27,404 nucleotides of DNA from a virus (taxonomy: Duplodnaviria; Heunggongvirae; Uroviricota; Caudoviricetes). The DNA lies in the IMG/VR virus record IMGVR_UViG_3300027819_000008, positions 1 to 27,404 of that record; one strand, 5' to 3'. Every line of letters starts with the position of its first letter. Within the stretch, counting starts at the first letter, position 1. The notes below the pieces were generated by a model. That model was not told the origin of the DNA. It made no database searches and worked only from the letters and a program-made list of their open reading frames with translations. A program made the translations under genes and the position numbers. Shown in pieces: positions 1 through 27,404 of this stretch.

Positions 1-486
1 GTCCCCCTTGGTCCGGATCGCCCGGGCCCGGAAGTCGCGCTCACCCGGCAGCTTGCCGACCGACGGCCCGACGTGGCGGACAAACTCGAGGACCCGCTCG
101 GCGTCGAGTGCCGCCCCCGCCTCCAGGCGGCTGGCGAGGTTCGGCCGGGGGTTCCGCCACGACGGCTCGCGGAGCTCCTTGGCAGTCGCGTCGGGCAGCA
201 GGTGCCGCAGGGACCGGTCGTGGTCGCGCTCGTCCACCATGAGGCGGACCGCGGCGATGACCTGCCGGGCGGCCTGGGTCCTCGGCCGCGCAAAGTCCTG
301 CGCCATGCTGGTGTACGCGCTCGCCCGGCGCCGGAGGCTGCCGCGCGCGGACTGCTCGACCAGCGCGGCCTCCGCCTCACCCAGTGGGAGCACCTGCAGG
401 ATCAGGTCGGCGACGTCCTCCGGCCGCGGCCGGGTCCGGACCGCCTGGTACAGCGCGTCGGCGTGCTCGGCGCTCATCATCCCCAT
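1..486 (-). CDS. Hypothetical protein, runs off the window (3' partial)
   Basis: Not in the ORF track because it has no stop. Hand translation from ATG 486/480: M(G)MMSAEHADALYQAVRTRPRPEDVADLILQVL...GSLRRRASAYTSMAQDFARP..., open to base 1, with G/C-ending codons. No portal motif recognised. Confidence 0.7.
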   Translation of the reverse strand, partial: MGMMSAEHADALYQAVRTRPRPEDVADLILQVLPLGEAEAALVEQSARGSLRRRASAYTSMAQDFARPRTQAARQVIAAVRLMVDERDHDRSLRHLLPDATAKELREPSWRNPRPNLASRLEAGAALDAERVLEFVRHVGPSVGKLPGERDFRARAIRTKGD

Positions 487-497
487 ACCCACCATAT

Positions 498-3119
498 CTA
501 GCCCGTGAGGGTCACGCGCCGCCTGACCGGCTGACGCAGGCCCCCGAGGTCCCCGACCTGGATGCCGGCGCTGCCGAGCGCGAGCTTGTTGAACGCGAGC
601 GACGCGGCGTCCACCTGGTCGTCGTGGGCCCCGTCGGGGAAGTTGTGGAGCTCGGTCAGGAACGCCTCGTTCCACGGCCCCTCCACCAGCCGCACGTTCT
701 TCGCGCCGGCCTGCGCGGCCAGGGCCCGGGCGCGCGCGAGCTTGTCCCCGGTCACCGGCTCCGCGCGCACGATGAAGCCGGCCAACTGCTGCACGGAGAG
801 CTCCGCGCTCTCCTTCCCGCCGGAGCCCGGCTCCTGCTCCACGTGCACCTCGACCTCCGGGCCGTCCAGCTGGGCGCACTGGAGCATGAGGTCGTTCCGC
901 TCGTGCGCGCGCCACTGCCCGCGGACCACGTCCTCCACGTAGTAGATCCCGTCGGCCTCCGCGAGCTTCACGCCCGCGCTGTAGTCCGGACCCTTCTTGT
1001 CCCGCTTCTTCTTGGCGTCGGCCTCGGTGGCCGCCTTGTCCCAGCCCCGGGCGCGCCGGGCCTCCCGGGGGGCGGCCGGGACGATCCTGAACCACGACCG
1101 GTCGAACACCTGGCCGGCCTCGGCCTTGGCGTTCCAGTTGCCGCCGAGCAGGCGCGACCGCTCGAACGGCGGCAGGTTCATCAGCTTGGCGCGGTACAGC
1201 GGGTCCGCGTTGACGAGCGTCGGGTTGTCCTCGAGCTTGCCCGGGATGAACGTGAGCGAGAGCGGCAGGCTGCCCGGCACGCGCGCCTCGAGCTCCTCGC
1301 GGCTGCCGGCCCACGTCAGGTCCCCGTCGTCCCCGCGCACGAACCACCGCAGGACCCCGGAGCGCTCCGGGATCGGCAGCCCGTCCGCCCCGATCCACCA
1401 GTCGATCAGCTTGCGCAGCCAGCCCCCGACCGGGTCGTCGGCCGGCACCGGGTTGCAGCTGGCCCGCAGGTACGGCCGCACCTGCCCCGAGGGGTCCCGG
1501 TTCCGGGACTGCATGTACCAGAACATCGACTCCCCGAAGCTCTCGAGCTGGTCGAACTCCAGCAGCGGGATCTGGGACCCGTCGTACCCCTGCTTGTCCT
1601 TGTCGTGCTGCAGGTGGGCCAGCTCCACGCGCGCCCCGCTCGGGAACGTCCACTTCAGCGTGGACAGGTTCAGGTCCGCGCCCAGCCGGTAGTAGAGCTC
1701 CTCGCTGTTGTCCTTGAGGCCGCCCGCGTTCGTGATCTCGGGGCTCGTGCGGCGGAACAGGACGGCCCGGAAGCCGGGCAGGTGGCGGTGGCGCAGCGGC
1801 TCGATCAGCAGGGCGCGGGTATTGTGGGTCGGGATCATCGCTCGACCGGCGAGGTAGAGACCCGACGGCGCGTCCACGGTGATGCAGCGCATGGGAACCG
1901 GCGCCACTTCCTGGCACGAAGTGACGTAGCGAAATCGCGTCACCGGTCTAGTACCGAGGCGCTGGCGGCGCCGCTTGCGCTGCAGTCGAAACACAACCTC
2001 GGCGGGAGTCCACGCCAGGTCCCACGCGGGACCACAATCCCGGCCGTAAAGGCGCGCGCGCCTCTCCACAACGTGAACCTTCCAACCGAGCGACGTCACG
2101 AGCTCGAAAATCCCGTCTCGGAGCTCCGGCTTGATCGTTGTAATTGAGACTCCCGTACTCCGCGACGCAGTTCCGTCCGTGTCCATGAGGCCCTGCAGCA
2201 GGGCCAGCCTCTGGTCCCGCGACGCGCGGAGGTAGGGCGCCGGGATGTGCTTGCGACCGAAGACCCCGGTGCGCTTGAGCACGGTCTGGAGTCCCAAGAA
2301 GCCCCAGGTGTACTTCCGATGATAGGACGGCCGGAACCCGCCTCGGGCAAAGGCCCTCATGATGGGTGGGTCGGCGGTCGTCACCGCGGCAGACGTCGTA
2401 GAGCCGTCCCCGAGCCAGCACCCCAGCAGGTATGGGTCCAAGGGGAGGTCAGCCTCCGGGAGCTCCAAGGCCCCGGCAACTGGAATGGCATGGTTCACGC
2501 GACCGTCATGCGTTCGCAGAGTTGCCGCAATCTCTTTGGTCGTCAATACGGACCCGCGCGGGGGGTCGAGATACTCGTACTGCCGCGCCTTGTTGCGCGC
2601 GACAATCATGGCCGTAAACTTTGCGGACTTCTTTCCGCCGGGGCCACCGTTCAGCGCACGACGCGCTCGCGTCATGCTCCGGAACTCGGGCGTCCGCCGC
2701 CATCCCTTTTCGCGCTCGGAATAGCTAAAGGTCAGCCACAGGTGGTCGGCTCCCGCCAGGAACCACGAGCCATCATCAAACTCCATGCGGTAGGACACCG
2801 GCGCGGGATCAATCTCGTGAACGCGCAGTACGCGACACTGCTGACCACTCTCGTTGAACAACACCTCGCCGCGCCTCACGTCACCCATGGTCGTCCAGCC
2901 AGCAGGTGTCGGAAGTGGCGTGTCCAGGGCCAGCAGTTTCCCGCAACCTGCGGCCCCGCCGTAGATCCCGATGTCCGCGGGCGTGGCGAGGAACGCCTCC
3001 TGCGGGCCCGGATGCGGGCGCAGCACGATGGTGACGGGTGGGGTGGCCGGCGAGTTTCGATCTCGCTCCCCCGGGTTCACGACCCGGCGCTCTCCCGACT
3101 GAGCTACGGCCACCGTCAC
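498..3119 (-). CDS. terL: Terminase large subunit (Terminase_6/6C type) interrupted by an intein
   Basis: PQEAFL, Walker A YGGAAGCGK|T, VLFRRT, Walker B LLEFDQL, coupling motif ASCNP; nuclease domain RGWDKAA, EQEPGSGGK, GDKLARA, FPDGAHDDQVDA. The start could be 3119 or a GTG slightly downstream. Confidence 0.93.
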   Translation of the reverse strand: MTVAVAQSGERRVVNPGERDRNSPATPPVTIVLRPHPGPQEAFLATPADIGIYGGAAGCGKLLALDTPLPTPAGWTTMGDVRRGEVLFNESGQQCRVLRVHEIDPAPVSYRMEFDDGSWFLAGADHLWLTFSYSEREKGWRRTPEFRSMTRARRALNGGPGGKKSAKFTAMIVARNKARQYEYLDPPRGSVLTTKEIAATLRTHDGRVNHAIPVAGALELPEADLPLDPYLLGCWLGDGSTTSAAVTTADPPIMRAFARGGFRPSYHRKYTWGFLGLQTVLKRTGVFGRKHIPAPYLRASRDQRLALLQGLMDTDGTASRSTGVSITTIKPELRDGIFELVTSLGWKVHVVERRARLYGRDCGPAWDLAWTPAEVVFRLQRKRRRQRLGTRPVTRFRYVTSCQEVAPVPMRCITVDAPSGLYLAGRAMIPTHNTRALLIEPLRHRHLPGFRAVLFRRTSPEITNAGGLKDNSEELYYRLGADLNLSTLKWTFPSGARVELAHLQHDKDKQGYDGSQIPLLEFDQLESFGESMFWYMQSRNRDPSGQVRPYLRASCNPVPADDPVGGWLRKLIDWWIGADGLPIPERSGVLRWFVRGDDGDLTWAGSREELEARVPGSLPLSLTFIPGKLEDNPTLVNADPLYRAKLMNLPPFERSRLLGGNWNAKAEAGQVFDRSWFRIVPAAPREARRARGWDKAATEADAKKKRDKKGPDYSAGVKLAEADGIYYVEDVVRGQWRAHERNDLMLQCAQLDGPEVEVHVEQEPGSGGKESAELSVQQLAGFIVRAEPVTGDKLARARALAAQAGAKNVRLVEGPWNEAFLTELHNFPDGAHDDQVDAASLAFNKLALGSAGIQVGDLGGLRQPVRRRVTLTG
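1821..2936 (-). mobile_element. 372-aa intein with LAGLIDADG homing endonuclease, class-3 (WCT) type, inserted in the TerL Walker A
   Basis: GK|LLALDTPLPTPAGWTTMGDV (block A), ADHLW (B), LLGCWLGDG (C), LLQGLMDTDG (E), MRCITVD (F), IPTHN|T (G, +1 Thr). Removing it restores GGAAGCGKT. More A/T-ending codons than the exteins. Confidence 0.92.
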
Positions 3120-3132
3120 TCCTCTCAGCAGA

Positions 3133-3204
3133 TGGTTGCGGAGCCGGGACTCGAACCCGGATCGCTGGGCTTATGAGACCCGCGCGGTCCCGCGACCCCC
3201 CGCA
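3133..3204 (-). tRNA. tRNA-Met(CAT), possibly initiator-type, shrunken D-arm
   Basis: TGCGGGG/CTCCGCA-A-CCA acceptor, GGGT-CTCATAA-GCCC, CCGGG-TTCGAGT-CCCGG; D-arm CGCG-GGAC-CGCG. Met vs fMet vs Ile2 cannot be resolved by eye. Confidence 0.8.
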
Positions 3205-3214
3205 GTGTGCCGAA

Positions 3215-3289
3215 TGGTGCGACGGGGAGGAGTCGAACCTCCGCGCCCGGTGTTTCAGGCCGGCGCTCTACCGACTGAGCTACCGCCGC
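3215..3289 (-). tRNA. tRNA-Phe(GAA)
   Basis: GCGGCGG/CCGTCGC-A-CCA; CCGGC-CTGAAAC-ACCGG (C31.A39 mismatch); TTCGACT T-loop. Confidence 0.92.
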
Positions 3290-3309
3290 ACGTTCCCGGT
3301 CCTTCACAG

Positions 3310-3381
3310 TAGCGGCGCGTGGACTCGAACCACACTCGGCGGATTATCGGTCCGCTGCTCTGCCCGATGAGCTACGCCGCT
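3310..3381 (-). tRNA. tRNA-Ile(GAT), no encoded CCA, C33
   Basis: AGCGGCG/CGCCGCT-A followed by CT; GCGGA-CCGATAA-TCCGC; TTCGAGT. Confidence 0.85.
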
Positions 3382-3386
3382 GCAGT

Positions 3387-3464
3387 TGGCGAGGCGGGGA
3401 GGACTCGAACCTCCACCCACCGGGTTTGGAGCCCGGCGCTCTGTCCAGTTGGAGCTACCACCTC
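3387..3464 (-). tRNA. tRNA-Trp(CCA)
   Basis: GAGGTGG/CCGCCTC-G-CCA; CCGGG-CTCCAAA-CCCGG. Confidence 0.93.
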
Positions 3465-3473
3465 GCGTGACGT

Positions 3474-3549
3474 TGGTGCGGTCGGGAGGGTTCGAACCCC
3501 CGACCCTTCCCGTGTAAGGGGAACGCTCTCCCAGCTGAGCTACGACCGC
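3474..3549 (-). tRNA. tRNA-Val(TAC)
   Basis: GCGGTCG/CGACCGC-A-CCA; TTCCC-CTTACAC-GGGAA. Confidence 0.95.
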
Positions 3550-3560
3550 ACGTGAAGAGT

Positions 3561-3636
3561 TGGCGCGGCGAGCAGGAGTTGAACCTGCACGCTTCGGTTT
3601 ACGAAACCGCTGCTCTACCGTTGGAGCTACCGCCGC
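3561..3636 (-). tRNA. tRNA-Thr(CGT), G73 discriminator
   Basis: GCGGCGG/TCGCCGC-G-CCA; GCGGT-TTCGTAA-ACCGA; TTCAACT. Confidence 0.85.
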
Positions 3637-3646
3637 GCGTACCTCA

Positions 3647-3734
3647 TGGCGGAAGGCGCAGGGATCGAACCTGCGCACCCTCTCGGGTGACCTCGGCTTA
3701 GCAAGCCGGCACCTTGCCGCTCGGTCAGCCTTCC
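3647..3734 (-). tRNA. tRNA-Ser(GCT)
   Basis: GGAAGGC/GCCTTCC-G-CCA; CCGGC-TTGCTAA-GCCGA; long variable arm CACCC-GAGA-GGGTG. Confidence 0.94.
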
Positions 3735-3742
3735 GCGCCCGG

Positions 3743-3833
3743 TGGAGGAGGGAGCGAGATTTGAACTCGCACGGGTTTCTGAGGCCCTCGCCGGGATTCG
3801 ACGCCGGTGCCTTACCGTTGAGGCTATCCCTCC
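3743..3833 (-). tRNA. tRNA-Ser(CGA)-like, atypical (U73, G32, C31.C39)
   Basis: GGAGGGA/TCCCTCC-T-CCA; CCGG-CGTCGAATC-CCGG; long variable region; GCGAG-TTCAAAT-CTCGC. Confidence 0.7.
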
Positions 3834-3839
3834 GCATAT

Positions 3840-3914
3840 TGGCGCCGCCCGCCGGATTTGAACCGACGTCGCCGGGTTGAGGGCCCAGCATCCTGACCGC
3901 TAGAAGAGGGCGGC
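3840..3914 (-). tRNA. tRNA-Glu(CTC), C33
   Basis: GCCGCCC/GGGCGGC-G-CCA; CTGGG-CCCTCAA-CCCGG; TTCAAAT. Confidence 0.88.
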
Positions 3915-3929
3915 GCACGTTTACGAACA

Positions 3930-3959
3930 TGGCCCTGTTCACCGCGTCGTGAACAGGGC
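3930..3959 (-). other. Perfect 11-bp hairpin ending in CCA, occupying a tRNA slot (microhelix-like)
   Basis: Minus strand GCCCTGTTCAC-GACGCG-GTGAACAGGGC-CA, followed by the trailer TGTTCG that also follows the CCA of tRNA-Tyr (and ATGTTCG after tRNA-Cys). Confidence 0.6.
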
Positions 3960-3965
3960 GAACAT

Positions 3966-4039
3966 TGGAGACGCCGGAGGGAGTTGAACCCCCGTGGCCC
4001 GCTCTGCAGGCGGGTGCCTCGCCGCTCGGCCACGGCGTC
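3966..4039 (-). tRNA. tRNA-Cys(GCA)
   Basis: GACGCCG/CGGCGTC-T-CCA (U73); CCCGC-CTGCAGA-GCGGG. Confidence 0.93.
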
Positions 4040-4046
4040 TCGAGCA

Positions 4047-4117
4047 TGGTGGAGCCGCAGGGAGTTGAACCCTGTCGGGTCGCTTGCAAGGCGTCCCTGG
4101 CACCCGTGACCGGCCCC
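4047..4117 (-). tRNA. tRNA-Ala(TGC) lacking a recognisable D-stem
   Basis: GGGGCCG/CGGCTCC-A-CCA with G3.U70; GGGACGC-CTTGCAA-GCGACCC; CAGGG-TTCAACT-CCCTG; 71 nt. Confidence 0.82.
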
Positions 4118-4121
4118 GACC

Positions 4122-4197
4122 TGGTGCGACGGGCAGGAGTCGAACCTGCAACCAGAGGATTAAGAATCCCCTGCTCTGCCAGTTGAGCCACCGTCGC
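4122..4197 (-). tRNA. tRNA-Lys(CTT)
   Basis: GCGACGG/CCGTCGC-A-CCA; GGGGA-TTCTTAA-TCCTC. Confidence 0.94.
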
Positions 4198-4202
4198 GAA
4201 CA

Positions 4203-4287
4203 TGGTGCGCAGGGATGGACTCGAACCACCGCAGCCCGAAGGCAGCAGGTCTACAGCCTGCCCCATTTGCCGCTCTGGTACCTGCGC
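4203..4287 (-). tRNA. tRNA-Tyr(GTA)
   Basis: GCGCAGG/CCTGCGC-A-CCA; GCAGG-CTGTAGA-CCTGC; variable arm GCC-TTCG-GGC. Confidence 0.94.
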
Positions 4288-4295
4288 ACGAACCT

Positions 4296-4364
4296 TGGCT
4301 CCTGGAGTCGAACCACGCGCGTGCTGGTTAACAGCCAGCCATGCTACCGCCACATCCGGCAGGA
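4296..4364 (-). pseudogene. tRNA-Asn(GTT) with ~6-nt deletion removing the T-stem/acceptor 3' junction
   Basis: 5' TCCTGCC and GCTGG-CTGTTAA-CCAGC are intact, but the 3' end reads TTCGACT-CCAGGAG-CCA instead of the complementary CCACG-GGCAGGA-G-CCA. Confidence 0.8.
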
Positions 4365-4373
4365 GTGTGTTGC

Positions 4374-4448
4374 TGGAGCGGGCGGCGGGACTCGAACCCG
4401 CGCGCGACTGGGTGGAAGCCAGCGGCTCTGCCACTGAGCTACGCCCGC
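4374..4448 (-). tRNA. tRNA-Gly(TCC)
   Basis: GCGGGCG/CGCCCGC-T-CCA (U73); CTGG-CTTCCAC-CCAG. Confidence 0.94.
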
Positions 4449-4456
4449 CCGTATAT

Positions 4457-4533
4457 TGGCGATCGCGACCGGTCTCGAACCGGCAGCCTCCGAATCGACA
4501 GTCCGGTGCTCTATCCACTTGAGCTACGCGACC
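4457..4533 (-). tRNA. tRNA-Asp(GTC)
   Basis: GGTCGCG/CGCGATC-G-CCA; CCGGA-CTGTCGA-TTCGG. Confidence 0.93.
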
Positions 4534-4567
4534 GCACGACGTTCACGGCTACGACAACCTACCTGAA

Positions 4568-4625
4568 GGGAATTCGGTACGTCCCCACTACGATAACGCG
4601 ACCGTACCCATATGGGAGAATTCCC
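4568..4625. other. Nested inverted-repeat structure in the only long spacer of the tRNA array
   Basis: GGGAATTC(4568)...GAATTCCC(4625) enclosing GGTACG-TC/GAC-CGTACC and the palindrome CCCATATGGG. Confidence 0.5.
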
Positions 4626-4633
4626 GGCGAGGT

Positions 4634-4709
4634 TGGCGGGGCGTGCAGGGGTCGAACCTGCGACCTCCGGGTTCAGAGCCCGGCGCTCTGCCAGCTGAGC
4701 TAACGCCCT
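4634..4709 (-). tRNA. tRNA-Gln(CTG), A1.C72 mismatch
   Basis: AGGGCGT/ACGCCCC-G-CCA; CCGGG-CTCTGAA-CCCGG. Confidence 0.92.
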
Positions 4710-4716
4710 GTGACGA

Positions 4717-5037
4717 CTATACCTGACCGCGCAGATAGGCGCGGTGGACCTCGCACGCGCAGGGGTTGCGGAACCGGCGCTTGCCCGCCGTGTCCCCGCA
4801 GACCGGGCACGGTGTGTCGGCGGTGGGGTCGGCGATCGGGGTTATCCCCAGGTAGCAGTAGCTCCCGAGAGTCTTCGGGCCCTCGGTCTTCATTCGTTGA
4901 CCCCCATCTCCATGAGACCCCAGAAGAACTCGGCCCATGACGCACGCGCCGTTCATCTTGACCGTCCCATTGGTCGGGACCACGACCCAGTGCCCGCGGC
5001 GGTGCCAGCTCCAGACGTCGGCGGTGACCTGCCTCAT
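4717..5037 (-). CDS. Truncated Macro-domain N-terminus fused to a Cys-rich (Zn-binding?) peptide
   Basis: MRQVTADVWSWHRRGHWVVVPTNGTVKMNGACVMGR parallels the N-terminus of 5782..6255. The C-part has CPVC..CAC..H and its own ATG at 4893. Confidence 0.6.
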   Translation of the reverse strand: MRQVTADVWSWHRRGHWVVVPTNGTVKMNGACVMGRVLLGSHGDGGQRMKTEGPKTLGSYCYLGITPIADPTADTPCPVCGDTAGKRRFRNPCACEVHRAYLRGQV

Positions 5038-5183
5038 CGCAGGAACCCCCGCCACCACGCTGCGAGGACGGCCCCCACGCCGACGAGCAGGCCGGCGGAG
5101 GCCAGACCCCACCCCAGGAGCGTCCCGCCCAGGCAGATCAGCACCACCGAGAGGATCAGGAGCGCGCCGAGGACTCTCCTCAC
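5034..5183 (-). CDS. 49-aa two-TM membrane protein, holin candidate
   Basis: VRRVLGALLILSVVLICLGGTLLGWGLASAGLLVGVGAVLAAWWRGFLR; GTGA-coupled to the SLT gene. Confidence 0.55.
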   Translation of the reverse strand: MRRVLGALLILSVVLICLGGTLLGWGLASAGLLVGVGAVLAAWWRGFLR

Positions 5184-5785
5184 GGCCGCACCTCGTGGGC
5201 CACGCGCACGAACTTCACGGCGACCCGCTCGGCGTACCGGTCCCCGGGCCAGTCCTCCCGCGCCCGCGAGGAGCCCCGGTTGTACCCCCGCAGGGCGACG
5301 GCCCCCATGCCCCCGAACTCGTCCCGCAGGCCGGCCAGGTGGGCCAGCCCGATCGTGACGTTCAGCTTGGCGTCCAGCAGCGCGCGCTGGACCGGGCGCT
5401 CGCACGCGAGCTCGCGGTTGGCGCAGACGAGCTCGGCCGTGGCCGGCAGCACCTGCATGAGCCCGACCTCGCCCCGCTTCCCCACCGCGGCGGGGTTGAA
5501 CTCGCTCTCGTGGTCGATCAGGGCCAGCACCAGGCGGAAGTCGATGCGGTGCCGCTCGGCCTCCGCCAGCAGGTGGCCGGGGAAGCCGGCGAAGTCCCGG
5601 ATGGTCGCGCCCGGGTTCCGCCGCACGACCAGCTCGAGGACCTGCCGCTCGGTGTCGAGCGCCTGCCGGGTGTGGTCCGCGCGGGCGCCGGCCTCGTACT
5701 GCGTGCCGGAGAGGTAGCCGGACCCGAACACGAGCGCCACCATGCAGAGGAAGATGAACGTCCGGAACCAGTCTATCTTTTTCAC
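5180..5785 (-). CDS. Lytic transglycosylase (SLT domain) with N-terminal membrane anchor
   Basis: LVLALIDHESEFNPAAVGKRGEVGLMQVLPATA, LNVTIGLAHL, ALRGYNRG, YAERV; hydrophobic FIFLCMVALVFGSGYLSG at the N-terminus. Confidence 0.92.
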   Translation of the reverse strand: MKKIDWFRTFIFLCMVALVFGSGYLSGTQYEAGARADHTRQALDTERQVLELVVRRNPGATIRDFAGFPGHLLAEAERHRIDFRLVLALIDHESEFNPAAVGKRGEVGLMQVLPATAELVCANRELACERPVQRALLDAKLNVTIGLAHLAGLRDEFGGMGAVALRGYNRGSSRAREDWPGDRYAERVAVKFVRVAHEVRP

Positions 5786-6255
5786 GCGCCCTCCGTGTTG
5801 TCCACGACCAGGAAGTCCCGGCCGCCGAGCGGCCACAGGTGCAGCCGCACCAGCTCCCAGCGCAGGCCCCCGTTCCCGCAGCCGACATGTGGGAGCACCA
5901 CCGGCAGGGCGGCCAGCTGGGGCTCATACCGCGCGAGCAGGTGGCGCGCGTACGTGAGGTCCTGCACGCTGCGCGCGATCAGCTGCAGGAGGACGGGCTC
6001 GCGCCAGTTGTCCTTGACGGGGAACGAGAACAGCCGCCAGGCCGGGAAGGCGCCAACGCGGTTCCCGGCCACGCCCAGCCAAGTACCTACGGCCGCCTGG
6101 AACCCGGGGAAGCGGCGCGCCGCCTGCAGCGCCAGCCCCCGGCCCATGACGCACGCCCCGTCCTTGCGGACGGTCCCGTTGGTCGGCACGGCGACCCAGT
6201 AGCCGCGCGCGTACCAGTCCCAGACGTCGCCGCTGACTTCGCGGAGGTCGCTCAC
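5782..6255 (-). CDS. Macro domain protein (Poa1p/OARD1/DarG-like ADP-ribose processing)
   Basis: VPTNGTV..GACVMGRGLALQAARRFP, FSFPVKDNW, LPHVGCGNGGLRWELV. Confidence 0.85.
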   Translation of the reverse strand: MSDLREVSGDVWDWYARGYWVAVPTNGTVRKDGACVMGRGLALQAARRFPGFQAAVGTWLGVAGNRVGAFPAWRLFSFPVKDNWREPVLLQLIARSVQDLTYARHLLARYEPQLAALPVVLPHVGCGNGGLRWELVRLHLWPLGGRDFLVVDNTEGA

Positions 6256-6473
6256 AGGCGCACCGGCCGCCCCGCACGGGTCGCGCGGTCCCAGTTGGGC
6301 TGGTGGCGCCGGCCGCGCAGGCTCATCCCGCAGCGGTTCTTGACGATCCTCACCCCGCCGCGCGGCCCGACCTTGAGGACGAGGTCGGAGAGGAACACGT
6401 GGTCCAGGTTGGGCCGGTCCCCCGTAAAGCGCCGGGCCTTGTTCGCGTGCACGAAGATCCACGTGGGCATCAC
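6252..6473 (-). CDS. Hypothetical 73-aa protein
   Basis: GTGA-coupled at both ends; contains VLKVGPRGGVR. Confidence 0.65.
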   Translation of the reverse strand: MMPTWIFVHANKARRFTGDRPNLDHVFLSDLVLKVGPRGGVRIVKNRCGMSLRGRRHQPNWDRATRAGRPVRL

Positions 6474-7396
6474 GCACCTCCCGGGTCGTCGGTTTGGCCC
6501 GCGCCGCCCAGCCCCACTCCCGGCGCGGGATGCTGCTCAGCTTCGGTCGCTACGATCCGGTCCCCGGCAAGGGCCTTCGCGTCGAGTTGCCGCCCGACAC
6601 CGCCAGCGTGTGGCGTCGCATCAGCTGGGTCGCTCACTCCTTGTATCTGCCGGACGTCGGTCCGGGGGACCTCGAGCACCCGGCCCCGGCCGTTGTCGGG
6701 CACGTACACGACCACCTGCTCCCGCACCTCCACCGGCCCCCCGTCCTTGCCCGTGAGCTCCGTGCGGTTGACGAGCAGCTTGCGGATCCTGGCGAGCACG
6801 CCGAGGGCCGGGACCTTCTCGTGGAGCTGCACGTGGCGCCGGACCCCGAACTCCCCGGGCGCCTCCTCGTAGCTCTTGACGACCGCGGCGACGTGGTCGG
6901 GCAGGTCCTCGATGCTCCTGCCCTCCCGCAGGAACTGGAGCGCGGCGTGCAGGTCCCGGGCGTCGCTGAACGCGACCTTCCCGAGCTCCTCGATGATCCG
7001 CTCGTCGGTGGCCTCCATCGCCTCGAGCTTGCGCCGGCACCACTCCACCACCTCCGGGTCGCGCAGCAGGTAGTGGGCGCGGACCCTGGCCGCGTTGTCG
7101 GTGGACGAAAGCCCCGCGGCCAGCGCCGAGGGCCCACCCTGCCCCGGCCCGAACCCCGGGCCCCCCGCGACGAAGTAGTGGACGAACTTCCGGCGCTTGG
7201 CCTGCAGGCGGAGGCGCTGGGCCTCCCGCTGCTCCCGCTCCCTGTCCCGGGTCGCGGTCCGCAGGCGCTGGGCCGTCAGGTGCAGCTGCCGCTGCCGCTC
7301 GTCGCGAACCGGCGCGGGGGCGGGCAGGGACTTCGGCGCGGAGGGCCGCGGGGTCCGCTTCTTCTTGGTGGTCGGCTTCCGCTTGGACTTCTTCAT
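6470..7396 (-). CDS. terS: Terminase small subunit (Terminase_2-like)
   Basis: Basic N-terminus; KRRKFVHYF...ALAAGLSS..AARVRAHYLLRDPEV; RIIEELGKVAFSD; EKVPALGVL; ELTGKDGGPVEV. Confidence 0.85.
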   Translation of the reverse strand: MKKSKRKPTTKKKRTPRPSAPKSLPAPAPVRDERQRQLHLTAQRLRTATRDREREQREAQRLRLQAKRRKFVHYFVAGGPGFGPGQGGPSALAAGLSSTDNAARVRAHYLLRDPEVVEWCRRKLEAMEATDERIIEELGKVAFSDARDLHAALQFLREGRSIEDLPDHVAAVVKSYEEAPGEFGVRRHVQLHEKVPALGVLARIRKLLVNRTELTGKDGGPVEVREQVVVYVPDNGRGRVLEVPRTDVRQIQGVSDPADATPHAGGVGRQLDAKALAGDRIVATEAEQHPAPGVGLGGAGQTDDPGGA

Positions 7397-7405
7397 TCCC
7401 GTCAA

Positions 7406-7603
7406 TTATACGCGCGACGACTTCTTGGTGTCCCGCCGGCAGTCGTCGCACACCACGGCGGTGAGGGCTGCCGCGAGGGCCGCGTCGGTGAGGGACGCCA
7501 GCTTCATCGGGCACCGGCAGTGGGCGCACTCCGTATCCGCTACGGTGTACGTGCGCCCCGTGTACACGTCCCTCACGGCAGCCACACCCAGCGGGCGGCT
7601 CAC
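7406..7603 (-). CDS. Small CxxC/CxxC hypothetical protein
   Basis: CAHCRCP...VCDDCRR; GTGA overlap. Confidence 0.55.
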   Translation of the reverse strand: MSRPLGVAAVRDVYTGRTYTVADTECAHCRCPMKLASLTDAALAAALTAVVCDDCRRDTKKSSRV

Positions 7604-7809
7604 GGGACCACCGCCACGATCTTGTTCTCGCCGCCGAGCGCGCACGCCCAGCAGGTGCCGTCCCGCTCGTGCTCCTCCATGGCCTCCTCCAGCGCCCGGC
7701 CGACCGACCCGGTCCCGGGGCAGCCGTTCTCCTCCACGACGAACTGGGCATCGGCGCCGTCGGGGAGCTCGATCTCGACCTCGTAGGTGCAGCGGACCCG
7801 GACGCGCAC
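7600..7809 (-). CDS. Hypothetical 69-aa protein
   Basis: VRCTYEVEIELPDG...TCWACALGGENKIV; GC3-rich codons. Confidence 0.7.
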   Translation of the reverse strand: MRVRVRCTYEVEIELPDGADAQFVVEENGCPGTGSVGRALEEAMEEHERDGTCWACALGGENKIVAVVP

Positions 7810-7936
7810 GGGTCAGCCCGCCCCCTGGGACTCGTAGACCGCCCGCCGCACTGCGGGCAGCGGTCGCCCCAGTGCATAGCGCAGCACCCGACCGTGTCGC
7901 CGGGGCGGCGGACACGCCACTGGCACCGTCTTCTTC

Positions 7937-8347
7937 TCACCCAAGGTCGTCCTCCTCCTGGTCGTCGTCTTCCGGCCGCAGGTCCCAGCAGTCCTCACAG
8001 CAGGCGGCGAGCCCGCGCTCCAGGCACCGCCCGCAGGGCCCGACCTCGTAGAGCGCCAGGAGCCGGCGCCCCAGCTCGGCGCGCTCGCGCTCGGCCGGGT
8101 AGCAGACCAGCCGGCGCAGGGAGAACCACGGGCGCACCTCCTCCACGTAGGGGTGCCGGGACCACTCCAGGTGGTTGCCATTCTCCGCCAGCACGTGGCA
8201 GTGCTCGGCGACGCGGCCGGCCACGAAGCTGCGGTGGTTCGAGGCGAACGCGGTCACGTCGATCGCCTCCCGCTCCTGGACGACCGCCGTGAGCCGGGCC
8301 CCGTCGCTCAGCCGCGGCAGCGGGCGGTAGAAGAACCGGCGGCTCAC
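7937..8347 (-). CDS. Hypothetical protein with C-terminal CxxC/CCxxC and acidic tail
   Basis: GTGA-coupled start; PCGRCLERGLAACCEDCW, EDDDQEEDD. Confidence 0.65.
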   Translation of the reverse strand: MSRRFFYRPLPRLSDGARLTAVVQEREAIDVTAFASNHRSFVAGRVAEHCHVLAENGNHLEWSRHPYVEEVRPWFSLRRLVCYPAERERAELGRRLLALYEVGPCGRCLERGLAACCEDCWDLRPEDDDQEEDDLG

Positions 8348-8736
8348 GGGAAGCACGCCGCCCAGTCCCGGAGCGCGGTGCGCACCCGGGTCACCGAGTT
8401 GATCTCGCCCACCACCCGCCCGTCGGCGTCCGTCACGACCACCGGGGGATACGCGCGGACGGCGAGCGCCCCGCGGATGCGGAGGGCCAGCGTCCGCGCG
8501 GGGTCGCGGACGGCGCGCCCCGAACCCTGCAGCGTCCCGTACAGCACGCCGGAGACGTCCCCCGATGCGGAGCGGTCCGCGAGGCGGAAGACTCCCACCG
8601 ACGCCAAGTCGTCGCGAGTCTTCTGCGCGCGGAGCCGGCCCCTCGCGCGCGCCCTTGAGGCCCCGGAGCCGGGGAAGCCGGGAACGTCGCGCCGGAGCCG
8701 CGCCTTGGCGTCGGACCCCCGGCCCGTGCGGTTCAC
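8344..8736 (-). CDS. Hypothetical basic protein
   Basis: GTGA-coupled at both ends (C-part of track ORF 8344..9129). Confidence 0.5.
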   Translation of the reverse strand: MNRTGRGSDAKARLRRDVPGFPGSGASRARARGRLRAQKTRDDLASVGVFRLADRSASGDVSGVLYGTLQGSGRAVRDPARTLALRIRGALAVRAYPPVVVTDADGRVVGEINSVTRVRTALRDWAACFP

Positions 8737-8909
8737 GGCTTCACCCGAAACACGTGGGGGCTCTCCGGCGTGGCCTCCAGGCTCGGGCGCCGGCCGTAGC
8801 GCCCGAAGTACCACGCCTCGTAGCACTCGAGATGGAACCCCGCGCCGCTGCGCTCCTCGACCCGCGGCGCGTACCGGGCGACGAGCATGCGGCAGCGCCC
8901 GCAGGTCAC
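8733..8909 (-). CDS. 58-aa CxxC...HxxC hypothetical protein
   Basis: TCGRC...FHLECY; GTGA overlaps. Confidence 0.6.
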   Translation of the reverse strand: MTCGRCRMLVARYAPRVEERSGAGFHLECYEAWYFGRYGRRPSLEATPESPHVFRVKP

Positions 8910-9298
8910 GGCTGCACCACCACGTGGTCCTCGGTCGGCTTGCCCATCTCCCTCGCCCGGTCGCGCGTCCACCCGCTGCCGTAGGTCTTCGTCTTGCTGC
9001 TGGTGATGCGGACCAGCGCGTCGCACTTCTGAGCGATCTGGAGGTTGCGCTCCATGAACCCGCCGGGACCGGCCCAGCGGCGAACCGTCGGCCGATAGAC
9101 GGAGATGCGGTCGCTCGGGTCGCCGCCAAAGACGATGTTGAAGTACTCGCGGGCGTACTCCTCGGCCATGCTGTCGACGCCCTTGGCGCCGCCGCTGGTG
9201 AACCCGCCGGGCCGGTACTTGTCGAACGCCCGCACGATCAGCCGCTTGGCCTCCGCGTTACCCTCCAGCAGGGTGCTGCCGACGACGGCCAAAATCAT
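8906..9298 (-). CDS. SLOG-superfamily (YspA/DUF2493-like) protein
   Basis: LAVVGS, SGGAKGVDSMAEEYA, RNLQIAQKCDAL, GSGWTRDRAREMGKP. Confidence 0.8.
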   Translation of the reverse strand: MILAVVGSTLLEGNAEAKRLIVRAFDKYRPGGFTSGGAKGVDSMAEEYAREYFNIVFGGDPSDRISVYRPTVRRWAGPGGFMERNLQIAQKCDALVRITSSKTKTYGSGWTRDRAREMGKPTEDHVVVQP

Positions 9299-9426
9299 CA
9301 GTGTACCTCCTCGCCGCAGGTGCGGCAGATGTAATGCGGCCCTCGGCGCGGGTCAATGTCGCGCCGGTACGTGGAGTGCCCGGTGCGCGCCACGTGCTCC
9401 GTGAGCGACTCCCTCGGCGTCTCCAT
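9298..9426 (-). CDS. 42-aa Zn-finger-like peptide
   Basis: HVARTGH...YICRTCGE; coupled overlaps. Confidence 0.5.
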   Translation of the reverse strand: METPRESLTEHVARTGHSTYRRDIDPRRGPHYICRTCGEEVH

Positions 9427-9533
9427 CACAGGCACCCCGCGCACACGCGCTTCTTCTTGTAGAGCATGGTGTCGCGCTCGCGGAGGGTCCGCCCGCAGCC
9501 GTCGCACCGGACCTCGGGGTTGATCTGGTCCAT
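9426..9533 (-). CDS. 35-aa CxxC/CxxC peptide
   Basis: MDQINPEVRCDGCG...RVCAGCL. Confidence 0.5.
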   Translation of the reverse strand: MDQINPEVRCDGCGRTLRERDTMLYKKKRVCAGCL

Positions 9534-9538
9534 GACGT

Positions 9539-9742
9539 CTACGAGCCGGGCCTGGACTGGCGCCGCTCGAGCTCGGCCTGGGCCTGGATCATGATGGACA
9601 GCGACGCCTGGATCTTGGCGATCTCCTTGTCGTCGCTGTACCCCACGCGCACCCGGCACAGCGCCAGGTCCTCGTCCTCGTACACCGGCGTCCACGACAG
9701 ACGGCGCAGCAGCTCCTTCAACTGTGTGCTGGTCAGCAGCAT
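9539..9742 (-). CDS. Hypothetical 67-aa protein
   Basis: Strong SD (GAGGAGG) and GC3-rich codons. Confidence 0.7.
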   Translation of the reverse strand: MLLTSTQLKELLRRLSWTPVYEDEDLALCRVRVGYSDDKEIAKIQASLSIMIQAQAELERRQSRPGS

Positions 9743-9907
9743 GGTTCGCGCCCTCCTCTTTGCGCCCGGGGTCCCGCACCACCCACCCCTCGCCGTACGG
9801 CTCCACGACCAGCGGCAGGTACCCGCTGAGCGCCCGCCCGTGGTCGTACGCGGTTGCCCAGGCTCGCGCGCCCTTGGCGTCGGGGAAGGACTTGACGATC
9901 CGGTTGA

Positions 9908-10102
9908 CTACTGCTGGGGCGGCAAGCCCCGCATCGGGGGGAACGACCTGCACACCCACCCCCGTCCCGGGTGGCGAGCCTCCTCCCGGGCGCGCCGGGC
10001 CAGCGACGCCATGAGCACCTTGAGCGGGGGTGGGGTCACCCCCGACATGCGCAGGGATTGGGACACGCGAACCGCGGCCGCGCGCAGGGACGAAGTCTTC
10101 AC
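9908..10102 (-). CDS. Hypothetical 64-aa basic protein
   Basis: AGGAGG SD upstream of GTG at 10102; GC3-rich frame. Confidence 0.5.
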   Translation of the reverse strand: MKTSSLRAAAVRVSQSLRMSGVTPPPLKVLMASLARRAREEARHPGRGWVCRSFPPMRGLPPQQ

Positions 10103-10316
10103 TGTCGTGATCCTCCTGCCCGGAAGTATAGGGGCGCGCCGGCCAGCGCGCAACCTTTTTCTCCGGACGGCACCCGTCCAGGGACATGACGAAGCCCGTG
10201 CGCCCGAGGTGCTCCACCCGCACCCGCAGCTGCCCGTGAGGGGCGGGACCGAGGTACGTATAGCGGTGCCCCCGCTGGGGGTCCACGTAGGCCCGCCCGA
10301 CGACCAGGTCCATCAC
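10099..10316 (-). CDS. Hypothetical protein, apparent -1 frame change near 10158
   Basis: Coupled start at 10316 (MDLVVGRAYVDP...). The TGA overlapping the next GTG is only reached by a -1 shift at GAG-AAA-AAG. Confidence 0.4.
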
Positions 10317-10579
10317 ACGGCGCCACCTGCGACGCGCCGGAAGGGGCGCAAGAACCGCTCGCGAGGGGTGCCGGCCAGCTGGGCGAGTTCACGGCGCTGA
10401 CCCTCGGCACTGCGCCGCAAGTTCTCGGCGTGGGCGAGCGCGGCGTACGGGCACGTACCGTCCGAGTTCAGGGATTCCCCCGGAAAGTCACCGTGCCGGC
10501 ACACCGCGCACGTCCGCCGATCACCGTCCGCCGGGACCGGCCCGCGCCGGGAGTCCCAGCGAACCATGCCGGGACTCAT
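10313..10579 (-). CDS. Hypothetical 88-aa protein (CxxC)
   Basis: ATGA-coupled start; TCAVCRHG...CPY. Confidence 0.55.
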   Translation of the reverse strand: MSPGMVRWDSRRGPVPADGDRRTCAVCRHGDFPGESLNSDGTCPYAALAHAENLRRSAEGQRRELAQLAGTPRERFLRPFRRVAGGAV

Positions 10580-11103
10580 TCCGCGTTGTATGCGCGGGCC
10601 ACCTGCGACCCGTCCCGATACGCGCCGAGGTCGGCAGTGTCTCCGCCGACGGACGCGCGCAGGGCCGCGAGGCGCCGCGCCTCGGCCACCTGCTCCGCGG
10701 TCCACTTTACCGGCCGACGGCGCGACGGCGGGTCCTTGTGGACGGGGCGGGTCGCGGCGTACGCGTTCATGATGGCGTCGGCATCCGCGGGCGACACGAG
10801 GAGTGCGAAGGTGCAGAGCAGGCGCCCCAGCGCGCGCCGACGGCCCTCCTCCTTGGAGTAGAGCCCACACTTCACGTCCTCCGGCGAACACATGGCAACG
10901 CCGGCCAGGAACCCCGTCAGGGGAAGGCGCGTGGCGTAATCGTAGCCGCCGAACTTGGCGCCTTCCTGCCGCAGAGGGATCAGCACGGCCTCCGTCGCCG
11001 GCCGGATGACCGCCTTCCCGGTCTTCTTGCTGAACCCGGCCAGGACTTCCGAGTACCGGAAGTCGAGCTGGTAGCGGCGCTGGTGCGCGTCCTTGACGAT
11101 CAT
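10576..11103 (-). CDS. Phage hypothetical protein
   Basis: AAGGAG SD; AMCSPEDVKCGLYSKEEGRRRALGRL resembles a C-S/H-P-x-D...G-R-x-x-A-L motif I associate with phage hypothetical proteins. Confidence 0.75.
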   Translation of the reverse strand: MIVKDAHQRRYQLDFRYSEVLAGFSKKTGKAVIRPATEAVLIPLRQEGAKFGGYDYATRLPLTGFLAGVAMCSPEDVKCGLYSKEEGRRRALGRLLCTFALLVSPADADAIMNAYAATRPVHKDPPSRRRPVKWTAEQVAEARRLAALRASVGGDTADLGAYRDGSQVARAYNAE

Positions 11104-11120
11104 GGGAGTTCTCCTTTTGG

Positions 11121-12071
11121 TCAGCGGCGACTCATCAGCTCTACTAACTTATCCGCTGCAGCGCAATCCTCTTCGTGCAGGCGCCCGTGGAGTTCCTGCG
11201 CGTCCTCAAACCCGAGCACCCGCGCCGTGTCCTCCGGCGTAGCCCTGGGCCAGGTGCGCGGCGCGTCGGGGTCACGGGTCGCCAGCACCGCCCCAAGTAG
11301 ATAGGCGCACACCCGCGAGCGGGCCGCCGGGCCGGCACCATAGATGCCCAAGGCGCGCCGCAGGACCGGCATCGGATGGGCGTAGTGGTAGGCCACCACG
11401 ACGTCCCGCCACGTGAAGGTGACATGGTCGCTCAGCGCGTCCCACGTGCGGCGCACGCGCCGGAGGTCCGCCGGCTCGTCGATGCTCAGCTTGAGAGCGG
11501 ACCAGTCCCCCTCCTGCGGGGGGAGGCGGAGGTTGAACACGCGCGACTCGTGGCGCCACATCCAGGTCGTCACGTGCTCCCGCTCGTCCGCGGCGGCCTC
11601 ACGGTCGGCCCGGAGCAGCAGCTCCGCGCTGAAGACCTCCATGTCGCAGCCGTCGTAGAACGTCGGGGGGTGGTCGTTGGAAGCGTACGCCGCGCCGGTG
11701 GACCGAAAGAGGGCGAGCAGCTCGCCGGCCAGGTTGGGGTCCAGCATCGGGCAGTCGCTGGTGAGGCGCATGATCACGTCGGCCCCGGTCGCGCGCTGGG
11801 CCTCCACGTACCCGGCCAGGACGTCATTCTTCCCCCCGGGCAGGGAGACCTGGCCGCGCGTCCACCCCACCCCCGCCCCGCGGCAGCGGTTGACGATCGC
11901 GTCGTCCCTGACATCGCGGGTCGTCGTCACGTGGACGACGTCCACCCCGGGAATGTGCTTGGCCCGTGCGAGGACGTGCGTCAGCACGGCCTGGCTCCCC
12001 ACGCGGCGAAGGACCTTGCCGGGGAGGCGGCTGCTGCCCATTCTTGCCTGAATGACCGCCGCCACGAGCAT
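11121..12071 (-). CDS. spsF: SpsF-like nonulosonate cytidylyltransferase (CTP_transf_3) with ~85-aa C-terminal extension
   Basis: VIQARMGSSRLPGKVL, DVLAGY, IMRLTSDCPMLDP, GCDMEVFS, EREHVTTWM, LKLSIDEPADL. Confidence 0.9.
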   Translation of the reverse strand: MLVAAVIQARMGSSRLPGKVLRRVGSQAVLTHVLARAKHIPGVDVVHVTTTRDVRDDAIVNRCRGAGVGWTRGQVSLPGGKNDVLAGYVEAQRATGADVIMRLTSDCPMLDPNLAGELLALFRSTGAAYASNDHPPTFYDGCDMEVFSAELLLRADREAAADEREHVTTWMWRHESRVFNLRLPPQEGDWSALKLSIDEPADLRRVRRTWDALSDHVTFTWRDVVVAYHYAHPMPVLRRALGIYGAGPAARSRVCAYLLGAVLATRDPDAPRTWPRATPEDTARVLGFEDAQELHGRLHEEDCAAADKLVELMSRR

Positions 12072-13033
12072 CACGAAACCTCCAGCACGACCTCGCGGCA
12101 CGACACGTCCGCGCCACCGAATCCCCGCTTAAAGAACTCTATGGCCCGCTCCTTGTCGCTGACCGCAGTCCCCTGCCACCCCAGGCTCGCGCAGGTCACG
12201 CCCAGCTCGGCCAAGGCGCGCAAGGCCTCCCACGCGAGCGCGTGCCCGACGTCGGGCGCAGTGTACGCGCCGGAGCTGTAGTACGCGGCCCCCCGGTAGG
12301 CGTTCCAGTACGCGGCGCCCCACGTCCCGGCGGCGTCCTCGGCCACGACCACGAGCGCGAGGCCAGCCGCCAGCCACTCCCGCTGCAGGCGGTAGGTCGC
12401 GTCGGCCCTGGGATGGTTCGTCATCCGGCGGTGGAGAACCACGTACTGGGAGAACAGCGCGGCCGCCGCCTCGGTGTCCCCAGTGGCCGACGAGATCCGG
12501 TACTTGCGCTGCCCCCGGTGAATCAGCGAGCGGTAGGACGCGCGCACCTCCGCCCACGCCGGGACACCGTCCACGACCCGCTGCGCGGCCGCAACGTAGC
12601 GCACTCCCCGGGCGTGCGCGCCGAGGCTCTGGTGGCGCGCGTCACAGAATGGGTGCTCCCAGAACCGCACCTTGCTCACGCCCTGCCGGCGCGCTTGCCG
12701 GCGGAGTTCCTCCAAGGCAAACCCGGCCGCGGTGGGGGAGGACGAGAGTGGGAGCGGCAGCGGGTCCCCGGAGTACGACAGCTCCCTCACCGGACCGGCC
12801 ACCCCGGCCACCCGATCCACGCGATGGACGAGCACAAGAGGGACGACGGCCAGCACCACGCCGTCATCGCTGAGCACCATGAACGAGGCCTGCTCGTTGC
12901 CCGGGCGAAACGCCAGCTGGTAGTGCAGCCACCCGGAGGTGTGCCAGAACCACCCCCCGGGATGGCTCTGCACGTACGCGTCCCACGCCCGCCAGTCACC
13001 GGGGGTGAAGCTGGCTGCCGCGCGAACCCTCAC
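12071..13033 (-). CDS. FemAB-related / GNAT-fold acyltransferase
   Basis: WDAYVQSHPGGWFWHTSGW...LAVVPL; VRASYRSLIHRG; AYYSSGA; ALAWEALRALAELG..ASLG; IEFFKRGFGG. Confidence 0.72.
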   Translation of the reverse strand: MRVRAAASFTPGDWRAWDAYVQSHPGGWFWHTSGWLHYQLAFRPGNEQASFMVLSDDGVVLAVVPLVLVHRVDRVAGVAGPVRELSYSGDPLPLPLSSSPTAAGFALEELRRQARRQGVSKVRFWEHPFCDARHQSLGAHARGVRYVAAAQRVVDGVPAWAEVRASYRSLIHRGQRKYRISSATGDTEAAAALFSQYVVLHRRMTNHPRADATYRLQREWLAAGLALVVVAEDAAGTWGAAYWNAYRGAAYYSSGAYTAPDVGHALAWEALRALAELGVTCASLGWQGTAVSDKERAIEFFKRGFGGADVSCREVVLEVS

Positions 13034-13926
13034 CGGCCCGACGCCACGCGGTAGCGCAAGTACCGGGTCATCGGCTCCTCGGCCGGCATCTGGCTGAGGT
13101 GACCGGCGCCGCAGAGGACCTCGGCCTGCCGGATGTTCGCGACGTAGACCGCGGCCTCCTCGGGCGTGCGCGCCACCTTGAAGTCGGCGTTGTCCTCCCG
13201 CGTCTCGCGGAGCCGCGCGTGGAACTCCACGATGCGCGCCCCGGCCGCGACCGCCAGCGCGCCCGTCATCGGGTGGCGCGTGTGGTCGGAGTAGCCGGCG
13301 AAGTTCACATCCCGGGTGAAATCCGAGAGCAGCGCGCCGAGATTGGCCTGCTCGTCGGGGCAGGGGTAAGCACTGACGCAGTGGAGCAGGCTCAGGTGCT
13401 GTAGCATGTCCAGGTGCCGCGCCGAGAACCTCTCGGCAACCTGCACGTACTGACTGGCCGCCTCCCGGGCGCGCCGGGCCCCGCCCATGCCGGCGCTGAG
13501 GATCACCGGCTTGTCCGGGAAGTCCGCGTGCATCGCGACGAAGTACACGTCGCCCGACTCGAAGCTGCTGACCTTGAATCGCCGCACGTACGGCGCGACG
13601 ACGGCGATGTCCTCCGGCAGGTAGATGGTGCACATGAACTCCAACCCCACGACCTCCGCCGCGAGCTGGAAGACCGTCAGCCACTCGCGGGGGAACGCCA
13701 GCGCGCGGTACGCATCCAGGTAAGGCAGCGCGCGCCGACGCTCGACCAGCCGCTCCGGCGAGGACAGCCACTGGAACTTGACCGCGTCGGCCCCGACGTC
13801 CCGGGCCAGCTTGATCAGGTCCACGGCGCGGTTGATCGCGAACTCGTGGGGGTAGTCGTGGCAGGCCGCGGCCTCCATGATCACGAAGGTCCGGCGCGTC
13901 GTGGTACCCGTGCCGTTGGTGATCAC
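13030..13926 (-). CDS. pseI: Nonulosonic acid synthase (NeuB/PseI family), no C-terminal SAF/AFP domain
   Basis: FVIMEAAACH, GADAVKFQ, FKVSSFE, KPVILSAGM, LLHCVSAYP, GYSDHT, AVAAGARIVEFH; 298 aa. Confidence 0.88.
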   Translation of the reverse strand: MITNGTGTTTRRTFVIMEAAACHDYPHEFAINRAVDLIKLARDVGADAVKFQWLSSPERLVERRRALPYLDAYRALAFPREWLTVFQLAAEVVGLEFMCTIYLPEDIAVVAPYVRRFKVSSFESGDVYFVAMHADFPDKPVILSAGMGGARRAREAASQYVQVAERFSARHLDMLQHLSLLHCVSAYPCPDEQANLGALLSDFTRDVNFAGYSDHTRHPMTGALAVAAGARIVEFHARLRETREDNADFKVARTPEEAAVYVANIRQAEVLCGAGHLSQMPAEEPMTRYLRYRVASGR

Positions 13927-14207
13927 GAGTCGCCTCCCGGCGCCACGTGCCGAACGTCCACGGGGGGTGGCCCGACGCTGGTCGGCAGGATCGCGTGGGT
14001 CAGGTTGCCGGTCACGACGCTGCCCGGCTTGATGTCGCTGCCGGGCGGCACGACGACCTCGATCATGATCTTCCCGCCGTCCTCCACCCGGACCCGACCG
14101 GTCGCCCGCAGCCCCCAGAGGCCGGTGACCCATGCAGCAGAGGTCTGAAACGTCGCCACCTGGATCCCGGCCAGCTTCGCCGGCGCTGAGGCCTTCTCGA
14201 TTGCCAT
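13923..14207 (-). CDS. Hypothetical 94-aa beta-rich protein
   Basis: ATG start, GTGA-coupled to the neuB-like gene; VRVEDGGKIMIEVVVP. Confidence 0.65.
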   Translation of the reverse strand: MAIEKASAPAKLAGIQVATFQTSAAWVTGLWGLRATGRVRVEDGGKIMIEVVVPPGSDIKPGSVVTGNLTHAILPTSVGPPPVDVRHVAPGGDS

Positions 14208-14226
14208 TTATCTACCCGTCTCTTTC

Positions 14227-14454
14227 TTACTTCAGCCAGTCCAGGTGTCTCGGCCAGCTCTGCTTCGGAATGTTGGCCCAGGCGAACGGCACCTCGCGCA
14301 GTGGAACCTCTATCCGTTTGCCCCACGTAACGGGCAACTGCCCTGAGCAAGGACCGCCAGAGGCGCCGCCGTAGAGCAACAACGACCCACCGCCGTCTAG
14401 TACGTTCGGAAAACCGATCAGCGACCCACCACCGTCGAGGACGCAGCCACTCAC
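14227..14454 (-). CDS. Hypothetical 75-aa protein with a VLDGGGSL repeat
   Basis: VSGCVLDGGGSLIGFPNVLDGGGSLLLYGG...; GTGA-coupled to the aminotransferase stop. Confidence 0.55.
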   Translation of the reverse strand: MSGCVLDGGGSLIGFPNVLDGGGSLLLYGGASGGPCSGQLPVTWGKRIEVPLREVPFAWANIPKQSWPRHLDWLK

Positions 14455-15848
14455 TGCGTCGCCCGCCACGGAGGCACGGGGCTGATCGGGTCGCCCTCGA
14501 TCTGGCTCCGCACCGTCCCGTTCTTGATCGCAGTCACCGTTACCTCCATCGCCTCGCGGCACGCCCGCAGCGTCTCCCCGAGCTCCGCGTGCCCGTGCGC
14601 CAGCGACACGTTGAGCCCGTCCGGGTGGAACAGCACGCCGCGCCGGGCACACTCCTGGAAGAACAGCGACGCGCGGTGCCGGTTCTTCTTGGGCGTAATT
14701 GCTATGTGGCCACTGAGCCCAAACGGGCCCTCCTCCACCTCGTCCCACACGATGCGCGGGTGCGGCGGCTGCCCCTCCATGCGCGTCGGCGCGCCGCACA
14801 CCTTGGCCAGCGTGTTGTAACGGTCCATGAGGATTCGCCCGGTGATCCACATGTGACCCGTCACGTCGTCGTGCCAGAGCGCTTTGGTATACGGCGGATG
14901 CAGGATCGGCACCGAAAGAGGTCTCTGCGCGTACCGCTCCATGACGGCCGACGCCGCCGCGAGCCCGACGCAGTCGCCGCCGAAGGTCCCTGACGCGAGG
15001 ACGGCGTGCCGCATGACCTCGGCCCTGCCCACCAGCGCGGCGATCGGGTAGCCGTTGCCCATCCCCTTCCCGAACGTCGCGAGGTCAGGCGTGACGCCGC
15101 AGAGCGCCTGGTACCCGCCGGCGTGCCAGCGGAAGCCGGTCACCATCTCGTCGAAGATCAGGACGGCGCCGATCCTGGTCGCGCGCTCGCGCACGCCCTC
15201 CAGGAAGCCGGGCGCCGGCGCCTCGAACAGCGTCGGCTCCATGATGATGGCCGCGACACCACCCGTTGACGCGACGGACTGCTTGATACGGCCTCCCTCC
15301 ACCCACGCCTGGGGGCCCTCTGCCCAATCAATCGCCTCGTCCAGGGACCCCAGGTCGTTGTACCTGAACGTCCGCACCAGCCCCTTCATGGCCTGCGGCA
15401 CGCCGGGGGAGTGCTCGCGCGTCGCCGCGTACCAGCTGTGCCACGAGTGGTAGCCGCACACGAGCACGACCTCGCGGCCGGTGTGCGCGCGGGCCGTGCG
15501 GATCGCCGCCTCCGTCGCCTCGCTGCCGGTCTTCAGGTAGCGGACGGCCTCGGCGCACGGGATGAGGGCGTGGAGCTGCTCGGCCACGCGCTCCTCCAGC
15601 TTCACGTCGGGCAGCGAGAAGATCGGGCCGCGCTCGACCTGCCGGCGCACGGCCTGGTCCACGTCCAGGTCATGGTAACCGAGGCTGATCGCCCCGAGCG
15701 CGCAGATCCAGTCGATGTAGTTCGCATCGTCCGTGGCTCTGACGCGCGCGCCGCTTGGGAGCGCCCACTTGATTCCGGCCGGGTACGCGCCCGGGAACCT
15801 GGACCTCATCTTGGACAGCGTCTGGGCGCCCCCGACGACTCGGCTCAC
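14451..15848 (-). CDS. Class-III PLP aminotransferase (GSA-aminomutase-like, sugar-cluster type)
   Basis: GGAQTLSK, YIDWICALGAISLGY, KTGSEATEAAIRTAR, GYHSW, IMEP, LIFDEMVTGFR, PDLATFGKGMGNGYPIAALVG, SGTFGG; own GGAGG SD and GTGA overlap at 15848. Confidence 0.9.
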   Translation of the reverse strand: MSRVVGGAQTLSKMRSRFPGAYPAGIKWALPSGARVRATDDANYIDWICALGAISLGYHDLDVDQAVRRQVERGPIFSLPDVKLEERVAEQLHALIPCAEAVRYLKTGSEATEAAIRTARAHTGREVVLVCGYHSWHSWYAATREHSPGVPQAMKGLVRTFRYNDLGSLDEAIDWAEGPQAWVEGGRIKQSVASTGGVAAIIMEPTLFEAPAPGFLEGVRERATRIGAVLIFDEMVTGFRWHAGGYQALCGVTPDLATFGKGMGNGYPIAALVGRAEVMRHAVLASGTFGGDCVGLAAASAVMERYAQRPLSVPILHPPYTKALWHDDVTGHMWITGRILMDRYNTLAKVCGAPTRMEGQPPHPRIVWDEVEEGPFGLSGHIAITPKKNRHRASLFFQECARRGVLFHPDGLNVSLAHGHAELGETLRACREAMEVTVTAIKNGTVRSQIEGDPISPVPPWRATQ

Positions 15849-17027
15849 GGCAGCACCTCCGGTAACTTGAACTCGAAGATCGGAATGTCCTGTGCGTGGC
15901 TCAGCCGCTCGGCCTCCTGGGAGCCGACGTGCACCCACCGGCCCTCCCGTGACACGAGCGGCATGCGCGCGGCACAGGTCGCAGGCGGCGGGCTGAGGTC
16001 CGGCGGCCTTGGGCTGGGGGCCCCCGCCGGTCGTACAGCCCCGGGGGTGGAGTTGCTGCACGACCGAGAGCTCCACGAGCTCAAGCGCCCCGCCGTCCGG
16101 TCGTACCAACCACGCCGGCTCCAGCGTCCACCGCTCCGGCAGCGCCGCGCCGGGCGCGAGCTCCAGCGCCCAGCCGTCACCCAGCCGCCTGACCCGCCCG
16201 AGCGGCGGGAGGCTCAGACTGTGGTGGTCTAGGACGAGGGGGTTCTTGAAGAAGTTCTCCACCAGGATCGGGATGGCGGTGGAGAGCGGAGGACTCGAAC
16301 CTCCCGCCTCAGTAGCTTGCCCCTCGGTCTTGGCACCGAGGGCTGGGCCCGCCTGCGCGGCCGCCCGGCCGCTTGCTCCCCTCGCCCGCTCCCACGCCAG
16401 CAGCACGTCGCCGGCGCCGCACTCGACTAGGCGCACGCCGCCCGAGTCGTCGACCGCGTGGACGTCCCAGATCGTGCGGCGGTCGGCGCCGCCGATGCTG
16501 CCGCCCGCGTTCGTGTGGTGGGGCACGTGCGCGCGGCATAGGTCGCAGCGCTGGCCGGCCACCTGCATGAAGGACATGCCCCACATGCCGAAGACCTGGT
16601 TCCACACCCCACGGTCCCACGCGAACCCCGCGCGCTGGAACGCGCGCTGCGAGGGGACGTTGCCGGAGTGGATGACCGCGAGGAGGTCCCGCGCCCCGAG
16701 GCGCACCGCCTGCTCGGCCGCCATCTGAATCATCGGCGTCGCCAGGCGGTGGCCGCGCCACTCGGGCGCGATCGTGATGCTCACCTCCACCAGGTCGGTC
16801 CCCACGTGGTCCAGCCGATACGTCCCGACGGTCCCGTACATGGCCCGGCTGGCGACCATCAGCCGGCGGTCGGGTGCGCCCAGGGAGGTGCGCAGCCACG
16901 CGAGGTGCTGGACCTCCCGGACGGGCTCGGAAACGACTGACCACTGCAGCGTGCCGGGATCGTTGCGCCACGCCAGCAGGAGCCCCGCGTCGTCTAGGGT
17001 CGCCGGGCGGGCGGTCAGCGCGATCAT
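15845..17027 (-). CDS. PseH-like GNAT N-acetyltransferase fused to a mosaic C-terminal region; coding frame changes near 15964
   Basis: RPATLDDAGLLLAWRND...HLAWLR...VGTYRLD...EVSITIAPEWRGHRLA...IHSGNVPSQRAFQRAGF. The frame continues ~210 aa; codon bias moves at 15964 to the frame (MPLVSREGRWVH...) that ends at TGA 15845. Confidence 0.75.
15964..16548. repeat. 21-nt direct repeat (20/21 identical), 564 bp apart, each encoding CDLCRAH
   Basis: tgcgcgcggcacaggtcgcag (15964-15984) vs tgcgcgcggcataggtcgcag (16528-16548). Confidence 0.85.
16274..16381 (-). ncRNA. tRNA-like element (Ala identity, no canonical anticodon arm) embedded in the ORF
   Basis: GGGGAGC/GCTCTCC-A-CC(G CCA) acceptor with G3.U70; 6-bp arm GCGGCC-GGGC-GGCCGC; CCCTCGGT-GCCAAG-ACCGAGGG; perfect T-arm GGAGG-TTCGAGT-CCTCC. 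Confidence 0.6.
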
Positions 17028-18052
17028 ACCTCGCGCACCATGCGGACAAGCTCCGCCACGTCCAGCCACCGGTGCGGCGCGTCGCTGGTGTAGGCCGCGG
17101 TCCGCCGCACGGAGGTCGGGTGGTCCCAGGCCTCGCGCCACGAATGGTGCGCCGGATAGATGACCGCCTCGGCGAAGTCGTTGGTGTAGCCGTCCAGCAG
17201 GTAGGTGCGCGAAGGCTCTTCGCGGGACAGCAGCGCCTCGTGCAGCTTCTCTCCGCCCGGGCGCAGGCCGACCACGATGCGGGGACCCGCCCGCATCAGT
17301 CCCGCGAACTCCTGCTGCGCGATGCGAGTTCGCCAGTCCCGCTCCACCGCGTCGGCCAGCGCCGACATGGAAGCGGCCGGGAGCAGCGGCACGAAGACCT
17401 CCCCGCCCTCCATGCGCTCGAGCGAGCGCATGACGAAGCGCGCGGCTTGTGAGAGCGTGATGATGAACCGGGTCATCAGCGGGTCCGTGATCGCCAGGGG
17501 CTCCCCGCGCCGCAGCTGGTCACGCCAGACGTGGACCACGCTGCCGCGCGAGCCGAGGACGTTGCCGTAGCGCACGCACGCGACGCGGGTCCCCCGGGGC
17601 TGCGCGTAGGTGTTGCTCTGCACCGCGTAGCACTCCGCGACCGCCTTGCTCATGCCGTAGAGGTTGGTGGCCTCGCAGGCCTTGTCGGAGGACACGACGA
17701 GGACCCGCCCAACACCGACCGCCGTGGCCGCACGAACCACGTTGATTGTCCCCTGCACGTTGGTCTTGACGATCTCCTCCGGGGAGTAGACCGAGTGGCC
17801 GATCCGCTTCAGCGCGGCCGCGTGGACCACGACGTCGCAGCCCCGGAAGACCTCCTCCAGGCGCTGCTCGTCGCGCACGTCGGCCAGCTGGCACTTCAGC
17901 GGCGCGTAGTCCGCGTACCGCTCGGCGAGGTCCCCGCCCTTGACCTCGTCCCGGGACAGCGCGACCAGGCGCGTCACCGGCCAGCGCTCGCGCAGCAGCT
18001 CGATCAGCGCCCCACCCAGCGACCCCGTCGCGCCCGTGATGGCGATCTTCAC
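17024..18052 (-). CDS. pseB: UDP-GlcNAc 4,6-dehydratase (inverting), PseB/FlaA1 family
   Basis: ITGATGSLG, ALSRDEVK, VVHAAALK, KTNVQGT, VSSDKACEATNLYGMSK, VRYGNVLGSRGSVV, ITDPLMTRF, GGEVFVP, GLRPGGEKLHE. Confidence 0.93.
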   Translation of the reverse strand: MKIAITGATGSLGGALIELLRERWPVTRLVALSRDEVKGGDLAERYADYAPLKCQLADVRDEQRLEEVFRGCDVVVHAAALKRIGHSVYSPEEIVKTNVQGTINVVRAATAVGVGRVLVVSSDKACEATNLYGMSKAVAECYAVQSNTYAQPRGTRVACVRYGNVLGSRGSVVHVWRDQLRRGEPLAITDPLMTRFIITLSQAARFVMRSLERMEGGEVFVPLLPAASMSALADAVERDWRTRIAQQEFAGLMRAGPRIVVGLRPGGEKLHEALLSREEPSRTYLLDGYTNDFAEAVIYPAHHSWREAWDHPTSVRRTAAYTSDAPHRWLDVAELVRMVREV

Positions 18053-18495
18053 TCTCGCGTCTTCTTCCCCGGGCGCCGGGCCCGCTTCTTGGACTTCTCC
18101 ACGTACTCGGCCACCGCCTTGCGGAGCTTCGGCGAGTCCGCGAGCTTGGAACACAGGGCCCGCCGCCACGCCGGAAGGTCGGTCAGGTGGCAGATGAGCG
18201 TCTCCCAGATGAACTGCAGCGCCTGCGCCGGCAGCACCGCAAGCAGCGGCGTCGGGCGCCGGCACGACTCTTTGACGAGCACCACGGGGACGCGGCCGGT
18301 GTCGATCCCGAGGACCGTCATCTCCTCCACCAAGCGCGTCAGCTCCGCGAGCGGCTGCTTGGCCGGGTTCTTGACCTGTGCGGCGAAATGGTCGGACTTG
18401 ACGTCCACCCGCCCGCCCTCGTTGGCCCAGTGCCGCGTGGAGCCGAGGCAGGCCGCCGCGTCGCGCTCCACCTGCTTCCAGCCGGTCTTACTCAC
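18049..18495 (-). CDS. PD-(D/E)xK nuclease, Holliday-junction-resolvase-like
   Basis: GWKQVERDAAACLG..R...VDVKSDHFAAQVK; PVVLVK. Confidence 0.55.
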   Translation of the reverse strand: MSKTGWKQVERDAAACLGSTRHWANEGGRVDVKSDHFAAQVKNPAKQPLAELTRLVEEMTVLGIDTGRVPVVLVKESCRRPTPLLAVLPAQALQFIWETLICHLTDLPAWRRALCSKLADSPKLRKAVAEYVEKSKKRARRPGKKTRE

Positions 18496-18965
18496 GGCTG
18501 CGCGAGCTCCCGCACGAAGTACGAATAACCAGGACTGGGGTACCACACGTCGCCGGCGTGGACCCAGACCGAGCCCGGGGCCTTGGCCTCCCGCATCGTC
18601 CGCTCGTGGTGGGCCTCGTTGGACTTGTACACCACCATGCTCGCGCGGTCAGCCCCCATCGCAGCGGCCTTCTTGGCGAGGGCGTCGAGGATCTGGCCGC
18701 GGTAGCCGCGGCGCTGGTGATTGGGGAACACCCCGACGACCAGGGCGGCCTCGTCGTCGGTCGCGATCTTGGGATTCAGCAGGATGCCGCCCCACCCGAC
18801 CATGTCCTCACCCGCCGAGAACGCGAACGCGCGATCGTAGGATATCTCCGTCGGCGTGGAGGGCCAGTGGTAGGCCGCGCGGATGGCGTCGGGCCCGTGC
18901 AGCTCGCAGAATGCTCGGACGACCTTGAGCGTCTGCTGCGCGGTGAGCCGCTTGGCCTTGAGCAT
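18492..18965 (-). CDS. GNAT-family acetyltransferase
   Basis: VGWGGI, VGVFPNHQRRGY acetyl-CoA motif, MVVYKSNEA. Confidence 0.8.
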   Translation of the reverse strand: MLKAKRLTAQQTLKVVRAFCELHGPDAIRAAYHWPSTPTEISYDRAFAFSAGEDMVGWGGILLNPKIATDDEAALVVGVFPNHQRRGYRGQILDALAKKAAAMGADRASMVVYKSNEAHHERTMREAKAPGSVWVHAGDVWYPSPGYSYFVRELAQP

Positions 18966-18984
18966 TTGAGTTCCCCCTCCCACC

Positions 18985-19782
18985 TTAACCCAGCGTCCCC
19001 CGTGCCCACTCCCCGACCTTGCGCTCCAGATCCTGAACGGACCCATCGTTGACGAACTCGTGGTCCCACCCGGTGTACGTCCGGCAGAAGTCCTCGCTGA
19101 CGTGCGCCGCGCCGGCGTTGTTGATGGCGGAGACGTGACCCGGCCGCACGACGCGGACGACCAGCCCCCCGAGCGCGCGGACAGCCGCGGCCTCGTTGAG
19201 GAAGCGCACGTCCGGGGTCACCACGCGCTCCAGCTTGGTGGCGGAGACGTGACCCGGCCGCACGACGCGGACGACCAGCCCCCCGAGCGCGCGGACAGCC
19301 GCGGCCTCGTTGAGGAAGCGCACGTCCGGGGTCACCACGCGCTCCAGCTTGGTGGCGGCCTCCGCATACCGCTTGACCCAGTAGTCCGGATCGTCGTGCC
19401 GCCGGACCTCCGTCCCGTACTCCTGCAGCAGGCGCCGCACGGTCGGGCGCTTGTGCTCCCAGACCTCCCACCGCAGGCGCCGGCCCCACCACGCCTCGTC
19501 CTTATCCAACTCCCGGCGCCATAGCAGGTCGTCGGGAACAGTTCGCTTCATGGAAGTGTGGCCGCCGGCGGCTGAGTATGCCAGCATCGGGGTCGCGTCG
19601 TGGTAGTCGCTGTAGATGGCCGAGCGCACGACCTCCTTGAGGGTCAGGCGCAGGCGTCCCATAATTTCCCAGCGCAACGCGTCTGACATGCGCAGGACTG
19701 TGAACCCATGCTCCCGCCGGAGGTACCCGGCGATGACGTCCTTGCCGTGCTCCATCTCTCCACCGATGCCGACGACAACCAT
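18985..19782 (-). CDS. Deoxynucleoside-monophosphate kinase-like protein with a 38-aa internal duplication
   Basis: VGIGGEMEHGKDVIA P-loop, MSDALR, RRLLQEYGTEVRR, DYWV, VTPDVRFLNEA (x2), HVSE, VNDGSVQDL. Confidence 0.88.
   Translation of the reverse strand: MVVVGIGGEMEHGKDVIAGYLRREHGFTVLRMSDALRWEIMGRLRLTLKEVVRSAIYSDYHDATPMLAYSAAGGHTSMKRTVPDDLLWRRELDKDEAWWGRRLRWEVWEHKRPTVRRLLQEYGTEVRRHDDPDYWVKRYAEAATKLERVVTPDVRFLNEAAAVRALGGLVVRVVRPGHVSATKLERVVTPDVRFLNEAAAVRALGGLVVRVVRPGHVSAINNAGAAHVSEDFCRTYTGWDHEFVNDGSVQDLERKVGEWARGTLG
19125..19358. repeat. Perfect 114-bp tandem duplication (2 copies + 6 bp)
   Basis: 19125-19238 is identical to 19239-19352; bounded by the TGGCGG microhomology at 19125, 19239 and 19353. 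Confidence 0.97.
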
Positions 19783-19789
19783 GTGGCCT

Positions 19790-20335
19790 TTACCTCACGC
19801 GTTCCACGGGTCTGAGCTCCAGGTAGCGCCTTAAGAATTGAACCTCTGCCTCGCGGCGCTCCCAGACCCGAATCCTGGTATGCAGAGGGCGGAGGCCGGC
19901 GATGACGAGCGAGGGCTCCCGCGGAGGGTCGAAGAGGTCGCGCATCTCGGTGATCGCCAACCGGTCGTCCGCGACCTTGACCGAGCGCGGCATCTCCGCC
20001 CGGATGCCGAACGCCTCGGCGATCGCGCGCTGGACGCGGTCCTCTATCACCTGCCAGACCTCCCGCAGCTCCGGCAGGCGCTTGAGTCCCCGCGGCAGGT
20101 CCCCCAGAACGTACTCGTGCGCGTCGTGGAACAGGCCCTCCAGCGCGTCCTCGGGGTCGCAGACCAGGGAGGAGATGACCGAATGCTGCGCGGTGGTGAT
20201 CAGGACGTCGGAGCCTCCGACCCAGCGGTGCTGCCCCGCGAGGTGGTGCGCGATGTCCACGAGCTTGATCGTCTTTGGGTCGGGGTCCAGCAGGTCGACG
20301 AGCTGCCCGCTCCAGGTCCGGACCGCGTACCTCAC
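19790..20335 (-). CDS. HD-domain 5'-deoxynucleotidase (YfbR/YfdR-like)
   Basis: TWSGQLVDLLDPDP.IKLVDIAHHLA..RWVG, TAQHSV, LFHDAHEYVLGDLPRGLK, VKVADDRLAITEMRDL. Confidence 0.9.
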   Translation of the reverse strand: MRYAVRTWSGQLVDLLDPDPKTIKLVDIAHHLAGQHRWVGGSDVLITTAQHSVISSLVCDPEDALEGLFHDAHEYVLGDLPRGLKRLPELREVWQVIEDRVQRAIAEAFGIRAEMPRSVKVADDRLAITEMRDLFDPPREPSLVIAGLRPLHTRIRVWERREAEVQFLRRYLELRPVERVR

Positions 20336-20562
20336 GCGCCGGCCGTCTCCGTCGGCTTGAACTGGCGCACGAACGCGACCGTCTTGGCCGTGATCCGGCC
20401 GTCCTTGGCCACGAGCACGGACAGCTTGAACAGGTTCTTCACGTCACGCCCGGTTAGCCCCGGGTCCACCTGCCGCTCGTCCCGGGAGCTCCACCCGACC
20501 GCGCTGGTCCCGAGCGCCTCCAGCTGCTTGAGCCCGAGGTCCTTCCGGATCGTGATGTTCAC
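20332..20562 (-). CDS. Hypothetical 76-aa protein
   Basis: GGAG SD, GTGA overlap, GC3-rich. Confidence 0.6.
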   Translation of the reverse strand: MNITIRKDLGLKQLEALGTSAVGWSSRDERQVDPGLTGRDVKNLFKLSVLVAKDGRITAKTVAFVRQFKPTETAGA

Positions 20563-20726
20563 GGCGCGCTCTCCAGACCCATCGCGCGGGCCGTCGCAGG
20601 GTACCGCGCGGCGATCGCGAGGAGCCGGCACGGGTGCACGGCCCAGCACGGTTCGCAGGTGACCCACCGGCACGTGAAGCAGATGATGCGCGCACCGGCG
20701 TGGCAGGGAGGGGGGGCGGCCCCGAG

Positions 20727-20763
20727 CCGGGACGGCAGGGGGAGGGAAATCCTGCCGTCCCGG
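20727..20763. terminator. 13-bp GC-rich hairpin downstream of the Vsr-like gene (no U-tract; function uncertain)
   Basis: CCGGGACGGCAGG-(11 nt)-CCTGCCGTCCCGG. Confidence 0.35.
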
Positions 20764-20782
20764 TGGGCCCGAGCGGGCTGAC

Positions 20783-21160
20783 CTACGCCGTGCGGCGCAG
20801 AGCCCGGCCGCGCAGCTCCTCGCGGACTCGAGCGACGACCTGCGAGAGGTCCTGGTGCTCCCACCAGATGACCGCGCGGAACCCCGCGGCGTGGAGCCGC
20901 CGGAGCGACGCGCTGAACTCGCGCTTGCGATCGCGCACGCGGGCGCGCGCCAGGCGCGTCGTGGGCTTCGCGTGCTGCTTGCAGCCGTAGAGCTGGCACG
21001 TCTTCGCGAACACCGCGACCCGCTGCCTGTGCCAGCAGAGCGGCGCGCTTGGCCTCGTATCGTGTTCTGCGCACGCGACCTCCGCTTCGCGGGTCAGTCC
21101 GGCGGCCCGCAGCGCCTTGACCAGTCGAACTTCGGCGGTTACCTGAAACATGGGGCACAC
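20783..21160 (-). CDS. Vsr-like (very short patch repair) fold protein, catalytic motifs degenerate
   Basis: AEVRLVKALRAAGL...RVAVFAKTCQLYGCKQH..P...RD....LHAAGFRAVIWWEH aligns by eye with Vsr PELALRRALH..G...AVFVHGCFWHGC..H...RD...L..AGWRV..IWEC. Confidence 0.6.
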   Translation of the reverse strand: MCPMFQVTAEVRLVKALRAAGLTREAEVACAEHDTRPSAPLCWHRQRVAVFAKTCQLYGCKQHAKPTTRLARARVRDRKREFSASLRRLHAAGFRAVIWWEHQDLSQVVARVREELRGRALRRTA

Positions 21161-21168
21161 TCATGGGA

Positions 21169-23193
21169 TCACCGTTGGCCTGTTTTCGCTGCTCGTCCAG
21201 CGCCCGCGGCTGGGACCGCGGGACGACGTACCGGGTGGTGGCCGGTGGTGACCCCGTCTGGTGGGACCGGCCGACGACGAGTGCCCGGTCGTCGTACTAC
21301 ATCGTCAAACTCGACCCGAGCCCCATCGTGGTCGAGCACGACCGTCCAGACCGCGTCGGCGCCCGCCGTCGCGGCGGCCTCGTGGGAGTGCGTGACGAGG
21401 AACCCCGTGCCCCTCATCCGCGCCTCCCGACCAAGCCACTCAACGAATATATCCCGTCCCAGCCCATCAAGGGCGTCCCCGGGCTCGTCCCACGCCTTGA
21501 GGGGGAACGCGCGGGCCGACTGCATCTCGGCCAGGTCCTGCAGCGCGGCGAACAGCGCGAGGTCCATGCGCCGGTCCTGTCCGCGCGAGCCGTCGTCCAC
21601 CGCACCCCACGTCCACTCCGGGCGGAACGTCAGCTGCTCGCGCGTGCCCCCCTTCTTGAGGTCGCGCCGGGAGGAGATCACCATGCGCGCCTCGCCGGCG
21701 GTCAGGCCGTGCAGGTGCGCGGCCACGCGCTGGGCCAAGAACGGGCTCACGCCCTCGAACAGCAGGGACCGGAGCCCGCGGTCCCCGAAGGCCTCCACCC
21801 AGTAGTCGGCCACCTTGAGCAGCCGCGCCTTGCGGTCGTGCTCCGCGGTCAGGCGCGCGGTCTCGAGGTGCAACTGATCCAGTGTGGCCTGCGCGGCCGC
21901 GTTGGCCTCCGCACCCTCCCACCGTCGGGCCTCCACGGTCTCCAAGTCCATGCACCGCGCGTCGTGTGTGAGCTCCGCAGTCTTCACGCGCTCCCGCAGC
22001 AGGCGCTCCGCGTATGCACTGACGGCGTCCTCCTGCCGGCGGAGGACGCGCTCGTCCAGGTTCTCGGGGAGGGCCCGGGCAACGGCCTCCACGAGGCGCA
22101 CGTGACGCGCAAGCTCGCGCTCCGTCTCCTGGGTAACCACGTGCTTGGTCCGGAGGTCAGCCTGCAGCCGCTTGCGGTCCGGCGCGAACGCATCTTGAAT
22201 ACGCTTCTTGGCCTTCACACCCTTGACGTCCCCGCGGCACGCCGGGCACTGCGCGTGCTGCAGGAGGTCGCGAATGCTGGCGTCGTGCTCCTCCAGCTTG
22301 GCCGCCGCCTCGTCCGCAGCAGCCGCGGCGCCGGCGTGGTCCGCGCGTGCCGTAGCCGCGGAATCACTCGCGGCCTGCAGCGCGTCCCACCGAGTGCGGA
22401 GCGTCTGGACGGTGGCGCGCGTGTTCAGGAGCAGGTCCAGCGCGCGCTTGGCCTCCTCGTACTCACTCCGGGCGTCGGCCTCAGCTCGCCGCGCGGTGGT
22501 GAGGTCTTCGGCCTTCGTGGCCTGGAACCGGGCCTCGGCGTCCTCCAGCGTGGCCGCCTGGTCGGCCAGTACCCCGCGCTGCTGCTCTATCTCCCGCCGC
22601 CGGGCCTCCAGCGCGTCAAGTTGGACCTGCAGCCACCCGCGCCACTCCTTGGCGCGCTTAAGCTGCTCGCGGAAGTCCACGCCCTGGATCTCGTCCAGCA
22701 TCCGCATCTGGTCGGCCTGGTCCGCGTGCACGAACCGGTTGAAGTCCCCGGCCGCGAACACGATCGCGTTGCAGAACGTCCGGTACCCGAACCCGAGCCG
22801 GGCCTCGATCATCCCCTGGACGGTCGCGTCGTCGGCGTCGTCGGGGAGGTCCCGGAACCCCGCGACCTCCAGGCGCTTCGGCCGCGCACCGCGCGTGATG
22901 GACCACGGCCCGAGCGGGTCGCTCAGCTGGGTCACGGTGAGCGCCTGCGCGTCGGTGAAGCGGCACGCGACGACGTCCCCGCGCTTGCCGTCCAGCCGGC
23001 GGCCGAACCAGTTGAAGCACAGCGCGTCCAGGACACTTGTCTTTCCGCAACCGTTGCTGTCGGCCGCCGCAGACACGAGGTTGAGGCCCTGGAGGAGGAC
23101 GAGCCCCTGCCGGGCCAGCGGCAGCACCTGGCGCTCGCGGTACAGCGCGAAGTGCTCAAACGCCAGGGAGTTGACGACCAGTGGCTCGCTCAC
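21169..23193 (-). CDS. sbcC: SbcC/Rad50 (gp46-like) ABC-ATPase
   Basis: SLAFEHFALY, NGCGKTS, AIVFAAG, coiled coil with CPAC hook, signature GSRGQDRR, Walker B/D-loop WDEPGDALD, LVTHSH; GTG coupled to the sbcD stop. Confidence 0.9.
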   Translation of the reverse strand: MSEPLVVNSLAFEHFALYRERQVLPLARQGLVLLQGLNLVSAAADSNGCGKTSVLDALCFNWFGRRLDGKRGDVVACRFTDAQALTVTQLSDPLGPWSITRGARPKRLEVAGFRDLPDDADDATVQGMIEARLGFGYRTFCNAIVFAAGDFNRFVHADQADQMRMLDEIQGVDFREQLKRAKEWRGWLQVQLDALEARRREIEQQRGVLADQAATLEDAEARFQATKAEDLTTARRAEADARSEYEEAKRALDLLLNTRATVQTLRTRWDALQAASDSAATARADHAGAAAAADEAAAKLEEHDASIRDLLQHAQCPACRGDVKGVKAKKRIQDAFAPDRKRLQADLRTKHVVTQETERELARHVRLVEAVARALPENLDERVLRRQEDAVSAYAERLLRERVKTAELTHDARCMDLETVEARRWEGAEANAAAQATLDQLHLETARLTAEHDRKARLLKVADYWVEAFGDRGLRSLLFEGVSPFLAQRVAAHLHGLTAGEARMVISSRRDLKKGGTREQLTFRPEWTWGAVDDGSRGQDRRMDLALFAALQDLAEMQSARAFPLKAWDEPGDALDGLGRDIFVEWLGREARMRGTGFLVTHSHEAAATAGADAVWTVVLDHDGARVEFDDVVRRPGTRRRPVPPDGVTTGHHPVRRPAVPAAGAGRAAKTGQR

Positions 23194-24344
23194 GCCTTGC
23201 CCTCGTACAGCTTGAGGCCGGCGCGCAGGACCAGCGCGGGGTCGTCCACCTCGCACGGGCGCGCGGCCACGTACCCGCGCAGCAGGTCCTCGGGGGACTG
23301 CCCGGCGTGCAGCGCGGCCTCGGCGCTGACCTCGGCGACGCGCGGCTGTGGGATTACCTTGAAGAAGCGCGCGTTGGACTCCTTGCGCAGCTTTTCCACC
23401 ACATCCCGCGCCGCCCCGCGCTCCACCCACTCCCCGGCCAGGATGCGGACGAAGTCCCCCTCCCACGTCCGGGCCTGCTGGAGCAGTACCTCTATGGTGT
23501 CGAACTTGAGGTTTGGCCACACGAGCTCCCGGTAGCGTGGGGCGCGCACCGGGTGAAAGTCCACCTGACCAGTTCCGAGCTCTACCAAGAGCACACCCTT
23601 CACGCCATCGTTGCGCTCCCCCCAATTCTGGGGGTACGGCGAGCCTGGATAGAAGACCTCACCGCACCACGGAGCGGGGTTGCGCAGCCTAACCGGAGCG
23701 CCATGCCCCGGTTCCGCGTGACCGAGACCTTCAACCGTGACGTAGGGCTCCCACGCGGGCGGCTTCGGTCGCCGCACGCGCAGCGCCTGCCCCTTGTGGA
23801 TGTCCCCGAAGAATCCCGGGAGTCCGAGCTCCGGCCCGCACCCGAACATGCGCGGAGTGAGCTCGCGCTCGAGCTTGACCTCCTCGGGCCCCAGCGCGAC
23901 GCCGGACAGGAACGCGTGTGCGACGACGGCCTTGGCCTCGGCGAAGTGCCGGGTCTCCAGCCGGTCGTGGTGGCCGGCCGGCACGCACAGCAGCCCGTCC
24001 ACGACCTCGGGCTCCTCCACCACGCGCGCCACGTCGGCGAACGGGGCCAGCCCGGACCCGCCGACCATGGACACGTCCCCGTCGTGGTTGCCCGGGATCA
24101 TCAGCTTCTGCACGTCCCGGTAGCGCCGGAGCAGCTGGAGCGACCCGGTCAGCGCCTCCTGGGGCCACAACCATCGTGGGTGCTTCATGTCACCACAAAA
24201 CACCCACGTAGCTAAATGCTCCCGCGCCAGCTGCAAGCTCTGCTGTAACGCGCTTAGACCATCATGTAACCGGTCACGCCCACCATCCCTGGAGCACGGG
24301 CGCCAAGGATGAATATGAAGGTCTGCCGTAATAACCAATTTCAT
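23190..24344 (-). CDS. sbcD: SbcD/Mre11 (gp47-like) metallophosphoesterase nuclease
   Basis: TADLHI, CGDMKH, IPGNHD, VAHA, GDIHK, YPGSPYPQNWGE. Confidence 0.92.
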   Translation of the reverse strand: MKLVITADLHIHPWRPCSRDGGRDRLHDGLSALQQSLQLAREHLATWVFCGDMKHPRWLWPQEALTGSLQLLRRYRDVQKLMIPGNHDGDVSMVGGSGLAPFADVARVVEEPEVVDGLLCVPAGHHDRLETRHFAEAKAVVAHAFLSGVALGPEEVKLERELTPRMFGCGPELGLPGFFGDIHKGQALRVRRPKPPAWEPYVTVEGLGHAEPGHGAPVRLRNPAPWCGEVFYPGSPYPQNWGERNDGVKGVLLVELGTGQVDFHPVRAPRYRELVWPNLKFDTIEVLLQQARTWEGDFVRILAGEWVERGAARDVVEKLRKESNARFFKVIPQPRVAEVSAEAALHAGQSPEDLLRGYVAARPCEVDDPALVLRAGLKLYEGKA

Positions 24345-24790
24345 TTTGACCAGCGCTCCAGATACCCAATAGCGCTTTTAAGTACAGACACACTGTCTTT
24401 AAACCCACCGAGAGCGCGGTTACAAGACCCACACAGCAAACCACGAAGCTTCCCACTTCTGTGGTCATGATCTCTGGCAAGCGACGCACCCTTTGCTTGT
24501 CGTCCCCCACAAATATCACACGGCTCCACGGGACGACCCGGTTTTGGCCGACGCCGCAAGGCACCTTGGCGTATACGTTCTATTGTCTCAGCATTACGGC
24601 GATGTCCTAGCAGCGCCTGGCTTATCTTTGCTTTTGCCTCAGTAGAATGTTTCTTACCTGTAAAACGACTTGGTTTACCTATCCGCAACCCTCTAAGTAC
24701 ACGTTCCAGGGACGTGGGTCGCGAACGAAGAGTGCGAAGCCTACGCCGAAGCATGGCTGGGGTTGGTGATTTTCCTTTTGGCCAGCTCAT
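24341..24790 (-). mobile_element. Free-standing homing endonuclease: NUMOD3 + endonuclease VII (His-Me) domain
   Basis: GKKHSTEAKAKISQA (NUMOD3); CDICG...LARDHDHRSGKLRGLLCGSCNRALGGFKD...AIGYL; markedly lower GC than the flanks. Confidence 0.88.
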
Positions 24791-24808
24791 TCTTATCCCT
24801 ACGAAATG

Positions 24809-25027
24809 CTACGCGAGGTTCCGCTCTATCTCCTGCAGCGCCACGACCTCGGCGTTGAGGCTCGCGATCGTGTCCAGGCGCGCGGCGCGGGCGTCGGCCA
24901 GGTCACCGCGGACCTCGGTGGCCCCCTCGCGCATTTTCTGCTCGAAGGCCTCGCGCTCGGCCCGCAGGGAGGCAACGCGCGACTGAAGCGCGCCGACGCT
25001 GAGGCGGAGGAACTTGAATCCTAGCAT
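24809..25027 (-). CDS. 72-aa coiled-coil hypothetical protein
   Basis: AAGGAG SD; heptad-like LQSRVASLRAEREAFE. Confidence 0.7.
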   Translation of the reverse strand: MLGFKFLRLSVGALQSRVASLRAEREAFEQKMREGATEVRGDLADARAARLDTIASLNAEVVALQEIERNLA

Positions 25028-25039
25028 TGGGGTCTCCTT

Positions 25040-25345
25040 TTATGAGAGCAGGGCGTTCGCGAGCGCGCGCAGGTGCGCCGGGACGATCACGGGGGCCGGC
25101 GGCAGCAGGGTGCGCCGCGGCACAGACGGGGACAGCCAGAAGCGGCCCCACCGCCCGTCCACCAGGACGTCGCTGCGGTGGTCCCCGAACGGCGCCGAGT
25201 CCGGCCACTCGGCGATCCGCGCCAGCGCCTCCACCAAGGCGGTCGGGTCCTGAACCTGAGCATCCAGCACGAGCTGCACCGCCCGGTCCACCTGGCCGCG
25301 GTCCACCAGACGCACGGCGTCCCCGAGCAGGGCCATCGTGTTCAC
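25040..25345 (-). CDS. Hypothetical ~101-aa protein
   Basis: GTGA-coupled start; GC3-rich. Confidence 0.65.
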   Translation of the reverse strand: MNTMALLGDAVRLVDRGQVDRAVQLVLDAQVQDPTALVEALARIAEWPDSAPFGDHRSDVLVDGRWGRFWLSPSVPRRTLLPPAPVIVPAHLRALANALLS

Positions 25346-25824
25346 GACCGGAACTCCGGCCACTGCAGACGGTTGTAGATCGTCTTGAGGCTGACCCCGA
25401 GGTGAGCCGCGGCCCTGCGCTTATCTCCACCGTACAGCTCGAGCGCCGCACGGAGGTTACCAATGGTGAGGTCGCGCTCACCGCAGGGCAGGAGGGCGGC
25501 CGGCTGCCCGGTGTTCGGGGTCACCTGCACCACTCGGTCGTCCCACAACTCCACCATGCCATAGTCCTTGACGTTGGTGATCGGCAGCTCGCGGCCGAGG
25601 TGCTGCGTGCACCAGTCCTGAATGATCGCAACCAAGGCCTCCACGTCACGGTCCGGTCCGGGCGTCAGCCGCGCCGTGAAGATGCGGACGTCCTTGCCCT
25701 CGGCCAGCCACGCGCGCACGCGCTGGACCATCCGGGGCACGGGGGCCCCGAGGTGGTAGGGCCCCCGCCACTCGTCGTAGATGGCGAGGGTTCCGTCGAG
25801 GTCCACGCCGATCCAACCGCTCAC
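25342..25824 (-). CDS. Phage HAD-superfamily phosphatase fused to a C-terminal Fis-type HTH
   Basis: WIGVDLDGTLA, VRIFTAR, ITNVKD..M.ELWDDR; then LRAALELYGGDKRRAAAHLGVSLKTIYNRL. Confidence 0.85.
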   Translation of the reverse strand: MSGWIGVDLDGTLAIYDEWRGPYHLGAPVPRMVQRVRAWLAEGKDVRIFTARLTPGPDRDVEALVAIIQDWCTQHLGRELPITNVKDYGMVELWDDRVVQVTPNTGQPAALLPCGERDLTIGNLRAALELYGGDKRRAAAHLGVSLKTIYNRLQWPEFRS

Positions 25825-26054
25825 GACGGGGTCCCGTAAGTTTTGGTCAGCCAGTCGAGGAGTTCCAGGGCCTCCGCCGCACTCAGCGACGCGTACGAAC
25901 TCGCGACGTCGAACTTGCCGACCTCAATGGTCAGCCCGCCGTCGTCGTCCACGCTCGCGCGGAAGCGCTCCGCACTCCACACAGGTCGCTGAGCCTCGTA
26001 CTCCCGAATCTGCCGGACCTTCTCGACGTACCGCTCCGCTACCGAGGCGCTCAC
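25821..26054 (-). CDS. Hypothetical 77-aa protein
   Basis: GTGA-coupled at both ends. Confidence 0.65.
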   Translation of the reverse strand: MSASVAERYVEKVRQIREYEAQRPVWSAERFRASVDDDGGLTIEVGKFDVASSYASLSAAEALELLDWLTKTYGTPS

Positions 26055-26305
26055 GGCAGCAGCCTCCCGACCGCGCGGCGCATCCACACCGGCATCCGCC
26101 GCATGATTGCCGTCTTCCAGTCCTGGGCCCTCTGCTGGTCGTCCTTGCTGTCGCCGGTCGGCACCTGACTCAGCCTGTGCATCCGCCGCGTCATCTTGTG
26201 ACGCGCGGCCGAGCGGTGGTGGCCGTAGAACCCCAGTGCGCGGGCCTGCCGGACGCTGCTCGTCGGGTCCCCCGGATTGAACGGAAAGCGCGAGTTCCGG
26301 CTCAC
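26051..26305 (-). CDS. Hypothetical 84-aa basic protein
   Basis: GGAGG SD and GTGA overlap with the recA stop. Confidence 0.55.
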   Translation of the reverse strand: MSRNSRFPFNPGDPTSSVRQARALGFYGHHRSAARHKMTRRMHRLSQVPTGDSKDDQQRAQDWKTAIMRRMPVWMRRAVGRLLP

Positions 26306-27404
26306 GTCGTGGCCTCCACCGCGGAGTGCTTCTCCGCGGGGTTCTTTTCGGGACGCTTGCCAAGCTCCTTCGGGTTCTTGGACAACCAGTCCAGCCACTC
26401 CTGCGTGGTGGCGAACTCCGCGACCTCCCCGGCCACCGTCCGGTGCCGCGCCCCGCGCTGGTCCGGCGTGAGCTCCACCGTCCCCTCGATCAGGAGGCGC
26501 TGCAGCATGCCGGCCCACGGGGAGCACCCGCGGCGGAAGTCGATGAAGAAGTCCGTCCCGGCCTGCAGCGTCGGCGCCAGCTTGGTCTTCGTCACCTTGG
26601 CGTGCACCCAGCGGCCGAGCACCGCGCCGGTGTCCTTCGCGTACTGCAGCCCCAGGCGCTTGAGCGTGGCCGCCGGAATGTCGTGCATCATGCTCGGCGC
26701 CCGCGTCAGGCCGAGCGGGGACGGGGACAGCATGACCTCCAGGGACGCGTAGAAGTGGGGGGCGGCCCCGCCCGGCGTCCGCTTCTTCGGACCGAACATG
26801 ACGCCGACGTTGTCGCGGGTCTGGTTGAGCATCACGAGCGTCGTGGGGAACCGCGCCGTGCGGTTTACGATCTTGCGCAGGCCGGCCCCGAGGGCCTCGG
26901 AGCGCCCGCCGCCGAAGTGCCAGCCCCCACTCTCCGTCATCCCCTTGTCGGCGCTCTTCCCGGCCTCCGTGGAGTCGATGGAGTCCAGCCCCCAGAGGAT
27001 CGGGATCTCGCGACCGGCCGCGACGCTGCGGATCTCGTCGTGCCACGCGAGGCCCATGTCCACCAGCTCCTCGATGGTGGCCGGCCGCTGGATCTCCAGC
27101 TTGGTGAGATCCAAGCCGATGGCCCGGGCGAAGTGCGTGTCGCGCGACCCCTCCGTCTCGCTGCACAGGCACAGGCCCCCCATGTCCTGCACGGACTTGA
27201 ACATGTGGTCCAGGATCAGGCTCTTGCCCGTGCTGAATTCTCCCGCGATGTGCACCACCCGGCCCTGAGTCGGGCCGATCGGCACGCCGCCGGGATTGCT
27301 GCCGGAGCAGATGCGGTCAAGCGCCAGCGAGCCAGTGGACGCGAACACCGAGGGCGTCTCCAGGGCCTGCTCCGCGCTCATGGAGTACCCGGTCTTGAAG
27401 CGCC
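26302..27404 (-). CDS. recA: RecA/UvsX-like recombinase (frame open to the window edge, probably 5' partial)
   Basis: STGSLALD..GG.P.GRVVHIAGEFSTGKS, ETEGS, A.AIGLD, LDSIDS, LRKI, LNQTRDNVGVMFG..TPGGAAPHFYAS, VTKTKLAP. Confidence 0.93.
   Translation of the reverse strand, partial: RFKTGYSMSAEQALETPSVFASTGSLALDRICSGSNPGGVPIGPTQGRVVHIAGEFSTGKSLILDHMFKSVQDMGGLCLCSETEGSRDTHFARAIGLDLTKLEIQRPATIEELVDMGLAWHDEIRSVAAGREIPILWGLDSIDSTEAGKSADKGMTESGGWHFGGGRSEALGAGLRKIVNRTARFPTTLVMLNQTRDNVGVMFGPKKRTPGGAAPHFYASLEVMLSPSPLGLTRAPSMMHDIPAATLKRLGLQYAKDTGAVLGRWVHAKVTKTKLAPTLQAGTDFFIDFRRGCSPWAGMLQRLLIEGTVELTPDQRGARHRTVAGEVAEFATTQEWLDWLSKNPKELGKRPEKNPAEKHSAVEATT

Follow-up and report, generated by a model that had tools for sequence, protein, structure and literature searches.

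A FemX-fold transferase and a tRNA-Ala-derived element in a phage nonulosonate gene cluster, probably neighbours by chance

Aminoacyl transfer to cell-surface sugars and acceptor-only RNAs

Staphylococci keep a non-proteinogenic tRNA-Gly for FemABX, alanyl-tRNA synthetase (AlaRS) charges minihelices and tmRNA, and RNase P requires only the acceptor/T minihelix of its substrate. The FemX protein of Weissella viridescens uses Ala-tRNA and contacts chiefly its acceptor stem (PMC12945691). Fem-type aminoacylation of an amino sugar has a precedent in Maruyama et al. 2016, as that work is cited in PMC12945691, and legionaminic acid bearing an alanyl group exists (PMC7371886).

The window analysed here is the whole 27,404-nt stretch of a Caudoviricetes virus (IMGVR_UViG_3300027819_000008). 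It contains a FemX-like protein, P0002, and a tRNA-like element (TLE). The initial annotation had proposed that both form a dedicated system, in which the RNA is charged with alanine by the host and the enzyme passes the alanine on to a sugar. Our preferred reading, held at a probability of just under 0.6, is a FemX-like sugar aminoacylase that uses ordinary tRNA and, next to it by chance, an unrelated passenger relic of a tRNA-Ala.

The nonulosonate gene run and the Fem-like protein

On the minus strand, the window carries a nonulosonate gene run in the order PseB-like UDP-GlcNAc 4,6-dehydratase (17024..18052; TIGR03589, E 4e-79), GNAT (16386..17027), class-III (GSA-aminomutase-like) aminotransferase (14451..15848; Aminotran_3, E 3e-35; NF004856, 268 bits), NeuB/PseI-like nonulosonate synthase (13030..13926), Fem-like gene (12071..13033) and PseF/KdsB-like CMP-sugar cytidylyltransferase, or CMP-transferase (11121..12071). 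The aminotransferase has its own GGAGG and GTG start, and its N-terminus aligns with independent starts in the related loci L002 and L004. Of the earlier claim that the Fem-like gene and the TLE share a sugar operon, the shared strand and the single nonulosonate gene run are borne out, with the TLE 3.2 kb upstream of the Fem-like gene. However, the two are separated by a gap of 243 nt that holds a weak terminator-like site (14434-14419), so a single operon is not established; a scan for sigma-70 promoters and terminators was uninformative.

The Fem-like ORF shows coding GC3 and begins with a GTG that overlaps the NeuB stop codon. Its 320-aa product P0002 is identified as a FemX-like tandem-GNAT transferase from its predicted structure and from profile matches, of which Pfam Acetyltransf_6 (PF13480; E 1e-4) barely exceeds its cut-off (22.8 bits against 22), while those to the FemAB families TIGR04421 (25 bits against a cut-off of 250) and TIGR03019 (22.5 bits against 260) are weak, at E-values of 1e-5 to 5e-5. 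P0002 has no match to Pfam FemAB (PF02388) and none in PHROGs. The AF2 model (pLDDT 91.7, pTM 0.89) consists of two tandem GNAT domains forming a single substrate cleft. In a Foldseek search against the PDB, its best 14 matches are all aminoacyl-tRNA-dependent transferases, headed by W. viridescens FemX (E 1.7e-14, TM 0.60); FemA (E 1.9e-10), L-PGS, MprF and Sbb17/Sba18 are matched too, and acetyl-CoA-dependent tandem GNATs rank lower (TM 0.38-0.48). A profile of the P0002 family finds FemX in the PDB (E 4e-4, residues 52-291), with Sbb17/Sba18 as a C-terminal match. Both the earlier assignment of a FemAB-related protein to this gene and the structural check proposed for its two-GNAT Fem fold thus find support, as the fold is that of FemX and some of the structural neighbours aminoacylate an amino sugar.

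The motif F301-K302-R-G-F-G-G of P0002 (F-K-x-G-F-G-G) is conserved among homologues, the position of K302 being occupied by lysine in 12/14 and by arginine in 2/14. R209 aligns with R211 of FemX, and the printed HMM alignment ends at FemX residue 300/301. The F-K-x-G-F motif may lie at F304-K305 of W. viridescens FemX, K305 being the catalytic lysine; a phmmer search with the C-terminal 96 residues against the PDB returned noise only. Judged by the model, P0002 is most likely a FemX-fold aminoacyl transferase with aminoacyl-tRNA as its predicted donor. It would take its amino acid from an ordinary charged tRNA of the host or the phage and attach it to a nonulosonate or its precursor at a free amino group, yielding an N-aminoacyl sugar.

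Structure and origin of the tRNA-like element

In the TLE (16274..16381, minus strand), acceptor and T arm are intact, whereas the anticodon arm is destroyed. Reading the element from 16381 to 16280, the acceptor is a perfect 7-bp helix (GGGGAGC/GCUCUCC) with G3.U70 and G2-C71, followed by A73, and the 3' tail is encoded as A-CCG-CCA, ending at 16274. The T arm (GGAGG-UUCGAGU-CCUCC) is identical in 17/17 positions to that of the phage's own tRNA-Trp. The top half comprises 12/12 helix pairs and a canonical T loop of the UUCRANY type with G53-C61. A palindromic hairpin (6 bp/4 nt) occupies the D position, and inspection for a 5-bp/7-nt anticodon arm found none. ARAGORN does not call the TLE at default settings, and what it reports at a low threshold are forced fits containing 7-nt 'introns'. 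Even with the E limit at 10, Rfam tRNA (RF00005) gives no match; tRNA-Sec scores best in Rfam, at 20.1 bits versus 47 (E 0.28), and neither ARAGORN nor Rfam calls a tmRNA. For a strict pattern of T arm plus 7-bp acceptor, shuffled 100-kb genomes give an expectation of 0.057 occurrences each, a figure computed without demanding G3.U70 and A73, which rules out a chance fold and identifies the TLE as tRNA-derived. The codon-position GC of the TLE (.75/.80/.69) lacks the codon periodicity present in both flanks, and its GC3 is 25/36 against a background of 0.93 (p 2e-5).

The short tRNA-Ala(UGC) (+CCA) in the phage's tRNA array (4047..4117, minus strand; 68 nt, uncalled) also carries G3.U70 and A73, has only 13 nt in place of a D arm, and shares GGUGCCA-N10-GCAAGC (18/26) with the TLE, of which it is likely kin. 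The TLE acceptor GGGGAGC/GCUCUCC-A is identical to that of tRNA-Ala(UGC) genes in MAG tRNA arrays of 9 to 29 genes. Sequence kinship traces the TLE (16277-16381) to the short 'array-type' tRNA-Ala(UGC) known from phage-borne and mobile tRNA arrays; its anticodon stem is now unpaired, U33 is missing and the D region has given way to a 35-nt palindromic insert. The tRNA-like RNA with G3.U70 and A73 but no normal anticodon arm that had been reported here can thus be read directly from the sequence, and its proposed alanine identity is strengthened by G2-C71 and by this descent. If RNase P and 3' processing released the RNA from its transcript, it would probably be alanylated; a free 3' CCA after A73 is not encoded, and trimming and a CCA-adding enzyme would be needed.

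Near and distant DNA searches among INPHARED phages yielded no match, nor did exact and gapped TLE patterns in IMG/VR. The only metagenome pattern match, L007, is a 77-nt mini RNA resembling a tmRNA tRNA-like domain; its acceptor match was imposed by the pattern and so does not point to a family. A 22-mer from the 3' half of the TLE occurs in none of 185,579 species genomes, for which reason an origin as an attP copy, taken from the end of a known host tRNA or tmRNA, was rejected. A low-threshold ARAGORN 'tRNA-Ala with intron' in G000 (100282-100389) lies inside a gene with a GC3 of 0.94-0.98 and is a false positive.

A phage-specific insertion between GNAT-X and the aminotransferase

The PseH-like GNAT (Acetyltransf_3, E 1e-15) is fused to an 'X' domain of about 50 aa with the pattern CxxC..HHTN..GSIGG. 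This GNAT-X lacks its own stop codon. L002, L004 and L006 all have a conserved X domain, which in L004 is likewise fused to the GNAT, with a stop about 20 codons past an AWER motif. In the same frame as GNAT-X, an orphan ORF, Y (15985..16262, minus strand), has a coding-like GC3 of 0.89, no Shine-Dalgarno sequence or obvious start, and no homologue, Pfam or PHROG match. Two 21-nt direct repeats, one where the X domain starts, encoding CDLCRAH (16528..16548), and one at the end of ORF Y (15964..15984), are 20/21 identical at a spacing of 564 nt. A 39-codon ORF in another frame (15845..15964, minus strand; GC3 about 0.9) ends with a TGA that overlaps the GTG start of the aminotransferase, and the frame from the second repeat to that start has a GC3 of 0.38.

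TLE, ORF Y and the 39-codon ORF make up an insertion of about 0.5 kb that is present in this phage only. L002 and L006 have the X domain directly next to the aminotransferase, the contig that encodes P0012 has the GNAT there, and in L004 an unrelated 270-aa ORF fills the slot between GNAT-X and aminotransferase. This variation marks the junction as a hot spot for insertions and the TLE block as lineage-specific. The insertion took the place of the GNAT-X tail with its stop codon, and because that stop was lost, gene callers report a run-on ORF of 858-896 aa; should the conservative reading hold, the 'fusion protein' listed in public gene calls arises artefactually, from an inserted block that includes a tRNA relic.

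An intein was rejected as the source of the stop-free in-frame 564-nt block, since no Hint domain is present and the TLE lacks codon bias. The repeats were likewise not accepted as marks of an integrated 564-bp circle or a target-site duplication, given that GNAT-X is ancestral (L004) and the C-terminus of X is native. Two DNA runs, from what is probably the source groundwater sample, gave contigs that are identical over the stretch and show no joints. The assemblies L010 and L011 are 99.99-100% identical to it and come from the same groundwater sample, so they provide no independent variation.

Co-occurrence of enzyme and RNA in related clusters

A Fem-like gene is present in the same sugar cluster in six related loci (L002/G001, L003, L004/G002, L005/G003, L013 and the P0012 contig), all of which keep the order NeuB, Fem-like protein, CMP-transferase. 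The suggested search for the same RNA fold beside FemAB homologues elsewhere recovered it in 0/6 of these clusters, the very outcome that the annotation had named as refuting its proposal, and G002, a complete 91-kb phage genome, contains no tRNA of any kind and no tRNA-like element. Conversely, an HMM of the Fem-like family found no match at 16 bacterial and metagenome loci with odd Ala-acceptor RNAs. As related phages have the enzyme but lack the RNA, the two probably do not form a dedicated pair, and the idea of a donor co-encoded with its enzyme is weakened further by the position of the RNA in a phage-unique insertion. Absence from relatives weakens the case for a working RNA, yet it is no proof that the RNA is idle in this phage: the closest relatives available share only 40-60% protein identity, which leaves room for a young functional innovation.

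Weighing the explanations

The preferred reading, in which the TLE would be a passenger relic that arrived with the insertion of about 0.5 kb, has to account for several observations. A flawless top half above a wrecked bottom half is the expected outcome of selection for a non-decoding, acceptor-only role. Two non-canonical RNAs with alanine identity, the TLE and the array tRNA-Ala, together with a FemX-like enzyme may be more than coincidence, and the acceptor-stem contacts of Weissella FemX (PMC12945691) also count against a mere relic. Furthermore, no stop codon precedes the TLE, which leaves the termination of GNAT-X translation unexplained.

The least improbable of the other readings, although still an unlikely one, casts the tRNA-like top half as punctuation: a substrate for RNase P and RNase Z at which the long operon transcript would be cleaved, separating GNAT-X from the genes that follow, as a protein-enzyme counterpart of the phage's self-cleaving ribozymes. 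The small demands of RNase P and the non-coding composition of the TLE fit this role, and four twister-P5 ribozymes, which score above the Rfam gathering score and share the strand of the TLE at about 42-48 kb of the genome, suggest that cutting polycistronic RNA is habitual in this phage. However, a cut 5' of the TLE would strip GNAT-X of a stop codon, relatives do without the element, and the genome has no other tRNA-like mark outside the array.

Fainter still is the prospect of a dedicated donor, that is, a TLE that is excised, given CCA, charged by AlaRS via G3.U70/A73 and used by the FemX-like enzyme to make an N-alanyl nonulosonate, the missing anticodon arm keeping it out of translation. 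AlaRS charging of minihelices and tmRNA and the staphylococcal tRNA-Gly both count in its favour. So do the intact acceptor/T minihelix with its alanine identity set, descent from tRNA-Ala, the FemX-like fold of P0002 with a motif that may be equivalent to FemX F304-K305, the common strand at a distance of 3.2 kb, and the existence of alanyl nonulosonates (PMC7371886). Against it stand the six homologous clusters that have the enzyme but no such RNA, one of them a tRNA-free complete phage genome, the location in a unique insertion beside an orphan ORF, a 3' end encoded as ACCG instead of ACCA, and the lack of a Fem-like gene near the 16 other odd Ala-acceptor RNAs; excision would moreover create a non-stop mRNA, since no stop codon separates the TLE from the upstream gene. 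As a relic could still be processed and alanylated, the idea is kept as a long shot, and the odds are just as poor for its wider form, in which phage-made non-decoding Ala carriers (the TLE, perhaps also the D-arm-less array tRNA-Ala) are charged by host AlaRS and used for N-alanylating a nonulosonate.

It is similarly doubtful that the run-on ORF is real, with GNAT-X, 36 TLE-encoded residues and Y as one polypeptide, former tRNA DNA as its linker and a vestigial RNA fold, because the single stop-free frame of X, TLE and Y, the lack of a Shine-Dalgarno sequence or obvious start for Y, the resemblance of the Ala/Gly/Pro/Ser-rich TLE translation to a flexible interdomain linker and the same sequence in three assemblies are set against a TLE in which the strong GC3 bias common to all real genes here is missing (p 2e-5), an openness that requires passing the stretch with a GC3 of 0.38, a chance of about one half for 108 stop-free nucleotides at 75% GC, and assemblies that derive from a single groundwater sample and hence are not independent.

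If the conservative reading of a FemX-like enzyme and a passenger relic holds, a phage-borne nonulosonate pathway has a FemX-fold enzyme among its fixed members, and P0002 is a concrete candidate for the class of enzymes making N-aminoacyl sialic-acid-like sugars. Were the dedicated-donor reading true, the TLE would be the first case of a virus encoding an aminoacyl carrier that has no anticodon and serves glycan chemistry alone; during infection, the decoration of sugars would then be uncoupled from the tRNA pool used in translation.

Comparison with known systems

The best structural and profile match of P0002 is W. viridescens FemX, a UDP-MurNAc-pentapeptide:L-alanine transferase (PDB 1ne9, 4ii9). 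Both proteins have a tandem-GNAT fold of about 320-335 aa without a coiled-coil arm, but they share only 13-14% identity, and FemX acts in peptidoglycan synthesis whereas P0002 is found in a phage nonulosonate pathway. Sbb17/Sba18 (Orf11-type, from streptothricin-type pathways; PDB 9wqw-9wqy; PMC12945691), also among the best Foldseek matches, use the Fem fold to transfer an amino acid from aminoacyl-tRNA to an amino sugar. Their setting differs from that of P0002, being Streptomyces antibiotic biosynthesis with a Gly donor and no nonulosonate.

With the non-proteinogenic tRNA-Gly of the staphylococcal FemXAB system, the TLE would share the idea of a tRNA used for cell-surface chemistry rather than translation. 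That tRNA is, however, a complete cloverleaf with an anticodon and is conserved across strains, while the TLE lacks an anticodon arm and is not shared by relatives. Like the tRNA-like domain of tmRNA and AlaRS-chargeable minihelices, the TLE combines an acceptor/T top half with G3.U70 and A73 and has no anticodon; unlike tmRNA, it is about 105 nt long and lacks a D-loop motif, pseudoknots and a tag ORF, and its sequence kinship is with tRNA-Ala(UGC), not tmRNA. The array-type short tRNA-Ala(UGC) of L034, L036 and L042 has an acceptor identical to that of the TLE, and the T-loop type is common to both. The TLE differs from these array-type tRNAs in its lost anticodon-stem pairing and U33, in its 35-nt palindromic insert and in its position, within a sugar cluster 12 kb away from the array.

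Genomic Setting and the Nonulosonate Gene Set

The IMG/VR virus record comprises 100.76 kb and is rated complete; the window, its first 27.4 kb, has 70% GC and derives from a groundwater metagenome. By GC3 frame analysis, practically all genes lie on the minus strand. A tRNA array is located at 3039–4709, and a nonulosonate (pseudaminic/legionaminic-like) gene set occupies 18052–11121 of the minus strand. It starts with a PseB-like dehydratase (TIGR03589, E 4e-79), a PseH-like GNAT and a class-III, GSA-aminomutase-like aminotransferase (14451–15848), followed by a 94-aa ORF, a NeuB/PseI-like synthase, the directly adjoining Fem-like gene (12071–13033, encoding P0002) and a CMP-transferase ending at 11121. 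In this phage and in all related phage clusters, the pathway aminotransferase is of class III and not of the DegT/PseC type, and no PseG-like hydrolase was recognised. The deoxynucleotide-monophosphate-kinase-like gene contains, at 19121–19358, a tandem repeat of 114 nt in 2.1 copies with 99% identity.

The tRNA-Like Element and Its Origin

The tRNA-like element (TLE; 16274–16381, minus strand) is not called by standard tRNA-finding tools. Read from 16381 to 16280, it comprises a perfect 7-bp acceptor stem with G3.U70, followed by A73, and a 5-bp T stem with the loop UUCGAGU, a T arm identical over 17 nt to that of the phage tRNA-Trp. A palindromic hairpin (6 bp, 4-nt loop) occupies the D-arm position, and a second hairpin (8 bp, 6-nt loop) between unpaired stretches takes the place of the anticodon arm. 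By chance, a shuffled genome would contain 0.057 matches to a strict pattern of this top half. The segment lacks codon periodicity (GC1/2/3 =.75/.80/.69), and its GC3 of 25/36 contrasts with 0.93–0.95 in the flanking genes (p 2e-5). The hairpin loop GCCAAG is complementary, possibly by chance, to CUUGG(C) of an ARAGORN 'tRNA-???' with the 8-nt anticodon loop CUCUUGGA, encoded outside the window (record positions 100080–100152, minus strand).

A custom scan revealed, within the array, a 68-nt tRNA-Ala(UGC) gene at 4047–4117 (minus strand), between tRNA-Cys and tRNA-Lys, which had been missed by the callers. It contains G3.U70, A73, an encoded CCA, the anticodon loop CUUGCAA and normal anticodon and T arms, with the D arm replaced by just 13 unpaired nucleotides. 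The alternative register given by ARAGORN takes the CCA of tRNA-Lys and produces two acceptor mismatches. The block GGUGCCA-N10-GCAAGC is common to this tRNA and the TLE, with equal spacing and 18/26 identical positions. The ten central bases differ in the TLE, so that the former anticodon stem can no longer form and its 5' strand is paired instead with sequence newly inserted upstream of it. A search for the TLE acceptor in 185,579 species genomes returned 15 matches, nine of them tRNA-Ala by ARAGORN at lowered threshold (eight with anticodon UGC); seven of these nine lie within arrays of 9–29 tRNA genes, and some are of the short 68–69-nt type. Genes of this length resembling the one at 4047–4117 occur in tRNA arrays of Polyangia/Myxococcales MAGs (loci L034, L036 and L042). 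The 3' half of the TLE corresponds to none of the known tRNA or tmRNA ends of hosts. Because of the shared block and an acceptor common to array tRNA-Ala genes, the TLE is a derivative of an array-type tRNA-Ala, and its alanine identity is inherited rather than accidental. In a gap of the same array (4288–4373, minus strand), an anticodon arm GCUGG-CUGUUAA-CCAGC (GUU, Asn) accompanied by a defective T stem and acceptor is called by ARAGORN in mitochondrial mode only.

A Lineage-Specific Insertion

The 896-codon ORF at 14451–17141 is a run-on. Its frame passes through GNAT-X (16386–17027), a GNAT with a C-terminal X domain of approx. 50 aa (GC3 0.95–0.97), the TLE, the orphan ORF Y (15985–16262; GC3 0.89), for which no homologue was detectable, a 113-nt stretch with a GC3 of 0.38 in that frame, and the aminotransferase with an independent GGAGG-GTG start. 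The 113-nt stretch contains a 39-codon ORF in another frame, the TGA of which overlaps the aminotransferase start.

The X domain (CxxC..HHTN..GSIGG..EC..; 16386–16547, minus strand) has no Pfam match and is conserved in the related loci L002 (7397–7558), L004 (4995–5117) and L006 (5763–5912), in every case immediately upstream of a class-III aminotransferase. It is fused to the GNAT in this phage and L004 and to a CMP-transferase in L006, and belongs to a separate small ORF with neither fusion in L002. The aminotransferase directly adjoins the X domain in L002 and L006, and the GNAT in the related contig encoding P0012. In L004, GNAT-X stops about 20 codons past an AWER motif, and the junction is filled by an unrelated 270-aa ORF. 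These four relatives reflect the ancestral state of the junction, and the comparison identifies the TLE, ORF Y and the 39-codon ORF as an insertion peculiar to this phage, which replaced the X tail together with the stop codon of GNAT-X. Copies of a 21-nt direct repeat (15964–15984 and 16528–16548; 20/21 identical, 564 nt apart) at the end of ORF Y and the start of the X domain enclose the C-terminal part of X along with the TLE and ORF Y.

Conservation of the Proposed Enzyme–RNA Pair

The initial annotation had proposed that the TLE is charged by host AlaRS and donates alanine via the FemAB-like enzyme to a sugar amino group. Both objects exist, the RNA being a real tRNA-Ala derivative and the enzyme having a FemX-like fold, but their pairing is not conserved. 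The Fem-like gene is kept in every related cluster retrieved, with NeuB (or the aminotransferase) on one side and the CMP-transferase on the other. No tRNA-like element was found in these clusters by ARAGORN, Rfam at E <= 1 or an acceptor/T scan, and absence of the RNA from homologous clusters is an outcome that the initial annotation itself had named as refuting its proposal. Among the whole records searched, G002 (complete, with terminal repeats) contains no tRNA or tRNA-like element at all, G001 yields only a doubtful ARAGORN call, and G003 contains one tRNA-Met and one unrelated, odd 101-nt element. The latter (15354–15454, minus strand; L009 1501–1601; RF00005, 18 bits) is located 10 kb from the sugar cluster; its 9-bp acceptor lacks G3.U70, its T arm is normal and its central part is branched. 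The proposed system is thus unsupported by conservation, and we assign it a probability of roughly 10%. As the relatives are distant (32–59% identity of the Fem-like protein), the pair may be a recent innovation of this lineage. In L013, from a related groundwater phage, a non-coding array (2558–2834; 7.7 copies of a 36-nt unit) lies between the aminotransferase and the Fem-like gene, in which the conserved 10-mers GAGAGCACCA and GAGCGAGCCA alternate, separated by variable spacers.

Possible Functions of the RNA

RNase P, AlaRS and the CCA-adding enzyme require no more of a tRNA than its top half. The TLE, if transcribed, would likely be cut out and charged. A fair rival is that the TLE serves as a processing site in the operon transcript. 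At least four type-P5 twister ribozymes, scoring above the Rfam gathering threshold, are located between genes farther along the minus strand (1362–1419, 2939–3001, 5250–5308 and 6786–6845 of L043, the region at approx. 42.3–47.8 kb of the record), and operon RNA cutting is therefore part of the biology of this phage; efficient excision of the TLE, however, would leave the upstream GNAT-X message without a stop codon. In the phage-like metagenome contig L007, a 77-nt RNA located between genes (588–664, plus strand) resembles the tRNA-like domain of tmRNA alone, with GGGGAGC, the D-loop motif GGGUUCGAC, one hairpin, a T arm and G3.U70, and lacks the mRNA part.

Relation of P0002 to Known Aminoacyl-tRNA-Dependent Transferases

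P0002 (320 aa) matches sequence models weakly (PF13480, 22.8 bits; TIGR04421 and TIGR03019 far under their cut-offs), and its family has no member in PHROGs. The structure model, built from a 14-member family alignment, is confident (pLDDT 91.7) and bears out the FemAB-related assignment at the fold level. Its top PDB match is FemX of Weissella (E 1.7e-14, TM 0.60); further best matches are FemA, L-PGS/A-PGS, MprF and the streptothricin-type aminoacyl-tRNA-dependent synthases Sbb17/Sba18, with acetyl-CoA-using tandem GNATs ranking below at lower TM scores. The family profile also retrieves FemX from the PDB by sequence, over nearly its whole length (E 4e-4). R209 aligns with FemX R211, and the C-terminal F-K-x-G-F-G-G motif, with lysine in 12 of the 14 family members and arginine in two, presumably occupies the position of FemX F304-K305. 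Legionaminic acid carrying an alanyl group has been described, as have many N-alanyl amino sugars (PMC7371886, PMC3210612). Together with the FemX-type structure and profile matches, these compounds give good grounds for predicting that P0002 is probably a FemX-like, aminoacyl-tRNA-dependent enzyme acting on a sugar amine.

Follow-up and report, generated by a model that had tools for sequence, protein, structure and literature searches.

A conserved, anticodon-less tRNA-like RNA element read in frame within a phage sugar-synthesis operon

Why should an operon for sugar synthesis carry, in the middle of a long open reading frame, what looks like the acceptor stem and T-arm of a tRNA? In this work we analysed a stretch of DNA of 27,404 nucleotides from an uncultured groundwater phage (the window), in which a first-pass annotation made from the letters alone had described a tRNA-like fold hidden in a protein-coding frame. 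Every structural detail that it listed is present in the sequence: the acceptor with G3.U70, A73, the D-like arm, the arm capped by GCCAAG, the T-arm and the 3' end A-CCG-CCA. The parts of the element are as follows.

16277-16381, minus strand: anticodon-less tRNA mimic, very probably of alanine type, 105 nt including the CCG tail, with a cloverleaf as its minimum free energy fold
16375-16381, minus strand: 5' acceptor strand GGGGAGC, pairing with 16281-16287 over 7 bp, with G3.U70, G2-C71 and G1-C72
16357-16372, minus strand: D-like hairpin GCGGCC-GGGC-GGCCGC, 6-bp stem and 4-nt loop GGGC
16306-16348, minus strand: long irregular arm of 43 nt replacing the anticodon arm
16321-16342, minus strand: tip of the long arm, an 8-bp hairpin with the 6-nt loop GCCAAG
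16288-16304, minus strand: T-arm GGAGG / TTCGAGT / CCTCC, 5/5 T-stem pairs
16277-16287, minus strand: 3' acceptor strand GCTCTCC (16281-16287), A73 (16280) and CCG (16277-16279)
16274-16276, minus strand: second CCA, 3' of the CCG tail, read from the sequence

The window element shares with canonical tRNAs all seven acceptor pairs (one of them G.U), all five T-stem pairs, the TTCGAGT loop and A73. No 7-nt anticodon loop can be drawn in it, and at the sole hairpin tip an 8-bp stem carries a loop of 6 nt (or 8 nt). Its folding energy by itself does not reach significance (z = -0.97), since the DNA has 75% GC; the combination of motifs, described below, does. Two further claims about its surroundings were borne out, namely the loss of codon bias, as the third-position GC in the frame of the ORF falls from 0.9-1.0 on either side to about 0.70-0.73 across 16391-16257, and the distance from the tRNA array, which ends at 4709, about 11.6 kb from the element. 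Contigs identical to the window over 15800-16700, with zero indels, occur in two groundwater metagenome DNA runs, and no RNA run is listed as containing the region; these metagenomes may be the source of the contig, so the identical letters give no independent confirmation and are silent on expression.

Does the element really lie within one protein? It is in frame, as had been claimed, but not inside a single gene: the 896-aa ORF 14451-17141 is a run-on of several genes without intervening stops, namely a gene with a GNAT and a Zn domain, then the element, then an orphan ORF and lastly a class-III aminotransferase; near 15966 the frame changes. The operon has the following features.

11121-18265, minus strand: nonulosonic (pseudaminic-type) acid operon containing the element (Pfam)
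17024-18265, minus strand: PseB-like dehydratase (Pfam)
16374-17030, minus strand: gene for a PseH-like GNAT acetyltransferase with a Cys/His domain, no stop codon ahead of the RNA element
about 16623-17018, minus strand: GNAT part of this gene (Pfam Acetyltransf_3, E 8e-17)
16374-16559, minus strand: Cys/His domain of ~60 aa, CxxC..PHHTN..SIGG..DLH..EC, found in 65 homologue clusters
15990-16273, minus strand: orphan coding stretch of ~95 aa, in frame with the element, third-position GC 0.83-0.97
15848-15967, minus strand: 39-aa ORF of the +1 frame, a homologue of the Cys-rich tail 3' of the element in a related contig (L006)
14451-15850, minus strand: class-III aminotransferase (Pfam)
13030-14133, minus strand: NeuB (Pfam)
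12071-13033, minus strand: homologue of Fem-family (tandem-GNAT) aminoacyl-tRNA-dependent transferases, by profile and predicted fold
11121-12101, minus strand: cytidylyltransferase (Pfam)

This gene set recurs in related phage contigs. Homologues of the GNAT and Cys/His protein that are free of the element end at a stop 3-30 residues past the domain. The orphan stretch 15990-16273 has no evident start or ribosome-binding site of its own, no homologue among 1.8 billion representatives and no Pfam or PHROG family, and the CxxC of the 39-aa ORF 15848-15967 is in another frame than in the L006 tail, an apparent frameshift.

Could such a fold have arisen by chance? In the 100.8-kb genome there are 18 copies of the strict T-arm motif (15 in the tRNA array, one in the window element and two elsewhere), against an expectation of about 0.9 per simulated genome, and a T-arm with an adjacent 7-bp acceptor appeared in 0 of 60 simulated genomes. 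The chance control that the first-pass annotation had proposed thus came out in favour of the element, and a chance origin is excluded by the simulations together with the homologues described below. Integrating elements, as is well known, frequently bring along the T-arm and acceptor end of a tRNA or tmRNA gene, and the element might accordingly be taken for an attP site copied from the 3' part of such a gene in the host. However, the element has both acceptor strands and these covary, the genome, which is rated complete, showed no integrase of the tyrosine or serine type, and the exact T-arm and acceptor sequence of the window had no match in 185,579 species genomes. Like the chance match, the attP copy is largely refuted and we give it hardly any credence. 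Fragments of tRNA and tmRNA genes are mentioned by Hudson, Lau & Williams (2014, PMC4131195).

The standard detectors proposed as a further check made no call at their thresholds. ARAGORN called nothing at the element site or at the homologous sites and no tmRNA in the whole genome. Rfam at gathering thresholds gave nothing at the site; RF00005 was unmatched both at its gathering score and at E<=10, RF00023 (tmRNA) did not report the window element, and none of the Y-RNA families matched at E<=10. The sole tRNA-clan match kept in the relaxed Rfam search was tRNA-Sec, RF01852, with 20.1 bits (E 0.18, threshold 47) and many non-canonical pairs in the alignment. The proposed tRNA-Sec geometry did not hold up either: besides this low score, the acceptor/T arrangement is 7/5 and not the bacterial 8/5 and there is no UCA loop, so that only the 6-bp/4-nt D-like arm is similar. 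A bacterial Y RNA (YrlA) was rejected because the 5' and 3' ends of the element are the acceptor stem itself and not a Ro-binding stem. A degenerate T-loop/acceptor pattern found 45 loci in IMG/VR, all of them genes of the tRNA-Ala(UGC) type within the tRNA clusters of low-GC phages and outside this family. A single-protein locus search of IMG/VR gave zero relatives, and BLAST of the region against GenBank phages matched the aminotransferase alone.

Is the fold conserved? We found 13 further elements at loci of the same kind in phage contigs from groundwater and soil, which brings the family to at least 14 with the window element, all in related, uncultured phages of high GC. They lie directly after, or less than 1 kb from, homologues of the GNAT and Zn gene, although all members were found via one protein domain and the shared position in a sugar operon is therefore partly built into the search. 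A covariance model (R1) gives the window element 28.8 bits (E 0.005 over 155 kb), no better than the 32.8 bits of the phage's own odd tRNA-Ala. Its closest relative, L060:372-449 (L060b), has an identical acceptor strand GGGGAGC and an identical T-loop, and compared with it the 22-nt hairpin of the window (16321-16342) is an extra insertion. Across the family the elements measure 65-105 nt. A similar D-like hairpin is present in L068 and L004 and missing in the short relatives, which show a bare GGGA-type loop (GGGAU, GGGAC or GGGAG after the acceptor). The loops of the middle arm range from 4 to 16 nt, and the middle is free in length and sequence, never forming a 7-nt anticodon loop.

The pairs were counted twice, in an anchor-based table of 12 elements and in a model-fitted alignment of the 13 relatives with the window element left out, which leans toward the modelled structure; these were used instead of full-length MAFFT alignments, as the latter misplace the 5' ends of the long forms. 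In the table, three acceptor pairs (5:68, 6:67 and 7:66) show double-sided changes, whereas 2:71, 3:70, 4:69 and base 73 are invariant. The T-stem is paired in all 60 cells, and covariation is seen in four of its five pairs (49:65, 50:64, 51:63 and 52:62). The T-stem is again fully paired in the 13-relative alignment, with four of five pairs covarying; there 94.9% of all cells are paired and double-sided changes occur in 7 of the 12 stem pairs, values that were reached in 0 of 500 shuffles, and slid controls were 45-69% paired. Pairs 3:70 and 4:69 are constant in this alignment too, and 2:71 is constant but for a single fitted exception. Every one of the 14 elements has the T-loop UUCGA, G3.U70 and A73, and nearly all have G1-C72 and G2-C71. 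The 3' tail in the 12-element table is CCA in nine, CCG in two (the window and L065) and CUA in one, each time after A73 (12/12). The encoded residues shift along with the stem (GG..PP, AG..PA, GR..RP) and the pairing is retained; as the residues change while the pairing holds, the constraint is on the RNA and not on the protein. The element is kept with this covariation across proteins that are merely 45-70% identical. We conclude that it is a real conserved RNA element under RNA-level constraint, in which pairing of the acceptor and T stems survives through compensatory changes. The constraint that had been suspected from the codons is thus seen in the homologues, where the pairings are preserved.

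It could still be argued that the element is a decaying relic, a tRNA-Ala or tmRNA-derived gene which lost its anticodon arm and whose DNA now only encodes a flexible linker or tail that joins protein modules. The window copy, with CCG for CCA, the 22-nt extra hairpin and the irregular arm, would suit such an origin, as would the rejection by standard detectors and the fixed, stop-free frame, which shows that there is constraint on the protein. However, 7 of 12 stem pairs have changed on both sides in a compensatory way, with residue replacements on either side, the opposite of what is expected of a purely protein-coding linker or a decaying pseudogene; the T-loop and the identity marks are invariant across hosts whose proteins have diverged this far, and no relatives were seen that keep the linker peptide through synonymous changes that break the stems. 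We regard a relic as very improbable. The earlier proposal of a captured tRNA or tmRNA-TLD remnant survives in part: the tRNA-like domain (TLD) of tmRNA is the nearest described relative, but a recent capture or remnant does not agree with conservation and covariation over such protein distances.

How do the RNA and the reading frame share this DNA? The frame with the T-arm at codon position 1 is stop-free in 14 of 14 elements, whereas the other two frames have stops in 7 and 4 of the 14, respectively. This frame always yields G-G-S-x-P-x-x-S-T, and the length and start phase of the elements covary so that it is preserved. The upstream gene reads through 12 of the 14 elements, that is, 10 of the 11 adjacent to a GNAT gene and both adjacent to a DUF4031 gene; in the window the predicted read-through peptide is GGSSPPLSTAIPILVENFFK. 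As the upstream gene reads the element in frame in most relatives, the term 'dual-coding' used by the first-pass annotation describes it fairly. Gene callers are misled by this arrangement and report fused proteins with a 'GGSxPPAST' tail.

Bacterial RNase P recognises an acceptor/T-arm minihelix with an RCCA-type tail, and an element of just this build stands exactly at a gene junction. Could it then be a processing signal only, a fold which attracts RNase P and RNase Z for cleavage of the long operon transcript between cistrons and releases an RNA of no further role? G3.U70 is kept in 14 of 14 elements while the neighbouring acceptor pairs covary, although RNase P does not need it, and the invariant alanine identity marks would be left unexplained. 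Moreover, the cut would leave the upstream gene without a stop in 12 of the 14, which is costly unless intended. Processing as the sole purpose is, in our opinion, improbable.

The tmRNA model of Rfam, RF00023, aligns five relatives (L001, L004, L057, L065 and L066) over model positions 1 to 374 with the central ~300 positions deleted, at 25.5-32.8 bits (E 1e-7 to 2e-10 in those searches), all below the gathering score of 47. In mycobacteriophage DS6A the R1 model has one match, at 28478-28560 with 32.6 bits; DS6A is listed as a 'TLD only' tmRNA (tmRNA Website tmID 11587; PMC4131195). The elements have what defines this class, namely a full acceptor helix with alanine identity and a T-arm, a variable helix for the anticodon arm and no coding part. 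It is highly probable that the element is a functional, alanine-type, non-decoding RNA. The best explanation that we can offer, although a tentative one, is an in-frame RNA gene for an anticodon-less tRNA-Ala mimic of the TLD-only tmRNA kind that acts on SmpB and EF-Tu, and the most likely function is that of a non-decoding, alanine-charged mimic of the tmRNA TLD. Processing, charging and stability of this RNA are inferred. Host RNase P would cut the operon transcript at the 5' end of the element, and the 3' end would be brought to CCA by trimming or repair. The RNA would then receive alanine from host AlaRS, for which a G3.U70 acceptor helix is sufficient. Lacking an anticodon, the RNA would be unable to decode and may instead engage host SmpB and EF-Tu at stalled ribosomes, as the tmRNA TLD does, competing with or short-circuiting the tagging by host tmRNA. 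No SmpB gene was found in the phage, so host SmpB would be required. The same DNA would be translated as a harmless Gly/Ser/Pro/Ala/Thr linker or tail, and this translation would keep the ribosomes, and the coupling to downstream genes, going through a strongly structured insert of ~100 nt.

That the target is the SmpB/trans-translation system is a suggestion we make with considerable reserve. The biochemistry of the operon gives no call for interference with ribosome rescue. A molecule similar to the TLD-only RNA strongly inhibits tmRNA, perhaps through titration of SmpB (PMC4131195). Should such titration work 'whether or not chargeable' (PMC4131195), the absolute conservation of G3.U70 and A73 would ask for a role that depends on charging, and an alanine donor for the Fem-like enzyme, or tag-less rescue, would suit this better.

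The main rival to the tmRNA-TLD mimic is indeed such a donor, an AlaRS-charged, non-decoding alanine carrier for the Fem-like transferase 12071-13033, which would transfer alanine to the amino group of a nonulosonic-acid intermediate. The operon neighbour is of Fem type by its profile, which matches FemX of Weissella viridescens, an Ala-tRNA-dependent alanyltransferase, in the PDB (E 6e-4, nearly full length, with the alignment end on a conserved Lys), and by its predicted fold. The AlphaFold2 model has a mean pLDDT of 91.9, and its top Foldseek matches, aminoacyl-tRNA-dependent transferases without exception, are FemX, FemA, aminoacyl-tRNA-dependent peptide synthases and MprF/PGS, one of the matched structures having been solved with an amino-sugar substrate. 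FemX requires the acceptor arm only, with G2-C71 as its main determinant (PMC2655667), and in the 12-element table neither this pair nor G3.U70 varies. The idea of non-proteogenic donor tRNAs is established (PMC7826273), and strict charging marks with a freely varying middle are the pattern of a pure donor. However, in six related phage contigs (L081-L086) the Fem-like gene adjoins NeuB and no such RNA lies within 7-21 kb, and the 16-kb parent contig of the element-bearing L059 has, judged from the gene list only, no ~320-aa gene after NeuB; apart from the window, the element-bearing contigs are too short to judge co-occurrence. The DS6A RNA exists without any Fem-like gene. In the window the element lies 3.2 kb from the Fem-like gene and adjoins a different enzyme, and the tRNA-Ala(UGC)-like gene of the phage array (4047-4117) could be the donor instead. 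We consider the donor role possible but unlikely.

What would the two roles mean? Whether the RNA interferes with ribosome rescue or donates alanine for glycan tailoring, either would be new for how phages use the tRNA-charging machinery of the host, and the Fem-type neighbour in a sugar operon makes the purpose of the mimic directly testable by biochemistry. Perhaps, although we doubt it, the element is a virus-encoded anticodon-less alanyl carrier whose Fem-like partner places alanine on the amino group of a pseudaminic- or legionaminic-type sugar, while its DNA also yields a linker peptide. If so, a nonulosonic acid would for the first time be known to be tailored in an aminoacyl-tRNA-dependent way, and the element would be the first dedicated non-decoding donor RNA. 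It would also give a concrete job to the orphan 'TLD-only' RNAs seen in many phages, and the RNA gene would be deliberately in frame, one stretch of DNA giving both a linker peptide and a chargeable RNA.

How does the element compare with known systems? With canonical and Sec tRNAs it shares the 7-bp acceptor, the 5-bp T-stem, the UUCGA T-loop, the discriminator and a cloverleaf-like minimum free energy fold, but it has neither a 5-bp/7-nt anticodon arm nor UCA. The staphylococcal non-proteogenic tRNA-Gly, which feeds FmhB/FemA/FemB (PMC7826273), and the Ala-tRNA-Ala of FemX are tRNA-shaped aminoacyl carriers withheld from translation for the sake of Fem-family transferases, and a Fem-family gene is present in the operon here. 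The staphylococcal donors, however, are complete tRNAs with anticodons, whereas here the Fem-like link is one of operon neighbourhood, with co-occurrence unsupported in the few long contigs. In jakobid mitochondria there are tmRNAs without the message part that keep G3.U70 and A73, and a tag-free release of stalled ribosomes has been proposed for them (Jacob et al. 2004, as in PMC3590771); unlike our elements, these are organellar, mostly two-piece, circularly permuted and outside ORFs. The DS6A RNA, like the window element, comes from a phage of a high-GC host, is ~80-100 nt long, and has an acceptor starting with GGGG, G3.U70, A73 and a canonical T-arm, with no anticodon and no tag message. 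It is nevertheless intergenic, 11 nt past a stop codon, in a temperate phage, whereas the window element sits in a stop-free reading frame. The window element has in addition a D-like stem and a long extra arm, and the sequence homology seen between the two covers the tRNA-like core that they share. DS6A has none of the sugar-operon genes that surround the window element, and such RNAs therefore exist without a Fem partner.

The tRNA-like domain of tmRNA, the nearest described relative, has in common with the elements the alanine identity set, the T-arm and, in most relatives, an encoded CCA. The short relatives have a stem-less GGGA-type D-loop followed by a helix in the place of the anticodon stem. 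The SmpB-contacted D-loop of tmRNA is stem-less and GGAUUCGAC-like; after the acceptor the short relatives have the GGGA-type loop and the window copy a 6-bp D-like hairpin. The window element and L060b depart from a typical TLD in their D-like stem and long arm, the want of a GGAUUCGAC-type loop and the CCG tail, and none of the elements has a message-like domain, pseudoknots or a tag ORF, which would not fit into 65-105 nt. Alanine tRNA mimics that lack message and anticodon are already listed in one mycobacteriophage and in organelles. This work adds a family, overlooked by standard tRNA and tmRNA finders, with clean covariation evidence. What is new is that the RNA lies in frame inside a protein gene of a sugar-synthesis operon, and that it has a Fem-like neighbour; it is the first example we can document of such an RNA running in frame through a protein gene with the frame conserved across relatives, and it makes one ask how a single transcript can serve both translation and RNA processing.

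The tRNA-like fold described in the first-pass annotation is present at 16381-16277 on the minus strand, with acceptor, hairpin, long arm, T-arm and tail all in place:

Element start at 16381 (-): 5' acceptor strand GGGGAGC (7 nt), then two bases
Next (-): D-like hairpin of 6 bp with loop GGGC, then eight unpaired bases
Next (-): irregular arm of 43 nt, its tip an 8-bp hairpin with a 6-nt loop, then one base
Next (-): T-arm GGAGG/TTCGAGT/CCTCC
3' end (-): acceptor strand GCTCTCC, then A, CCG and CCA

This cloverleaf-like shape is the minimum-free-energy fold of the element, and its folding energy is ordinary for 75% GC (z -0.97). ARAGORN made no call at this site, its 17 tRNA-type genes in the window all lying within 3027-4709, and Rfam at curated thresholds returned only array tRNAs from the window and no match at the element. 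The suggested tRNA-Sec geometry was not supported, since the only related Rfam match (E<=10), to the tRNA-Sec model, reached 20.1 bits against a threshold of 47. Could the pattern have arisen by chance? The genome, a virus contig of 100.76 kb (70% GC, rated complete) of which the window forms the first 27.4 kb, contains 18 copies of the strict T-arm motif (15 within the tRNA array, the element and two others), with 0.87 expected per genome in first-order Markov genomes. The combination of T-arm and adjoining 7-bp acceptor helix 45-129 nt upstream appeared in none of 60 such simulated genomes, and the pattern seen at first reading is therefore real and non-random. An attP reading is very improbable, as both acceptor strands are present and there is no integrase and no host match.

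The relatives were reached through protein. An exhaustive profile-free search with residues 195-405 of the 896-aa frame around the element, against 1.8 billion representative proteins, gave 65 matches, all to a Cys/His domain (C-x2-C..PHHTN..SIGG..DLH..EC) whose end coincides exactly with the element start. Most homologues end 3-30 residues past the domain; five extend into a tail with G-G-S-x-P-P-A-S-T, which is the protein reading of the T-arm and acceptor strand. Contigs of the tailed homologues and a metagenome-contig scan with the Cys/His-domain alignment yielded 13 relatives:

Directly after the Cys/His domain: contigs L001, L002 (=L003), L004, L005, L006, L057 (=L058), L065, L066, L068 (=L070)
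Two in tandem after the Cys/His domain, 9 nt apart: L060:268-362 and L060:372-449
After a DUF4031 gene, a few hundred bases further on: L059, L061

Most come from 1-4-kb contigs and, because a single protein domain served to find them all, the neighbourhood they share is in part a product of the search. The elements measure 65 to 105 nt; no two share the same middle, and a 7-nt anticodon loop is absent throughout. Of these, the second L060 element (L060:372-449) is the nearest to the window's, the two sharing the GGGGAGC strand, the T-loop and the GCAAGCU and UGAG motifs; the window's carries an extra 22-nt hairpin. The tandem L060 elements are two different alanine-type mimics, and one ORF reads through both. 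The Cys/His domain itself (~55-60 aa, C-x2-C..PHHTN..SIGG..D-R..DLH..E-C; window 16374-16559 (-); 65 representative clusters) occurs free-standing or fused to PseH-like GNATs, and matched no Pfam or PHROG family.

Pairing was compared in a table of 12 elements anchored at their ends, which is independent of the bias of an alignment towards the modelled structure. The T-stems read GGAGG/CCTCC, GGCGG/CCGCC, GGTGG/CCACC, GCCGG/CCGGC, GGCCG/CGGCC, CGAGG/CCTCG and CCGGG/CCCGG; all 60 of the 60 cells are paired, with double-sided changes in four of the five pairs. In the acceptor, 5:68 is G-C or A-U, 6:67 is C-G or G-C, and 7:66 is C-G, U-G, U-A or G-C, plus four G/G mismatches. G2-C71, G3.U70, G4-C69 and A73 are identical in all 12, and 1:72 is G-C in 11, with a single G.U. 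The model-fitted alignment of the 13 relatives, which omits the window's element and leans towards the modelled structure, has one fitted exception at 2:71; 94.9% of its cells are paired (shuffles: 80.0 +/- 1.9), double-sided changes occur in 7 of 12 stem pairs, and none of five measures was reached by any of 500 shuffles. Sliding the partners by 1-3 columns lowers pairing to 45-69%. Since changes in either stem strand replace the residues encoded there (GG..PP, AG..PA, GR..RP), selection is on RNA pairing and not on the peptide. Homologues preserve the pairings with compensatory changes, which bears out the RNA-level constraint proposed earlier; the loss of pairing in every homologue, named at first pass as a refuting outcome, did not occur. 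Our comparisons establish a structured RNA element that is conserved, lacks an anticodon and keeps its alanine identity set invariant. Given the compensatory changes, it is very improbable that the element is a relic, and a role as a processing signal only is scarcely more plausible, since RNase P does not need G3.U70.

The element had been placed inside a single protein-coding ORF. This did not stand, as the 896-aa frame 14451-17141 comprises several genes, of which the GNAT+Zn gene, 16374-17030 (-), lies directly upstream of the element:

Residues 42-173: GNAT domain (Pfam Acetyltransf_3)
After the GNAT domain, before the element: Cys/His domain, ~60 aa
Directly after the element: orphan stretch, ~95 aa
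After the orphan stretch: 39-aa ORF, the coding signal shifting to the +1 frame near 15966
Last part: class-III aminotransferase

The reported loss of G/C-ending codon bias was confirmed, third-position GC falling from 0.9-1.0 on either side to 0.70-0.73 across the element. Ten of the 11 elements that follow a GNAT+Zn gene have no stop before or inside them (L057 is the exception), and both DUF4031-following elements (L059, L061) are also read through. The frame with a codon starting at the first T-arm base is stop-free in 14/14 elements, while the other two contain stops in 7/14 and 4/14; the codon phase of the first base shifts together with the length of the element (2 or 0 modulo 3), so that this frame is preserved, and L068 alone is read in another. 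The encoded peptide is a linker rich in Gly/Ser/Pro/Ala/Thr. What follows the element differs: an HNH endonuclease in L002, its ATG overlapping the read-through stop, a small Cys-rich domain fused in frame in L006, L065 and L066, a second element after the first of L060, and the orphan stretch in the window. We read this conserved open frame as genuine double use of the DNA, for RNA and for peptide, in line with the dual coding suggested at first pass. The open frame would let ribosomes cross a structure of -35 to -56 kcal/mol in a tightly coupled operon.

The DNA immediately 3' of these elements is a variable spot; the gene in L002 (388-870), which starts at the overlapping ATG, is an HNH/NUMOD3 homing endonuclease. 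In the window, a 21-nt direct repeat (20/21; 15964-15984 and 16528-16548, 564 nt apart) encodes CDLCRAH in each copy; one is the CxxC of the Zn domain and the other precedes the 39-aa ORF, whose L006 homologue has its own CxxC in frame. The repeat looks like the trace of a short gene conversion, with a +1 frameshift as its result. Assembly-graph depth falls to 16, against 22, over 15898-15986, a hint of a minor variant at that place. The only sequencing runs that cover the element's region are DNA runs, possibly those from which the contig was assembled. The large terminase ORF (498-3119 (-), 873 aa) has LAGLIDADG/Hom_end matches mid-protein (residues ~302-356), which suggests an intein or inserted homing endonuclease.

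A covariance model, R1, was built from seven elements and recovers the other six at 35-48 bits; it scores the window's element at 28.8 bits (E 0.005 over 155 kb, R1 E-values being rough owing to a shortened calibration) and gave no further convincing match elsewhere in the phage genome. Several tRNA-shaped sequences were also seen. An array gene at 4047-4117 (-), missed by ARAGORN and by the Rfam gathering score, resembles tRNA-Ala(UGC) (acceptor GGGGCCG/CGGCTCC, G3.U70, A73, CCA, loop CUUGCAA; the anticodon stem carries one mismatch and the D region is abnormal; R1 32.8 bits). A tRNA-Ala(UGC)-like gene starting GGGGGCAGT and ending GGCCTCCACCA, with an unusual D region, is found in IMG/VR contigs L011, L018, L023 and L045-L050; it is common among low-GC phages, and of near-identical contigs ARAGORN reports it in some but not in others. 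At genome 49856-49924 (-) (=L076:2957-3025), between genes and upstream of one with a primase-like zinc-finger motif, lies a second tRNA-shaped element, again lacking a normal anticodon arm (perfect 7-bp acceptor GGGAACG/CGTTCCC, perfect T-arm, tail U-CCU; R1 21.6 bits), which is not of alanine type because of its G3-C70. ARAGORN's tRNA-Arg(tcg) at 3027-3096 (+) overlaps a minus-strand tRNA-His, has mismatched stems and is probably an antisense artefact; near the far contig end, at genome 100080-100152 (-), it called a tRNA with a four-base anticodon (cttg).

The genes around the element form a nonulosonic-acid operon, all in one orientation:

17024-18265: PseB-like dehydratase
Then: PseH-like GNAT; aminotransferase
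13030-14133: NeuB
12071-13033 (-): Fem-like gene
11121-12101: cytidylyltransferase

The Pfam match of the Fem-like gene is only borderline (Acetyltransf_6). Its 13-homologue profile matches FemX of Weissella viridescens (E 6e-4) over nearly the whole length, the alignment stopping at the conserved Lys of the F-K motif, and the AlphaFold2 model of the product (mean pLDDT 91.9) has as best fold matches FemX, FemA, aminoacyl-tRNA-dependent peptide synthases and MprF/aminoacyl-PG synthases. By profile and predicted fold, the gene is thus a homologue of the Fem-family, aminoacyl-tRNA-dependent transferases. FemX is an Ala-tRNA-dependent alanyltransferase for which the acceptor arm suffices and which reads G2-C71 (PMC2655667), and staphylococci maintain a non-proteogenic tRNA-Gly for Fem enzymes (PMC7826273). 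Could the element donate alanine to the transferase? The two share an operon, and the charging marks and G2-C71 are strictly conserved. However, NeuB/Fem-like/cytidylyltransferase clusters in six other phage contigs have no such RNA within 7-21 kb, and the 16-kb L059 parent contig has the element but, by its gene list, no ~320-aa gene after NeuB; we consider this role rather unlikely. The transferase in the element's operon is a new point and offers a testable function. On another phage contig, a weak candidate (L086:16258-16340; 18.9 bits, E 0.19; acceptor GGGGAUU/GAUCUCC with G3.U70, A73, CCA, non-canonical T-loop) lies ~7 kb away from a Fem-like gene of 31% identity.

What, then, may the element do? 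It is very likely to be a functional, non-decoding alanine mimic: RNase P/CCA processing would release the RNA, and the host AlaRS would alanylate it. The Rfam tmRNA model spans five relatives (L001, L004, L057, L065, L066) from first to last position with ~300 central positions deleted, at 25.5-32.8 bits, below the gathering score; these keep the tRNA-like domain (TLD) of tmRNA and lack its message and pseudoknots. On mycobacteriophage DS6A, R1 gave one match (28478-28560, just after gp33, 32.6 bits); this phage is listed as 'TLD only' by Hudson, Lau and Williams (PMC4131195), who remark that a molecule of similar type is a strong inhibitor of tmRNA, perhaps through titration of SmpB, and it carries its RNA without any of the sugar genes. 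The architecture of the short relatives, the tmRNA alignments and the DS6A precedent together favour a tmRNA-type role, and by this analogy the element might, tentatively, act on SmpB or ribosome rescue. Jakobid mitochondria likewise retain message-less tmRNAs with the same alanine identity marks (PMC3590771). With these precedents the RNA class is already known, a phage example of the TLD-only alanine tRNA mimic being already on record; new are a family of 14 members backed by covariation, its long-armed form in the window and the conserved in-frame embedding in protein genes.
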